Shown: positions 1 to 64,000 of the stretch, piece by piece
Layout of the letters: each line of letters begins with the position of its first letter
Numbering within the stretch: position 1 is the stretch's first letter
Source of the DNA: Planctomycetota bacterium
GTDB taxonomy: Bacteria > Planctomycetota > B15-G4 > JADJEK01
Direction: 5' to 3'
Assembly: GCA_044225365.1 (NCBI GenBank)
Contig: JBGAIQ010000015.1
Coordinates: 37,346 to 101,345 of the forward strand
Length of the DNA: 64,000 nt
The notes under the pieces: model-generated
Database searches by the model: none
The model's input: the letters and a program-made list of their open reading frames with translations, nothing else
Told to the model about the DNA's origin: nothing
Program-made: the position numbers and the translations under genes

Positions 1-1
1 T

Positions 2-2590
2 TTCCGCGTCGCTGTGAAGGTGTCGAGCGCGTCGCGCGAAGGGGCGCCGAGAAGGGACTCCGCGCCTCAGGACGAGCGAGCCGTCATCACCGAGAAGGCG
101 GCGCCGAACCCCGTCCCCGATTCGCACGTGATCCTGCTGTTCGTCGATGGGCTGCGCTACGACGTGCTGCGCGAGATGGCGTTCAACGGCTACCTCCCGA
201 ACTTCAAGAGCCTGTTCTTCGACGGCGGCGTCGACATGGAGCGCACGTTCACGATCGCGCCCGCCAACACGATCCCGGCGACGACGGCCTGCCTCACGGG
301 CTCGTGGCCCGATCGGACGGGGCTCTTCGAGCAGGTCGTCTTCCATCGCGCGCAGGGCACGCTCGACACGCTCCTCGACACGCTCGGACCCGCGAATTCC
401 GCGCGCAAGATAAGGCCCGAATGGTGGCGGACTCCGTTCCCGTCGGGCGCCGAGCGGCCGCTCCTCATCAACGAGTGGTGCGACTACGCGAAGGTCCCGT
501 TCGCTTCGACCGTTCTCCCCGTGCTGCCCGATTATCCGCCGGACCTCTACTTCCAGCGACTCGCGAACGTCGTCCCGTTGTTCGGTGCGCATCACTTGCG
601 TCGCACCTACGCGGATCGCGTTCAGACTTCCTTCGCGCTCGAACGGGTCGTGCGGAAGGAGAACCGGGTGATGTCTCTCTGGTATCCGGGCGCCGATGCC
701 GCGGGCCACGAGAGCCCGCGAGGGTTGTTCGGCGCGGCGCGACGGGAGCTCGCGTGGATCGACGAGGATCTCGCGAAGCTACGCGACAAGGTGGCCGCCG
801 AGGGAATGGCGGATCGCACGTACTGGATGCTCTTCGCCGATCATGGCTCGATCGGCGGCAACGACTTCATCTCGCGCAACTACGACCTCGCGAACGATTT
901 CTTCTACGAGTCGATTCGCAACTCCGACGGCGATCGGGCGCCCGATCTCGACGGCGGCCTCGGAATGAACGTATTGTTCCAGGCTCACGACATCTCGGTG
1001 GAACGTTCGCATCCCGATCTGTCCGGCTCCGACTACGCGGTGTGCGCGACGCAGGCGTACGCAGCGTCGTGGATCGCATTGCCCAAGGGCTCGTTCCTGT
1101 CGCGCGACTGGTCGTCGCCGAACACGATCGATGAACTCACGCATTATCCGATCCATCCACAGTTCGACCCGATCGACATCCCGCAACGATTGCTCTCGGT
1201 CACGAGTACCGAGGGCAAGGCAGCCGGGATCGGCGAACATCCCGTCGAACTCGTCGTAGTCCCTGTCGAGGGTCAGCGCGTTCTGGTCCTCGGCCGCGAA
1301 CACCGCGCGGCGCTCATCGAGCGGCGGCGGGTCGACCCCGCCACGGCGGACCATGCGACGGCGGGAACCCCCAACCCCCGAGTCTTCGAGTTCCGCTATC
1401 GACCGCTCGAGAGATGGACCACGAAGGGAACCGAGTTCGCATTCGAACCGACGCTCGACGTGGGCAAGGACCCACTCGGCTATCTCGGAAGCGAAGCGTT
1501 TCGCACCGCGCTCGAGGAGAATCCGAAGTGGCTCGAGGAGTGGCACGACGATCGCACCTGGCTCGCGATGACGGCGGACTCGAACTATCCCGACGCCGTC
1601 GTCGCCTTTGCGCATCAACAGCTCGAGGATCCCACGCAGCCGCGGGTCGAGGCGAATGAGCGCTACGACTTCTTCGTGGTTGCATCCCGAGGCTGGAATT
1701 TCGCGACGGGCCGCGTGAAGCCCGCAGTGCACCACGGCGCTCCGCAGTACGAAGGAACGCACATCCCGTTCATGGTCTCGGGTCCGAACATCGCGAAGGG
1801 CGCGCGAGTCGTGCGCCCCGCGCGGATCATCGACGTGCTGCCGACCCTGCTCGACATCGTCGGGATCACCCACGAAGACGCGGCGCTGGACGGCAGCGCC
1901 GTCCGTGAGATCTGGGCATCGCCGGATGCGACGCCATCCGCGACGTCTCCGCGGGCCGTGCCGCTCGCGGTCGACCTCTCACCGTCGTATCCCCCGCCCG
2001 ATGAGCGGGTCGAGCACGCCGCGCTGATCCACGACCCCGAGGAGTGGTACGACCTCCACAACATCGCGACCGACCTGACCGGCTTCTTCCTCCAGGAACT
2101 CGTGAACCTGTTCGATGGACCGCTCGACACCGTGATCCCCGGGCAGGAACGTCGCCCGATCTCGAGCACGATCGACTACCTCGTCCGCTCCTACGGCAAG
2201 CTCCCCGAGAACAAGTTGCGAACGCGGCCCGCCGAGCTGTTCGAGGCACTCCGCCTGCGCCACATCACGATCGGCGAGTTCATCAATCCCGTGCAGAGCC
2301 TGCAGCACGTCGATCGCGCCGTCGGCGTCGTGCGCTGGGGGCAAGACGTGATCAAGGATCCCGTGCGGCCCCTCGGCGACGGCGCTCTCGTCGTGTACTA
2401 CCCGATCGACAAAGTACTCGATGGGACAGTGTGGCTGGCGCTCCAGATTCGCGACGTCGTGGAGCGGGGTCTGATCGGTTGGATCGACGGCTCGATCAAC
2501 GGAATCGAGGGCGGCATGCGTGCTTGCGCGCGAGCGTTCGGGAACGGGACCGATCCCGCGTCGCCCCGGCTCGCCACTTCGTCGAAGTGA
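2..2590 (+). CDS. Alkaline phosphatase superfamily / type I phosphodiesterase-nucleotide pyrophosphatase with C-terminal helical extension (probably 5'-truncated by the window edge)
   Basis: Motifs LLFVDGLRYD, TIPATTACLTG, DAAGH, FADHG, HHG...HIPFMVSGP and RIIDVLPTL. The frame is open from the window start. Confidence 0.8.
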   Translation, partial: FRVAVKVSSASREGAPRRDSAPQDERAVITEKAAPNPVPDSHVILLFVDGLRYDVLREMAFNGYLPNFKSLFFDGGVDMERTFTIAPANTIPATTACLTGSWPDRTGLFEQVVFHRAQGTLDTLLDTLGPANSARKIRPEWWRTPFPSGAERPLLINEWCDYAKVPFASTVLPVLPDYPPDLYFQRLANVVPLFGAHHLRRTYADRVQTSFALERVVRKENRVMSLWYPGADAAGHESPRGLFGAARRELAWIDEDLAKLRDKVAAEGMADRTYWMLFADHGSIGGNDFISRNYDLANDFFYESIRNSDGDRAPDLDGGLGMNVLFQAHDISVERSHPDLSGSDYAVCATQAYAASWIALPKGSFLSRDWSSPNTIDELTHYPIHPQFDPIDIPQRLLSVTSTEGKAAGIGEHPVELVVVPVEGQRVLVLGREHRAALIERRRVDPATADHATAGTPNPRVFEFRYRPLERWTTKGTEFAFEPTLDVGKDPLGYLGSEAFRTALEENPKWLEEWHDDRTWLAMTADSNYPDAVVAFAHQQLEDPTQPRVEANERYDFFVVASRGWNFATGRVKPAVHHGAPQYEGTHIPFMVSGPNIAKGARVVRPARIIDVLPTLLDIVGITHEDAALDGSAVREIWASPDATPSATSPRAVPLAVDLSPSYPPPDERVEHAALIHDPEEWYDLHNIATDLTGFFLQELVNLFDGPLDTVIPGQERRPISSTIDYLVRSYGKLPENKLRTRPAELFEALRLRHITIGEFINPVQSLQHVDRAVGVVRWGQDVIKDPVRPLGDGALVVYYPIDKVLDGTVWLALQIRDVVERGLIGWIDGSINGIEGGMRACARAFGNGTDPASPRLATSSK

Positions 2591-2674
2591 TGGCGTTGCG
2601 CGAAGCCCAGGAATCGGGGATACTCGTCCCTTGGAGAGCCCTCTTCAAGTCGGGCGAGTACCAGGAAATCGAAC

Positions 2675-5260
2675 ATGACTCCACGAACGTCGACTCGACG
2701 CGCGAGCGTTCTTCCGCTCATTGCCGTCCTCGCTACGGTTCCATGCCATATCGCTGCCGCGCAGACCAAGCCTCTGTTCCCTGCGGTGCAGTACGCGAGC
2801 GGCCCTGCTACCTCGGGAGTCGCGATCGGCGACCTCAACGGTGACGGGAAGATCGACGTCGCGACCTGCAATCGAGGCGCCGACAACGTGGTCGTGCGTC
2901 TCGGCAGCGGCTTCGGTGCGTTCGGTACGGCCGCGACCTTCGCCGTCGGATCGCTGCCGGACGCGATCGCGATCGCGGACGTGAACGGCGATGGCAAGCT
3001 CGACTTCGTCACCGCGAATTCGGGCCCTTCGAACATCAGCGTCGCTCTCGGGAACGGCGCGGGCTCGTTCGCCGCAGCGGTCTCGTTCGCCGCAGGCGCC
3101 GGAACTCTCACCGACGTCGCGCTCGCCGATCTCGATGGGGATGGGAAGATCGACGCGCTCGTCGACAACACCCTGACGAACTCGCTCAGCTTCCTGAAGG
3201 GCAACGGCGCGGGTTCCTTCGCTGCTCCGCAATCGATCGCCGTAGGAACCGCGCCCGAGCGCGTCGCTCTTTCCGACCTCGACAACGACGGCGATCTCGA
3301 TCTCGTCGTCGCGAACAACGGATCGAACGACGTCTCGGTGCGCCGCTCGAACGGCAACGGGACTTTCGCGGTGGTGGCGAGCATCGCGGGGAACAACTTC
3401 CCGCGCGGCGTTGCGGCGGGCGATCTCAACAACGATGGCCTCGCCGACGTCATCGCGGCGAATCAACTCTCGCAAGACCTCTCGATCGCGAAGGGGCTCG
3501 GCGCGGCGACGTTTGCGGCACCGACGACGCTGGTCCTCGATACTAGTTTCGGCCCGGCGTATCCGCGTGATCTCGCGATCCTCGATCTCGATGCCGACGG
3601 CAAGCGCGACGTGCTGGTGCTCGGACAGGGCCCCGACCGGGTATACACCCTCATCGGCGATGCGCTGTTCCACTTCACACAAGGCGGCTCGTTCGGTGTC
3701 GGCACGGAGCCCGTGCGCATGGCGACGGGATTCGTCAACGGCGACGGCACGCCCGACGTGATCACCGCGGGCAACGGGGCGAAGGCCGCTACGGTCCTCC
3801 TCGGTAACGGCGTCGGTGGGTTCATCCAGTCGCCTTCGTATCCGCTGCCGGCCGATGGAACGTGCGTCGCGCTCGGCGACCTGAACGGCGATGCCAAGCT
3901 CGACGCGGTCGTCGGCGCCGGATTCAGTTCGAAGTACGTGGTCTTCACTGGCAATGGCGGCGGCGCGCTCACCAACGTGGGCACGTTGTTGTCGGGAGCG
4001 AATCCCGCGGGCTGCAGGCTCGGCGACTTCAACGCGGACGGGAAGCTCGATCTGATCTCGACCGCGCTCTTCTCGTCGTCGGTCGCGCTGCACCTCGGCA
4101 ATGGCACGGCGACGTTCGCGCCGTTCACGTCGTTCGCCGTCGGCCCGCAACCGCGCGGCATCGCCGCGGGCGACCTGAATGGCGACGGCAAGCTTGACGC
4201 CGTCGTCGCGAACTTCGGGAGCACGACCGCTTCGGTGCTCGTCAACAGCGGCGGCGGATCGTTCGCTCCCGCAGTGAACTACACCTGCGGCACGCAGCCC
4301 GGATTTCCCGCGCTCGGCGACACCGATCTCGACGGGGATCTCGATCTCGTCGTCGTGAACGTGTGGAGTCCCGACGTGTCGTACCTCCGCAACAACGGCG
4401 GCGGCAGCGGGACCTTCGCGCCCGCCGTGGCGCTCGCCAACGGGACGAATGGGTCTCACATCGTGCTCGACGATGTGAACAACGACGGTCGGCCCGACAT
4501 GATCGCGACGAATGGCGGCTCCCAGGATCTGTGGATCCGGCTCGGAGGAGCGGGCGGAAACTTCGGCGCGGCGACGGTGATCTCGGGTTTCCCCGGCGCC
4601 GCGAGCACGGCCGTGGTCGACGTGTCCGGCGATTCGAAGAAGGACCTCGCGGTCGTCAATTCGCTCGGCAACACGGTGTCGGTACTCGAAGGAAACGGAG
4701 CCGGCGCGTTCGCGCTCGCCGCCGACTACGTGACGGGGGTCGGCCCGGTCGCAATCGCGGCCGGTGATATCAACGGCGACGGCAAGAGCGATCTCCTCGT
4801 CGCGAACGGATCGTCTTCGAACGACGCGACATTGCTCCTGAACCAGAGCACCGCGGCCTATGTATTCGCCTATGGGACGACCGGAACGCACTGCGTGGGC
4901 AGCGGCGGTTTCACGCCGCGATTGCAGATGACCTGCTGCCCGATCCCGGGGCAGAGCGTGACGCTCACTCTCGACAAGGCCCTTGGCCCGTCGACCGCGA
5001 TCCTCCTCTTCGGCCTCGCTCAGGCCTCGATCCCGATTCCCGGGCCCGGCGCGTGCCTCCTGCGAGTCTCCCCGTTGTTGCCGCTCACGCTGACGTTGCC
5101 ACTCTTCGGTACGGGCGCGGGTAACGGTGTGATATCCTTCCCCTCCGCGATTCCCCCGGGCGTGTACAACGCGACCGTCACGTTACAGGGATTCGTCGTC
5201 GATCCCGGAGTGCCGCAAGGCTACGCCGGTTCGAACGGCCTCGAGATCCACATTCCCTGA
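2675..5260 (+). CDS. Secreted FG-GAP/VCBS repeat beta-propeller protein with shared C-terminal domain
   Basis: Signal peptide (…HIAAA-Q), about 14 GDxNGDGxxD repeats, then a ~130 aa CTD ending SNGLEIHIP. Confidence 0.9.
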   Translation: MTPRTSTRRASVLPLIAVLATVPCHIAAAQTKPLFPAVQYASGPATSGVAIGDLNGDGKIDVATCNRGADNVVVRLGSGFGAFGTAATFAVGSLPDAIAIADVNGDGKLDFVTANSGPSNISVALGNGAGSFAAAVSFAAGAGTLTDVALADLDGDGKIDALVDNTLTNSLSFLKGNGAGSFAAPQSIAVGTAPERVALSDLDNDGDLDLVVANNGSNDVSVRRSNGNGTFAVVASIAGNNFPRGVAAGDLNNDGLADVIAANQLSQDLSIAKGLGAATFAAPTTLVLDTSFGPAYPRDLAILDLDADGKRDVLVLGQGPDRVYTLIGDALFHFTQGGSFGVGTEPVRMATGFVNGDGTPDVITAGNGAKAATVLLGNGVGGFIQSPSYPLPADGTCVALGDLNGDAKLDAVVGAGFSSKYVVFTGNGGGALTNVGTLLSGANPAGCRLGDFNADGKLDLISTALFSSSVALHLGNGTATFAPFTSFAVGPQPRGIAAGDLNGDGKLDAVVANFGSTTASVLVNSGGGSFAPAVNYTCGTQPGFPALGDTDLDGDLDLVVVNVWSPDVSYLRNNGGGSGTFAPAVALANGTNGSHIVLDDVNNDGRPDMIATNGGSQDLWIRLGGAGGNFGAATVISGFPGAASTAVVDVSGDSKKDLAVVNSLGNTVSVLEGNGAGAFALAADYVTGVGPVAIAAGDINGDGKSDLLVANGSSSNDATLLLNQSTAAYVFAYGTTGTHCVGSGGFTPRLQMTCCPIPGQSVTLTLDKALGPSTAILLFGLAQASIPIPGPGACLLRVSPLLPLTLTLPLFGTGAGNGVISFPSAIPPGVYNATVTLQGFVVDPGVPQGYAGSNGLEIHIP

Positions 5261-5329
5261 CCTTCTCGCTCCGTCCACGCGCAATCGTCGCGCTCGACAC
5301 CGCACTTCGTATCCCATCTACGGAGATTC

Positions 5330-7390
5330 TTGTCCATGCACCGCTCGGTCAACGCGCGCACGGCGCCCCCGTTCCTCGGCTTCCTCGGTCTCCTTGTCGG
5401 CCTCTGCGGAGCATCGTCGGCGTTGTCCGCCACGCATGACGACGGCGGAGACTACTTCTGGAACGGGGCGGACCGGATCGACGTGACCGTCGATTCGAGC
5501 CAGCTCGGCGTCCTCCTCCCCAAGTCCGTCGACGAGTCCGAGGCGCGGGCGATCGTCGGCGCTTCGAGCGTGGTCGACCCGGATCGGCTGAATACCGCGG
5601 TGTACGTGAAAGGGCACATCTTCCAGGTGCCGATGCGCAAGGGCGTCACGGTGCAAGCTGCGCTCGAAGGGTCGCGCGAACTCGGGGCGCGCGCCGACGT
5701 ACTCGCCGCGGGGCCCCGTTTCCTGGCCGGCGTCGAACCCTACTACGTCACGGACGAGATCCTGGTGCGGTGGCGCGTCGGCACGCCGGTCGACACGATC
5801 GCGAACCTCGAGCGTGCGCATGGGCTCGCGCGAAGCGGGAAACTCGACTACGCGGTGAATCCCGGTGTCGTGTACCGCCTGCCGCACGGCAAGAGTCTCG
5901 ACGCCTTCTCCATCACGCGCCGGCTCGTCGAGAGCGGAGCCGTTTCGTTCGCGATCCCGGACTTCTCGGTCCAGCGCGTGCCGTACGCGACGACGAACGA
6001 CGCACTCTTCCCGAATCAGTGGCACCTCGAATCGACGGGCCAGAACGGCGCGAAGCCGAACGCGGACGTCGACATCCAGGGCGCATGGGACGTGACGCGC
6101 GGCGATCCGAGCGTGATCGTCGCGATGGTCGACACCGGCGTCGAACTCGCGCATCCGGATCTCGTGCCCAATCTCGTGCCGGGCACCGACGTGCTCGACA
6201 ACGACAGCAATCCGCAGGCGACCGACTACTTCTTCGGCCTCTTCACCGAGAACCACGGGACGTCGACGTCGGGCATCGCGTGCGGCGCGGGTGACAACGG
6301 AATCGGGATCAGCGGCGCGGCGCAGCACTGCAAGGTCATGCCGATCCGCTTCCTCTCCGAGTTCATCCTCGTCCAGCCCACGATCCAGGACGAGGCCGAC
6401 GCGTTCAACTTCGCGCGCGCGAACGGCGCCGCAGTGATCAACAACTCGTGGGGACCGTCGGCCGCCGCGGCGCTGCCGGCATCGACGAAGGCGGCGATCG
6501 ACGATTGCGTGGCGAACGGTCGCGGCGGCCTCGGAACGATGGTCTTCTTCGCGGCCGGCAATTCCGCGGTCGACGTCGCGACGAATGGCTACGCGGCCTA
6601 CGCGAACACGATCGCGGTCTCTGCTTCGACCGATCAGGATCTCTTCGCGAGCTATAGCAATTTCGGCAACGAGATCGATTTCGCGGCGCCGAGCAACGGT
6701 GGCGTCACGACGGGCACGTGGACGACCGACCGCTTCGGCAGCGTGGGCTACTCGGCGGGCGACTACACCGATGCGTTCGGCGGCACTTCGTCGGCCTCGC
6801 CACTCGCGGCGGGCATCGCGGCGCTCGTGCTCTCTGCGAATCCCTATCTCTCGTGGGACGAGGTACGCGACGTGATGCGCACGACCACGATCAAGATCGA
6901 TCTCGCGGGCGGTGCCTACGACGTGAACGGACACTCGTCGAAGTACGGCTACGGAAAGGTCAATGCGAACAACGCGGTGCACGAGGCGCTGAATCGACCG
7001 CCGCACGGCATCGAGATCTACGGAACGGGCCTCGCCGGCAGCTTCGGGCTCGTTCCGAAGCTCGGCGCCAATTCGGTTCCGAAGGCGGGAAACGCGGGCT
7101 TCGCGCTCACGCTGCAGAATGCGCTCGCCAACGGTTCGGGCTCGCTGCTCATCGGCTTCGCGCCGCTGAATCTTCCCGTGCTCGGGGGCACGCTGCTCGT
7201 CGACGTCATCGGCCCGAGCTTCATCCTGCCGCTGCCCGTCGGCCCCTCCGGCTCGCAGACGATTCCGTTGCCGATCCCGAGCTCACCTTCGCCGGTCGGT
7301 GTCGCGTTCTATTCGCAGTGGATCGGGAACGATCCTGGCGCAATGCACGGCTACGCGTTCTCGCGCGGCGTGAAGGCGACGATCCAGTAG
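5330..7390 (+). CDS. Secreted S8 (subtilisin/kexin-like) serine peptidase with shared C-terminal domain
   Basis: Catalytic motifs VDTGV (Asp), NHGT (His), FAAGN (oxyanion Asn), GTSSASP (Ser). Signal peptide, prodomain and CTD present. Confidence 0.92.
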   Translation: MSMHRSVNARTAPPFLGFLGLLVGLCGASSALSATHDDGGDYFWNGADRIDVTVDSSQLGVLLPKSVDESEARAIVGASSVVDPDRLNTAVYVKGHIFQVPMRKGVTVQAALEGSRELGARADVLAAGPRFLAGVEPYYVTDEILVRWRVGTPVDTIANLERAHGLARSGKLDYAVNPGVVYRLPHGKSLDAFSITRRLVESGAVSFAIPDFSVQRVPYATTNDALFPNQWHLESTGQNGAKPNADVDIQGAWDVTRGDPSVIVAMVDTGVELAHPDLVPNLVPGTDVLDNDSNPQATDYFFGLFTENHGTSTSGIACGAGDNGIGISGAAQHCKVMPIRFLSEFILVQPTIQDEADAFNFARANGAAVINNSWGPSAAAALPASTKAAIDDCVANGRGGLGTMVFFAAGNSAVDVATNGYAAYANTIAVSASTDQDLFASYSNFGNEIDFAAPSNGGVTTGTWTTDRFGSVGYSAGDYTDAFGGTSSASPLAAGIAALVLSANPYLSWDEVRDVMRTTTIKIDLAGGAYDVNGHSSKYGYGKVNANNAVHEALNRPPHGIEIYGTGLAGSFGLVPKLGANSVPKAGNAGFALTLQNALANGSGSLLIGFAPLNLPVLGGTLLVDVIGPSFILPLPVGPSGSQTIPLPIPSSPSPVGVAFYSQWIGNDPGAMHGYAFSRGVKATIQ

Positions 7391-7402
7391 CGCGGGACCG
7401 TT

Positions 7403-8380
7403 CTACCCCGTGATGACGACGCGGGAGCCCTCGCGCACGGCTTCGACGAGCCGTGACAGGTCGCTCGGGGACAGCCAGATGTCGCCGGACGTGACGGTCG
7501 TGGGCGCGATCTTCGCACCGGCCTTCGCCGCGCGGATCGCGAGGCGTTCGACGTCGAGCGCGTCGGCATCGAGGCCGAGGTAGGCCTCTTCGATCGCTGC
7601 GGCGACGTGCTCCGCGCTTCCGCGCTCGGGCGGGATTCGCTTCAAGACCTTGGTCGTTCCGGTGGGCGTCGGTGTCGTCGCGGCGCCGCACGAGATCGGG
7701 ACGTACAGGAGGAGCGTCGACACGCTGTCCTCTCGCAGGTGCCACAGGGCGAGGCGCCGATGGGCGAGGTCGATCTCGATCTCGAGTTCGCCCTTGGACA
7801 GATCGACGATCTTGAGGCGCTGGCCGATGCGGAGCTTCGTCGGGTCGCTGCTCGGATTGTCGCGCTCGAGGAGCGCGGCGTCGATCTTGAACAACGGGGC
7901 GAGCTTCCACGGGGTCTCGCCGGCTTTCACGACGTGATGGCGGACGCTCACCGCGTCGCTGCCCTTGAAGCTCTCGCCGCTGAAGAACATCCGCTTCAGG
8001 AACGGCTCGAGGCGGTCGCCGAGCGCTCGCGCTTCGTCGGGCTCGCTGACGCGGATGCGCGCGCTGCCTTGGATCACGAGATCGGTGACCGCGTTCGGAT
8101 CCTTCTTCGCGAGCACGAACAGTGGATCGATCGGCGTCGCGGCGTGCTTCGCCTTGTCGACCGGCTTCGTGGGTGGAGGCGCGGACTCCTTCGCGGGAGG
8201 GTTCGCCTTCGATTCGTGGTCCGTCGCGGACGGCGGCGTTTCGCTCGCTGGCGCGTTGCGCAACTTGGTCGAAGTCGGACTCGGCGGGTTGATCGCCTGG
8301 ACTTCGTCGGCGGCCGGAGCGCAACCGAGGACGCCCGCCGCACCGAGGATGAGAGAACCGAACACGAAGGACCGTCGCAT
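7403..8380 (-). CDS. Lipoprotein with LysM domain and degenerate L,D-transpeptidase (YkuD)-like domain
   Basis: ATG at 8380 with GGAGG RBS; lipobox-like VLGC; LysM (HVVKAGETPWKLA...LRIGQRLKI); YkuD-like IEIDLAHRRLAL...TPTPTG; catalytic region reads TSGDIWL. Confidence 0.75.
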   Translation of the reverse strand: MRRSFVFGSLILGAAGVLGCAPAADEVQAINPPSPTSTKLRNAPASETPPSATDHESKANPPAKESAPPPTKPVDKAKHAATPIDPLFVLAKKDPNAVTDLVIQGSARIRVSEPDEARALGDRLEPFLKRMFFSGESFKGSDAVSVRHHVVKAGETPWKLAPLFKIDAALLERDNPSSDPTKLRIGQRLKIVDLSKGELEIEIDLAHRRLALWHLREDSVSTLLLYVPISCGAATTPTPTGTTKVLKRIPPERGSAEHVAAAIEEAYLGLDADALDVERLAIRAAKAGAKIAPTTVTSGDIWLSPSDLSRLVEAVREGSRVVITG

Positions 8381-8452
8381 CGCGAGACCTCCTGCCGCAC
8401 CAGCGATCTTAGCGATAGCACCCGAAGGGCCGCTCTGTTCTTCACTCTTCCT

Positions 8453-8626
8453 GGACCGCCGCGCTCCAGCGCGGCCCCACAACGCGAAGACGGGTCGACA
8501 GCCGTCGACCCCTACGACTCGGCAATCGGACCGCCGCGCTCCAGCGCGGCCCCACAACGCGAAGACGGGTCGACAGCCGTCGACCCCTACGACTTGGCAT
8601 TCGGACCGCCGCGCTCCAGCGCGGCC
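8453..8626. repeat. Tandem 75-bp BIME-like repeat (about 2.3 copies) built from two alternating palindromic REP-like units
   Basis: Units start at 8453, 8528 and 8603. They contain GCCGCGCT-CC-AGCGCGGC and GGGTCGAC-AGCC-GTCGACCC-CTAC hairpins. Confidence 0.9.
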
Positions 8627-8743
8627 GCCGAAACCGTGGCCCGGCCCTCCGCCCTCACGAATCGAAGGCCATGCGCGGTTGCGCCGCCTTGGTGATAACT
8701 TGCGGGGCCTTGGTCTCATCCGTCCGTCGAAAGAAGGCTGAAG

Positions 8744-9880
8744 ATGTTGCATGCCGACCGCGTTGCGTTGGAAGGTGCGTCGCGTCGCGAGTTTCTCTCG
8801 CGCGTCTCGGCGGGGGCGTTGCTGCTGTCGCAAACCGGATTCGCACGAAGCGCCGTTTCCGCGCTCCCGCGCGCGATGGAGGGCAAGCCGCTCGGCGTCG
8901 CGCTCGTCGGGCTCGGTGGCCTGTCGACGAATCAGCTCGCACCGGCGCTGACGAAGACGACGCGATGCAAGCTCGCCGCGGTCGTCTCGGGATCGAAGGA
9001 CAAGCTCGCGCAGTGGGGCAGGGACCACTCGATCCCCGAGCGCTCGCTCTACACCTACGACGGCTTCGACGCGATCGCGAACGATCCCGCGGTCGATCTC
9101 GTCTACATCGTGCTCCCGAACAGCCAGCACTGCGAGTTCGCGATTCGTGCGGCGAAGGCGGGCAAGCACGTGCTCGTGGAGAAGCCGATGGCGGTGAGCG
9201 TCGCCGAGTGCGAGAAGATGATCGAAGCGGCGAAGCAGGCGAAGGTGCGCATCGGCGTCGCGTATCGCTGCCAGTTCGAGCCGCATCACGTCGAGTCGAT
9301 GCGTCTCGCCAAGGAGAAGGCGTTCGGCGAGACTCGATACGTCGAGGCGGGTTTCGGATTCGCGATCGGCGCGGCAGAGCAGTGGCGCCTTTCGAAGGCA
9401 CTCGCGGGCGGCGGCGCGATGATGGACGTCGGGATCTACGCACTCCAGGCGGTGCGTTATCTCACGAACGAAGAACCCGTTCGCGTGAGTGCGACCGAGG
9501 TGAAGACCGATCCGGTCAAGTTCAAGGAGGTCGACGAGACGATCGGTTTCACGCTCACATTCCCCTCCGGCATCCTCGCGCAGTGTTCGACGACGTACCG
9601 CTGGAACGGAACGAACTTCTTCCGCGTCACCGGTGATCGCGGGTTCTTCGAACTGCGCAACGCCTACGGCTACGGCGGACAGGGCGGAGTTCGCAGCGAT
9701 GGCAAGACGATCGCTTTCCCCGCGGTGGACCACTTCGCGACGATGCTCGATGCGTTTGCCGAATCGATCATCCAGGGCAAGCAAAGCCGCATCGATGGCG
9801 AAGAGGGCCTGAAGGACATGCGCGTGATCGAGGCGATCTATCGCTCGATCGCCGAGAAGAAGACGATCGAATTGAAGTGA
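8744..9880 (+). CDS. Tat-exported Gfo/Idh/MocA (glucose-fructose oxidoreductase-like) oxidoreductase
   Basis: Twin-arginine SRREFL, Rossmann VGLGG, GKHVLVEKPMA, GGGAMMDVGIY. Confidence 0.92.
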   Translation: MLHADRVALEGASRREFLSRVSAGALLLSQTGFARSAVSALPRAMEGKPLGVALVGLGGLSTNQLAPALTKTTRCKLAAVVSGSKDKLAQWGRDHSIPERSLYTYDGFDAIANDPAVDLVYIVLPNSQHCEFAIRAAKAGKHVLVEKPMAVSVAECEKMIEAAKQAKVRIGVAYRCQFEPHHVESMRLAKEKAFGETRYVEAGFGFAIGAAEQWRLSKALAGGGAMMDVGIYALQAVRYLTNEEPVRVSATEVKTDPVKFKEVDETIGFTLTFPSGILAQCSTTYRWNGTNFFRVTGDRGFFELRNAYGYGGQGGVRSDGKTIAFPAVDHFATMLDAFAESIIQGKQSRIDGEEGLKDMRVIEAIYRSIAEKKTIELK

Positions 9881-9908
9881 GTCTCCGACCGGCGATTCTC
9901 GCTCGGTT

Positions 9909-10772
9909 TCAGCCGATCGCGGCGATCCAATCGGCGAGGAGCTTGTCGCCCGAGATGCCGAGAATTGTGTCGAACTCCGCGGGCTTCGTCGCAGCGAGGA
10001 GGCGGATGAGAGTCTCTCGTCCGAAGCGCTTGTCGATGTAGCGCACGAGCGAGCCGCAGACGGCGTAGCGGTACTTGCCGGACCAAGCGGTCGCTAGCGA
10101 TTTCGGCGCGGCGCCCGAGCGCACGGCCTCGATGTCCCGGCCGAGATGCTCGTGATCGAGTTGACCGGAGGCGTAGCACGCGAGGCCTTCGCAGAACCAG
10201 CCGACGTCGTCCATTCCGGTGAAGTCGCGGGTCGGGTTCTTCTGGCCGTGGAAGACGTGGAAGAGTTCGTGCGTGATGATCCGTTGGACCTGCTCGGCGT
10301 TGGATCCGTCGTGCTCGCACGCCTCGGTCTTCCAGACCGCGGGATCGAGGACCGCGAGGCCGTCGGCAACGCCGGTCGCGACCATCCAGCACTCCGTCTT
10401 GGGACCGCCGTAGCGTTTCTGCATGTAGGCATCGAAGTCCGCGCGATGCGGGAGGATCTCCACCTCGAACTTCGCGGGGAACTGTGTGCCGAAGAAGAGC
10501 TCGACGGAAGCGATGCCGATCTGAATGCGAGGATCGGTGGTCTTCGAAGCGTCGTCCTTGGGCGCCGTCGTCTCGACATGGGGTGCGGAGGGCTTCTCGG
10601 GAGCCGGCAGGGGAAGCTTCGCCGTTTCATTCCTGGCCGCTTTGCTCCCCGCGACATCCTTCCCCGCGTCGCCCGTCGTGGGCTGCGCGCAGCTCCACGC
10701 CATAGCGAGCGTGAGAGTCGTGATGAGAGTGGTTCCGACGGTGAGTCGGCCTCGCATGGCTCGAGTCGTCAT
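9909..10772 (-). CDS. Putative lipoprotein zinc metallopeptidase (gluzincin/MA-like)
   Basis: ATG 10772 with AAGGAG RBS; lipobox-like AWSC; HELFH followed by WFCEGLA. Confidence 0.7.
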   Translation of the reverse strand: MTTRAMRGRLTVGTTLITTLTLAMAWSCAQPTTGDAGKDVAGSKAARNETAKLPLPAPEKPSAPHVETTAPKDDASKTTDPRIQIGIASVELFFGTQFPAKFEVEILPHRADFDAYMQKRYGGPKTECWMVATGVADGLAVLDPAVWKTEACEHDGSNAEQVQRIITHELFHVFHGQKNPTRDFTGMDDVGWFCEGLACYASGQLDHEHLGRDIEAVRSGAAPKSLATAWSGKYRYAVCGSLVRYIDKRFGRETLIRLLAATKPAEFDTILGISGDKLLADWIAAIG

Positions 10773-11372
10773 TCTTGCTCCTTGCTGCGTCCGCGCTGAG
10801 TGTGCATTCCACGTCGTCGTGAAACCCGCGCGGGGCAACGGGGCAGACGCTACCAAGGTTCCCTGGCGAGCGGAATTCGGGAGCGGTGAATGGGCGCGAA
10901 CCGCGATCACGACGAGGAGGAGCATTCCTTCGTCGCTTCGACGAGGCTCGCCGGGGAGGCAATGCAAGGCGGCGCGGGTTCGCCCGCGCTTCGAGGCGGC
11001 AGCGGGTTCGAGAAGTGGGCTCCGCGGCGACTACGGAGCAGCGAGGCGAAAGCACGACACCGCGAGCGAGAGGTGGAGCGGCCACTCGTCGCAACGCGTC
11101 GTCGGTGACGCAAGAACCCATTCGGTGACGCCGAACGCGGCACAGACGGGAAGCAGCGAAGCAAAGGAGCAGGGATTCTGCATCGACATGATGAACTCCG
11201 GCACGGATCGAGTGGATTCGGCGCAGCAGGGCAAGAGGACCCGAGAACGGTGGCGGAAGGGGGAACGCAGCGCCCGCCCCGCCACAACGAAGAATCGGTT
11301 CCAGGTGGTGTTTCGCCTCGGCGGTGGTGTCCCACCGACCCGTTCGTGGGTTATCTTCGAAGCACGAAGGAC

Positions 11373-12134
11373 ATGTCGAAACCCGTGCACGAGAAGAGTC
11401 ACGCCTCGTTTCCCCCGACGCGACCGTCGATCGTAGTCGCGGCGAGCGATGGCGATCCGAACGTGCGTCGAGCGGCGTTCGAACGCGTAGCGTCCGCGTA
11501 CCTCGCGCCGATCTACGCCTACCTGCGACTGCGACACGGCAAATCGCGAGAGGACTCCGAGGACCTGCTGCAGAACGTCTTCGCGACGTTGTTCGAGCGT
11601 GATTCGCTCGCCACGTTCGATCCGACGAAGGCGCGCTTCCGCACGTTCCTGCGGGTCTGCGTCGATCGTCTCGTCCTGAATGCGAACGCCGCGGATCGGG
11701 CCGAGAAGCGGGGCGGCGGCGGAATTCGCATCGACATCGCCGATCTCGAGTCGCGACTCGGCGAGAGGGCGATCGAGCGAGCGTCGCGGGAGCCGATCGC
11801 GGACGCGGCGGAAGGCGAAGTCTTCTTCCTTCGCGAGTGGCGTCGCGCGCTCTTCACCTCCGCGATCGGCGAGGTGCGGGAGGATTGCGAGCGCCGTGGT
11901 CGCACGATGCGATTCTCGCTCTTTCGACGTCTCGACATCGAAGCGAGCGATCCTCGCCCGTCCTACGCCGAACTCGCGAAGGAGCATGGCGTCGACGTCA
12001 CGACCGTCACCAACGAACTCGCGGCTGCGCGCCGCGAGTTCCGCCGCGCGATCCTCGATCGGTTGCGCGAACAAACGACCGATGAGTCCGAATTCCGGGA
12101 GGAACTCGACGCGCTGCTCGGAGGGTCGCTGTGA
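11373..12134 (+). CDS. ECF-type RNA polymerase sigma factor
   Basis: YLAPIYAYLR...EDSEDLLQNVF (region 2), KARFRTFL, HTH SYAELAKEHGVDVTTVTNEL (region 4). Confidence 0.85.
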   Translation: MSKPVHEKSHASFPPTRPSIVVAASDGDPNVRRAAFERVASAYLAPIYAYLRLRHGKSREDSEDLLQNVFATLFERDSLATFDPTKARFRTFLRVCVDRLVLNANAADRAEKRGGGGIRIDIADLESRLGERAIERASREPIADAAEGEVFFLREWRRALFTSAIGEVREDCERRGRTMRFSLFRRLDIEASDPRPSYAELAKEHGVDVTTVTNELAAARREFRRAILDRLREQTTDESEFREELDALLGGSL

Positions 12135-13087
12135 CGGGCCTTGGCGACGACGCACTCGAACACCTGAGCTCGATCGCCCGCGATGGCGAACCGCCGAACC
12201 TCGAAGGGGATCGCTACATCGTGCACGATCGCATCGGTCGCGGCGCGATGGGCGAGGTGTGGCGTGCGCTCGATCGTTCGCTCGATCGCATGGTCGCGAT
12301 CAAGGTGTGCGCCGATGCACGTGACGCCGAAAAGGCGAGGCGGCGGTTCCACCGCGAGGCGCGGGTCGCCGCGCGCCTCGAGCATCCGTCGGTCCCGCCG
12401 ATCCACGAGATCGGCGTCCTCGAGGATGGCCGTCCGTGGTACGCGATGCGTCTCGTGGAGGGCCTCACTCTCACGCGGGCGGCGGAGGGAGTGGGATCGA
12501 GGAACGATCGCTTGCGCCTCTTCCTGAAGCTCTGTGAGCCGGTCGCGCATGCCCATCGACTCGGATACGTGCACCGCGACCTGAAGCCCGACAACGTCAT
12601 GGTCGGTCCGTCCGGCGAGGTGTACGTCATGGATTGGGGGCTCGCACATGCGGTGGCGAGGCCGGACGACGACGGATCGCCGATGGCGACGGCGGCGGGC
12701 ACGCCGGGCTACATGGCGCCGGAGCAGGCGAGCGGGGCGCGCGCTTCACCGCGCGAGGACGTGCATGCGCTCGGCGGCGTCCTCGTCTTTCTGCTCCTTC
12801 TCGACGTCGCGGCGAAGGATCCATTCGCTGCGCGCTCCGACGTGCCGCGACCGCTGCGCGCGATCTGCGCCCGCGCGCGCTCGATCGATCCGTCCCTGCG
12901 CTACGCGGACGCGTCGCTCCTCGCGCGCGACGTTGCGCGATTCCTCGATCGCGATCCTGTCGAAGCCTACGACGAGACCCTGTTCGAGAAGACGGCGCGG
13001 CAATTCCATCGCCATCGATTCCTCGTCCTCCTCGTCGCGTCCTACCTCGGCCTGCGCATGATCCTCTATTTCTGGTTTCGTGGTTAA
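12131..13087 (+). CDS. Hanks-type Ser/Thr protein kinase with one C-terminal TM helix
   Basis: IGRGAMGEV, VAIK, HRDLKPDN, DWGLA, GTPGYMAPEQ. GTGA overlap with the sigma gene. Confidence 0.92.
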   Translation: MTGLGDDALEHLSSIARDGEPPNLEGDRYIVHDRIGRGAMGEVWRALDRSLDRMVAIKVCADARDAEKARRRFHREARVAARLEHPSVPPIHEIGVLEDGRPWYAMRLVEGLTLTRAAEGVGSRNDRLRLFLKLCEPVAHAHRLGYVHRDLKPDNVMVGPSGEVYVMDWGLAHAVARPDDDGSPMATAAGTPGYMAPEQASGARASPREDVHALGGVLVFLLLLDVAAKDPFAARSDVPRPLRAICARARSIDPSLRYADASLLARDVARFLDRDPVEAYDETLFEKTARQFHRHRFLVLLVASYLGLRMILYFWFRG

Positions 13088-13149
13088 AGGGCCCACGAGG
13101 CGAGCGGAATAGAAGGCGACCCGTTCATCCCCGCTCGAAGGAAATCGAC

Positions 13150-13536
13150 ATGTCCAAGATCCTGCTCGCACTCGTACTCGGCGCCGTTCTCGGTTGCGTC
13201 GACGGTTGGACCGCCCGCTTCTACGACACGGTGAAGCCCGAGGAGTACCTCGGCATCATCGGAGGCTCGACGGTGAAGGGCGTCCTCACCGGCCTCGCCG
13301 CCGGATTCGCCGCGCGCAAGACGAACTCGCTGCGCGCCGGCATCCTCACCGGAGTGATCGTCGGCTTCGGCCTCTCGTTCGCCGTCGGCTACATGGTGGA
13401 GCACGGGGATCCCGCGAACGGAGTGGCCGGCAAGCCCGGCGCCTTTTGGCAGATCCTGCTTCCCGGCACCGCGCTCGGCGCGCTCGTCGGCATCGCGGCG
13501 CAGAAGTTCGGGAAGGCCCCGCAACCGGCGTCCTGA
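13150..13536 (+). CDS. Small four-TM membrane protein of unknown function
   Basis: ATG 13150 after AAGGA; four Gly-rich hydrophobic segments. Confidence 0.75.
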   Translation: MSKILLALVLGAVLGCVDGWTARFYDTVKPEEYLGIIGGSTVKGVLTGLAAGFAARKTNSLRAGILTGVIVGFGLSFAVGYMVEHGDPANGVAGKPGAFWQILLPGTALGALVGIAAQKFGKAPQPAS

Positions 13537-13546
13537 GCGGATCTCG

Positions 13547-14722
13547 TCAGAGGGCGACTGCGAGCGCCTCGTACTCCGCGCGTTCGTTGTAGAGCTGCGC
13601 GGAGACGCGCAGCAGACGCTGCGGTGCTCGGGGCCACGGCATCACCGGGACTTCGATGCGATGCTCGAACAGCAGACGATCCTGCAGTGGGTCGGTGTCG
13701 AAGGCGCCCTGCGTTCCGGTGTCGCTGCGATCCTCGATGCGCACCGCGGCAAGGCTGCCGATCATCGATTCCGGACAGATCGGTTCGGTCTTCACGGAGT
13801 CGAGCAGGATCGCGCGGGCTTCGAGGGCAAGGGTGCGATTGCGCGATCGCACTTCTTCGATGCCACCCGGGACGACGCGGGCGAGGAAGTCGATCGCGTG
13901 CGGGACCGCGAGCCAGGCCGAGAAGTCGTCGGTGCCCGTCCAATCGAACTCGAGTCGAAAGCGCGAGCGCTCGGTCGTCGGCGCGTTCGCGCCGTGGCTG
14001 ATCACGGCGGGCCGCACTTCGCTCTGTTGGTCGCGACGCACGTAGAGGAAGGCCGCGCCCTTCGGCGCGCACATCCACTTGTGGCAGTTGCCCGTGTAGT
14101 ACGCGGCGCCGAGCTTTCCGAGCTCGTCGAGCGCGAGGGGGACCATGCCGGGCGCATGCGCGCCGTCGACGAGCGTGCGGATGCCACGAGCACTCATCGC
14201 CGCGAGAATCGCTTCGAGGGGCAGGACGAGTCCCGTTGGACTCGTGACGTGATCGACGAGAAGGAGCTTCGTGCGGCTCGTCGCCGCGGCGGCGATCGCA
14301 TTCACCACGTCGTTCGGGTCACGGATCGGGAACGGCAGGGTCGCGACGACGACTCGGGCGCCGCGCTCGTTCGCGACGTAGTCGAGCACGTTGCGACAGG
14401 CGTTGTACTCGTGATCCGTGACCAGGAGTTCGTCGCCAGGCTCGAGCGGGAGCGAGCGCAGCACGGAGTTCACGCCCTCCGTCGCGTTGCGAACGAAAGC
14501 GAGGCACTCGGGATCGGACCCGAGGAACTCACCAAGACGCGCCCTTGCGGCGTCGAGCAGCGCTGGGGCTTCGCGTACGAAGAACCGCACCGGCTCGCGC
14601 TCCATCTGATCGCGGAGTTCCATCTGACGGCGCAGGACGACGAGCGGCGTCGCGCCGAACGAGCCATGGTTCAGGAAGGCGATCGCGGGGTCGAGTTGCC
14701 AATGCGCTTTGAAGGGGTTCAT
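13547..14722 (-). CDS. Class V PLP aminotransferase (isopenicillin N epimerase / L-cysteine desulfhydrase-like)
   Basis: FLNHGSFGATP, DHVTSPTG, VDGAHAPG, GNCHKWMCAPKG (PLP lysine), RVSAQLYN. Confidence 0.88.
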   Translation of the reverse strand: MNPFKAHWQLDPAIAFLNHGSFGATPLVVLRRQMELRDQMEREPVRFFVREAPALLDAARARLGEFLGSDPECLAFVRNATEGVNSVLRSLPLEPGDELLVTDHEYNACRNVLDYVANERGARVVVATLPFPIRDPNDVVNAIAAAATSRTKLLLVDHVTSPTGLVLPLEAILAAMSARGIRTLVDGAHAPGMVPLALDELGKLGAAYYTGNCHKWMCAPKGAAFLYVRRDQQSEVRPAVISHGANAPTTERSRFRLEFDWTGTDDFSAWLAVPHAIDFLARVVPGGIEEVRSRNRTLALEARAILLDSVKTEPICPESMIGSLAAVRIEDRSDTGTQGAFDTDPLQDRLLFEHRIEVPVMPWPRAPQRLLRVSAQLYNERAEYEALAVAL

Positions 14723-14847
14723 GCGTGCCGTTTCCTGCTCGTCAATACAGCGGGGCCACGATCATCGAATCACTCGCCGCGCGTTAGGCAAGCGGAGAAC
14801 GACCCGCTCGCAGTGTCTCGGGGACAATCGCGAAAGACGGGAAAGAA

Positions 14848-14883
14848 GAACGGCGCGACCCCGCATCCGGAGCCGCGCCGTTC
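14848..14883 (-). terminator. Probable intrinsic terminator downstream of the matrixin gene
   Basis: Inverted repeat GAACGGCGCG...CGCGCCGTTC followed by TTCTTT on the minus strand. Confidence 0.55.
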
Positions 14884-14906
14884 ACTTCGATTCGATCGTG
14901 CTGCGC

Positions 14907-16586
14907 TCAGGGCGCGAACGTGACGGCGATCGCGTTGGACAGCGTGAAGCCGCCCTTCTTGCCGGCATCACTGCACACCGCCTGGATCTGCACCGTCGCC
15001 ACCGAGGTGATGACGGGCAACGTCGTCGGCACACTCAGCGATCCGTTGCAGTTGCCCACGCCGCCGAGCGGCAGCGTGACGCTGAACGGCAGCGAGGTGC
15101 CGATGCGCAGGATGCAACCATTCGGCGCCGGGATGCTCGCGGTCGATAGACCGAAGAGCAGGATCGACGTCGCACCACCGACCGCGTTCGAGACCGAGAA
15201 GGTGACCGTCTGGTTCGACGACGGGCATCCGGTCATGTTGATCGCGGGAGTGCAGCCGCCGCTGCCCGCGCAACCCGCGCCACCCTGGGCGATCGAGCCC
15301 GCGCACGTCGGGTCGGCATCGACCGTCAGCGTGTAGAGCTGCGATTCCGTCGGTGCGTTGTTCTCGAACACGCGGATGAAGTAGGTGCCAGCGGTCGGCA
15401 GATTGAAATTGGTGAGCACTTCGTTCGACCCGGCGGCGGTCGCATTGACCGTCGTCAGGATCGGGTTGCCCGCCGCGCTGCTGCGGACTTCGAACGCGAG
15501 GTCGTCGATCGCCTTGGTGTCGATCGTGGTGCCCGCGCTGCACGCGCCGTTCTGCTGCTGTGGACCGCTGAGGTAAGCGAATCCCTGGGGGGCCAGCGTG
15601 ACCGTCAGGTTCGCTGCACCGTTCACCGTGAACTGATACCAGTCCTGCTCACCGTTGCCGTCGATCGAGAGGATCGAGGTGTTCGCGATCGTCGGACTCG
15701 GCACCGAACCGAGGACGACCGGAGTGCCGGTGAGGACGCCGATGTCGAACGCCGCCAGCGCGGAATCGTCCGGTTCGTTGTCGTCGCCGTAGTGGCGCTG
15801 CGCCGCGCGGATGTCGTCGTGGCGCGGGCCATCGAACGCCGTGGAGAGGAACGGTTCCATGAGCTTCGACTGCTGGATCGGGCAGCTGTGGAGCAGGCCG
15901 ATCGCGTGGCCGAGTTCGTGCGTGATCGTGTTGCGCATGAACAGGCTGCTCGGCTGGCCCTGGGCCCAGTTCTCCGAGCTGTCGAGGACCATGTCGCCGT
16001 TCTGCGGCAACTGGGTGTACCCGAGGATGCCGTTCACGCCGTCGATGTTGTGCATCGAGAGGCGGATGTCGCCGTGGGTCGTGTCGTTGCCCGAGGTGCC
16101 CCACGCGACGCCATCGTCCCACTCGACGCCCGCCGCGGTGACGCGCGTGAAGTCGATGCCGGACAGCGCTTCCCAGCGATCGAAGCACGCCTGGATCTTG
16201 CTGACCCACAACGCCGTGTTGTTCGCGAAGAGCGTGTTCATTCGCGCGAACATGTTGGACGGCGTCGAAGCCTCACCTGCAGCGCCAGGGATCACGAGTC
16301 CGTCGGGCACGAGGCTCCACGTCACGATCACGTTGCTGCCCTGGCCGCCGGTCCAGCGATTGCCGAGCTGGTACTTGTAGGGGACGCCGGGCGTGCCGTA
16401 GGTCTTCTCGAGATAGGCTTCGATCGCCGCGACGTAGTGATCGGTCGTGCCTTCGGCGAAGCAGACGATCGGGGCGGTCTCGCGACCGGGATTGTTCCAG
16501 TCGGGCGCCTGTTGGGCGAAGGCAAGCGTCGGGGTCCACGCACACAGGGTGAGAAGGGCCGCGCGCAGCGGGCTGCGAGTTTTCAA
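14907..16586 (-). CDS. Secreted M10/matrixin metalloprotease with PPC-like domain and shared C-terminal domain
   Basis: TTG start with AGGAG RBS; signal peptide (AFA-QQ); HELGHAIGLLH and Met-turn KLMEP; DWYQFTV...GTYFIRV pre-peptidase domain; CTD ending SNAIAVTFAP. Confidence 0.88.
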   Translation of the reverse strand: MKTRSPLRAALLTLCAWTPTLAFAQQAPDWNNPGRETAPIVCFAEGTTDHYVAAIEAYLEKTYGTPGVPYKYQLGNRWTGGQGSNVIVTWSLVPDGLVIPGAAGEASTPSNMFARMNTLFANNTALWVSKIQACFDRWEALSGIDFTRVTAAGVEWDDGVAWGTSGNDTTHGDIRLSMHNIDGVNGILGYTQLPQNGDMVLDSSENWAQGQPSSLFMRNTITHELGHAIGLLHSCPIQQSKLMEPFLSTAFDGPRHDDIRAAQRHYGDDNEPDDSALAAFDIGVLTGTPVVLGSVPSPTIANTSILSIDGNGEQDWYQFTVNGAANLTVTLAPQGFAYLSGPQQQNGACSAGTTIDTKAIDDLAFEVRSSAAGNPILTTVNATAAGSNEVLTNFNLPTAGTYFIRVFENNAPTESQLYTLTVDADPTCAGSIAQGGAGCAGSGGCTPAINMTGCPSSNQTVTFSVSNAVGGATSILLFGLSTASIPAPNGCILRIGTSLPFSVTLPLGGVGNCNGSLSVPTTLPVITSVATVQIQAVCSDAGKKGGFTLSNAIAVTFAP

Positions 16587-16824
16587 GGGGGGGCTCCTGG
16601 GACGGAAAACGGGGGTGAAGCGACCAAGGGGTCTTGGGGTCGGAGAGAGTCGGGAACGGTACGAAGCGGGAGACGGACTGCGGTCGCGACGCCAGCGTGT
16701 GGGACTGGGGTCGTCGGACGGGCAACGCATCGAACTGCCGAAACCGGTCGAATCGATGGGCGTTGCGGGGATTATCCCTCGCGGCGGGTGTTTGGCAAAG
16801 ATCCTATTTTTTTCTGCTTCCGAG

Positions 16825-19800
16825 TCAGCGCTTCACGACGAGGAGGTTGCGGAAGCGGACCTTCTGTCCGTGGTCCTGGAGAACGAGGGGAGCGCTCGCC
16901 ACTTCGGGCTCGCCGCGGGCGGCGCCGGTCGGGCCGGCGATCTCGACGCCGTCGTGGATCTTCTTGCCGTTGAGGTAGCAGGTCACGCGCGCGTTCGCGA
17001 TCTTCTTCCCGGTGGGGTCGAAGCGCGGCGCCGTGAACTCGATGTCGTAGCTCTGCCAGCGGGCGGGTTCGCGGACGGCGTCGACGGCGGCGGCTCTCGT
17101 CTCGTAGATCGCGCCGCAACTCGTCTGGGTCGGCGCCGAACCGAACGAATCGAGGATCTGGATCTCGTAGCGGCCCTGGATGTAGATGCCGCTGTTGCCG
17201 CGCTGGTCGTCGGGAACGACGCCCTGTCGCTCGGGTGTCGCGAACTCGACGTGGATCGTGGCATCGCCGAACGATTCGGTCGTCGCGATGTCACCGCCTT
17301 CCGCCGTCCACACTCCGTCGGTGAGCGGCACGGAGCGACTCTTGGCGTCGTCCTTCGCGAAGTGGATCGCTGGGGGATTCGATGCGAATGGCGCGACGAC
17401 GCCGTCGCCGAGGAAGCTCGTCGCGGCGGGCAGGTCGGGACCGTTCGCGGTCCACGCGATCCCGGCGGCGAGGTGCTTCAAGAACAGGTCGTTCTTCCAC
17501 ACGTCGTCGGTGTGGCCGAGCGTCGTGACGAAGACGCGACCGCGGCCGAATTCGCGCCACCACGCGACGGGCGTGAGCGGGGAGGTCGGCTGCGGCAGCT
17601 TGGGGTCGAGTGAGCCCTTCGCGACCGCGAGCAACGGATGGACGATCGCGTTCTTCTGGAACGTGACCCGGGGCAGCCGGTCCTCGACCTCGAGCTTCCC
17701 GCCGAGCATGGCCGTCGCCGGGTGATGGGGGTCGAGGACGTCGAGCACGAGATTCCCGACCCACGGTTCGGGTTCGCCGGTCGCGTCCAGCCGCGCGCCG
17801 ATCAGATCGCCGAAGAATGCGTCGTTTGGCCAGGTGTCGAGCGCGGTGTGGATCAGCGTGAGGCCGCCGCCGTTTCCAACCCACTCCACGAGGCGTGCTC
17901 GGCCCGCGTCGTCGAGCGGCAGGTCTCCGCCCGTGAAGAGGACGAGAGCTTCGATGCTCTTCAGCTTCTCCGCGGTGAGCTGTGAGACGTCCTTCGTCAC
18001 CGACAGCTTCACCTTGCCGCGCACCGCTTCACCGACCTGGATCTCGGCGCGCGATAGCGTCGCGGCTTGCGGGCGCTTCACGGCATCGTGCTCCTTGCCC
18101 ACCGCCTGCGTGAGCAGCAGTGCGCGCGGGAGGTTCTTGTCGTCGCGACGGTTGTCCATCCCGGGGATGTTGGTGAGGGTGTAGTAGGCGCGATCGTGGA
18201 GCAAGGTCTCGCCGGTCTTGCTCTTCACGCCCTTCGCCACGAGTTCGTGGACGTAGTCGCGCTTCAACGGGGTGACGACGAGCTTGACGTGGCGCGCATC
18301 GACCACGGTCGCGCTCGCGACGGTGAGCGTCTGCGTGTCGGTCTCCGGTGCGCCGTAGTCGGAGTGGTAGGGGTAGGTGTACGAGATGAACGAGTACGAC
18401 GCCGGATCCGCGGCGCTCACCGCGTCGACGTCGGCGGTGAATTCGAGCTCGAATCCATCCTTCTGGGCGCGCATCGCGAGCATCTCGAACGGAGTCTTGC
18501 CGGTGAACACGACGCGCTCGAGGCCTTCGCGCCGCCGTCCGACCGAGGTCCAGCCGCGATCGGTCTCACCGACGAGTAGGGAACCATCGCGTGCGAACTC
18601 GAGTCGATTCACGCCGCAGCCGAATCCATCGAGGAACGGGAAGCACGCGCCTTGATGATGCCCGTCGACCTTTTCGAGGAAGACGCGCATCACGATCGCG
18701 GCGAGCTGATCGCCACAGAACAACTGCCCGTCGTAGGGACCGAACTTGCCGTTCTGTTCGCAGAGCTCGACGTCCGCGACCGATTGGCCCATCTTCTTGT
18801 AGGGGAACCATACCGCGGGCACCTGTCGCGGCGGGCGGTCGTCGCCCTGGAGATCGGTGTGCCAGCGCAGACTCGCGGGGTGGCCGTGCCACACGCCGGG
18901 TTCGAGTGCGGCGAGCTTGTTCGTCGCGACGTAGTCGCCTTGGTTGTCGACGTAGAAGGGCGTGCCATCGGTGAAGAACGTGAACCCGTTCGGTGAGCGC
19001 ATGCCGTCGCAGATCGGGGTCAGGTTGCCCTGCGCATCGATTCGGACGCACCAACCGCGCCACGGCACGATCGACTTGCCGAGCGAGTTGCAGAAGCCGA
19101 CGTTGAGCGTCACGAGCGCGGAGCCATCCTTCGGGTCGAACGCGGGGCCGAACGCGAATTCGTGATAGTTGCCGGAGACTCCCCACGAATCGCAGATCGT
19201 CTCGTAGTCGTCGGCGACGTCGTCGCCATCGCGATCGACGAGGCGCGTGAGTTCGCCGCGCTGGACCGTGTACGCGGCGAACGCGTCCTTGTCCTGGCGT
19301 GTCGCGAGACCGAGCGGTTCGTGCAATCCCGTCGCGAACAGCTTGAACTTGGCCTGCCAGGGAGTCGCATCGAAGGCGTGATCGACGAGGTAGACGTCGC
19401 CGCGTCGCGTCGCGACGAGTGGACGGCCGTCCTTGTAGATCGCGAGTCCGCCGACCTCGAGCACGACACCTTGCGGCGTCGGGATCGTCGCGACGCGATA
19501 GTGCTCGCGTTCACGCGAGGGCGGGAAGTCGGAGTCGAGCTGGTAGAAGAGTTGCGCGTCGAGGTCCGTCGGCAGATCCCGTCGCGTGTTGATCTGGAAC
19601 TCCCAGCTCACTGCGCCGTTGCTGATCTTCAGCATCAGATGGTTCACGCCCTTCTTGAGGTCGAGCGTGAGCTTGTCCTGCGTCGGATCGAGGCCGCGCG
19701 GCACGTCGAGGTCGTGGATCAACTTTCCGTTCAGCCAGAAGCGCACGCCGTCGTCGGAGCCCATCGTGATGGGCGCCTGGCGATCGGAGTCGCAATCGAT

Positions 19801-20241
19801 CGTCGTGTAGACGTAGCAGACGGAATTGTCGTTGCGCCAGCGTTGGTCGGTCCGCCGCAGGTCGAACTTCTCGTTGGGATGGACGTCGATCGGCTCCCAG
19901 TGGCACTCGAAGTCGCGCTTGCCCTTGTAGACCTTCTTCAAGTCGGGGCCGGGACCGTTCGCGATGCACTTGCGCAGTTCGGTCTCGGGCTCGAGTCGCC
20001 GAGCGAGGTCGTTCTGTTCGTGGCCCGCGTACGGGAACGGCGTGAGCAGATACCACTTCCCGAAGTGGCCGATGTCGGGCGCGAGGAGATCGAGCATCCG
20101 CGTGAGAGTCTCCTCGCGCGAGCCCATCTTCTTGTACTCCTGTCCACCGATCTTGACGGGCTCTCCGCCCGCGGTCGTCGAGTCGGAGGTGGGAGCGGCG
20201 AAGGCGAGGAGGCAGCCGAGCAGGTTCGTCGCGAGCATCAT
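16825..20241 (-). CDS. Large exported multidomain protein: PA14-like, sorbosone-dehydrogenase-like beta-propeller, ThuA-like and DUF1080 (3-keto-disaccharide hydrolase) domains
   Basis: GSDDGVRFWLNG (PA14-like); GLHEPLGL, NYHEFAFG, GMRSPNG (propeller); GRGRVFVTTLGH (ThuA); RGNSGIYIQGRYEIQILDS...LQDHGQKVRFRN (DUF1080). The start overlaps the stop of the upstream cytochrome gene. Confidence 0.85.
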   Translation of the reverse strand: MMLATNLLGCLLAFAAPTSDSTTAGGEPVKIGGQEYKKMGSREETLTRMLDLLAPDIGHFGKWYLLTPFPYAGHEQNDLARRLEPETELRKCIANGPGPDLKKVYKGKRDFECHWEPIDVHPNEKFDLRRTDQRWRNDNSVCYVYTTIDCDSDRQAPITMGSDDGVRFWLNGKLIHDLDVPRGLDPTQDKLTLDLKKGVNHLMLKISNGAVSWEFQINTRRDLPTDLDAQLFYQLDSDFPPSREREHYRVATIPTPQGVVLEVGGLAIYKDGRPLVATRRGDVYLVDHAFDATPWQAKFKLFATGLHEPLGLATRQDKDAFAAYTVQRGELTRLVDRDGDDVADDYETICDSWGVSGNYHEFAFGPAFDPKDGSALVTLNVGFCNSLGKSIVPWRGWCVRIDAQGNLTPICDGMRSPNGFTFFTDGTPFYVDNQGDYVATNKLAALEPGVWHGHPASLRWHTDLQGDDRPPRQVPAVWFPYKKMGQSVADVELCEQNGKFGPYDGQLFCGDQLAAIVMRVFLEKVDGHHQGACFPFLDGFGCGVNRLEFARDGSLLVGETDRGWTSVGRRREGLERVVFTGKTPFEMLAMRAQKDGFELEFTADVDAVSAADPASYSFISYTYPYHSDYGAPETDTQTLTVASATVVDARHVKLVVTPLKRDYVHELVAKGVKSKTGETLLHDRAYYTLTNIPGMDNRRDDKNLPRALLLTQAVGKEHDAVKRPQAATLSRAEIQVGEAVRGKVKLSVTKDVSQLTAEKLKSIEALVLFTGGDLPLDDAGRARLVEWVGNGGGLTLIHTALDTWPNDAFFGDLIGARLDATGEPEPWVGNLVLDVLDPHHPATAMLGGKLEVEDRLPRVTFQKNAIVHPLLAVAKGSLDPKLPQPTSPLTPVAWWREFGRGRVFVTTLGHTDDVWKNDLFLKHLAAGIAWTANGPDLPAATSFLGDGVVAPFASNPPAIHFAKDDAKSRSVPLTDGVWTAEGGDIATTESFGDATIHVEFATPERQGVVPDDQRGNSGIYIQGRYEIQILDSFGSAPTQTSCGAIYETRAAAVDAVREPARWQSYDIEFTAPRFDPTGKKIANARVTCYLNGKKIHDGVEIAGPTGAARGEPEVASAPLVLQDHGQKVRFRNLLVVKR

Positions 20242-23042
20242 GGCGTCACCTCGATCTCGAAGCGGAACGACTTCGCGCCGGTTTCCGGCGTGAGTTGGAA
20301 CCAATCGGCGCCGGCCTTTCCAACGGAGAATCCGCTCGTGGCGCGCACCTGGGCGTGGGCGCCGTCGCCGCCGGGATTCACGACGAGCGCCTTGGGATCG
20401 CCCTCGATCTCGAAGCTGCGCGTGAAGTGGGGCTTCGGTGTGAGCGACGCGTCGATGCGCTCGTTCACGACGACGCCGTTCACCGAGTAGCGGAACGTGG
20501 GCGGCGCGTCCTTGCTCGTGAAGCGATAACCGAGGAATCGGTATCCGGCCTTCTGGCCGAAGGTGTTGGGCCAGGTGTCGGGCGGCGCCGTCGCGACGAG
20601 CAATGGGGGCCCATCGATCCCGCTCCACAGCGCCTTGCCCTGACCGCCGCAGATCGTGCCGCCGCGACCTTCCCACGCACCGGTCGCGTCGAGGAAGTCG
20701 CCCTGCCAGACCTCGGCGAGGCGCACGCGCTCGGCGTCGAAGCCGTAGTGGATGCCGACGGGCAGACCGACCGCGATCCCGCGCACGCCCGAGCGTTCGA
20801 GGAAGGTGCGCAGCACGCGCGGCGTGTCGGTGACGACGATCTTCAGCGCGTCCTTGCCCGCAATGCCTTCGGGTGGCGGCATGTTCTCGGAGAGCGTGAA
20901 GTACGCCCAAAGCGCATCGCCTTGGGAGTAGATGTCGCCCTGCTGGATCCCGGGAACGGTGCTCCGCCTTCCGAGGGCAAAGCTCGGCATGCGTGTGCCG
21001 GGTTTGAATCGCGCGGGCTGTTGGATGTAGGCGGTCCACCACTCGTAGCGCAGCCGGCCGGCGAATTCGTCGATGCGCGGCCCGGGCGAGCCGACGGGCG
21101 GGTTGTTCTTGAATTGATGGCAGCCGATGCAGTTCATGCCGGTCGAGCCGACGAGCTTCTGCCCGTCGCGAACGAGTGCGTCGGTGGTCGCCGGCGGGTT
21201 CGCGTCGGTCTCGGGTCGCGTGCCGAGTTCCGCTGAGAGTGCGGTCGCGATCGCGGCGGTGTCGAGTTGCGCGAAGCTCGGCATGCGCACGCCCATGTAC
21301 GGCCGCGCGATTCCTTCTCCGCGCAGGACTTGCTTCATCCAGTTGGTGTGCAGCTTGAAGCCCACGCTCGTGAGATCGGGCGGGAGGCGACCTTCATCGC
21401 CGAGATCGACCCGATCGTCGCGCGAATGGAAGTAGATCGAGACCTCGGGCGCGACGCCGTACAACGTGTCCTTGCGATGACAACTGAAGCAGTGGGCGGC
21501 GGTCTGCGTGCGATAGAGCCGATCCGTCGGTGCGACGATCCCGGTCGCGCGCGTGGTCGCGGGCAGCGCCGCCATGAGTGCGCGACCCTCGTCGCCGACG
21601 AAGGCCGTCTCGCCGAAGCGATACCTCGGCGTGGAACCACTCCCCGCGAGGCAGCCGCCTGCGGGATTCGCCGCGATCGTTCCGAGATCCTTCGCGAAGT
21701 CGTGTTTCGAACCGAAAGGCGTGAGCACGCCATGGCACGCATCGCAACGCAATCGTGCGAATGCCTGCTTGCCGCGTTCGACCCTCGCCGCGTCGACGAT
21801 CGATTCGTCCTTCGCTTCTTCGGCCTTGCGGGCGTTGCTTTCGAACGACGCGAGGAGATGATCGGCGAGCGCGTGCGAGTCGTTCTCCGACAGGAGGAAC
21901 GACGGCATCGCGCCGTCGCGATGCAGCTTCGCGGGATCGCGCAGGAATTCGGCGAGCGCGCCGCGAGTCCACTTGCCCGCGAGATCGCCATAGGGATGGA
22001 CGACGTCGGCGGTGGGCACCGTGGTCGACTGCTGCGGGTCGTCGAACACCTCGCGCGGACTCGCGAGCGCCCCGTGACACGCGACGCATCCGATCTCGTG
22101 GAAGATCTTGCGACCGATCGAGGGGGCGAACGCCCAGCTCGCAGCGGTGGCGCGCTCCGTAGCGAGGCTCTTCACGAAGTGCGCGAGATCGAGCGCGACG
22201 CCATTCGGATCGCTCTCGCCGTCGAGCAGGCTCGGCATGTCGGCGTGCGGTCGAACGCTCGAGGGATCGCGGATCCAGCGGGCGAGCCACTCGATCCGCG
22301 AGAAGCGCGCCGTCACGGAGAGATCGGGACCGACGCGGCGACCGACCGCTGCCGCGCTCGTCTCGTTCGGTTCGTGGCATTGAGTGCAGCCCTTCACTTC
22401 GAGCATGGCGCGGCCGCGCGTGGCGACGAGTCCGGCGAGAGCGTTCGTCACGTCGGCGTCGGGAACTCGCACCACGTAGGCCGGAATCGGCTCCGGACGA
22501 AAGCCCGAGGTATCGTCGGGCGCCATCTCCCAAGAGGTGCGGAGCCGCGCGGCGCCGCGCCCACTGCGCTCGAACACGACTTCGACCGTCACGTCGTGAT
22601 CGCGGGTGGACGAGAACTTGTTCCACTGCGAATCGGCGCGCCCGCCGTTCTCGGCATGACACTCCGCGAGCAGGGACTTCTTGGCTTCGTCGCGCACTCG
22701 CAGGTCGGCCTTGCCTCCGTCCACTTCGATCGCGAAGCGATAGGTTCCGTCGGAAGGGATCGCGATCTTCGCACGATACGTCGCGGTGAAGCCGGCCGCG
22801 CGCACTTCGGGATGGGGCGCTTCGTTCTCCTGCAGCACGAAGGCCGCCGCGGGCGCCCAGGTGTCGGCACTCGCCTGGAAGACGCCCATGTTCTGCGCGT
22901 AGTGCACGGCCCATCCCGCGGGCAACTCGGGAACGGCGCTCACCTCTGCGCTTGCGCTGCGGGTCGTCGCGAGTGCGAGGAGAATGGTCCATGCGAACAG
23001 AGACGCGTTGCGGACCGATCGAGTCAGGGCTTGCAGCAGCAT
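20238..23042 (-). CDS. Exported penta-heme c-type cytochrome with PA14-like N-terminus
   Basis: Five CxxCH motifs (CTQCH, CVACH, CDACH, CFSCH, CIGCH), most followed by P-x-L...MP distal Met motifs; signal peptide (SASA-E). Confidence 0.88.
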   Translation of the reverse strand: MLLQALTRSVRNASLFAWTILLALATTRSASAEVSAVPELPAGWAVHYAQNMGVFQASADTWAPAAAFVLQENEAPHPEVRAAGFTATYRAKIAIPSDGTYRFAIEVDGGKADLRVRDEAKKSLLAECHAENGGRADSQWNKFSSTRDHDVTVEVVFERSGRGAARLRTSWEMAPDDTSGFRPEPIPAYVVRVPDADVTNALAGLVATRGRAMLEVKGCTQCHEPNETSAAAVGRRVGPDLSVTARFSRIEWLARWIRDPSSVRPHADMPSLLDGESDPNGVALDLAHFVKSLATERATAASWAFAPSIGRKIFHEIGCVACHGALASPREVFDDPQQSTTVPTADVVHPYGDLAGKWTRGALAEFLRDPAKLHRDGAMPSFLLSENDSHALADHLLASFESNARKAEEAKDESIVDAARVERGKQAFARLRCDACHGVLTPFGSKHDFAKDLGTIAANPAGGCLAGSGSTPRYRFGETAFVGDEGRALMAALPATTRATGIVAPTDRLYRTQTAAHCFSCHRKDTLYGVAPEVSIYFHSRDDRVDLGDEGRLPPDLTSVGFKLHTNWMKQVLRGEGIARPYMGVRMPSFAQLDTAAIATALSAELGTRPETDANPPATTDALVRDGQKLVGSTGMNCIGCHQFKNNPPVGSPGPRIDEFAGRLRYEWWTAYIQQPARFKPGTRMPSFALGRRSTVPGIQQGDIYSQGDALWAYFTLSENMPPPEGIAGKDALKIVVTDTPRVLRTFLERSGVRGIAVGLPVGIHYGFDAERVRLAEVWQGDFLDATGAWEGRGGTICGGQGKALWSGIDGPPLLVATAPPDTWPNTFGQKAGYRFLGYRFTSKDAPPTFRYSVNGVVVNERIDASLTPKPHFTRSFEIEGDPKALVVNPGGDGAHAQVRATSGFSVGKAGADWFQLTPETGAKSFRFEIEVTP

Positions 23043-23291
23043 GCAGCGTCTCCGGTCGGAGGGGGAAGAGGGGTACAGAGTATGGGAGAGACGGCGGTTT
23101 CGGAACAGGGCATCGCATGCAGGAGCGGAGTCGTACAGCGGTCTCGGTCTCGTACGACGTACGTTGTACGAGCCCGACGTACGATCCTGCTCCCACAGTC
23201 GTGCCACCGCTCTCCCCTATCCTGTTCTCGCGGACGCCGTTTCGGGTTATCCTGTCGTATCAAGCCGTTCCCCTCGGAAGATCCCATCGAC

Positions 23292-24998
23292 ATGAAGACC
23301 GCTGTTTGCCTCGTGGCGTCGTGTGCACTCTCCTCGTTCGCGCTCGGGCAGTCGGTGCTGTTCACCGTGAACGGCGATAACGCGAGCGACGTATTCGGGC
23401 AGTGCATCGACATCGTCGGCGACGTGAATCACGACGGCTACGCCGACTTCATCGTGGGCGCGTGGCGCGACGACAACAATGGCAAGACCGATTCGGGGAG
23501 CGTGCGGCTCGTGTCCGGCAAGGACGGAACCACGCTGCTCGTCATCAACGGTGATCTCGCGAACGATCACATGGGATTCGGATCGAGCGGCGCGGGCGAC
23601 GTCGACGGCGACGGAACGCCCGACATTTGCGCGGCCGCGGACGAGGCCGATGTGGGCGGGATCGTGAACGAAGGCGCGGCGAAGATCGTCTCCGGCGCGA
23701 CGGGGCTCACGCTGTACACCGTGACGGGCGACAACGCGAGCGACCTCTTCGGCTGGTCGTCGGCCGCGGCCGGCGACATCGACGGGGACGGCTTCGCCGA
23801 TTTCGTCGTCGGCGCCCTGCAGGACGACGACACCGGCAAGACGAACTGCGGCAGCGTCACGGCGTTCTCCGGCAAGACGGGAGGGGTGATCCGCCGCGTC
23901 TTCGGCTTCGTGGGCGGGGACAATCTCGGCGATACCTGCGGCGGAGTCGGCGACATCGACGGCGACGGCAAGGCCGACTTCGTCGGCGGCGCTCCATCCG
24001 CGGATCCGAACGGCGCGACGTCGGGCCAGGCGCTCGTGTTCTCCGGCGCCACCGGCCAGATCCTGATCGGCTTCGACGGCGCGGCGGCGGGCGACGGCCT
24101 CGGCGGTTCCGTGTCCGGCGCCGGCGACACCAACCTCGACGGGTTCCCGGACGTCCTGATCGGCGCGCCGAACGAGGACTCGAACGGAGCGAACGCGGGA
24201 ACGGTGCGCGTCATCTCCGGCGCGACGCACTTCGTGCTGCTCCAGGCCCATGGCGACGCCGCGGGCGATGCTCTCGGCACGGCGGTCCGCGACGCGGGCG
24301 ACGTGAACGGCGACGGCTATCCCGATTTCATGGCGGGGGCGACGGGCGACGACGACAACGGCTCGGGCTGCGGCTCGGTACGAATCTTCTCGGGCAAGGA
24401 CGGCTCGATCGTTCGCACATTCTTCGGCGACAGCGCGGGGGATTCGCTCGGCACCTCCGTGGCGGGCGGCGGGGACATGGATCTCGATTCACTCTCCGAT
24501 GTCGTCGCTGGCGCGATCGGCGACGACAACAACGGTTCGGGCTCTGGAAGCGCGCGGGCGTACAGCCTGCGACCCGTCGGCCTCACAATGTTCGGTACGG
24601 GCACGCCGGGCTGCGCCGGCAAGATGCACCTCTCCGGCAACGGCGTTCCGCAGATCGGAAACGCCGGCTTCACGCTGATCGGTGACCACGCGCCTCCGAG
24701 CAGCGTCGGCTACCTCTTCGTGTCCGACGTCGCGAACGTTCCCGGCTCGGTCCTGCCGGGCGTCGGCGCGATCCTCCACGTGGCTCTGCCGCCGGTCTCG
24801 AACGTGCTGTTCATCGGCAACACGTTCGCGGATGCGCATGGCTCCATCCTCTCGCCCGTCCCGCTTCCGCTCGACGTGTCCCTCGTCGGTTTCGCGGTCT
24901 CGTTCCAGGCGCTCTCGGTGTGGCCGAGCCATTGCGCCGGTCTGCCGCTCACCAACGTGAGCTCGTCGAACGGGCTCACCGCCGTCCTGCAGCCCTGA
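23292..24998 (+). CDS. Secreted integrin-alpha-like FG-GAP repeat protein with shared C-terminal domain
   Basis: Signal peptide MKTAVCLV...ALG-Q; seven G-x-x-x-x-x-GDxDGDGxxDxxxGA repeats; CTD ending SNGLTAVLQP. Confidence 0.9.
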   Translation: MKTAVCLVASCALSSFALGQSVLFTVNGDNASDVFGQCIDIVGDVNHDGYADFIVGAWRDDNNGKTDSGSVRLVSGKDGTTLLVINGDLANDHMGFGSSGAGDVDGDGTPDICAAADEADVGGIVNEGAAKIVSGATGLTLYTVTGDNASDLFGWSSAAAGDIDGDGFADFVVGALQDDDTGKTNCGSVTAFSGKTGGVIRRVFGFVGGDNLGDTCGGVGDIDGDGKADFVGGAPSADPNGATSGQALVFSGATGQILIGFDGAAAGDGLGGSVSGAGDTNLDGFPDVLIGAPNEDSNGANAGTVRVISGATHFVLLQAHGDAAGDALGTAVRDAGDVNGDGYPDFMAGATGDDDNGSGCGSVRIFSGKDGSIVRTFFGDSAGDSLGTSVAGGGDMDLDSLSDVVAGAIGDDNNGSGSGSARAYSLRPVGLTMFGTGTPGCAGKMHLSGNGVPQIGNAGFTLIGDHAPPSSVGYLFVSDVANVPGSVLPGVGAILHVALPPVSNVLFIGNTFADAHGSILSPVPLPLDVSLVGFAVSFQALSVWPSHCAGLPLTNVSSSNGLTAVLQP

Positions 24999-25087
24999 CG
25001 CCGCGACGAAGTCGCGCGTTCGGGCTCGACGAACAAACGACCATCGCTATCGTCGGCGGCTCGAAGTGTCCCCGCGCGGAGCGACCC

Positions 25088-27367
25088 GTGGCCAATCCGA
25101 CCAAGCCTCAACCCAAGGCTGCCCAGAAACCGACGCCGAAGGCCGCGCCCGCGAAGCCTCACAATTGGCGATTCTTCCGCTCCGGCGGCGTCGATCAAGT
25201 CCGCATCGACCGCGGCTCGGACATCGCGAACCTGAAGCACCTCGACCAGAAGTTGTGGGTCGCGCTCAGTTGCCCGGTGAAGGGCCTCGAGTTCGACGAG
25301 AAGACGCTCGCGCTGATCGACTCCGACAACGATGGCCGCGTCCGCGCACTCGAACTGCTGCACGCGATCGATTGGACGATCGAACGGATCGTGAACCCGG
25401 ACGAACTGGTCGAAGGGCGCGATGCGTTGCCGATCGCGTCGATCTCGGATGCGACCGAGGAGGGCAAGCAACTCCGCGCCTGTGCGAAGCGCATCCTCGC
25501 GAGCCACGGCCGGGCCGATGCGACCGCGATCACGGTGGCGGACGTCGCGAACACCGAGAAGGTCTTCGCCACGATGAAACTGAACGGCGACGGTGTCCTG
25601 CCGCCCTCGTCGATCGACGATCCGGAATTGAAGAAGATCGCGGAAGAGGTTCTCGCCTGCGTCGGCGGTGAGAAGGATCGCGGCGGCGAGTTGGGGATCG
25701 ATGCCGCGAAGTTCGAGTCCTTCATGAAGCAGATCGCGGCGTATTCGGCGTGGTGGGATTCGGGCGAGGCGCGCGCGAAGGAGATCCTGCCGCTCTCGAC
25801 CGAGACGCCCGCGACGTACGAGGCGCTCGAAGCCGTGCGCGGCAAGATCGACGACTTCTTCGCGCGCTGCGGGATCGCCGCGTACGACGAGCGGGCGCTC
25901 GCGGCCCTGCAAAAACGCCAGGAGGAGCACTTCGCCGCCGCGGCGAGCGACATGGTGATCACCGCCGACGAGTTGAAGGATCTGCCGCTGTCACGCATCG
26001 AGGCGGGGCGTTCCCTGCCCCTCGAGAGCGGGATCAACCCGGCGCACGTCGGACTCATCGCACACTTCGTGGCCAAGGTCGTGACGCCGCTGCTCGGAAA
26101 GGGCAAGAAGGAGCTGAGCGAGACCGAGTGGCGATCGATCGAGGCCAAGCTCGCACCCTACGGTGAATGGGTGAAGAGCAAGGCCGGCGTCGCGGTCGAG
26201 AAGCTCGGTCTGGCTCGCATTCGCGAGATCGGGAGGAGCAACGCCGCCGAACCACTGGCGAAGCTCTTCGCCGAGGACAAGACGATCTCCGGTGAGATGT
26301 CCCGCGTCGCGTCGCTCGACCGGCTCGTGCGCTTCTACCGGGACCTGCACAAATTGCTCGTCAACTTCGTCTCGTTCGCCGACTTCTATTCGAAGCGCGA
26401 CGCGATCTTCCAGGCCGGTTCGCTCTACCTCGATGGTCGCAACTGCGATCTCTGCGTGAAGGTGGAATCCGCGGACAAGCACTCGACGATGGCCGTCCTC
26501 GCGAAGACCTATCTCGCCTACTGCGACTGCACTCGGCCCGCGACGGGCCAGAAGATGACGATCGCGGCGGCGTTCACTGCGGGCGATTCCGACCACTTGA
26601 TGGTCGGCCGCAACGGAGTGTTCTACGACAAGAAGGGCAACGACTGGGACGCGACGATCGTGAAGCTGCTCGATCAGCCGATCAGCCTCGGGCAGGCGTT
26701 CTGGGCGCCATACAAGCGACTCCTCCGCTTCATCGAGGAGCAGGTGACGAAGCGGGCTTCCGCGGCGGACGCGGCGGCAACCGAACGGCTGCAGACCGGG
26801 GTCGCCGCGACGGCGGAAGCGAAACCGGCGGCACCCGCGCCGCCCAAGCCGAAGATGGACATCGGAGTCGTGGCGGCGATCGGCGTCGCGGCGGGTTCGT
26901 TCCTCGCGGCGTTCAGCACGCTCACCGACGCCTTCTTCAAGCTCGGCCCGTACATGCCGCTCGGCGTGCTCGCGGTCGTGCTCGCGATCTCCGGGCCCTC
27001 GATGTTCATTGCCTGGATCAAGCTGCGTCAGCGCAATCTCGGTCCGATCCTCGACGCGAACGGCTGGGCCGTGAACGGACGCGTCAAGGTGAACATCCCG
27101 CTCGGTCAGGTGTTCACCGACACGGCGCGGCTGCCGCCGGGCTCCGAGCGATCGCTCATCGATCCGTTCGCCGAGCAGAAGGCGCCGTGGGTCAAGATCG
27201 TCACGATGATCGTGCTCGTGAGCCTGCTCACCCTCGGCGCGATCTATCACGAGAAGGTCGTCGACATCTGGCGCGAAGCGAACGATCGCTTCAAGAAGGT
27301 GAACACGCAGGACGAACCGAAGCCCGCCGATCCGGGCGCGCCGCCAGCGGCCGGCGAGAAGAAGTGA
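25088..27367 (+). CDS. Conserved hypothetical membrane protein with EF-hand-like motif and C-terminal TM helices
   Basis: Long ORF with typical codon usage; DSDNDGRVRALE EF-hand-like loop; three hydrophobic segments near the C-terminus. Start codon uncertain (GTG 25088). Confidence 0.7.
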   Translation: MANPTKPQPKAAQKPTPKAAPAKPHNWRFFRSGGVDQVRIDRGSDIANLKHLDQKLWVALSCPVKGLEFDEKTLALIDSDNDGRVRALELLHAIDWTIERIVNPDELVEGRDALPIASISDATEEGKQLRACAKRILASHGRADATAITVADVANTEKVFATMKLNGDGVLPPSSIDDPELKKIAEEVLACVGGEKDRGGELGIDAAKFESFMKQIAAYSAWWDSGEARAKEILPLSTETPATYEALEAVRGKIDDFFARCGIAAYDERALAALQKRQEEHFAAAASDMVITADELKDLPLSRIEAGRSLPLESGINPAHVGLIAHFVAKVVTPLLGKGKKELSETEWRSIEAKLAPYGEWVKSKAGVAVEKLGLARIREIGRSNAAEPLAKLFAEDKTISGEMSRVASLDRLVRFYRDLHKLLVNFVSFADFYSKRDAIFQAGSLYLDGRNCDLCVKVESADKHSTMAVLAKTYLAYCDCTRPATGQKMTIAAAFTAGDSDHLMVGRNGVFYDKKGNDWDATIVKLLDQPISLGQAFWAPYKRLLRFIEEQVTKRASAADAAATERLQTGVAATAEAKPAAPAPPKPKMDIGVVAAIGVAAGSFLAAFSTLTDAFFKLGPYMPLGVLAVVLAISGPSMFIAWIKLRQRNLGPILDANGWAVNGRVKVNIPLGQVFTDTARLPPGSERSLIDPFAEQKAPWVKIVTMIVLVSLLTLGAIYHEKVVDIWREANDRFKKVNTQDEPKPADPGAPPAAGEKK

Positions 27368-27395
27368 CGAACCGCGGTCAGGAGCTCGCGAGCGC

Positions 27396-28511
27396 ATGAG
27401 CGAGACGTTCCCCGGTTTCGTCATGGCGAGCGCGGTCGCGGCGGGTCGCGCCGGGGCCGAACTCGAGGTGACGCCTTCCGGACTCCTCGCGCGCACACGC
27501 GCCGACGGTGACTTCGTGATCCCGTGGTCGGATGCCGAATTCGAGCGCGGCGGCGCGAGCGGGCGGATGATCTTCGTTCGATCACGGCGGACCGACGTGA
27601 TCCTCGGATCGGAGGCGCCGGGATTCGCGGAGTCGATTCTCGCAGGAGCGGAGCTTCCCGCGCGAGAGCGACTGCGCGCCGCGATCGAAGCCGACCGCGG
27701 GCGGTTGGCGACGAGGCGAGTCGGCATCGCGCGAATCGCCGCGATCGGCGTCGTTCTGCTCGTCGCGCTCGTGTTCGGACTGAAGTACGCGACTCGCTTC
27801 GTCGCCTCCGCCGTGCCGCGGTCGGTCGACGCAGCGATCGGCAAGGCCTACTTCTCGAGCATCGAGGGTTCGCTCGCCATCGTGCATCGTGCCCCGGTCG
27901 ACGAAGCGTTCAAGACGATCCTCGCGCGCTTCGCCGCCCATACGGATCTCGAGGGCTTCGAGGTGGAGATCGATCTCGTCGACTCGAGCACGATCAACGC
28001 GATGGCGCTGCCCGGCGGGCGGATCCTCGTGTATCGCGGGCTCCTCGAGATCCTGGGCGACGAGAACGAACTCGCCGGAGTCCTCGCGCACGAGCTCTCG
28101 CACGTAACGCAGCGGCATCATCTCACCGCGATCGGCCGGTCTCTCGGACTCATCGCCGCGGTTCAGTTCTTCGTGGGCGACGTCGCTGGACTCGTGGCGG
28201 TGGGCGTGGAAGTCATGCGGCGACTCACCGAGAACGGTTACAGCCGCGATCAGGAGAGCGATGCCGATCGGCAAGGCGTCGCACTGCTCGAAAGGAGCGG
28301 CATCGATCCGCTCGCGCTCGAACGCGCACTCGAGAAGATGGCGAAGGCGGCGGGATCGACGCCCGAAGCACTGAAGTGGCTCTCCACTCATCCCGCGGAT
28401 GAAGCGCGAAGGGCCGCGATCCGCGAAGCGGCGGAGCAGGAGTCCGGCGGGCGACGCATGCGATTCGAGCCGCTCGGGATCGATTGGAATCGCGTGAAGC
28501 AGTCGCTGTGA
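27396..28511 (+). CDS. M48 family zinc metalloprotease with N-terminal PH-like domain and TM anchor
   Basis: INAMALPGG, LAGVLAHELSHV, YSRDQESDAD, LSTHP. Confidence 0.9.
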   Translation: MSETFPGFVMASAVAAGRAGAELEVTPSGLLARTRADGDFVIPWSDAEFERGGASGRMIFVRSRRTDVILGSEAPGFAESILAGAELPARERLRAAIEADRGRLATRRVGIARIAAIGVVLLVALVFGLKYATRFVASAVPRSVDAAIGKAYFSSIEGSLAIVHRAPVDEAFKTILARFAAHTDLEGFEVEIDLVDSSTINAMALPGGRILVYRGLLEILGDENELAGVLAHELSHVTQRHHLTAIGRSLGLIAAVQFFVGDVAGLVAVGVEVMRRLTENGYSRDQESDADRQGVALLERSGIDPLALERALEKMAKAAGSTPEALKWLSTHPADEARRAAIREAAEQESGGRRMRFEPLGIDWNRVKQSL

Positions 28512-28596
28512 CCGCGCTCGACCGGGCGATGGAGAATGCAAACTCCAGTCTCTACAGTCGCGCCCACCTCGAACTCGTTGCTCTCAGGAATCGGAC

Positions 28597-29259
28597 ATGG
28601 AAGTCGAGATTCGCGAACGCCCGTCGTTCGGCCATCTGCGCGTGAAGCTTGCGTCAGGAGAGTCGATCCTCGCCGAGTCCGGAGCGATGGCGAGCATGAC
28701 GAAGGACATCTCCTTCAAGCCGCGGCTCAACGGCGGCTTCCTGAAGGGTCTCGCGCGCAAGGTGTTCGCCGGCGAAACGATGTTCATCAATGAGTTCACG
28801 TCGAACGCGTCGGGCGGCGGCGAGCTGATCCTCACGCAGCCGTGGCCGGGTGACGTCGACGTGATGACGCTCGACGGCACCGAGATCTACCTCCAACCCG
28901 GCGCGTTCCTCGCGTGCGAGCCGAGCGTGAACATGGAGCTCTCCTTCGCGGGATTCTCCAGCATGATCGCGCGGGAGGGGCTCTTCCGCATGAAGCTCTC
29001 CGGCCGCGGCAAGGTGTGGTTCGGCGCGATCGGTGGAATCATGGTCCGCCAGATCACGGATGAACTGGTCGTCGACTCCGGCCATCTCGTCGCATACGAC
29101 CCGAGCGTGAACCTCTCACTCGGGTTGCCCGGCGGCATCTTTTCGAGCTTCTTCGGCGGCGAGGGCGTGATCGCGAGGGTACGTGGCCCCGGGCGCATCT
29201 GGTTGCAGTCACGCACGCTCGATTCCATCGCGGACTGGACCAATGGCTACTTGTTCTGA
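28597..29259 (+). CDS. AIM24/TIGR00266 family protein
   Basis: ILAESGAMASM, FAGETMFINEF, VVDSGHLVAY, GPGRIWLQSR. Confidence 0.9.
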   Translation: MEVEIRERPSFGHLRVKLASGESILAESGAMASMTKDISFKPRLNGGFLKGLARKVFAGETMFINEFTSNASGGGELILTQPWPGDVDVMTLDGTEIYLQPGAFLACEPSVNMELSFAGFSSMIAREGLFRMKLSGRGKVWFGAIGGIMVRQITDELVVDSGHLVAYDPSVNLSLGLPGGIFSSFFGGEGVIARVRGPGRIWLQSRTLDSIADWTNGYLF

Positions 29260-29268
29260 GGTGGGACG

Positions 29269-29955
29269 ATGAAGATCGAGATTCTCGAACGTCCCGCCTT
29301 CTCGGCAGCGAAGATCACGCTCGCTTTGGGTGAAGAAGTGACGGCCGAGTCCGGCGCGATGATCGCGATGTCGGCCGGGATCGACGTCGAGACGCGTGCG
29401 AGCAAGAAGGGCGGCGGCGGGATGCTGGCGGGACTGCGGCGCATGTTCGCGGGCGAGAACTTCTTCTTGAACCACTTCACCGCGCGCAAGGACGGCGAGA
29501 GCGTCCTCCTCGGACCATCGCTCGTCGGCGACATCCTGCATCATCCCCTCGCGAGCGGAAACCTCATCGTCCAGGGGACGAGCTGGCTCGCATCGTCCGA
29601 GGGAGTGAACATCGACGCGACGTGGCAAGGCTTCACGAGCGCGTTGTTCTCCGGTGAGAGCGTGTTCTGGGTGAAGTGTTCCGGGCAGGGCGACGTGCTG
29701 CTCTCCAGCTTCGGCGCGATCTACGAGATCCAGGTCGACGGCGAGTACGTCGTCGACACCGGTCACATCGTCGCGTTCGAGGACACGCTCCAGTTCGAGG
29801 TCGGCAAGTCGGCCGCGACGTGGCTGCAGAGCTTCCTCGGCGGCGAGGGCATCGCGTGCCGTTTTCGTGGCGTAGGACGCCTGTGGTGTCAGAGTCACAA
29901 TCCGCCGGCCTTCGGCGGTGAACTCGGCCCGATGCTGAAACCGGTGCGGCGATGA
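29269..29955 (+). CDS. AIM24/TIGR00266 family protein
   Basis: VTAESGAMIAM, AGENFFLNHF, VVDTGHIVAF, GRLWCQSH. Confidence 0.9.
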   Translation: MKIEILERPAFSAAKITLALGEEVTAESGAMIAMSAGIDVETRASKKGGGGMLAGLRRMFAGENFFLNHFTARKDGESVLLGPSLVGDILHHPLASGNLIVQGTSWLASSEGVNIDATWQGFTSALFSGESVFWVKCSGQGDVLLSSFGAIYEIQVDGEYVVDTGHIVAFEDTLQFEVGKSAATWLQSFLGGEGIACRFRGVGRLWCQSHNPPAFGGELGPMLKPVRR

Positions 29956-30659
29956 ACTACGAGATCCTCGAACGACCCGAATACTCGATCCTCGTGATGA
30001 AGCTCGCAGCCGGCGAGAAGGCCTACGCCGAGCCCGGAGCGATGGCATGGATGTCGCCGTCGATCGAGATGAAGACCGGCTTCGCTGGCGGTTTCAAGAA
30101 GACGCTCGGTCGTGCGTTCGGCGGTGAGAGCGTGCTCGTGAACACGTTCGCCGCGCGCTCCGATTCCGAGCTCGCGATCGCCGCCGGACAACCGGGCGAC
30201 ACCGTTTGCTATCCGCTCGACGGCGGGCTCGATCTCTATCTGCAGCGCGGCGCCTATCTCGCGAACGGCGACGGCGTGACGGTGACGGGAAGCTGGCAGG
30301 GCGCGCGCGGGTTCTTCGGTGGCAACGGGCTCGTGATGCTGAAGGCATCGGGACGAGGCAACCTGTTCTTCCAGACGTACGGCGCCGTGCTCGAGATCGA
30401 CGTGCGCGACGAGTACCTCGTGGACAGCGGATACATCGCGGCGTTCGAGAGTTCCCTCGAGTACCGAGTGACGACGATGCCGGGGCTCACCACGGGCGGT
30501 CGTGTGAAGACGTTCCTCTTCGGCGGCGAGGCGCTCGTCACGCGATTCATGGGCCGGGGCAAGCTCTGGGTGCAGACGCGGTCCGTGCGGCCCTGGCTCT
30601 CATGGGTCCAGCAATTCCGACCGGTGCAACGTTCGTCGAGCAGCGGCGGAGGCGACTGA
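29952..30659 (+). CDS. AIM24/TIGR00266 family protein
   Basis: AYAEPGAMAWM, GGESVLVNTF, LVDSGYIAAF, GKLWVQTR; ATGA overlap with the previous gene. Confidence 0.9.
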   Translation: MNYEILERPEYSILVMKLAAGEKAYAEPGAMAWMSPSIEMKTGFAGGFKKTLGRAFGGESVLVNTFAARSDSELAIAAGQPGDTVCYPLDGGLDLYLQRGAYLANGDGVTVTGSWQGARGFFGGNGLVMLKASGRGNLFFQTYGAVLEIDVRDEYLVDSGYIAAFESSLEYRVTTMPGLTTGGRVKTFLFGGEALVTRFMGRGKLWVQTRSVRPWLSWVQQFRPVQRSSSSGGGD

Positions 30660-31117
30660 TGGTCGATATCGAAGGCGCTCCCGAAAATCATCGGGTGCGT
30701 CAGCTTGCGGTGTTCCTCGCCAACCGCCTCGGCGCGCTACTCTCGCTGCATCGTGCGCTCGAAGGCGCGCAGATCCAGATCCTCGGACTCACGGTCGTCG
30801 ATGCCGCGGATCACGCCGTCGCGCGACTCGTCGTCGATCAGCCTACGCTCGCCGCGCAGGCGCTCCGCGACGGCGGCTACGCGTTCGTCGAGACGGATCT
30901 GATCGCGGTCGCGTTTCCGAGCTCGGTGGGAATCCGCCGCGTGCTCACCGCGATCCTCGTCGCCGAGGTCAACATCCACTATCTCTACGCGCTCTTCGCG
31001 CCGCTCGCCGACCGTGCGGTCCTGGTGCTGCATGTCGACGACCCCGCCTCCGCGGCGCAACTCCTCCTCCAACGCAGCATCGAGCTGGTCGACCAGAGCG
31101 CCTTCCGCCCGGCCTGA
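30659..31117 (+). CDS. Tandem ACT-domain protein
   Basis: RQLAVFLANRLGAL...VNIHYLY pattern of double-ACT proteins; TGATG overlap. Confidence 0.8.
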   Translation: MVDIEGAPENHRVRQLAVFLANRLGALLSLHRALEGAQIQILGLTVVDAADHAVARLVVDQPTLAAQALRDGGYAFVETDLIAVAFPSSVGIRRVLTAILVAEVNIHYLYALFAPLADRAVLVLHVDDPASAAQLLLQRSIELVDQSAFRPA

Positions 31118-31370
31118 CTCGCGGTACGGAATGTTTTTCCGCTCGCTGCGCGCGACGACGAAATCGTTGCGAGCCGATGGCGCGTCGTAGCTGCGGCGCT
31201 CTGCCACCGCGATCGTCGGAAGTCCTTGCCAAATGGGGGATCGAGAGTCTCTGAGGCCGTGCACGACTACCGGCTCCGGCGCACGGCGGAATCGGCAAGC
31301 GGCGTGCACTGGGCACTCCGTCCAGGACCTTCCCGTCTGCGGGAGATCGCACGATCTCCGGAGCATCTCC

Positions 31371-32786
31371 ATGTCCCTTGGAAGCAGCCTCACTCCGACG
31401 ATCCCTGCCGAGAACGCCCCGTCGGCCTACGAATCGCTGAAGGCGTCGTACCTCGCCGCACAGGCTCGCTACGAGCGCCTCGAGGACCTCGTGCGGGCAG
31501 GATCGCGCGACGCGATCCGTGTGGGACAGGAGAAGGGCGAACTGCCCGATCCCGGCCGCGTCTCGATCGTGATCCCGGTGTGGAATCAGGGCGATCTGAC
31601 GAAGGCGTGCATCGCGTCCATTCGCACGCACACGGGTCTCGACCACGAGATCGTCCTGATCGACAACGGATCCGATGCGGCGACGAAAGAGATCCTCCTC
31701 GAGATGCAGCGGGAGTCGACGCGCATTCGCGTGATCGAGAACGAACAGAACGAGGGCTTTGCTTTCGCATGCAATCAAGGGATCGCCGCGGCGAAGGGCG
31801 AACACATCGTGTTCCTCAACAACGACGTCGCCGTGACCGAGCGTTGGCTCACGCGGATGCTCGCGTTCTCCAGCCTCGACCGGCGCCTCGGTCTCGTCGG
31901 CCCACGCTCGAACCGCGCCTCCGGTCCACAGCAGGTCGACGAACTCAAGTACGACGATCTGCAGGCGATGGAGCGGGTCGCCGCGCGCTACTGCACCCGA
32001 CATCAAGGTGACTACTCGCTCCAGACTCGACTCGTGGGTCTCTGCCTCCTCGTCACCCGCGACGTGATCGAGACGATCGGCGGGTTCGACCCGTGTTTCT
32101 TCCCCGGCAATCTCGAGGACGACGATTTCTGCCTGCGCGCGGTTCGCGCGGGATTCCAACCGGCGATCGTCGACGACGTCTTCGTCCATCACGCCCAGAG
32201 CGCGACGTTCAAGGGCGAGAAGATCGACTACGCGCGCACGCTGTTCGACAACTGGCGCTGGTTCTGCGACAAGCACGAGCACAGCGGTGAATACGGTCCG
32301 TATCCCGCGCGGCATCTGGCGACGAAGCGAGCGTTCGAACACGATCTCGATTTCGTGCCGCCGCGGCACGACGATGTGTTCAAGAAGGGTCTCGAACCGC
32401 TCGCGCTCGAGGGCGCCCGTGGCCGTCGCATCCTGATGTTCGTCGACGCCGAGCGTGGAGCGTGGCAGGAGCGCCTCAAGGCGTTCCTCGCATCGCACGC
32501 GCCCGACTCGGACGTCTCCCTCGTCCTGCGCATCGAGCCGCCGCAGCGCGATCTCGTCGACGCCGTCGTCGCGCGCGTCACGGAGATCCTGAAGGCGACG
32601 GGCAAGCCGGATTCGCAGACTCCCGACGTGATGGCCGACATCACGCCGATCCCGTCCTCGCGCCGCGGCTCGCTCTACGCCGCCGCGCACGAGCTGTGGC
32701 TCACGGGTTCGCCCCGCGACCGCGTGTATCGGCGCGAGGCCGAAGCCTGCGGGGTCCGGATCGGCTCGCCGAATGCGGGTGAATGA
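31371..32786 (+). CDS. Glycosyltransferase family 2 with C-terminal extension
   Basis: VSIVIPVWN, LIDNGS, NEGFAFACNQG, FLNND, IGGFD...EDDDFCLR. Start uncertain. Confidence 0.88.
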   Translation: MSLGSSLTPTIPAENAPSAYESLKASYLAAQARYERLEDLVRAGSRDAIRVGQEKGELPDPGRVSIVIPVWNQGDLTKACIASIRTHTGLDHEIVLIDNGSDAATKEILLEMQRESTRIRVIENEQNEGFAFACNQGIAAAKGEHIVFLNNDVAVTERWLTRMLAFSSLDRRLGLVGPRSNRASGPQQVDELKYDDLQAMERVAARYCTRHQGDYSLQTRLVGLCLLVTRDVIETIGGFDPCFFPGNLEDDDFCLRAVRAGFQPAIVDDVFVHHAQSATFKGEKIDYARTLFDNWRWFCDKHEHSGEYGPYPARHLATKRAFEHDLDFVPPRHDDVFKKGLEPLALEGARGRRILMFVDAERGAWQERLKAFLASHAPDSDVSLVLRIEPPQRDLVDAVVARVTEILKATGKPDSQTPDVMADITPIPSSRRGSLYAAAHELWLTGSPRDRVYRREAEACGVRIGSPNAGE

Positions 32787-32864
32787 CCGGTTCGTGCGTG
32801 AGACCTCGATCGCGGTCGCAAGGGCCGGAGATCGACGCGCGAAAGTAGAGTTCGCGCCCCTCGC

Positions 32865-33746
32865 TCAGAAGTAATCGTTCGTCCGCACGACCTCGCGCGC
32901 GTTCACCTTCGCGATGAACCGGCGTAGCTCGCTGCCGCTGCAGTGCTCGGAGTAGGGGACGAAGAACACGTTCTTCTTCTGCGGCTTTCCGGCCGTCCAG
33001 CCGGTCGGGAGGATCGCGATCGAGCCGTCGCCGACCGGATTCGCCGTCTCCGAGAAGTACCGCATGCCGTAGCCGTGGACGCGCGTTTCGCTGCGCTCGG
33101 TGGTCACGCAGTCGTTCATGCCGATGAGGTCGTAGATCCTGAAGTAGTCGCGGGACAGCGCGGTCTTGAGGCCCAGTCGATCGCGGATCGCCTGCACCAC
33201 GCGGTTCTTGCCGATCCGATACACGCCGAGCTTGACGCGATGATCGGGGTGTTCGGTGATGAGTGCGAGGATGCGGTCGATCGCTTCGCTCTGCGGCGGA
33301 TGCTCGTGCGTCGCGTGCTCGCCGGCAGCATCGCTGCCCTCGCCGTACGTCGTGTCGAGAAGGAGGAGATCGATCGAATCGAAGAGCTCAGGATGCGCGT
33401 CGTGCTCTTGCGAGTAGCGAAAGTCGCCGGTGTGCAGGATCTTCTTCCCATTCGCTTCGAAGAGAAACATCAACGCGCCGGGGCAGTGGTTCGCGTCGAA
33501 CGCCGTCACGCGCACGCCGGCGTCGAGCGTCGCGCACTCGCCTGCGTCGAGCGTGCGGATCGACGTGGGAGGAACGCCGTGCAGGTTCTCGAGCAGGCGC
33601 GCGGTGAGCGAGGAGCAGAGCATGGGTCGCGAATCGCCCGACAGGAGGCCCTTGCGATGGTCGGCGTGGTAGTGGGTGAGGACGTAGAGTTGCGCGTCGC
33701 GAGTGCGGAAGTCGTCGACTTCGATGCTTGTGCCGGGGATCTTCAT
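32865..33746 (-). CDS. SNM1/PSO2/Artemis-like MBL-beta-CASP DNA repair nuclease
   Basis: LTHYHADH, DANHCPGALMFLF, LHTGDFR, LLLDTTY, PYSEHCS; ATGA overlap with the upstream phosphatase. Confidence 0.85.
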   Translation of the reverse strand: MKIPGTSIEVDDFRTRDAQLYVLTHYHADHRKGLLSGDSRPMLCSSLTARLLENLHGVPPTSIRTLDAGECATLDAGVRVTAFDANHCPGALMFLFEANGKKILHTGDFRYSQEHDAHPELFDSIDLLLLDTTYGEGSDAAGEHATHEHPPQSEAIDRILALITEHPDHRVKLGVYRIGKNRVVQAIRDRLGLKTALSRDYFRIYDLIGMNDCVTTERSETRVHGYGMRYFSETANPVGDGSIAILPTGWTAGKPQKKNVFFVPYSEHCSGSELRRFIAKVNAREVVRTNDYF

Positions 33747-34279
33747 GGCGACGCTGCATCGCTCGCGCCGCCGCGTCGCCCCGCGATGTCCGCAATCAGA
33801 GCCTTCGCCGTGCGGTCGACCATGTCGAAGACGAGTTCGAAGTCCTCGCGCTCTCCCGTGTAGGGATCGGGGACGTCGCTGGAATTCGCCGTGCCGCCCG
33901 AGAGCTCGGGATCGAAGCTGCGGAACAACTCCACGCGCGCGCGCGAGGCGCCGCCGCGCGGTGCGAGCGTGCGGAGGTCCGAGAGGTTCGTTCGATCCAT
34001 CGCGAGGATGAGGTCGAACTCGGAGAAGTCGGCGCGCCGCACCTGCCGCGCGCGCAGGTCGGAGATGTCGACGCCGCGCGCCCTCGCGGTGGCGATCGCC
34101 CTCCGATCCGGTGGCTCTCCGACGTGCCACGCTCCGGTGCCGGCAGAATCGTGAACGACGGAATCGACGAGTCCGGCCTTGCGCAATCGCTCGCGAAACG
34201 CGCCCTCCGCGAGCGGCGATCGACAGATGTTGCCGAGACACACGAAGAGAACGGCGAATCGGGCGTCGGATCCAGTCAT
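33743..34279 (-). CDS. Low-molecular-weight protein-tyrosine phosphatase
   Basis: VLFVCLGNICRSP, DSAGT, DVPDPY. Confidence 0.93.
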   Translation of the reverse strand: MTGSDARFAVLFVCLGNICRSPLAEGAFRERLRKAGLVDSVVHDSAGTGAWHVGEPPDRRAIATARARGVDISDLRARQVRRADFSEFDLILAMDRTNLSDLRTLAPRGGASRARVELFRSFDPELSGGTANSSDVPDPYTGEREDFELVFDMVDRTAKALIADIAGRRGGASDAASP

Positions 34280-34330
34280 TCTCTCGATCTCAGCAATTCC
34301 ATCCGCCGTATCCATCCACCAACCGCCGAC

Positions 34331-35392
34331 CTATCCGCCACGAGTGTGCATCTCGAGCCGCGGGTCGTCCTTGCGCTCGTCCTTCCATGCGCTCTCGCGC
34401 TTGTCGCGCAATGCGAGCTGCGCTTCGGCGCCGCGATCGTCGCGCGCGCTCCAGCGTTGCGAGAGGAGCTCGGCGATGGCGTGGCTCGACAGCCCTTGCC
34501 GCAGCGGCGTCTTGAGATCGAAGCCGTGACGCGCGTAGAGGCACGTGTACCAGGTGCCGTCGGCCGTCAGACGACTGCGGTCGCACGATGCGCAGAACGG
34601 CGCCGTCGTCGAAGCGATGATCCCGAACGTCTGACCGCTCGCGAGCGCGAAGCGCTCGGCGGGCGCGGCGGCCTCGATCTCGTCCTTCGCGGGAACGGGC
34701 GCGACGGCGCCGAATCGCGCTTCGATGCGCGCGAGGAGATCGGCTCGCTTCACGACCTTCGACCACGACCAATCGATCGCGCCGGGCACATCCATGTACT
34801 CGATGAAGCGGATCTCGCAGTCGCTCGCCCGAGCGTAGTCGAGGAGGTCGAAGAGCTCGGAGTCGTTCACACCCGCGATGAGCACCGTGTCGAGCTTGAT
34901 GCCGGTGAATCCCGCACGCCGCGCGGCTTCGATCCCGGCCAGCACGCGCGGGAGTTCGTCGCGCTTCGAGATCGAAACGAAGCGCTCGTGCTGCAGGGTG
35001 TCGAGGCTCACGGTGAGGCGTTTCAGGCCCGCATGACGCAATTCACCGGCGAGGCCTTCGAGGAGCACGCCGTTCGTCGTCAGGGCCAGATCGCGCAGAC
35101 CCGGCTTGCCAGCGAGGAGCGCGACGAGCGTCGGCAGCTCGCGTCGCAGCAGCGGCTCGCCCCCGGTCAGGCGGATCTTGTCGACACCTAGCACGAGGAA
35201 GCTGTCGACGAGCCTCGCGATCTCGTCGAACGTGAGGATGTCGGCCTTGGGCAGCCAGGAGTATTCCTCGTCCGGCATGCAGTAGGCGCAGCGCAGATTG
35301 CACCGATCGGTGACGGACAGCCGCAGATTGCGGAGCGGTCGGCCGAGGGAATCGATGCGGTGCAAGTTCGTCCTCGAGAGTTCACGGTCCAA
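34331..35392 (-). CDS. moaA: GTP 3',8-cyclase (molybdenum cofactor biosynthesis)
   Basis: LRLSVTDRCNLRCAYCMP, RLTGGEP, FCASCDRSRLTADG...CL, C-terminal GG. Confidence 0.96.
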   Translation of the reverse strand: MDRELSRTNLHRIDSLGRPLRNLRLSVTDRCNLRCAYCMPDEEYSWLPKADILTFDEIARLVDSFLVLGVDKIRLTGGEPLLRRELPTLVALLAGKPGLRDLALTTNGVLLEGLAGELRHAGLKRLTVSLDTLQHERFVSISKRDELPRVLAGIEAARRAGFTGIKLDTVLIAGVNDSELFDLLDYARASDCEIRFIEYMDVPGAIDWSWSKVVKRADLLARIEARFGAVAPVPAKDEIEAAAPAERFALASGQTFGIIASTTAPFCASCDRSRLTADGTWYTCLYARHGFDLKTPLRQGLSSHAIAELLSQRWSARDDRGAEAQLALRDKRESAWKDERKDDPRLEMHTRGG

Positions 35393-35425
35393 GGGTCACG
35401 AGCCGATCGCCGGACGCAGCGTCTC

Positions 35426-35797
35426 TCACATGTCCATGCCGAGTTCGAGCATCGCCGTCTGCGACATCTTCTCCTTCGTCCATGGTGGATCGAAGGTGAC
35501 GGCGACCTTCACTTCGTTCACGCCCTCGATCGCCTTCATCCGCTTCTCGACGTCGACCGGGATCTGTTCCGCGGAGGGACAGTTGGGCGACGTGAGCGTC
35601 ATGATGATGTTCACGTTCGATTCGGGTGAGACGTCGACGTCGTAGATGAGTCCGAGCTCGTAGACGTCGACGGGGATCTCGGGATCGTAGACCTTCTTGA
35701 GGCCCGTCACGATCAGGTCCTTCATCGCGTCGGTCAGGCCGCCGCCCTTGAAGTTGACGTGCCAGATGGAAGTCGAGTCAGTGTCCGCGGTCGACAT
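35426..35797 (-). CDS. sufT: SufT/DUF59 Fe-S cluster assembly protein
   Basis: VYDPEIPVDVYELGLIY, TLTSPNCP, FDPPW. Confidence 0.92.
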   Translation of the reverse strand: MSTADTDSTSIWHVNFKGGGLTDAMKDLIVTGLKKVYDPEIPVDVYELGLIYDVDVSPESNVNIIMTLTSPNCPSAEQIPVDVEKRMKAIEGVNEVKVAVTFDPPWTKEKMSQTAMLELGMDM

Positions 35798-35800
35798 CGT

Positions 35801-36250
35801 TCACTCCGTGGATACCGGATCTTGTTGCTTCTCGATCGCGGCGATGAAGGTGTGCCAGGCGAGCGTCGCGCACTTGGCGCGGTTCGGGTAGTCGCGCACG
35901 CCGGAGAAGACGGCGAGCTTGCCGAGTGCGTCGACGTCGGGTTCGCTCGTGCCGGTGATGAGTTCGTGGAATCGCTCGAAGATGACGCGCGCTTCGTCGA
36001 TCGTCTTGCCCTTCAGGGTCTGGGTGAGCAGCGAGGCCGACGACGTCGAGATCGCGCAACCCTTGCCCTCGAAGCAGACGTCCGCGACCTTTTCGTCCGC
36101 GCCGAGCGTGACGAAGATCTCGATCTGATCGCCGCAAAGCGGATTGAAGCCACGCGCATGATGCGGAGCGTCGTCCTTCCGCCGGAAGTTCCGCGGGTTC
36201 TTGCCGTGATCGAGGATGAGCTCTTGGTAGAGGTCGCGAAGATCGGACAT
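35801..36250 (-). CDS. sufU: SufU/NifU-like sulfur transfer protein
   Basis: LYQELILDH, NPLCGD, GCAIS, RAKCATLAW. Confidence 0.94.
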   Translation of the reverse strand: MSDLRDLYQELILDHGKNPRNFRRKDDAPHHARGFNPLCGDQIEIFVTLGADEKVADVCFEGKGCAISTSSASLLTQTLKGKTIDEARVIFERFHELITGTSEPDVDALGKLAVFSGVRDYPNRAKCATLAWHTFIAAIEKQQDPVSTE

Positions 36251-37557
36251 CAGCCGAATACCTCGTTCACCTTGAGGAGCGCCTTCACGAGGCGGTCGAT
36301 GTCGTCCTTGCCGTTGTAGACGGCGAGCGAGGCGCGGGCGGTCGCGGGGACGCCGAAGCGCGCCATTACCGGCTGGGTGCAGTGATGCCCAGTGCGGATC
36401 GCCACGCCCTCGCGATCGAGGATGGTGCCGATGTCGTGCGGGTGGACGTGATCGTGGACGAAGGCGAGGATCGACGCCTTGTGGGGAGCCGTGCCGATGA
36501 GCTTGATGTGGGGGATCTCGGCGAGAGCCGCCGTCCCGTAGCGCAGGATCTCCTGCTCGTGCGCGGCGATGTTCTCGATGCCGACGCTCTCCATCCAGTC
36601 GATCGCCGCCGCCCAGCCGACGGGGCCCGCGATGTCGGGCGTGCCCGCTTCGAAGTAGTAGGGCAGCTTGTTGTAGACCGTCTTCTCGAGCGTGACCGAG
36701 AGGATCATGTCGCCGCCGCCTTGCCAGGGCGGGAGCTTCTCGAGGATCGCACGCTTTCCGTACAGTGCGCCGATGCCGGTGGGACCGTAGGCCTTGTGGG
36801 CCGACATCGCGTAGAAGTCGACGTCGAGCGCCTGCACGTCGATCTTGTTGTGCGAAGTCGCCTGCGCGCCGTCGACCAGCACGAGCGCGCCGACCGCGTG
36901 CGCCTTCTTCGTGATCTCGGCGATCGGATTGATCGTGCCGAGCGAATTCGATTGATGCACCACGCAGACGATCTTCGTCTTGCTCGAGAGCATCGGCTCG
37001 AATTCGTCCATGAGCAACGCGCCGTTGTCGTCGATCGGCGCCACGCGCAGCGTCGCGCCCGTCGCTTGGCAGGCCATCTGCCACGGCACGATGTTGGAGT
37101 GATGCTCCATGTGCGTGATGAGGACTTCATCGCCGGCTTTCAACCCGCGACCGAAGGTCTGCGCGACGAGATTGATCCCCTCGGTCGTGCCCCGAGTGAA
37201 GATGATCTCCGCCTCTTCCTTGGCGTGGATCCACTTCGCGATGCGCTTGCGCGCGCCTTCGAAGGCCTGCGTCGCGCGGTTGCTGAGTTCGTGGACGCCG
37301 CGGTGGACGTTGGCGTTGTCGTGCTCGTAGTAGCGGGAGATTGCGTCGATCACCGCGCGCGGCTTCTGCGTCGTCGCCGCGTTGTCGAGGTAGACGAGCG
37401 GATGGCCGTGGATGTCCTGATGCAGGATCGGGAACGCGCGCCGGATCTCCTCGAGATTCAGCGGCGCGGGTGCCGGGGGAACCGGGACGGCGCTCCGCTC
37501 GGCCGATGCGGCGTCCTTCGAATTGGCGGTCTTCTTCACTCTCTTGATCGCGGCCAT
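36250..37557 (-). CDS. sufS: Cysteine desulfurase, SufS family
   Basis: YLDNAATTQKP, HHSNIVPWQ, SAHKAYGPTG, RTGHHC. Confidence 0.96.
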   Translation of the reverse strand: MAAIKRVKKTANSKDAASAERSAVPVPPAPAPLNLEEIRRAFPILHQDIHGHPLVYLDNAATTQKPRAVIDAISRYYEHDNANVHRGVHELSNRATQAFEGARKRIAKWIHAKEEAEIIFTRGTTEGINLVAQTFGRGLKAGDEVLITHMEHHSNIVPWQMACQATGATLRVAPIDDNGALLMDEFEPMLSSKTKIVCVVHQSNSLGTINPIAEITKKAHAVGALVLVDGAQATSHNKIDVQALDVDFYAMSAHKAYGPTGIGALYGKRAILEKLPPWQGGGDMILSVTLEKTVYNKLPYYFEAGTPDIAGPVGWAAAIDWMESVGIENIAAHEQEILRYGTAALAEIPHIKLIGTAPHKASILAFVHDHVHPHDIGTILDREGVAIRTGHHCTQPVMARFGVPATARASLAVYNGKDDIDRLVKALLKVNEVFG

Positions 37558-37565
37558 GGTTCGAT

Positions 37566-38891
37566 TCAGTCCTCGTTCGTCATCAGGTGCGAAGCATCGG
37601 GCTCGCGGGTGAGCCGCCTCGCAAGGCGATCGCGCAGGGACTCGATCGTGAGTCGATCGAGGATCTCGTTCGCGAAGGCATAGGTCAGGAGGTCGCGCGC
37701 GGTCGCGACGGCGATGCCGCGGCTGCGCAGGTAGAAGAGCGCCGTCTCGTCGATCTGTCCGATCGTCGAACCGTGCGAGCATTTCACGTCGTCGGCGAGG
37801 ATCTCGAGCTGCGGCGTGCTGTTGCACAGCGCTTCGTTCGACGTGAGCAGGTTGTTGTTCTCCTGCGCGGACGAGGTCTTCTGCGCGTCCTTGCGGACCA
37901 GGATGCGGCCGAAGAACGTTCCGCGGCTCTTGCCGCCGAGCACACCTTTGTAGTGCTCGCGCGACGTGGTGTGCGGAACGGCGTGATCGATCACCGTGTA
38001 GTGGTCGTGCTGCTTCGCTCCGTCGAGGACGTAGAGACCGTCGATCTCGCAGCTCGCGCCTTGGCCGAGCAGCGTGACGTACAGCGAGTGGCGATGGAAC
38101 GCGCCGCCGAGCGACACGACGAGCGAGCGATAGTTCGAGTCGCGACCGGTCTGGTGTACGCGGGTCGCGGCGATGTGGACCACGTCCGTGTGCTCGTCGC
38201 CGACCGTCACGTGTTCGAGATTCGCGCCGTCGGCGAGTTCGACGTCGACGACGACGTTGGCGAAGGACGCGCCTCCGCCCTCGGAGATGTGCTGCTCCAC
38301 GATCGTGGCCTTCGAGTTGGCGCCCGCGATCACGATCACGCGCGTGTGCTGCGCGATGCCGCCGCCGCTCGTCGACGACACGATCTCGATCGGCGACTCG
38401 ATCGCGGCGTTCGCGTCGATCGTGACGACGACGCCATCGGTGAACATCGCGGTGTTCAGCGCCGAGAAGGAGTGGTCGCGCGGACTGGGCGCGCCGAGGA
38501 AGCGCTCGAGTCGCGCGCCGTTGTCGAGCACGGCGGTGGCGAGGGATTCGATACGCAGGCCGGGCACTTTGGTCCCGAGCCCACTCGAGAGTGGGGGTGC
38601 TGCCACACGACCGTCGATCAGGACGATTCGAAGCGATCCTTCGGTGCCGACCGCGGGCGGAAGGTCGGCGGTGGTCGCTTTGCTCGTGAGCTGCGACGCG
38701 AGCGGCAGCTTGGTGAACAAGGCGGCGTTCGCGTAGCGCCACGCCTCCAGCTTGCGCGTGGGAAGGCCCGCTTCGACGAAGAACGCATGAGCGTCCTCGC
38801 GAGCCTTCGTCAGCCACGCGGGCTCCTTGCCGCGGACGAACGCGAGCCACTTCGAGAAGTCGAGCGCGGCGTGTTCCTTCACGTCGTTCAT
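37566..38891 (-). CDS. sufD: Fe-S cluster assembly protein SufD
   Basis: EAWRY, PQLEILADDVKCSHGSTIGQ, FYLRSRGI. Confidence 0.95.
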   Translation of the reverse strand: MNDVKEHAALDFSKWLAFVRGKEPAWLTKAREDAHAFFVEAGLPTRKLEAWRYANAALFTKLPLASQLTSKATTADLPPAVGTEGSLRIVLIDGRVAAPPLSSGLGTKVPGLRIESLATAVLDNGARLERFLGAPSPRDHSFSALNTAMFTDGVVVTIDANAAIESPIEIVSSTSGGGIAQHTRVIVIAGANSKATIVEQHISEGGGASFANVVVDVELADGANLEHVTVGDEHTDVVHIAATRVHQTGRDSNYRSLVVSLGGAFHRHSLYVTLLGQGASCEIDGLYVLDGAKQHDHYTVIDHAVPHTTSREHYKGVLGGKSRGTFFGRILVRKDAQKTSSAQENNNLLTSNEALCNSTPQLEILADDVKCSHGSTIGQIDETALFYLRSRGIAVATARDLLTYAFANEILDRLTIESLRDRLARRLTREPDASHLMTNED

Positions 38892-38898
38892 CGCTGCC

Positions 38899-39660
<762 letters not shown>

Positions 39661-39686
39661 GGAGTCATCCAATCCTTGTTCCATTC

Positions 39687-39745
39687 GTAGGGGCAGACGG
39701 CTGTCTGCCCGCCGTTGATCCGGGCGCACAGCCGTGCGCCCCTAC
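39687..39745. repeat. Inverted pair of GTAG-type REP elements (REPIN-like) between sufB and sufC
   Basis: 39687-39710 GTAGGGGCAGACGGCTGTCTGCCC (+) and 39722-39745, whose reverse complement is GTAGGGGCGCACGGCTGTGCGCCC. Confidence 0.85.
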
Positions 39746-39774
39746 GGCGTCGAGCTCCGCAACGGGTGAAACGA

Positions 39775-41220
<1,446 letters not shown>

Positions 41221-41225
41221 GGGAT

Positions 41226-41702
41226 TCACCTCACCGGAAGAGCACGCTGGCTCGCGTCGGCGCGCACTCCGAGCGTGAGCGGACCCGCCATCTGCGCAAG
41301 ACTGATCTCGGAGAGGGCCGCGTGGACGACTCGGTTGATCGTCTGCCAATTGCTCTTCACGGCGCACATCGCCACGATCGAGCAATTGACGGCTTCATTG
41401 TTGGTGCACTCGGTGATCGAGATCGGACCTTCGACGGCGGCGACGATGTCGGCGACGGAGATCGCGTCAGGGGTCCGAGCGAGACGGTAGCCGCCCTTCA
41501 CTCCGCGGGTCGAGGTGAGCAGGCCGTCGCGGCCGAGGAGCTTCAGGATCTTGCCGACCATCGGCTCGGGAAGATGAACATGGGCCGCGAGGTCACGGGC
41601 GTTGTAGACCGGGGGCGATCCGTCGACGCCGTCGCGCGAGTGATGCGCGAAGTACGTGAGCAGCACGATCGCGTAGTCCGCTTGGCGCGTCATCCGAAGC
41701 AT
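41226..41702 (-). CDS. Rrf2-family SUF system transcriptional regulator
   Basis: [21 protein letters not shown], three Cys (EC...NC...MC); heads the suf operon. Confidence 0.92.
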
Positions 41703-41847
41703 GCGATTCACCTGAATCAGGACCGGGGCGGTACTTTATCGCATGGGATCGGAAAGCCGCAAGGCGGAAACTGAACCATTCCGGTTCGGTTTCCGCCTTG
41801 GCGCGGGGGATGTCCCACAAGAGCTTGGTGGGCATTGGCTTGAGAGG

Positions 41848-42546
41848 TCAGGCTCCGGGGCGCAGGTTCCGTCCGCGACCCGACATGAAGAAGTCAAAGA
41901 GCAGAGAGGCCTTCTCGCCGGTGAGGGCGCCCTTGCGAGCCATGACGAGATCGAGAGTCGCCGGATCGAGATCGACGATCGCCATGGTGCGGTTGCGGAA
42001 GGTGTTGAAAGTCTCCTCCGACTTGGGGCCGAGTGCCTTCGTGTCGACGATCTGGCCGTGGATCGACTTGGCGAGTTCCGCCGCGGCCGTGTTGCCCTTA
42101 TCGGCGGCCTTGAAGATCGTGCCGTAGGCGGTGTCGAGCGTCCAAACGTATTCATCGAACGACATTCGGATCGCCCGGAGCTCGGTCTCGAGTTCGATCG
42201 GGATGTGCTTCATCTTCTCGATGGCGTCCTTGAACGTGTCGATCATCTCGCCCACGTCCGGACGGCCGCCGTTTTCCAGGTCCTGGAAGCTCTTCAATGT
42301 ATCGCTCGCACCCTGCGCGACCCGCGAGCGGATCGCGATCACTTGATCGAGCTTGGCGGCGTCGAGCTTCGAGGTGGGCGGTTTGGTGAAGGGGAAGTCC
42401 TTGTTCGTCGTTTCGAGCTGCTTGAAAGACGCCTCGAGCTCCTTGCTGACGTCGATCGACTTCTTCACGACGTAGCTGCAAAAGCCGATCATCAAGATCA
42501 ACCCCACGACCACGATTCCGCCGACGACGGCGAGACAACCCTTCAT
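41848..42546 (-). CDS. Hypothetical N-terminally membrane-anchored helical protein
   Basis: ATG 42546 after GAGGAG; hydrophobic N-terminal segment KGCLAVVGGIVVVGLILMIGFC. Confidence 0.7.
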   Translation of the reverse strand: MKGCLAVVGGIVVVGLILMIGFCSYVVKKSIDVSKELEASFKQLETTNKDFPFTKPPTSKLDAAKLDQVIAIRSRVAQGASDTLKSFQDLENGGRPDVGEMIDTFKDAIEKMKHIPIELETELRAIRMSFDEYVWTLDTAYGTIFKAADKGNTAAAELAKSIHGQIVDTKALGPKSEETFNTFRNRTMAIVDLDPATLDLVMARKGALTGEKASLLFDFFMSGRGRNLRPGA

Positions 42547-42748
42547 GATGCACTCCTCGAGCTTTCGAACGAACCTGCGCGGCGTGAATCGACGCGGCAA
42601 GGACCCAGCATAGCGAGGACTCGGAAAAGTCGAAACGCCGCGACGATTCGACGCTTCTAATGAGCCGCTGCGGTCGCAACCCTACGTCGATCAACGAAGA
42701 GGGATTCACCCGAAACCCGGGCCGCGATTCGCGACGGAGACTCGCAGC

Positions 42749-43342
42749 ATGGCACAGACAGTTCGGATCCTCGCATTTGCTGGAGCGGCGCGACGCGATT
42801 CGTGGAACAAGAAGCTTCTCGCGGTCGCGGTTCAAGGCGCGCGGGATGCCGGCGCCGAGGTCACGATCTACGACTTCGCGGAGTTTCCGCTTCCGCTCTA
42901 CGACGGGGATCTGGAGGCCGCGGGCGGCCTTCCCCCCAACGCGAAGAAGTTCAAGTCGCTGATGCGCGAACATCACGGCTTGCTGATCGCCTGCCCGGAG
43001 TACAACAGCTCGATCACTCCGTTGCTGAAGAACGCGATCGATTGGGCGTCGCGCCCCGAGAGCCCCGACGGCAAACCGGAACCGCCGCTCGTCGCCTACC
43101 AGAACAAGGTGGCCGGCCTCGTCGCCGCGTCCCCCGGTGCGCTCGGCGGCTTGCGCGGCCTCCGCCACGTCCGCGAGATCCTGTCGAACATCAACGTCCT
43201 CGTGCTCCCGCAGCAGTTCGCACTCAGCAAGGCGAACGAAGCCTTCGACGCCGCGGGCAAGCTGATCGACCCGAAAGCCGAATCCTCGGTGAAGGCCGTC
43301 GCAGCGAAGCTGGTAGCGACGACCTCCCGCCTCCTCGTCTGA
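42749..43342 (+). CDS. NADPH-dependent FMN reductase
   Basis: GAARRDSWN, PLYDGD, PEYNSSITPLLKNAIDWASR, GGLRG. Confidence 0.93.
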   Translation: MAQTVRILAFAGAARRDSWNKKLLAVAVQGARDAGAEVTIYDFAEFPLPLYDGDLEAAGGLPPNAKKFKSLMREHHGLLIACPEYNSSITPLLKNAIDWASRPESPDGKPEPPLVAYQNKVAGLVAASPGALGGLRGLRHVREILSNINVLVLPQQFALSKANEAFDAAGKLIDPKAESSVKAVAAKLVATTSRLLV

Positions 43343-43344
43343 AA

Positions 43345-43517
43345 CGACGGTCACGGACCGCGTCCGCCGCCGCCAACCCCGGCGGTTACGGATCGCAGCC
43401 GCCGCCGCCAGAAACCGGCGGTGACGGATCGCAGCCAAAACCGCCGGAACCGGCGGCGACGGATCGCAGCCAAAACCGCCGGAACCGGCGGTGACGGATC
43501 GCAGCCGCCGCCGCCAG
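43345..43517. repeat. About five tandem ~35-bp imperfect palindromic repeats between convergent genes
   Basis: Unit approximately CCGGCGGTGACGGATCGCAGCC(GCCG/AAAA)CCGCC, repeated without unique spacers. Confidence 0.85.
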
Positions 43518-43524
43518 CATGGCG

Positions 43525-44673
43525 TCAGCGTACTTCCTTCGGCTTCTTCGCGGGGGTGACGGCGGGGGCGGACTCCGCTTCGTTCACGAGTGTTTCGATC
43601 GCTTCGTCGAGGGACTCCTCGCTCGGGTCGAGGAAGCGGATCACATGCTGGGCGTCGAGCAGGTAGACGGTGGGATACGCGCTCACGTTGAATCGGCGCG
43701 CGATCGGCCCGCCGGTCGAGCCCTCGCAGAACGATCGCCAGGTGACCTGCTGCGAAGCGAGATTCGACTTCAGCTTGTCATCGATCTTGTCGGTGTTGAT
43801 GCCGAGAATGACGAACGGACGGTCCTTGTACTTCTCCACGAGCGACCGCTCGTGCGGGATCATGGCCCGGCAAGGGCCTCACCAGAATCCCCAGAAATCG
43901 AGCATCACCACTTTGCCCTTGTAGTCGGCGAGCTGGAACCCGACGCCATCGACGTCCTTGCCCTCGATCGGCGGGCAGGGCTTGCCGGCGACGAGATGGT
44001 CGAGCGCGAAGAGGGCCTGCTCCGCCGCTTCCCCAAGCGTGCCGCGCGAAGTCTTGACGTCGGCATACTCCTTCACGACCTTCTCGTACTCGGCGTGCGC
44101 CGCGGCAAGTTTCGCAGCGTCGTCCACAGCGGTCCATTTGTGGCTCGATGCCATCGCAAGGAGTGCCTTGCCGCGAACGGACCGCACGCTCGACTTCTCG
44201 ATCATCGCGACGAGCAAGCGCTCGGTCGGGCCCTGCGCGCCGTAGGAATATCGCGCCGCGAGGCCGCCGATCCGCTCGTCGTCGAGGTGATCCCGGATCA
44301 GGCGATCGACGACCGCGGAGAGATCACTCTCGCCGCGCGCCACGCTGATGGCGAAGAACAGCGCGTCGTACGCGTCGGGCGACTTCGAGCACTTCTCCGC
44401 GATCGCCATCGCCCGATCGAAGTACGACTTGTCGTCGGGCGCCAGCTTGCGCGCGGCGTCGCCGCGCTCCTCGTCGGTCTTCGCCGCCTCGATGGCTTCC
44501 CGTTGCCGGGAGAGCGCGGCATTGTATTCCTCGCGCAACGCGGCGATCGCCTTGGCGGCGTCGGTCGTCTGAGCGGCAACGGGAGCGGCGTCCTGCGCCT
44601 GCGCGCGAGGCGCCGACGCGAGCGGTAGAGCGAGCACGAGTGCTGCGCGGAAGAGGGATCGAGAGAGCTTCAT
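43525..44673 (-). CDS. Exported TlpA/thioredoxin-like selenoprotein (UGPC active site; in-frame UGA at 43881-43879)
   Basis: ORFs 43879-44673 and 43525-43863 are in the same frame and join as LDFWGFW-[TGA]-GPCRAMIPHE...YPTVYLLD; SECIS-like hairpin 24 nt downstream; signal peptide. Confidence 0.9.
43837..43854 (-). promoter_or_regulatory. Putative bacterial SECIS element
   Basis: CACGAGC-GGUC-GCUCGUG: perfect 7-bp stem, GG-U loop, starting 24 nt 3' of the UGA. Confidence 0.75.
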
Positions 44674-44789
44674 GGATCTTCACGGCCTCCAAGAACATGC
44701 CGTATCGCGCGACATCCGACGGCACTCGAGCGCAACCCCAGCGAGATGACGCCTGCGGGCTCCACGGATGATAACACGCCAAACGAAAC

Positions 44790-44824
44790 CACCGGCGGGA
44801 TCGCGCAGGGCGTTCCCGCCGGTG
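44790..44824 (-). terminator. Probable intrinsic terminator between the two selenoprotein genes
   Basis: CACCGGCGGGA...TCCCGCCGGTG 11-bp stem followed by GTTTCGTTT on the minus strand. Confidence 0.55.
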
Positions 44825-44860
44825 TTCACCGGAATCGGTGCAGATCGCGATGTCGCGCGA

Positions 44861-46018
44861 TCATTCGCCCGATTTCGATTTTGCCTTGTCGTCTGCGCTT
44901 TTCGCCTTGGATCCGGGATCGGGCGCCTTGCCCTCCGCTTCGGCGATCACCTGATCGAGGAGCTTCTCATCCGGCGACCCGTGACCCTTCCAGCGGATCT
45001 TCCGGTCCTTGTCGAGCAGGTACACCGTCGGCCAGCCCTGGACGTTGAACTGGGTGGCGATCGGTCCGCTCGTGCTTCCTTCGAAGAAGGAGCGCCAGGT
45101 GATGTTCTCTTTCTTCTGCGCGTCGATCAGCGTCTGCTTCTTCTCATCGCTGTTGACGCCGAGGATGACGAAAGGCTTGTCCTTCAATCTTTCCACGAGC
45201 GACCGCTCGTGTGGGATCATGGCCCGGCAAGGGCCTCACCAGAAGCCCCAGAAGTCGAGCATCACCACCTTTCCCTTGTAGTCGGCGAGTGAGAACTTCA
45301 CTCCGTCGACGTCGCTGCCGGAGATCTCGGGACACACGCTGCCGATACCGAGGTTCTCGAGCTCGTACACCGCCTTGCGTGCGATATCGCCGAGTCGACC
45401 CATCGGGGATTTGATCCCCGAGTAGTTCTCGATCACGTCGTTGTAGAGGTCGATCGCCTGCTTCTGGAGCGTGGCGTCGCCCGTGTTCTCCGACTGTTCC
45501 TTCAGCCCCTCGGCCTTGCGGAACGTCGCCTTGCCCTTCACGGAGTCGTGCGGGCTCTTGGCGATGAGCGCGTCGCACAGCTTGTCGGCGGGCGGCCCGT
45601 AGACGACCATCGACGCGTCTCCCAGGGATTCGCTCGCGATGTAGTCCGCGATCAGCGTATCGATGATCGTCGCAGACGTCTTCGGATCCTGGCTGAGTTC
45701 GAGCGCCCAGACGAGCGCGCTCGCGGCGATCTCCTGGCCCTTCGCGGCGTCGGCGATGGCGATCGCCTTCGTCGCGTATTCATCCGACTTCGGATACTTG
45801 GTTTCGATCAGTTTCTTGCGCTCGTCGTCGGTCGTAGCCTTCTGATACAGCTCGCTGAATGCGTTTTGCGCATCCGAGAACTGCTTCTGCAGCGCAGCGA
45901 GATCGGCCGCCGGGTCGCCGATTCGGGCGAACACCAGAGGCTGCAGCAGGGGAGGCGTAGCGACCGCGCCCGGCGCGAGCAGAGTGCTCGTGATGCCGAT
46001 CGCGAACAAGAGGGTCAT
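44861..46018 (-). CDS. Exported TlpA/thioredoxin-like selenoprotein paralog (UGPC; in-frame UGA at 45238-45236)
   Basis: ATG 46018 with AAGGAG RBS; ORFs join in frame as LDFWGFW-[TGA]-GPCRAMIPHE...WPTVYLLD; identical SECIS-like hairpin. Confidence 0.9.
45194..45211 (-). promoter_or_regulatory. Putative bacterial SECIS element
   Basis: Same CACGAGC-GGUC-GCUCGUG hairpin, 24 nt 3' of the UGA. Confidence 0.75.
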
Positions 46019-46216
46019 TTTCGATTCTCCTTGTGAGTTGCAGCAGGCACCGGCATCGTCCGCTTTCCCGAGGCAGGGGTCAAGGGAACTCGAACCGTCT
46101 TCTCCGGCTGTCAACCGGGCCGAACTGCGCTACACTTCATCGATCGGCTCCCGCGCCTCGGCACCCTGCGCGGACTCCCCTTCCCACTCGAAATCGTTCG
46201 CTCTCGGAGAAACTGG

Positions 46217-49200
46217 ATGCGTTCCCAAATCGCTCCGCTCGGCGCGATCCTGGTCGTTGCATGCGCAGGCATCGCATCGGCTCAGGGTTCGTTCGTCAAT
46301 TTCGAATCGCCGCACGTCCATCCCCTCGAACTCACTCCTGACGGCACGCGGCTGCTCGCCGTGAATACCGCCGACAATCGGCTCGAGGTCTTCGCCGTAT
46401 TACCCGCGCAGCTCGCGCACATCGGTTCGGTACCCGTCGGACTCGATCCCACCTCGGTGCGTGCGCGGAGCAACGGCGAAGCCTGGGTCGTGAATCATCT
46501 CTCCGACTCGGTCTCCGTCGTCGACCTCGCGACGCTGCGGGTTCGCGCGACGTTCAAGACCCAGGACGAGCCCAATGACGTGGCCTTCGCCGGCACGACC
46601 ACGTCCCGCGCCTTCGTATCTTCCGCGACGGAGAACACCGTGTCGGTGTTCGATCCGAACAATCTGACGGCAGCGCCGACCCTCGTCCCGATCTTCGGCG
46701 TCGCGCCGCGCGCGATCGCCGTGTCGAGTGACTTCAAGAAGGTCTACGTCGCGATCTTCGATTCCGGCAATCAGTCGACGGTGCTCGGCGGCGGCGGGAC
46801 GATGGCGAACGTGTTCCCGCCCAACGTGGTCTCCAATCCCGCGGGTCCCTACGGCGGGCAGAACCCGCCGCCGAATGCGGGCAACGCGTTCAATCCACCG
46901 ATCGCCGCGGGCCTCCCCGCGCCGCCGAAGGTCGGCCTGATCGTGAAGAAGGACGCGACGGGCAAGTGGATGGACGACAACGCGCACGACTGGACTGCGC
47001 TCGTCTCCGGCAACAATGCATCGCTCTCTGGACGTCCGGTCGGCTGGGACCTCCCCGACCACGACGTCGCCGTGATCGACGCCGACTCGCTCGGGCTCAC
47101 CTACGCCGATCACCTGATGAATCTCGACATGGCGCTCGCGGTGAATCCGGCGAACGGCGAAGTCGTCGTCGTCGGCACCGAAGCGACGAACGAGATCCGC
47201 TTCGAGCCGAACCTCAAGGGCAAGTTCGTCCACGTCGTCGGTTCGCGCATCACGTCGTCCGGAGCGTTCGTCGCGACGAAGGACCTCAATCCGCACCTGA
47301 CGTACGGCGTGTCGAGCATTCCGCAGAGCGATCGCGACAAGTCACTCGGCGATCCGCGCGGAGTCGCGTTCAGCGCGAACGGATCTCGCGTCTTCGTGAC
47401 GGGCATGGGTAGCAACAACCTCGTCGCCTTCGACAGCACGCTCACGCGGGTCGGCACCACCGCGACGACGACGATCCCGGTCGGCGAAGGACCGACCGGC
47501 GTCGTGGCGCATCCGCTGACCGGCATGGTCTTCGTGCTCAACAAGTTCGAAGGCAGCGTGTCGTGCGTCGATCCTGTCGCGCAGAAGGAAGTGGATCGCA
47601 CCGCGCTCGCGTTCGATCCCACGCCGTCCGTCATCAAGGTCGGCCGCAAGCATCTCTACGACACGCACAAGAACTCCGGTCTCGGCCAGATCGCGTGCGC
47701 GTCGTGTCACATCGACGCCCGCATCGACCACCTCGCGTGGGACCTCGGCGATCCCTCCGGCGCGATGAAGGCGACGACGGGCCAAAACCTCGGCGCCAAC
47801 GTCCCCGGCCTCAACACGGGATTCCAGCCGTGGCACCCGATGAAGGGCCCGATGACGACGCAGTCGCTGCAGGACATCGTCGGCAAGGAGCCCCTGCATT
47901 GGCGCGGCGATCGCGCGGGTCTCGAGGAGTTCGCGCCCGCGTTCAAGAATCTGCAGGGCGATGACGTCCAGCTCTTGCCTGCGGAAATGCAGGAGTTCGA
48001 GGACTTCATCGCGTCCATCCACTACCCGCCGAATCCGTATCGCAACTTCGACAACACGCTGACGACCGCGATGAATACCGGCGTGAAGTCGAACGGCCGC
48101 TTCTCGCCAAAGGGCACGGCCTTGCCGGTCGGCAACGCGCAGCACGGTGCGACCATCTATCGTCCGCCCACATTGCTCGATGCTGCGGCGATCGCATGCT
48201 CGTCATGCCACACCCTGCCCGTTGGCATCGGCACGAACAGCAAGCTCGTGGGCTTCGCGTTCCAGCCGATCGCGACGGGACCGAATGGAGAACTCCATCA
48301 CATGCTCGTGTCGCAGGACGGCAATACGAACATCACGATGAAGGTTCCGCAGCTTCGGAACATGTACGAGAAGCGCGGCTTCGATACCAACCTGACTTCG
48401 AACGTGGCCGGATTCGGCTACCTGCACGATGGGTCGGTCGACACGCTCGCCTCGTTCCTGTCCGAGCCGGTGTTCAATCCGGGCGGCGATCAGGACCTCG
48501 CCGACCTCGTCGCGTTCCTCTTCCAGTTCGCGGGTTCCGACCTCGCGTACGGCGGCTCGATCCTCGAACCGCCCGCAACCTCGGCGAAGGACGCGCATGC
48601 AGCCGTCGGACAGCAGACGACTCTCATCGATTCGGGAACGCCCGCTGCGGGCCAACTCGCACTCATCGATCAGATGGTCACGGTCGCGAACACGAACAAG
48701 GTCGGACTCGTCGTGAAGGGCATCCAGGGCGGCCTGGCGCGCGGGTACTACTACGTCGGCGGCAACTCGTTCCAGAGCGATCGCTCGACGGAGACGCGCA
48801 CGGTCGCGCAGTTGAAGTCTTCGGCGGCGCCGGGATCCGAGCTCACCTTCACCGTGGTGCCGTTCGAATCGCGCGTCCGCATCGGCGTCGATCGCGACGA
48901 GGATGGCTGGTTCGATCGCGACGAGATCGACGCGCTCACGAATCCGAACGATCCGACGAACTACCCGGGATGCGGATCGGCGCTCGCGTACGGCCAGGGT
49001 TGTCCAGGCTCGGGCAATCGCATTCCACGGGTCCAGGTCACGGGCTGTCTGAAGCAGAACGGCAACGTCGTGTTCACGCTCGACAAGGGCAATCCGAATG
49101 CCCTCGCTCTCCTCGTGTTCGGCCTGACGCAGGCGGCGCAACCGATCGGCGGCGGTTGTTATCTCAACGTCGCCCCGATGCTCCCGCCGCTCGTCGGTCC

Positions 49201-49357
49201 GTTCCCGCTCGACGCGAACGGCTCGATCTCGTTCCCCGCAGCGATTCCGGCGGGAGTGGGAGCGGGCGTCGTCACGATGCAGGGCATCGTCCAGGATGCA
49301 GGCGTGCCGATCGGCTTCACGACGACGAACGGCCTGCAGCTCACGTTCTCGCCCTGA
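46217..49357 (+). CDS. Secreted YVTN-like beta-propeller / di-heme cytochrome c peroxidase-like (bCcP/MauG superfamily) protein with shared C-terminal domain
   Basis: Propeller repeats (VPVGLDP, IPVGEGP); CASCH and CSSCH hemes; KVPQLRNMY...GYLHDG; DRDEDGWFD Ca-binding-like repeat; CTD ending NGLQLTFSP. Confidence 0.85.
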   Translation: MRSQIAPLGAILVVACAGIASAQGSFVNFESPHVHPLELTPDGTRLLAVNTADNRLEVFAVLPAQLAHIGSVPVGLDPTSVRARSNGEAWVVNHLSDSVSVVDLATLRVRATFKTQDEPNDVAFAGTTTSRAFVSSATENTVSVFDPNNLTAAPTLVPIFGVAPRAIAVSSDFKKVYVAIFDSGNQSTVLGGGGTMANVFPPNVVSNPAGPYGGQNPPPNAGNAFNPPIAAGLPAPPKVGLIVKKDATGKWMDDNAHDWTALVSGNNASLSGRPVGWDLPDHDVAVIDADSLGLTYADHLMNLDMALAVNPANGEVVVVGTEATNEIRFEPNLKGKFVHVVGSRITSSGAFVATKDLNPHLTYGVSSIPQSDRDKSLGDPRGVAFSANGSRVFVTGMGSNNLVAFDSTLTRVGTTATTTIPVGEGPTGVVAHPLTGMVFVLNKFEGSVSCVDPVAQKEVDRTALAFDPTPSVIKVGRKHLYDTHKNSGLGQIACASCHIDARIDHLAWDLGDPSGAMKATTGQNLGANVPGLNTGFQPWHPMKGPMTTQSLQDIVGKEPLHWRGDRAGLEEFAPAFKNLQGDDVQLLPAEMQEFEDFIASIHYPPNPYRNFDNTLTTAMNTGVKSNGRFSPKGTALPVGNAQHGATIYRPPTLLDAAAIACSSCHTLPVGIGTNSKLVGFAFQPIATGPNGELHHMLVSQDGNTNITMKVPQLRNMYEKRGFDTNLTSNVAGFGYLHDGSVDTLASFLSEPVFNPGGDQDLADLVAFLFQFAGSDLAYGGSILEPPATSAKDAHAAVGQQTTLIDSGTPAAGQLALIDQMVTVANTNKVGLVVKGIQGGLARGYYYVGGNSFQSDRSTETRTVAQLKSSAAPGSELTFTVVPFESRVRIGVDRDEDGWFDRDEIDALTNPNDPTNYPGCGSALAYGQGCPGSGNRIPRVQVTGCLKQNGNVVFTLDKGNPNALALLVFGLTQAAQPIGGGCYLNVAPMLPPLVGPFPLDANGSISFPAAIPAGVGAGVVTMQGIVQDAGVPIGFTTTNGLQLTFSP

Positions 49358-49389
49358 CGACGACGGGCGTTCGAACCGGCTGAACGAGC

Positions 49390-50107
49390 ATGTGCGGACG
49401 TTTCACGTTGGTCTTGCCGCTCGAGCTCGTCGAGCAGTATCTGGAAGCGCGCGAGCGCGGAGTCCCCGAGTCGTTCGGGTCCCGCGCTCCCGCGCCGTTA
49501 CAACATCGCGCCGTCGCAGGAAATCGTCGTCGTGGACGCGAATCCGGCGACGCGGCGGCGCCGCTCGCGCATCGCGAAATGGGGATTCGAAGCCGGACGT
49601 GGCGAGAGTGGCGAGTCGAGGGCGCCGATCAACGCCCGCGCCGAGACCGTCGCGTCGACGCGCATCTTTCGCGACGCATTCGTGACCGGCCGATGCGTCG
49701 TCCCCGCGAGCGGGTTCTACGAATGGGCGAACTCGGCCGAAGGCGGCAAGCAGCCGTACTACATCCATCCCCGCCACGAAGAACCGACCCTTCCGCCTCT
49801 CATGGTGTTCGCGGCGATCCTGACGGCGAATGCGGAAGGTCGCGCGAGTTGCGCGATCCTCACGCGTCCCGCGAGCGCGTCGCTCCTCGCGATCCACGAC
49901 CGCATGCCCGTGATCCTCGGATCGAAGCAGCTCGGGCCTTGGCTCCTCGGTGACGCCGCCACGGCGCGCGAGACGCTGGAAGCCGCGCGATCTCGGACCG
50001 CGTTCGATCTTCGGTCGATCGCTGTCTCCAACCTCGTCAACGATGTGCGAAACGACGAGCCGCGCTTGATCGCACCCGAAGCGGATTCGCGCGTGGATCC
50101 GTCCTGA
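49390..50107 (+). pseudogene. yedK: SRAP/HMCES (YedK-like) abasic-site protein, frameshifted
   Basis: MCGRF N-terminus is in one frame. RYNIAPSQ, INARAET, RCVVPASGFYEW and HDRMPVIL are in the +1 frame. The break lies at about 49445-49495. Confidence 0.8.
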
Positions 50108-50169
50108 CCGAACGACAACACGGCGACGCGGCTACGAGCCGGTCGCAGGTCCGGTCGAACCGTCAACGG

Positions 50170-52083
50170 TCATCTTGCACGCCGGAGGTGTCCGAGCGCC
50201 GCTACCGCGACCCCGACGGCTGCCAAGGAAGCGAGGACGAGTGCCGCGTACGTGGCGCGAGCAAGGTGGACCGGCACGGCGGCGTCTACGATTCGAGCCC
50301 GATAGTTCACGACGCTCGTCAGCCGGTTCAGCTCCGAGGCCGCATCGTCGATCACACTCGAAACGCTGAATGCATCCCGGGTGAGTTCGATCTGATCCAT
50401 TTCGGGGTCGGCGACGACGTGAAGGAACCGATCGATCTCGACTTCGGATGCGGTGATGGAATCGCGCGCTTCCGCTTCCGACTCGGCGCCGGATAGCGCC
50501 TCGAGATCGATCTTCTCGAGCTGTAAAGTATTCCGACGGAGCGAACTCAACTGCCGAGTGACCTCTGCGATTTTCGTAGCTCGGCCATCGCTGTTCTCCA
50601 TCGCGGCTTCGAGTACCCCCGCCCGGAGGTCGATCAGGTTCTGGAGCATGTCCTCGAGTTCTTTGAGGGCGAACACGCCATCATCGAGGAGGTTGTTGAC
50701 GGCGGATCCGGCCCGACGGATCTCCAATGTCGTCAGAGTGGGGAGGGCGACGATGAGAAGGAGGAGTATGGCGGTCGCTGCCGCGCGCCAGTGGGCCGTG
50801 CGGAATCCCGCAAGGCGAGATCCGAAGCCTCCATGCCCACTCCGTGCGGCGCTCGGCGACGGTCCGTACCCGTTCGAAGGTCGTGCGAACGCCCCGCGCG
50901 CCGCGAACGAGATCGGCACGGGTTCTCGCTCGTCGTCGAGGTTCGTTGCGAGCGAATCCTTCATCACGGAGCGGTAGATCGCGTCGGTCCTTGCGCAACG
51001 CAGGGACTCGGACATCAACTCACGAACGACCGAACCTCCCGCCAAGCCGAGGCGATTCGCGAGTTCCGGATTCGAAAGGAGTCGGACGACCGCCTGCGCC
51101 ATTCCCTCGGTGTCCCCCGGCTCGACGAGCAAGCCGGTCTCCTCGTGTCGCACGATCTCGGGATTGCCGTCGGTCCGCGTCGCGACGCAAGCCTTTCGCA
51201 TCGCAAGGGCTTCGCGAAGCGATCCCGTCAAACCCTCGTTCTTCACCGAACAGTTGAGCGCGATGTCGGCCGCGGCGTAGATCTCCGGCACATCTTTTCG
51301 GAAGCCGAGGAGTCGCACGGTCGAGGCGAGCCCAAGGTCGTCGATCAGCTTCGCGGTTTGCCGCTCGTGACTGCCTTTTCCCGCCAGGGCGAATACGCAG
51401 TCGGGTCGGGTTCGATGAACGAGCGCAGCGACACGCACGAAGTCGAGCGGCCCCTTCTTGGGTTGGATCTCGCCCACCTGCACGATGAGGGGTTGATCGT
51501 CGCGCAGTCCAAGCTCACTTCGGACCTGCGTTCGCGCCACGTAATCGGGGTCGAATCGTGAGGTATCGAACGAGCCGTAGACGACCTCGATCTTGTCCTC
51601 CCGGACTCCGTACGACGTCAGTGCTCTCTTCACCGCCTGCGAAACCGCGATGATGCGCTGGACGCGTTTGGAGCGATGGACGTGCGCAGCGAGGGCCGTG
51701 CGAAATTCGTGGGTCGTACCGCGTTGGGAGACGAGCGGGACGGACGATCCTTGAAGTGCGAGCCAGGCGAATGCGAGCGCCGTGTCGCGATGCACGTGAA
51801 CGACGTCCGCGCGGAAGTCGCGGACATGTCTGCGGAATCGAAGCGCTTCGAGAGGATGACCGATGCCCGATTCGCCAAGTTCGAGCCCGATGATGGGAAT
51901 GCCATCCTCGATCCAATCCTGAAAGGTCTCCGAATCGAGAAGGTCGTTGGCGCTTCCGTTCACGAAGACGAGGACGGAATGGCCTGCGACGAGTTGCGAC
52001 TTCGCGAGGAGGAGCGCCTGAATGGCGCCGCCCCGAGTGGCGTCGCGGTGGGTCAGCAAGTGGACGATACGAAGAGGTGTCAC
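50170..52083 (-). CDS. Glycosyltransferase family 4 fused to a C-terminal TM-helical bundle-TM module
   Basis: GT-B motifs (GGA, DVVHVH, KKG, LGFRKDV, EGLTGSLREALA, ETGLLV), then a linker and two hydrophobic helices flanking about 150 helical residues. Start uncertain. Confidence 0.8.
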   Translation of the reverse strand: MTPLRIVHLLTHRDATRGGAIQALLLAKSQLVAGHSVLVFVNGSANDLLDSETFQDWIEDGIPIIGLELGESGIGHPLEALRFRRHVRDFRADVVHVHRDTALAFAWLALQGSSVPLVSQRGTTHEFRTALAAHVHRSKRVQRIIAVSQAVKRALTSYGVREDKIEVVYGSFDTSRFDPDYVARTQVRSELGLRDDQPLIVQVGEIQPKKGPLDFVRVAALVHRTRPDCVFALAGKGSHERQTAKLIDDLGLASTVRLLGFRKDVPEIYAAADIALNCSVKNEGLTGSLREALAMRKACVATRTDGNPEIVRHEETGLLVEPGDTEGMAQAVVRLLSNPELANRLGLAGGSVVRELMSESLRCARTDAIYRSVMKDSLATNLDDEREPVPISFAARGAFARPSNGYGPSPSAARSGHGGFGSRLAGFRTAHWRAAATAILLLLIVALPTLTTLEIRRAGSAVNNLLDDGVFALKELEDMLQNLIDLRAGVLEAAMENSDGRATKIAEVTRQLSSLRRNTLQLEKIDLEALSGAESEAEARDSITASEVEIDRFLHVVADPEMDQIELTRDAFSVSSVIDDAASELNRLTSVVNYRARIVDAAVPVHLARATYAALVLASLAAVGVAVAALGHLRRAR

Positions 52084-52679
52084 GAGCAGCGCTCCATCCG
52101 ATCCTCGTCGCGTATCTCTTGCATCGCAACGAGGATTCGAGTCTTGGCGCGGCGGCACCCGCGGGTGGGACGGCTGGAGCCGCGATCGAGTGAACTGCGA
52201 AAGCTCCCGGATCGTAGCCGCAAGGAGCGCGAGACAAAACGGAGATCGATCGCAATCGAGGTTCTCGGCTTCGCGATCGCGGAATCATTCGTTGCCGAAT
52301 CTCCACGATGCCGAGCCCATCGGCGCATCCGCGCCTTGCAGGGGATCGAGTCGCGAGCACGGCGATCCGAATGCTCCTTACGGACCCTCCCCTGTTGTCG
52401 AACGGTCGACTCTCCGCGCGACGGAACTATGGCGAGATGAAGAATCAGATTTCTTGAATCGGCTCGCTCTCGAACAAAGATCTCTGCGCTATTCTGGCGA
52501 ACGCTTGATCAGGAGTTCGCCGCGACCCTTCCGACCGGCGGCGATTCGGGTGTGTTCGAAATTCGATCTGGGACGACGTGGAACGAGCCGTGGAGACTCG
52601 TTCGCGTGGAGAGTGCGTCGTTCACCGTTCGAATCGAACGTGGGTCTGTTCGACAGCTTTCGAAACGAGGGAGTGAGCA

Positions 52680-53555
52680 ATGAAATTGCGTGTGTCCTTG
52701 TCCGCCCGGAGTCTGCTCTGCGCGAGCTTCGCGTTCGCAGCGGGACTGACCTCCGGAGCCAATGCGCAGGTTGCGACCAGCGCGAACTACCAACTCGATG
52801 GCTACGGCTTCGCCAATACGGGCGGTGGCACGTGCGCACCGGGCGTAGTCGCGTACACGTCGCTGGGAGGGATCTCCGGAGGGTCGTTCGGTTCGCTGAA
52901 CTTCATCGCCGGCGACGGATTCCTCGAGCAGTTCGACCCCGATCTGCCGACTTCGCTCGTGGTCTTCGGCGTCACGCCGAACTACGGGCCGAAGGTCGGC
53001 GGAACGCAGGTCACGGTCTCGGGCTTCAATTTCGACAAGCTCGGTGCGGGTCCGTCGACCTTCGTGTCGGTGGGCGGCGTGCCGGCGACGGGAGTCACCG
53101 TCGTGTCGAATACGGAACTGAAGTTCACGACGCCGCCGGGCCTCGCGGGGCCGCGGCTGCTCGCGATCGCGAATACGTATGGAGCGGTGATCAAATCCGA
53201 CGGGTTCATCTACGCGCCGGCGGTGATCTCGTCGCCGACGGTGATGCTCGGCGGCAATCTCGACATCACGAACTACGGCAATCCCGGGGACACCTACACG
53301 ACGTTCGTCTCGACGTCGACGTGTGTGATTCCCGCCGCGCCGTACGGCACGCTGCTGATCGGGCCCTTCCCGTTCATCCAGCTCCTGCCGTTCCTCCCAT
53401 ACGGTGGCACGGGCGCATCGCTCGTGTCGTTGCCCGTGCCCGTGCTCCCGGCCTTGTCCGGCATCACGGTGCACTTCCAGTCGGTCTCGTTGTTCGCCTC
53501 CGGAGGCCCGCCGCCCGGCGCCCTCACGAACGCATCGACGACATCGATTCTCTGA
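52680..53555 (+). CDS. Secreted IPT/TIG-domain protein with a divergent version of the shared C-terminal domain
   Basis: Signal peptide (ANA-Q); VTPNYGPKVGGTQVTVSGFNF...VVSNTELKFTTP (IPT); C-terminus ...VHFQSV...ALTNASTTSIL. Confidence 0.8.
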   Translation: MKLRVSLSARSLLCASFAFAAGLTSGANAQVATSANYQLDGYGFANTGGGTCAPGVVAYTSLGGISGGSFGSLNFIAGDGFLEQFDPDLPTSLVVFGVTPNYGPKVGGTQVTVSGFNFDKLGAGPSTFVSVGGVPATGVTVVSNTELKFTTPPGLAGPRLLAIANTYGAVIKSDGFIYAPAVISSPTVMLGGNLDITNYGNPGDTYTTFVSTSTCVIPAAPYGTLLIGPFPFIQLLPFLPYGGTGASLVSLPVPVLPALSGITVHFQSVSLFASGGPPPGALTNASTTSIL

Positions 53556-53634
53556 AGCCGTAGTTCGGAAACTCAACCCAAATCAACAGGGCCTCGACGG
53601 ATGACCGATCGAGGACCTCGAAGGAATACGCAGT

Positions 53635-55431
53635 ATGAAGATCCTCAAGCATCTCGCGGGCGCTCTGCTCGCGGCATCCATGTTCGCTCCGGTCGTCAGC
53701 GCGGCGACGCCCGACCTCCTCTTCTTCCAGGCCCGCTTGAAGAACAGCGCGGGCGTACCGCTCAACGGCAACGGCATCTCGCTCAAGATCGCGATCTATG
53801 ACGCGGCGAGCGGGGGCAATTTGCTGTGGACCGAGACGCAGTCGGTCACGGCTCTGAGTGGTGTCGTCAACACGTTCCTGGGCTCGGTGACGCCGCTTCC
53901 CGGCAATCTCTTCGATGGTGGCGCGCGCTACCTCGGCATCACGGTCGGGGCAGATCCCGAGATGTCTCCCCGTCAACTGGTCGCGTCGGTGCCCTTCGCA
54001 CTGCGCGCAGGCGATGTGACCGGCGACATCCACCCGGCCAGCGTTTCGATCAACGGCTCGCTCGTGATCGATCAGTTCGGGAACTGGGTAGGTAGCCCGA
54101 CGGGTCTGCAGGGTCCGCAGGGCCCTGCCGGTCCCGCCGGTTCCACTGGCGCGCAAGGCGCGCAGGGCGATCCGGGTCCGGCGGGTCCAGCGGGTCCGCA
54201 GGGCGTGCAGGGCGATCCGGGTCCCGCCGGTCCGTCTGGCGCGCAGGGCGATCCAGGTCCCGCCGGTCCGCAGGGTGTGCAGGGCGATCCAGGTCCCGCC
54301 GGTCCGCAGGGTGTGCAGGGCGATCCGGGTCCCGCCGGTCCGCAGGGTGTGCAGGGCGATCCGGGTCCCGCCGGTCCCGCTGGCGCGCAGGGCGATCCGG
54401 GTCCCGCCGGTCCGCAGGGAGCGCAAGGCGACCCGGGTCCTGCGGGTGCTCAGGGCGCGCAGGGTCCCCAGGGAACCAATGGACCGAAGTTCGCCGACGA
54501 TGGTGCGACGAACTGGGGTTCCGATTCGGTCGGCGGCACGCAGAAGCTCGTCGCCATCGTGCAGCCCGTCGTCGGTACCACGATCGGCAGCGTGAAGGCG
54601 TACGGCGAGAGCAACGCGACGACCTACGACGCGTTCAAGGTCAACCTGACGACCGGCGCTTCGACCTCGCTCGGTTCGGCGAACGTCAACTCGACGATCA
54701 ACTTCACCGACTTCGCTCCGACGATCAACGAGTACGTCGTGTTGCGCTACAGCGCGACGTCGGCGGCCGAGACGATCTTCGGTGCGCACCTGAACGGCGG
54801 TGATGTCGCGGGTTCGGTGTTCTCGGAGCCGTTCGCGAACGCCGCCAACTGGACGTTCGTCGCCGGCGTCAACAACGGCACGGTCGGTTGGAATGTCGAC
54901 GCGAGCCCGGCGACGGTGCTCGGCGCCCCGACCTTCCAGTCGTCGCCGTTCAGCTTGAACTACAACAACGGCGTCGACTTCAACTCGGGCGCGAGTGTCA
55001 TCAACACGGGCGAAGCCCGATTGAACGCCGGCCTCGTCAATCTCACGGGTCTGACGAGTCCCTCGCTCACGTTCCTCTGCAACTATCAGACGGAATCGAC
55101 CCTCACGAGCTTCGACAAGCGCTTCGTCGAATTCTCGAACGACAACTTCACGACGACGCTGCTCTCCGCGCAGCTCGCCGCGTCGGGTCAGACGGGCGGC
55201 ATCAACGCGTGTAGCTCGACGATGGGCGTCTGGCACACGCACACGGTCCCGCTGACGACGAGCTGGGGTGCGATCCGCATTCGCTTCCGATTCGACACGG
55301 TTGACGGAACGATCAACACGGGCGCGGGCTGGTTCGTCGACGACATGGCGGTCACCGCCACGAACGTCACGACACCCGGCGCACCGGTCCAGCGCGTGAC
55401 ACCTGATCAGTTCACGTTGAACAACGACTGA
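53635..55431 (+). CDS. Secreted collagen-like fibre protein
   Basis: Signal peptide; N-terminal FQARL...LWTETQ...SVPFALRA domain; 43 uninterrupted Gly-X-Y triplets; C-terminal beta-sandwich ending GWFVDD. Confidence 0.88.
54103..54489 (+). repeat. Collagen-coding tandem repeat (core 36-bp unit encoding [12 protein letters not shown])
   Basis: Repeated GGCGATCCGGGTCCCGCCGGTCCGCAGGGTGTGCAG units. Confidence 0.9.
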
Positions 55432-55450
55432 CGAAATCACGATCGCGACG

Positions 55451-55483
55451 CGGCGTGTCCCACCCTTGCAGTGGGGCACGCCG
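55451..55483. terminator. Hairpin, probable terminator between the convergent collagen-like and rlmD genes
   Basis: CGGCGTGTCCCAC-CCTTGCA-GTGGGGCACGCCG followed by TTT. Confidence 0.6.
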
Positions 55484-55516
55484 TTTCGCTTGCACTCCGT
55501 GTGCTGTCCGTCGCGA

Positions 55517-56911
55517 TCAAACGCGCTTCAGGGCAACGACGCACTCGACGTGTCGAGTCTGGGGAAACAGATCGATCGGCTGCACGGTCGTGATGGCGTA
55601 GGCGTCGCGAAAGGCCTGAAGGTCCTTTCCCAGCGTCTTCGGATTGCAGCTCACGTACACGACGCGTTCGGCGCGAAGGTCGACGATCGAACGCAGCGCT
55701 TTGGGATGGACTCCGGCGCGCGGCGGATCGAGCACGATCACGTCCGGCGATCCCTCCTTTTCCACGACGCGCGGCAATACCTCGAGGAGATCGCCTGCCA
55801 CGAACTCGGCGTTCGCAACGCCATTGCGGGCTGCGTTCCTTCGCGCGTTCTCCACAGCGCCTTCGTGGATCTCGATCCCGATCACTCTCGACACGAACCG
55901 CGCGAGCGACAGCGAGATCGTGCCGACGCCGCAGAAGAGATCGAACACACGGTCCGTGCGCCCTGCTCCCGCGAGATCGCGAACGATCGAATAGAGTCGC
56001 TCGGCCTGTTCGGTGTTGGTCTGGAAGAACGATTGGGGGCCGATCTCGAAGACGAGTTCGTCGATGTGATCATGGACCACTCCCGCTCCGAAGACGACGT
56101 GGACCTCGTCGCCGTAGGCCACTTGGGCGAGGCCGGAGTTGATCGTGTTGACGAAGGTGGCGACCTCGGGGAATTCCGCTCGCAGCATCGCGGCGATAGG
56201 CACGAGCGCGGCCTCGTCATGACGCGACGTGACGAGGTTCACCATCCACTCGCGCGAATCGCCGCCTTCTCGCGTCAGGCCACGACGCGGTGCGCGAATG
56301 CCGAGATGGCGGAGGAAGCCCGTGTACTTGCGAGCATTCCATGCGGACAATCCGAGTTCCCGCGCGATCTCGCGAATGCGATTCACGAGCGCTGCGCTGC
56401 GTGACGATTGCAGATGGCATTCCTTCAGGTCGAGCACGCGATCGAATCGGCCGGGCGCGAAGAGGCCGAGCGCGAACCCCCGATCGAATTCCTCGCCGCT
56501 CGCGACTTCGGCGTCGGTGAGCCAGCGCGCCGTTCCGAAGCTGAATTCCATCTTGTTGCGGTACTCGTACTCGCGCGAGCACCCGATCGTGGGTTCGACG
56601 GCGAGCGAGTCGAGCGCGTCGGAGACGATGCAGCGCTTCCAGTCGAGCTGTGCGGCGTAGGTGAGCATCTGCCAGTCGCACCCACCGCACGCGCCGAAAT
56701 ACGAACAGCGGGGGACGACGCGATCCTTCGACGGCTCGACGACCGAGAGCAACTTCGCGACGAAAGCGCCCTTGTCGCGCCCGACGATACGCGCTCGTAC
56801 CCTCTCGCCGGGCAGCGCGCCGTCGACGTGGACTCGCCGACTACCGACGAACGCCGACGCGTCGGCGCCGTCGCGTTCGATCGAGAGTTCGAGTTCGTCG
56901 CCGGGCTTCAA
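55517..56911 (-). CDS. rlmD: 23S rRNA m5U1939 methyltransferase
   Basis: TRAM domain, CSYFGACGGC, YRNKMEFSF, SFFQTN, DLFCGVG, LDPPRAG, YVSCNP, DLFPQTRHVE. Confidence 0.95.
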   Translation of the reverse strand: MKPGDELELSIERDGADASAFVGSRRVHVDGALPGERVRARIVGRDKGAFVAKLLSVVEPSKDRVVPRCSYFGACGGCDWQMLTYAAQLDWKRCIVSDALDSLAVEPTIGCSREYEYRNKMEFSFGTARWLTDAEVASGEEFDRGFALGLFAPGRFDRVLDLKECHLQSSRSAALVNRIREIARELGLSAWNARKYTGFLRHLGIRAPRRGLTREGGDSREWMVNLVTSRHDEAALVPIAAMLRAEFPEVATFVNTINSGLAQVAYGDEVHVVFGAGVVHDHIDELVFEIGPQSFFQTNTEQAERLYSIVRDLAGAGRTDRVFDLFCGVGTISLSLARFVSRVIGIEIHEGAVENARRNAARNGVANAEFVAGDLLEVLPRVVEKEGSPDVIVLDPPRAGVHPKALRSIVDLRAERVVYVSCNPKTLGKDLQAFRDAYAITTVQPIDLFPQTRHVECVVALKRV

Positions 56912-56948
56912 GGGCGGGCTCGTAGCGCGAGGGATCGGCCTGCCAACT

Positions 56949-57950
56949 TCACGGCCCTGCGCTGATCGCGAGCATGCGTTCGAGCGGAACGAGGGCGCGG
57001 CGCCGCAGGTCTTCTGGCATCTCGAGGCGCGGCTTCAGGTCGCGCAGGCAGAGATACAGTTTCGCGAGCGTGTTCTTCTTCATGTGCGGGCACTCGTTGC
57101 ACCGGCAGCCCTTCTCGCCTTCGAAAGGGACGGGGATCAGCTCCTTGCCGGGAGCGGCCTTCTTCATCGCGTGAAGGATGCCCGTTTCGGTGCCGACGAT
57201 GATGCGCTGCGACTTCGAGCGACTTTCGACGTACTTGAGGAGCGCGGTGGTCGAGCCCACGAAGTCGGCGTGACGCAGGACGCCGGGCTCGGCTTCGGGA
57301 TGGCAGATGAACTCAGCGTCGGGGTGCTGCGCCTTGAGATCGAGGATCTTCCGCTCGGAGAAGGTCTCGTGGACGATGCAGGTTCCCTGCCAGAGTTTCA
57401 TCTCGCGACCCGTCTTCGAGATCAGCCAGCGCCCGAGATTGCGGTCGGGCACGAAGAGCAGCTTCTGCTCCTTGCGAAACGAATTCACGACGGCGAGCGC
57501 ATTGCTCGAGGTGCAGATGCAGTCGGCGAGCGCCTTCACTCCCGCCGAGCAGTTGATGTAGGCGATGACCGCGTGATCGGGATGCTGCCGCTTCCACTCC
57601 GCGAGTGCGTCGGGCGGACAGGAGTCGGCGAGCGAGCAGCCGGCGTCGAGATCGGGCAATACGACCGTGCGTTCCGGATTCACGATCTTCGCCGTCTCGG
57701 CCATGAAGTGGACGCCGCAGAAGGCGATCACGTCGGCCTGCGTCTTCTTCGCGGCCTGCGCGAGCGCGAGCGAATCGCCGAGGAAGTCCGCGAGATCCTG
57801 GATCTCGGAATCCTGATAGTAGTGGGCGAGGATCACGGCGTTGCGCTCTTTGCGCAGGCGCTGGATCTCCGCGACGAGAGCCGCGCCCTTCGGAATCGGT
57901 CCCATCGGGCTCGTGGTCGACGGAGCAGTAGCGTTCGTGGCCGTTGTCAT
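56949..57950 (-). CDS. nadA: Quinolinate synthase
   Basis: [40 protein letters not shown]. Confidence 0.96.
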
Positions 57951-58128
57951 CGAATCGTCCGCGATGATTCCTGGTCGTTCGAGGATACGGGATCTCTTCG
58001 CGATTCGTACGCTTGCACCCTCACCAAAAGTTCGCGGAGCGGCGACGTGACCTTCATGCGATTCACGATCGACGTCCCCACGATTCCGCGTTCGTCCTCT
58101 TCCTTCCACAGTTCTCTGGGGTCCTGTC

Positions 58129-58941
58129 ATGCGCATCGGCCGTCTCTCCATCCTCGTCGCATCGATCGCCGCGTCGTCGCTCGCGCTTCCCGCCTTCGGG
58201 TGGGGCGAGAAGGGGCACCGAATCACGGGCGAACTCGCATGGATGCTCCTCAAGAAGGAGACTCGCGCGAAGCTCGAACGCCTGTTGCCCGACGAGAAGA
58301 TCTCCGATGTCGCGAACTGGGCCGATCAGGTCCGCGATGAGCGCCCCGAGACCAAGCCCTGGCATTACGTCAACGTTCCCGAGGGCGCGAAGGGCTACGA
58401 CGCGAGCCGAGACTGCGCGGGCGGGAAGTGCATCGTCGCAAAGCTCGACGAGATGCAGAAGAAGTTCGCCGATCCGAAGACGCCGAAGGCCGAGCGCATC
58501 GAAGCGCTGAAGTGGGTGGTGCATTTCGTCGGCGATCTCCACCAACCACTGCACGTGTCGCACGAATCCGATCAGGGCGGCAACAGCATCCAGGTCACGT
58601 TCTTCGGCCGTCCGACGAATCTGCATCGGCTGTGGGACTCCGACATGATCGAGCGCTTCGATGAGGACAGTCGCACGTTCGCGGACGACCTGATGCGGGA
58701 GATCAAGAAGGAAGAGGCCGATGCGTGGCGGTCGGGGACACCTGCGGAATGGGCGAATGAATCGTGGGCGCTCGCGACGACGATCGGCTACCTCGACACG
58801 CGCGGCAAGAAGATCGAGAACGGGGACAAGCTCGGACGTGACTACTGGATCGCGCGCTCCGCCATCATCGATCAACAGTTGAAGAAGGCGGGTGTTCGCC
58901 TCGCGTGGCTCATCGAGCAGGGACTCGCGAACGATCCCTGA
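58129..58941 (+). CDS. Secreted S1/P1 nuclease
   Basis: Signal peptide then [38 protein letters not shown]. Confidence 0.94.
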
Positions 58942-58990
58942 CGGAGCTGCGAGAACGACCACGAGACGACGCATGTTACGATCGGGCGCC

Positions 58991-60235
58991 ATGGATCCTG
59001 CAGAGCGCACGGAGTCGAACGGCGTCACGAAGGCGATCGAATCGCGGGCGACGGGTCGTGTCCTGAAAGCGCGCGCGCAGCATCGACTCGCGGCCTCCAC
59101 GCACCCTCACGATGCGCTCGAGGGGCTGCTCGGCACCTTGCGGATCGCTACGGCTCGCGACGCCGTTCGTGCGCTCGGTCTCGATGTGGGCTTTCGACTC
59201 GAGGACGCGGTCGTCGTGCGTGCGGAGATCCCGCGTTCGATCGGAGTCGATTTCGCGCGTCGCTGGCTGCGTCGTCGCATCCCCGCGGCGGCACATCTTG
59301 GGATCGAAGAGCGTACCGACGCCGATGCCGTGCTGGAGATGGAGATCGCGGAGCGACACGGTTGGTCGCCGCGAGCGACTCGCTACGCGGTGGGGGACGA
59401 CGGCCGCGTCGCCGTCGAGGCCTTCGAGCTGCACGTCGTCGAGCACTGCAACCTGCGTTGCGCGCACTGCTGCAACATGTCGCCCTTCCTCGATGCGCAC
59501 GTCTTGCCGGTCGAGGAGATCGCGCAGCAATGCCGAACGATGGCGTCCGCGCTCGCGGTGGACGTCTTCAAGATCATGGGCGGTGAGCCGCTCCTGCATC
59601 CTCGCATCGCGGAAGTGATCGTCGCGATCCGTGAGAGTCGGATCAGCGATGTCGTCCGTTTGTTCACCAACGGACTCCTGCTCCATCGCATGAGCGACGA
59701 GTTCTGGTCCGCACTCGATCAAATGACGATCTCCAACTACTCGAGCGCACCGACTCCGCGACGAAACCTCGAACTCGCGCGCGAAAAGGCGAAGAAGCAC
59801 GACTTCGTGCTCAATGTGAAGGACGTCGTCGAATTCAGCGAAGTGCTCTCTCCGAAGCTGCGATCGGATGCGGCCGAGACTCGTCGCACGTTCGAGAACT
59901 GCTGGCTGCGCCATCGGTGCCTCGTGGTCCGCAACGGTGTCTTCTACACCTGCACCCGCGCCGCCTATGCCGGCGAGTTCGTGAAGCGAATTCGTGTCGA
60001 TGCGCCGCCGAGCGATTTCTTCGAGCGACTCGAAGGCGACGGCGTATCGCTCGCAGGCCCCGATCTGAAGGGACGAATGCTCGCGTACCTGAACCGCGAG
60101 GAGCCGCTGGAGTCTTGCCGCTATTGCTTCGGCGGCGATGGTCCCATCTCGTCGCACGAGCAACTCGCCGCCGTGGACATTGCGAGCGGACGCACACGAA
60201 GTTCGCGAAGCCGCCATCGAGTCGAGCCGACATGA
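58991..60235 (+). CDS. Radical SAM enzyme with N-terminal extension and C-terminal Cys motifs (SPASM/twitch-like)
   Basis: HCNLRCAHCC, MGGEPLLHP, FTNG, C-terminal CW...C...C and CRYC. Start uncertain. Confidence 0.85.
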   Translation: MDPAERTESNGVTKAIESRATGRVLKARAQHRLAASTHPHDALEGLLGTLRIATARDAVRALGLDVGFRLEDAVVVRAEIPRSIGVDFARRWLRRRIPAAAHLGIEERTDADAVLEMEIAERHGWSPRATRYAVGDDGRVAVEAFELHVVEHCNLRCAHCCNMSPFLDAHVLPVEEIAQQCRTMASALAVDVFKIMGGEPLLHPRIAEVIVAIRESRISDVVRLFTNGLLLHRMSDEFWSALDQMTISNYSSAPTPRRNLELAREKAKKHDFVLNVKDVVEFSEVLSPKLRSDAAETRRTFENCWLRHRCLVVRNGVFYTCTRAAYAGEFVKRIRVDAPPSDFFERLEGDGVSLAGPDLKGRMLAYLNREEPLESCRYCFGGDGPISSHEQLAAVDIASGRTRSSRSRHRVEPT

Positions 60236-61311
60236 TGCGCGCCCATCGCTCGCTCGCGAGTCAAGGCCCCGCGCTGCGCGACGAGTTTGGATACCTGCCT
60301 CGCTACGTCCGAACGGCCGATGGAGTGGAGAGCGATTCGATCTTCGCCCTCCTGACCCGCGAGAATGGCGACGAAGGCGACGATGCTCTGGAGTGGGACC
60401 GCGAGGGGACACTCTCGGCGTTGGGCATCGGCCCCTGGAGTCCTCGCACGTGCTTTCTCGGGGTCGCGATCGCCTCTTCGCCCAGAGGTGCCGCATCCGT
60501 AGAGCACGTGCGCACACCGCACGGCGCGGAGACGCGAGCGATCCAGGACGCGCTGCTCCGAGTGGTCGCGCGCGATCCGGACGCGCCGATCGCGATGTCG
60601 GGCGGACTCGACTCCGCACTGCTCCTCGCGGCGGCTCGCGCGTGCGGTGGCCGACCGTCGCTCTTCACGCTGCGCGTCCGATTCCCATCGGTGATTGACG
60701 CCTCGAACTACGATGAGAGCGAGCGAGCAGCGGCCACCGCTGCGGCGCTCGGTTCTCGCGTGACGTTCATCGATGCGAGCGAGGACGACTTCGTCGCAAT
60801 GCTCCCGCGCGCGATCGAGCGATTCGAGACGCCCTTGTTCAATCTCCATCCCGTCGGGCGTGTCTTGCTCGCCGACGCGCTGGGCGGCTTGGGTGTCGAT
60901 CGAATCGTCACGGGCGATGGCGCCGATCAGGTCTTCGCGGGGCGATCCGCGCACTTATGGTTCCCGCTCGCGCAATGCGCGTTCGCCGGAGGAGGAGTTC
61001 GTCCGATCGCGCCTTTTCTTCATGCCGACCTCGTCCGTGCGACGAGCCCGTCCGCCATCGATCCGGACAAGAGCGTGCTACGAAGCATCGCGCGAGATCT
61101 CGGCGTACCGGAGTGGGTCGCGGAGGCGAAGAAGGTCGCGCGGTACGCGCCGGCCCTCGATCTCTCCCGCTACGCGAACGAGCGACCAGCGACCGAGTGG
61201 GCGAGTCGCCTCGACGTGGCGTTCGATCGCAACGATCCGCGAGATATTTGCCGCCTGACGACGCTGGCGCTGCTCGAGACGGCGGCTCGTGCTTCGATGG
61301 CGAGGAGTTGA
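60232..61311 (+). CDS. Short asparagine synthetase-like ATP pyrophosphatase domain protein
   Basis: MSGGLDS PP-loop, TGDGADQVF, APF, KSVLR; no N-terminal MCGI glutaminase; ATGA overlap. Confidence 0.75.
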   Translation: MMRAHRSLASQGPALRDEFGYLPRYVRTADGVESDSIFALLTRENGDEGDDALEWDREGTLSALGIGPWSPRTCFLGVAIASSPRGAASVEHVRTPHGAETRAIQDALLRVVARDPDAPIAMSGGLDSALLLAAARACGGRPSLFTLRVRFPSVIDASNYDESERAAATAAALGSRVTFIDASEDDFVAMLPRAIERFETPLFNLHPVGRVLLADALGGLGVDRIVTGDGADQVFAGRSAHLWFPLAQCAFAGGGVRPIAPFLHADLVRATSPSAIDPDKSVLRSIARDLGVPEWVAEAKKVARYAPALDLSRYANERPATEWASRLDVAFDRNDPRDICRLTTLALLETAARASMARS

Positions 61312-61322
61312 CGCAACTCGTC

Positions 61323-63089
61323 ATGTGCGGCATCGCGGGAGTCGTATCGTTCGTCGCTCCGGGGGAAGTGCTCGCGACCACTGCGCTCCGCATTCGCGAT
61401 CGATTGCGCCACCGCGGTCCCGACGGACAGGGTCTGAAGACGTGCTCTCACGCCGCGCTCGGTCACGTGCGACTCGCTCTGCTCGATGCGGCCGGCGGCG
61501 CGCAGCCGATGACGAGTTTCGACGGACGCTGGACGCTCGTGTTCAACGGGGAGATCCACGACCACCTCTCGCTGCGCGCGCAGCTCGACTACCCGTTCAC
61601 GACGCGCTCCGACACCGAGACCGTTCTCGCCGCGGTCGCGAAGTGGGGCGAGGGCGCAGCGAGTCGCCTGTCCGGGATGTTCGCGTTCTTCGCTTGGGAC
61701 GAAGTGGAGCAGCGCGGAATCGCCGCTCGCGATCGGCTTGGGGTGAAGCCGTTGTTCCACGAGCGCCGGGGCGACGAGTTTCGGTTCGCCTCCGAGCCTT
61801 CGGCACTGATCCCTCTCGACGGCGTCCGTGCGAATCGCGATGCGATCCTCGAGGTGCTCACGGCACCGTGCTTCTCCGGCGTCGAGCGATGCGCGTTCGA
61901 CGGAATCGACTCGTTGCCGCCGGGGTCGATCCTCGTGATCGATCGGGATGGTGTTCGCGTGCGGCGCTACTTCGAGTGGCCGATGCACTCGCCGCTCGAC
62001 GGGGACGATCGATCGCTCGCGCGAGAGCTGCGAGCAAGCTTCGAGTCGGCGGTGGAAGCAACGCTCGAGGCCGACGTCGACGTTGCGGCCATGCTCTCGG
62101 GCGGCCTCGATTCGACGGCGATCTGTTCGCTCGCCGCCCGCAGACGCCGGGCGCGCGGCCGGCGTCTCGAGACGTTCACGATCCGCTACGCGGGTCAAGC
62201 GGACTTCGAATACGCGCGTTCGCGCATCGTGGTCTCGGACGATCTGCCGTACGCGCGTCTCGCCGCCACCGAACTCGACGTCGATCTCGAAGAAGTGATC
62301 GTGCCGCGAGGAGATCTCGCGGCGGATCTTCGAGCGATCGCTCGCATCGACGCGCAGATCCCGGCGTGGGAGCAGCAACGTTCGCAGCATCACCTGGCGC
62401 GCGCAATCGCGCGATCGCACAAAGCGGTGTTGGTCGGGGACGCCGCCGACGAGACACACTACGGTTATCACTTCCTACTCGATCCAGAAGTCGTCGAAGA
62501 CCCTCTCGCGATCGTGCGCCGTTTCGCTCCGATCCCGATCCGCCGCGAGGTCGAGCCGCGACCGGTCGAGCGCTTCGCCTCGCACTATCGCGAACTCGTC
62601 GCAGCAGCGGGCGGCTCGTTCGGCTCCCAGCGCGACGCGCTCGCCGCGACGACGTGGCTCATCGTGAATCGTTGGTTGCCGCGGCTCCTGTGGAACGGAG
62701 ACGTCCACACGATGGCGTTCGGCCTCGAAGCGCGAGTCCCCTTCGCCGATTCGCGAGTGCTCGATCTCGCGATGCGGGTTCCGCCGCAGCTCGCCTTCGC
62801 GCACGGCGTCGAGAAGCAGGTCCTGCGTGCCGCCGTAGCCGATCTCCTCCCGAACGTGATCGCTTCGCGTCGGAAGTCGGCATTGCCGAAGGACCAGGCG
62901 AGCACGGAAGTCCTGCGTCAGGAGTGGTCTCGCGTGGTCGCGGACCCGCACCCATGCGTCGCGGAGATCGTCGACCTGCCGAGCCTCGGGTCCACTCTTG
63001 CGGCCGTGGAGTGGAGCGAGGATGATCGTTCGCGGGCGTTTCGAGTGATCGCCTTCGACCATTGGGCGAGCGAGTACGACGTGAAGTGA
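61323..63089 (+). CDS. asnB: Asparagine synthase (glutamine-hydrolysing)-like amidotransferase
   Basis: MCGI, HRGPD, FNGEI, SDTE, RDRLGVKP, LSGGLDS, GDAADE, EARVPF. Confidence 0.88.
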   Translation: MCGIAGVVSFVAPGEVLATTALRIRDRLRHRGPDGQGLKTCSHAALGHVRLALLDAAGGAQPMTSFDGRWTLVFNGEIHDHLSLRAQLDYPFTTRSDTETVLAAVAKWGEGAASRLSGMFAFFAWDEVEQRGIAARDRLGVKPLFHERRGDEFRFASEPSALIPLDGVRANRDAILEVLTAPCFSGVERCAFDGIDSLPPGSILVIDRDGVRVRRYFEWPMHSPLDGDDRSLARELRASFESAVEATLEADVDVAAMLSGGLDSTAICSLAARRRRARGRRLETFTIRYAGQADFEYARSRIVVSDDLPYARLAATELDVDLEEVIVPRGDLAADLRAIARIDAQIPAWEQQRSQHHLARAIARSHKAVLVGDAADETHYGYHFLLDPEVVEDPLAIVRRFAPIPIRREVEPRPVERFASHYRELVAAAGGSFGSQRDALAATTWLIVNRWLPRLLWNGDVHTMAFGLEARVPFADSRVLDLAMRVPPQLAFAHGVEKQVLRAAVADLLPNVIASRRKSALPKDQASTEVLRQEWSRVVADPHPCVAEIVDLPSLGSTLAAVEWSEDDRSRAFRVIAFDHWASEYDVK

Positions 63090-64000
63090 CGATCGCTTCG
63101 AGGCTCCGAGGAGATCCTGCGAACTTGGAACGGATCCGCGTGCTCGTCGCGACTCTCCCGGAGCGTGGACATTTGAATCCGTTCCACGGTCCGGCCGCCG
63201 CACTTCAGGAACGAGGTGCGGAGGTCGCGTTCTTCGTCGCGAAGGACGTACGCGCGGAACTGTTGGATGCCGGATTCCCGAACGTGTTCGTTCCGAAGGG
63301 CGAAGGACCTCCGTCGACGGAGCATCGCGGCGAGGAGTTCGCGGCGATCCTCCGCGATCGGCCCATGCTCGCCTCTTGGATACGAAAGCTCCTGGCCGAC
63401 GATGTGGAGGCGGTGATCCCGTCCGTCGCCGCCGCGATCGACGAATTCGCCCCGCACGTGGTCGCGCTCGATCCGATGTTCTACGGCGCGGCGATCGCGG
63501 CTCATCGCGCAGGGATTCCGTGGGTCGGCTGGTCGACGTCGCTCAATCCCGTCGTTCCGACGGCTTGGCGAAGCGATCTCATCGAAACGACGAACGCGCT
63601 CCCGCGCACCGAGCTCTTCGAGCGCCACGGGATGCAGGTGTCGTTTCGCGTGAGCGACGTGCTCTCGCCGTACGGCACCGCGGTGTTCGCGACGGAGGCG
63701 CTCGTAGGACGCGCTCCGCCGGGTGTCTGTCTCGTCGGACCATCGCTGCCCCGCCGACCCCGAACGAAAGGGCCGACCGTGGGGTGGCCCACCGAAGGAC
63801 GAGAAGGATCCCTCGGACCCTCCGCCCGGCCGCTCGTCTACGTGTCGTTCGGGAGTCAGGCGTGGCACCAGCCGGCGCGCTACGCGAAGTTGTTCGCCAG
63901 CGTCGAAGCGCTCGATCTCGACCTGTGCGTCGCGGCGGGCGATCTCGCGGCGACGCTCCAACCGCCGCGGGGACTTGGCCGCATCGAGATCGTTCGTTAC
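63086..64000 (+). CDS. GT1/MGT-family UDP-glycosyltransferase (3'-truncated by the window edge)
   Basis: GTGA overlap with asnB. Reads VLVATLPERGHLNP...VGPSL...PLVYVSFGSQ. Absent from the ORF track because it runs off the window. Confidence 0.82.
   Translation, partial: MTIASRLRGDPANLERIRVLVATLPERGHLNPFHGPAAALQERGAEVAFFVAKDVRAELLDAGFPNVFVPKGEGPPSTEHRGEEFAAILRDRPMLASWIRKLLADDVEAVIPSVAAAIDEFAPHVVALDPMFYGAAIAAHRAGIPWVGWSTSLNPVVPTAWRSDLIETTNALPRTELFERHGMQVSFRVSDVLSPYGTAVFATEALVGRAPPGVCLVGPSLPRRPRTKGPTVGWPTEGREGSLGPSARPLVYVSFGSQAWHQPARYAKLFASVEALDLDLCVAAGDLAATLQPPRGLGRIEIVRY

Follow-up and report, generated by a model that had tools for sequence, protein, structure and literature searches.

Two adjacent minus-strand genes, hereafter A and B, are each interrupted by a single in-frame TGA in the window, that is, the whole 64,000-nucleotide stretch of a Planctomycetota contig that was analysed. 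Does this codon end the protein, or is it read as selenocysteine (Sec) in the active site of a thioredoxin-like enzyme? Sequence comparisons favour the latter, and we put the probability that both genes encode real selenoproteins at about 0.9. The genes and their in-frame UGA codons are as follows.

44861..46018, minus strand: gene A, complete CDS, 385 aa with predicted Sec261; terminal TGA stop (44861-44863) included
45236..45238, minus strand: in-frame UGA of gene A (predicted Sec261), opening the UGPC redox motif; Cys in 18/18 database homologues
43525..44673, minus strand: gene B, complete CDS, 382 aa with predicted Sec265; terminal TGA stop (43525-43527) included
43879..43881, minus strand: in-frame UGA of gene B (predicted Sec265), from the read-through translation and the homologue alignment

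Gene A starts at the ATG at 46018, with a Shine-Dalgarno-like AAGGAGA 7 nt upstream, and gene B at the ATG at 44673. In both genes the context of the TGA is ...DFWGFW-U-GPCRAMIPHERSLV, within a longer shared read-through, KVVMLDFWGFW-U-GPCRAMIPHERSLVE. The frame continues beyond U for 124 aa in A and 117 aa in B, and includes a cis-Pro motif (WPT in A, YPT in B). When translated with table 11, each gene appears as two minus-strand ORFs, 45236..46114 and 44861..45220 for A, and 43879..44673 and 43525..43863 for B; an ATG, encoding the Met of MIPHERS, is located six codons past the UGA. The initial annotation had described the TGA site, the continuing frame, the cis-Pro motifs, two hairpins and a 24-nt gap between the UGA and one of them, and every one of these details that we checked was correct. 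It had also expected gene callers to break the pair into four fragments. This held for three of them: the public protein collection stores pieces of 264, 112 and 119 aa as the contig's own products, and the N-terminal fragment of gene A was not seen among the products listed there for this contig.

The spacer between the two genes contains one further element.

44790..44824, minus strand: terminator-like hairpin with an 11-bp outer stem, then GUUUCGUUU; the 93-nt spacer folds at -47.4 kcal/mol (z -3.86)

A simple terminator scan made no call on this hairpin. Its terminator-like form suggests that A and B may be transcribed separately.

The domain organization of the read-through products was obtained from Pfam searches, alignments and the translations.

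44990..45346, minus strand: thioredoxin-fold (AhpC-TSA/Redoxin) domain of gene A, residues 225-343, spanning the UGA (PF00578, 66.2 bits; cut-off 26)
43633..43986, minus strand: thioredoxin-fold (AhpC-TSA/Redoxin) domain of gene B, residues 230-347 (PF00578, 64.2 bits)
45353..45958, minus strand: N-terminal family-specific domain of gene A, about residues 21-222, without a Pfam family (alignments and Pfam search)
43999..44595, minus strand: N-terminal family-specific domain of gene B, residues 27-225 (alignments, Pfam and cluster searches)
45959..46018, minus strand: putative signal peptide of gene A (MTLLFAIGITSTLLAPGAVA), atypical, without a charged n-region (read from the translation; aligns with the signal peptides of homologues)
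44596..44673, minus strand: predicted signal peptide of gene B (MKLSRSLFRAALVLALPLASAPRAQA then QD), with charged n-region, hydrophobic core and AQA site (read from the translation)

The PF00578 domain spans the TGA in B as it does in A. The N-terminal domains of A and B gave nothing credible against Pfam at E <= 10, and the matches of a PDB profile search were confined to the thioredoxin domain, with none for the N-terminal domain. The whole proteins are 43% identical over 333 aligned residues and their N-terminal domains are homologous, so that the earlier description of these putatively helical, substrate-binding domains as divergent was overstated. Signal peptides had been claimed for both proteins; that of B is typical, while that of A is without a charged n-region. 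The product of gene A may also be exported.

We compared the active site with that of the homologues. The U column is occupied by Cys in 18/18 database homologues, which is the Cys/Sec alternation that the initial annotation had proposed to look for. All 20 rows of this alignment retain the resolving Cys and the cis-Pro, and W264, C/U265, P267, C268 and P334 do not vary in it. A TGA occupies the U column in 41 distinct loci, of which 4 belong to this genome and 37 to further Planctomycetota assemblies. This distribution bears directly on the view that A and B are pseudogenes created by nonsense mutation, or that the TGA is an assembly error. A table 11 stop does interrupt each gene, as this view requires, but besides the tandem copies, two further paralogues of this genome and the 37 loci of other assemblies have the same-column TGA, and the frame downstream of it is open and conserved. 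A TGA shared over 41 loci effectively refutes both possibilities.

Public collections mostly hold this family in pieces. Among the clusters sharing the N-terminal domain (representatives at most 50% identical to one another), 129 of the best 147 end just before the active site, which indicates that the family is mostly Sec-encoded and publicly stored in truncated form. Orphan C-terminal pieces make up a further 436 clusters at 90% identity; they are mostly unnamed or called 'hypothetical protein', and a few are called 'peroxiredoxin' or 'Thioredoxin-like'. In the ESM Atlas, the table 11 N-terminal ORF retrieved only clusters of likewise truncated Planctomycetota 'peroxiredoxin family' proteins. 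Of 201 genomes sampled evenly across the phylum, 48 have the family.

These hundreds of stored fragments would be expected if the UGA mainly terminates translation, giving an N-terminal protein that ends in ...DFWGFW and perhaps a separate product initiated at the MIPHERS Met, for which an ATG is available. Some termination at Sec codons is indeed expected under selenium scarcity. Yet neither fragment is a full thioredoxin fold, because the Pfam domains span the TGA, and the C-terminal piece has neither a signal peptide nor the redox motif. Full-length Cys-form homologues exist, and the frame, the motif and the TGA are conserved over the 41 loci, with a constrained hairpin exactly at the site expected for a SECIS (see below). 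We therefore consider termination as the main outcome to be very improbable, and Sec insertion remains the preferred reading.

The genes for Sec insertion, whose presence the initial annotation had named as a check on its proposal, are all encoded in this genome, and none of the refuting conditions that it had listed went against the proposal when examined in silico. A tRNA-SeC(tca) is located at C95:99943-100040 and selB at C66:132448-134334, and selA, selB and selD scored 486.6, 346.5 and 361.5 bits, respectively, against their profiles, all above the curated cut-offs. The selD gene is itself Sec-encoded, having its own in-frame TGA and a hairpin of 8 bp with loop CGUGA at a spacing of 26 nt. 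At least seven Sec genes are present in this genome, six of which encode thioredoxin or Prx fold proteins; Cys paralogues also occur, as does a gene for a DsbD_TM protein. In the order as a whole, selA was detected in 39 of the 41 genomes; the two with Sec-form genes that gave no selA match are 73% and 84% complete.

Two hairpins are present 3' of each UGA.

45194..45211, minus strand: bSECIS-like hairpin of gene A, 7-bp stem CACGAGC/GCUCGUG with loop GGUC, encoding H-E-R-S-L-V (folding and bSECIS criteria)
43837..43854, minus strand: bSECIS-like hairpin of gene B, same sequence as that of A (folding and bSECIS criteria)
45221..45235, minus strand: short hairpin GGCCC-UUGCC-GGGCC of gene A, directly after the UGA, weakly conserved and of uncertain role (fold)
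43864..43878, minus strand: short hairpin GGCCC-UUGCC-GGGCC of gene B, directly after the UGA (fold)

The short hairpin is paired in 70.5% of cells across relatives and is lost in UPPC variants. The bSECIS-like hairpin follows the UGA after exactly 24 nt in both genes, so that its loop begins 31 nt after the UGA. Published criteria for bSECIS elements specify an apical loop of 3-9 nt, an upper stem of 4-16 bp, a G in the first two loop positions, a UGA-loop spacing of 16-37 nt and an MFE of <= -7.5 kcal/mol (PMC13188914). In A and B alike, the 4-nt loop GGUC with G first, the 7-bp stem, the 31-nt spacing and the energy (-10.5 kcal/mol evaluated alone, -11.8 kcal/mol in a 20-nt fold, the latter equalled by 1/200 shuffles) all fall within these ranges, in agreement with the SECIS-like character first assigned to this hairpin. 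It resembles the E. coli fdhF-type bSECIS in lying within the CDS 3' of the UGA, in its small loop with G and then G/U, and in its spacing within the 16-37 nt range of the same criteria. It differs from that type in its 31-nt spacing, which comes close to the upper limit, in its short perfect helix of 7 bp and in the absence of a conserved lower helix. The GGUC loop is also present in the E. coli fdhF SECIS.

A strict bSECIS scanner passed 26/41 Sec forms, 524/5000 random genomic TGAs and 0/13 motif-matched Cys-position control sites, at least three of which are spurious regex matches and not homologues. About 10% of random TGAs thus satisfy the criteria in this GC-rich genome. The 15/41 Sec forms that fail do so because other or shifted hairpins are present. 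RNAalifold over all 41 Sec-form sequences gave no consensus structure, and an Rfam search over 43000-46500 at E <= 10 returned chance-level matches only, with no SECIS family.

Constraint on the RNA, already suspected from the comparison of A with B, was evident in that pair and was also observed across 25 loci encoding HERSLV. The 42 nt after the UGA differ between A and B at one position (CCA/CCG), which is synonymous and lies in neither stem; over the 42 nt upstream of the UGA there are four differences, all synonymous (GGA/GGC, AAG/AAA, GAC/GAT, GGC/GGA). Over the 25 loci, 1/18 columns vary in the hairpin compared to 25/45 upstream and 34/45 downstream (flanks 59/90), and synonymous codon-pair differences amount to 47/1200 within the hairpin and 1966/4319 outside. 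Among the hairpin codons, Ser is UCG in 26/26 cases and Leu is CUC in 33/33. In three Cys-form relatives (CPIC) the hairpin is mismatched. As the hairpin is mostly invariant, with a two-sided change at one pair only, in two sequences, its support is synonymous-site conservation among related sequences and not covariation. Gene conversion was considered as the source of the near-identity around the UGA, and was rejected, since other genera show equal conservation of this stretch.

Could the UGA be decoded as Cys, Trp or Gly by a mechanism that is independent of Sec? Other systems are known to insert Cys at Sec codons, and the inserted residue is not discernible from sequence alone. The ordinary stop of A, B and the Sec-encoded selD is itself TGA, which shows that this codon is not globally reassigned; the full Sec machinery is present, and the hairpin fits the SelB-type model. 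On these grounds we find decoding as another residue hardly credible and retain Sec as the predicted residue.

The next question is how A and B relate to known selenoproteins. Descriptions of UxxC Prx-like/TlpA-like selenoproteins go back to 2005. Prx-like thiol:disulfide oxidoreductase selenoproteins, with pfam00578 and UxxC/UxxU, are known from Deltaproteobacteria and the Sargasso Sea (PMC1088965, PMC1794560, PMC9312934), and PMC9312934 defines the family, whose reference member is WP_010940744.1, by a conserved domain plus a Sec motif. With PF00578 scores above the gathering score and UGPC in both genes, A and B fall in this known family by its domain and motif definition. Like its members, they have PF00578 as the best, distantly Prx-like match, a thioredoxin-like UxxC with Sec first, and Cys homologues. 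They are unlike the described members in having an additional N-terminal domain of about 200 aa without a Pfam family, and in coming from Planctomycetota, a name with 0 occurrences in the two selenoproteome reviews that were text-searched. Selenoprotein candidates of two planctomycetes are tabulated in PMC4807772 (S9 Table).

By sequence profile, the nearest solved structures belong to the TlpA/ResA/CcmG (DsbE) group, namely ResA 4nmu (E 5.6e-28) and TlpA 1jfu (E 7.6e-21). A and B have in common with this group the W-x-x-W-C/U-x-x-C motif, the cis-Pro and, as predicted from the signal peptides, an exported location; they are unlike TlpA/ResA/DsbE in having Sec for Cys and the extra N-terminal domain. 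Their NCBIfam scores (A/B) lie far below the equivalog cut-offs for ResA (69.2/61.3 versus 170), TlpA (49.7/50.2 versus 230) and DsbE (39.3/25.7 versus 123.15). No cytochrome c or copper maturation genes are located next to A and B. The UGC-containing TlpA family selenoprotein NF041054 (ResA-like, WAxxUGC) also combines a TlpA/ResA-like fold with an active-site Sec, but the motif of A and B is UGPC and not UGC, and scores of 33.1/28.0 bits against a cut-off of 300 indicate that they are not members.

The Cys-form 'TlpA family protein disulfide reductase' of Gemmataceae (for example, in Frigoriglobus tundricola and Gemmata) has the same order of N-terminal and thioredoxin domains, a common length of ∼360-400 aa, the motif ...CGPCRAMIPHERE.V and 26-37% identity to A and B. 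These proteins have WATW-C compared to WG[FYD]W-U in Sec forms, and Glu where Sec forms have the Ser that supplies the SECIS loop. A quick tree placed the Cys forms in a clade apart from the Sec forms. The RNA may impose the Ser of HERSLV: the GGUC loop comes from CGG-UCG, and the sister Cys clade has Glu. If true, this position would clearly illustrate an amino acid set by an RNA element.

We infer selenium insertion, export, a reductase direction, an electron donor and a substrate in the following scheme. A and B are most probably intact tandem duplicates, each encoding a predicted exported protein of two domains, in which the family-specific N-terminal part of about 200 aa precedes a thioredoxin-fold domain of the TlpA/ResA/Prx-like type carrying U-G-P-C. 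During translation, SelB with Sec-tRNA(Sec) would bind the 7-bp GGUC-loop hairpin within the CDS and hand selenocysteine to the UGA; the terminal TGA of each gene, without such a hairpin, would end translation. In the periplasm, the enzyme may work as a thiol-disulfide reductase or isomerase in which the Sec selenolate makes the nucleophilic attack and the Cys three residues past Sec resolves it, and it may be re-reduced through a DsbD/CcdA-type membrane protein. Within flanks of 1.5-3 kb at homologous loci, we found no conserved gene neighbour hinting at the substrate. The adjacent 1046-aa beta-propeller/di-haem CCP-like protein was rejected as a candidate substrate; tblastn against these loci gave one partial match, in a paralogue locus, and none beside orthologues. 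An FMN reductase is adjacent in one locus only.

The protein kind is known, and is routinely split by gene callers at the Sec codon; the added value here is one of scale. A and B correct four mis-called ORFs in this genome, and the invariant hairpin is a simple DNA signature for finding these genes and annotating them correctly. The two-domain protein may represent a large exported family that is mostly specific to Planctomycetota, with Sec as the normal state and Cys as the exception; jointly with an RNA-dictated Ser, we give this proposal an even chance. If it is true, periplasmic thiol-disulfide chemistry in much of Planctomycetota would depend on selenium, a dependence unrecorded in public annotation or in the selenoproteome reviews searched. 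With the Sec genes counted in this genome and the family's presence across the sampled phylum, Planctomycetota appear to use selenium in exported redox enzymes more heavily than the searched literature reflects.

Read with the standard bacterial code, positions 43525–46114 hold two in-frame ORF pairs on the minus strand, each split by one TGA. The two genes, together with the hairpins that follow their TGA codons, are:

46018 (ATG) to 44861 (stop TGA 44861–44863), minus strand: gene A, 385 aa when read through, TGA at codon 261; AAGGAGA lies before the ATG
44673 (ATG) to 43525 (stop TGA 43525–43527), minus strand: gene B, 382 aa when read through, TGA at codon 265
45194–45211, minus strand: hairpin CACGAGC-GGUC-GCUCGUG of gene A, perfect 7 bp, beginning 24 nt past the UGA
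43837–43854, minus strand: hairpin CACGAGC-GGUC-GCUCGUG of gene B, perfect 7 bp, beginning 24 nt past the UGA

Both proteins share the motif ...KVVMLDFWGFW-U-GPCRAMIPHERSLVE..., and 124 (A) or 117 (B) residues lie beyond the U, including a cis-proline motif (WPT or YPT). The Pfam domains AhpC-TSA, Redoxin, Thioredoxin_8 and Thioredoxin span the TGA in both genes (PF00578: 66.2 bits for A and 64.2 bits for B; cut-off 26). As both genes also end in TGA, this codon is not globally reassigned. The two proteins are 43% identical over 333 residues, and their DNA near the internal TGA is almost identical: the 42 nt that follow this codon show a single synonymous difference, the preceding 42 nt show four. 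The initial annotation had read both genes as selenoproteins from the sequence alone; the ORFs, motif, hairpins and synonymous differences that it described were all reproduced, and its reading of these features as Sec-encoding is very probably correct.

The source assembly (6.53 Mb, 103 contigs, 94% complete, 65% G+C) contains all four Sec components whose search had been proposed as a check. A tRNA-Sec with the anticodon tca is on contig C95, and selA (486.6 bits), selB (346.5 bits) and selD (361.5 bits) each score above the curated cut-off, selD being directly downstream of selA on contig C90. A third close Sec paralogue on contig C85 has the motif and hairpin of A and B. Two other Sec-encoding genes of this genome are:

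C90:87455–88375 (locus L010): selD, itself Sec-encoded, with an in-frame TGA in ...SSCAG-U-AAK...; its hairpin has 8 bp and the loop CGUGA, 26 nt past the UGA
C75:~51054 (locus L021), plus strand: fourth, distant Sec paralogue, YW-U-GPCKAGVPHINQLV

The hairpin of the C75 paralogue differs (UCAACC-AGUU-GGUUGA, at a similar distance) and fails the −7.5 kcal/mol threshold in our scanner; this paralogue clusters with another Sec form, from locus L059. The genome also encodes several WCGPC paralogues, and 7 of its 24 AhpC-TSA matches hold a TGA. We observed two further candidate selenoproteins. One is a BCP/PrxQ-type peroxiredoxin (C14:47534–47902, plus strand) whose motif, TPG-U, is that of the known TxxU Prx selenoprotein type; the other is Trx-like (C61:13418–13801, minus strand) and has a hydrophobic N-terminal region followed by RGFW-U-VSC. 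ARAGORN additionally called an unusual tRNA whose anticodon loop call has two bases ('tRNA-???', cc; C14:29812–29886) and a 'permuted tmRNA' overlapping a standard tmRNA (C66:115766–116566, tag ADNSQYALAA); both are probably prediction artefacts.

The CACGAGC-GGUC-GCUCGUG hairpin belongs to the minimum-energy fold of the 47–60 nt 3′ of the UGA. In isolation it has −11.8 kcal/mol, equalled by 1 of 200 shuffles. Directly next to the UGA, both genes have a further hairpin of 5 bp, GGCCC-UUGCC-GGGCC. The consensus bacterial SECIS, as laid out in a 2026 review (PMC13188914), has an apical loop of 3–9 nt, an upper stem of 4–16 bp, a G among the first two loop nucleotides, a UGA-to-loop distance of 16–37 nt and an MFE of ≤ −7.5 kcal/mol. 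A and B agree with it throughout (loop GGUC, 7 bp, 31 nt, −10.5 kcal/mol with the hairpin evaluated alone). We applied a custom-written, strict scanner for these features, with no bulges allowed, to 41 distinct Sec-form sites, taken from the order-level loci and 10 of the 13 named loci of Planctomycetota and other MAGs. Twenty-six of the 41 passed, compared to none of 13 motif-matched Cys-position control sites (at least three of which are spurious regex matches, not homologues) and 524 of 5000 random TGA triplets from the source genome. These rates indicate that passing is enriched, but not decisive alone.

Codon usage points to constraint at the RNA level. The six hairpin codons hardly vary across 39 close Sec forms: His is CAC in 34/34, Glu GAG in 34/36, Arg CGG in 26/29, Ser UCG in 26/26, Leu CUC in 33/33 and Val GUG in 29/37. 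Nearby comparable codons are free to vary; Leu +24 is CTG (13), CTC (11), TTG (3), CTA (1) or CTT (1), and UCG is never used for Ser +29, outside the hairpin. At the 25 HERSLV loci, 1 of 18 columns varies in the hairpin, against 25/45 upstream and 34/45 downstream, and synonymous codon pairs differ in 47/1200 cases inside it versus 1966/4319 outside; these sequences are mutually related, so that the contrast is descriptive and carries no probability. In the CPIC Cys-form relatives of the same order (n = 3), mismatches break the equivalent stem.

Covariation support for the structure is thin. In the CACGAGC hairpin, 80% of cells are paired and a both-sided change is seen in one pair only (C-G to G-C, two sequences); in the UGA-adjacent hairpin, which is absent from UPPC variants, 70% are paired. 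RNAalifold predicted no common structure for all 41 Sec-form sequences, and HEKEMV, HEREMV, PAVAELV and similar subgroups have other or shifted hairpins, 15 of the 41 failing the strict scan. Therefore, the SECIS-like element is well supported for A, B and their closer relatives, but no single structure is universal to the family. Two orthologous Sec forms without the GGUC hairpin (UPSC/UPGC ... AELVQL/AKLVEL; L057:4447–4524 and L060:180–257) have GGAGCU-CGUGC-AGCUCC and GAAGCU-CGUGG-AGCUUC, respectively, about 39 nt past the UGA, just beyond the 16–37 nt range; they differ by one compensatory G-C to A-U change.

The Cys/Sec alternation proposed as a further check was borne out by the homologue alignment: all 18 aligned database homologues have Cys at the U column, and neither the second Cys nor the cis-Pro varies. 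Full-length two-domain homologues are called TlpA family disulfide reductases, from Gemmataceae. In the same order, 25 of 41 genomes gave a match at E ≤ 1e-20, and 40 of the 46 matches hold an in-frame TGA, one of which (C13, source genome) is actually the terminal stop. selA was found in 39 of these 41 genomes; the two without a selA match (73% and 84% complete) carry Sec-form genes. In an even sample of the phylum, the family occurs in 48 of 201 genomes at E ≤ 1e-25, 86 of 92 matches have at least one TGA at any position, and five or more other genomes likewise have adjacent pairs. In a quick maximum-likelihood tree of 68 Trx domains (midpoint root), 38 Sec and 5 Cys forms make up one clade (SH-aLRT 96), next to which a further clade holds 16 Cys forms; A is sister to B (91), and the CPIC Cys forms are nested among Sec forms. 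This topology fits Sec-to-Cys reversions, which may thus have occurred.

The nearest solved structures to the Trx domain are ResA, TlpA and DsbE/CcmG (ResA 4nmu, E 5.6e-28; TlpA 1jfu, E 7.6e-21), but against the NCBIfam equivalogs it is far under every cut-off. The N-terminal domain has no relative in Pfam or PDB. By eye, the N-terminus of gene B reads as a textbook signal peptide, MKLSRSLFRAALVLALPLASAPRAQA before QD, and that of gene A is hydrophobic without a charged n-region. By analogy with the family, the products would most likely be periplasmic reductases or isomerases using the Sec selenolate as nucleophile, and a DsbD_TM protein on contig C93 is their putative electron supply. The A–B spacer holds a strong terminator-like hairpin. 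The neighbours, which are not conserved beside homologues, are:

46217–49357, plus strand: 1046-aa exported protein, divergent from gene A; a Lactonase-like beta-propeller forms its N-terminal part, and it also has two CxxCH motifs and a weak match to di-haem cytochrome c peroxidase/MauG
42749–43342: FMN reductase, convergent with gene B
37566–41385, minus strand: suf Fe-S cluster assembly cluster, in which an ABC ATPase gene (probably SufC) lies between two SufB/SufD genes

Between the gene B stop and the 3′ end of the FMN reductase gene, a 35-nt unit is repeated in about five tandem copies (43341–43517; 81% matches), 128 nt of which fold at −77 kcal/mol on the minus strand (z −3.7). Each unit has a CCGCCGG..CCGGCGG stem and then UUUU, so that the repeat resembles a series of terminator-like or REP-like hairpins.

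Descriptions of UxxC 'Prx-like' selenoproteins date from 2005–2006 (PMC1088965, PMC1794560), and a 2022 review defines the family by pfam00578 plus UxxC/UxxU (PMC9312934); A and B have both. Genes A and B are real features and further members of an already known kind of selenoprotein. Sec machinery in planctomycetes is reported in PMC4807772. 'Planctomycet' has 0 occurrences in the selenoproteome reviews PMC13188914 and PMC9312934, and our full-text searches on selenoproteins in Planctomycetes/Planctomycetota turned up no paper on the A/B family.

In the public protein collection, the fragments from the window (264, 112 and 119 aa) are stored as separate products. The C-terminal piece as query retrieved 436 clusters (90% identity) of 61–196 aa, which among the matches listed are unnamed or called, for example, 'hypothetical protein' or 'peroxiredoxin'; in all nine fetched pieces the first residue is no more than two positions from the M[IFY]PHERSLV Met. 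The N-terminal domain retrieved 720 representative clusters (50% identity, E ≤ 1e-3). Among the best 147 of these, the query's own excluded, 129 stop in ...W-x-x-W just before the active site, four keep WCxxC intact, and the remaining 14 are unclear or truncated in other ways. The 129 of 147 indicate that the Sec form dominates and is almost always stored truncated. The useful message of A and B is one of family-scale annotation rather than of a new mechanism.
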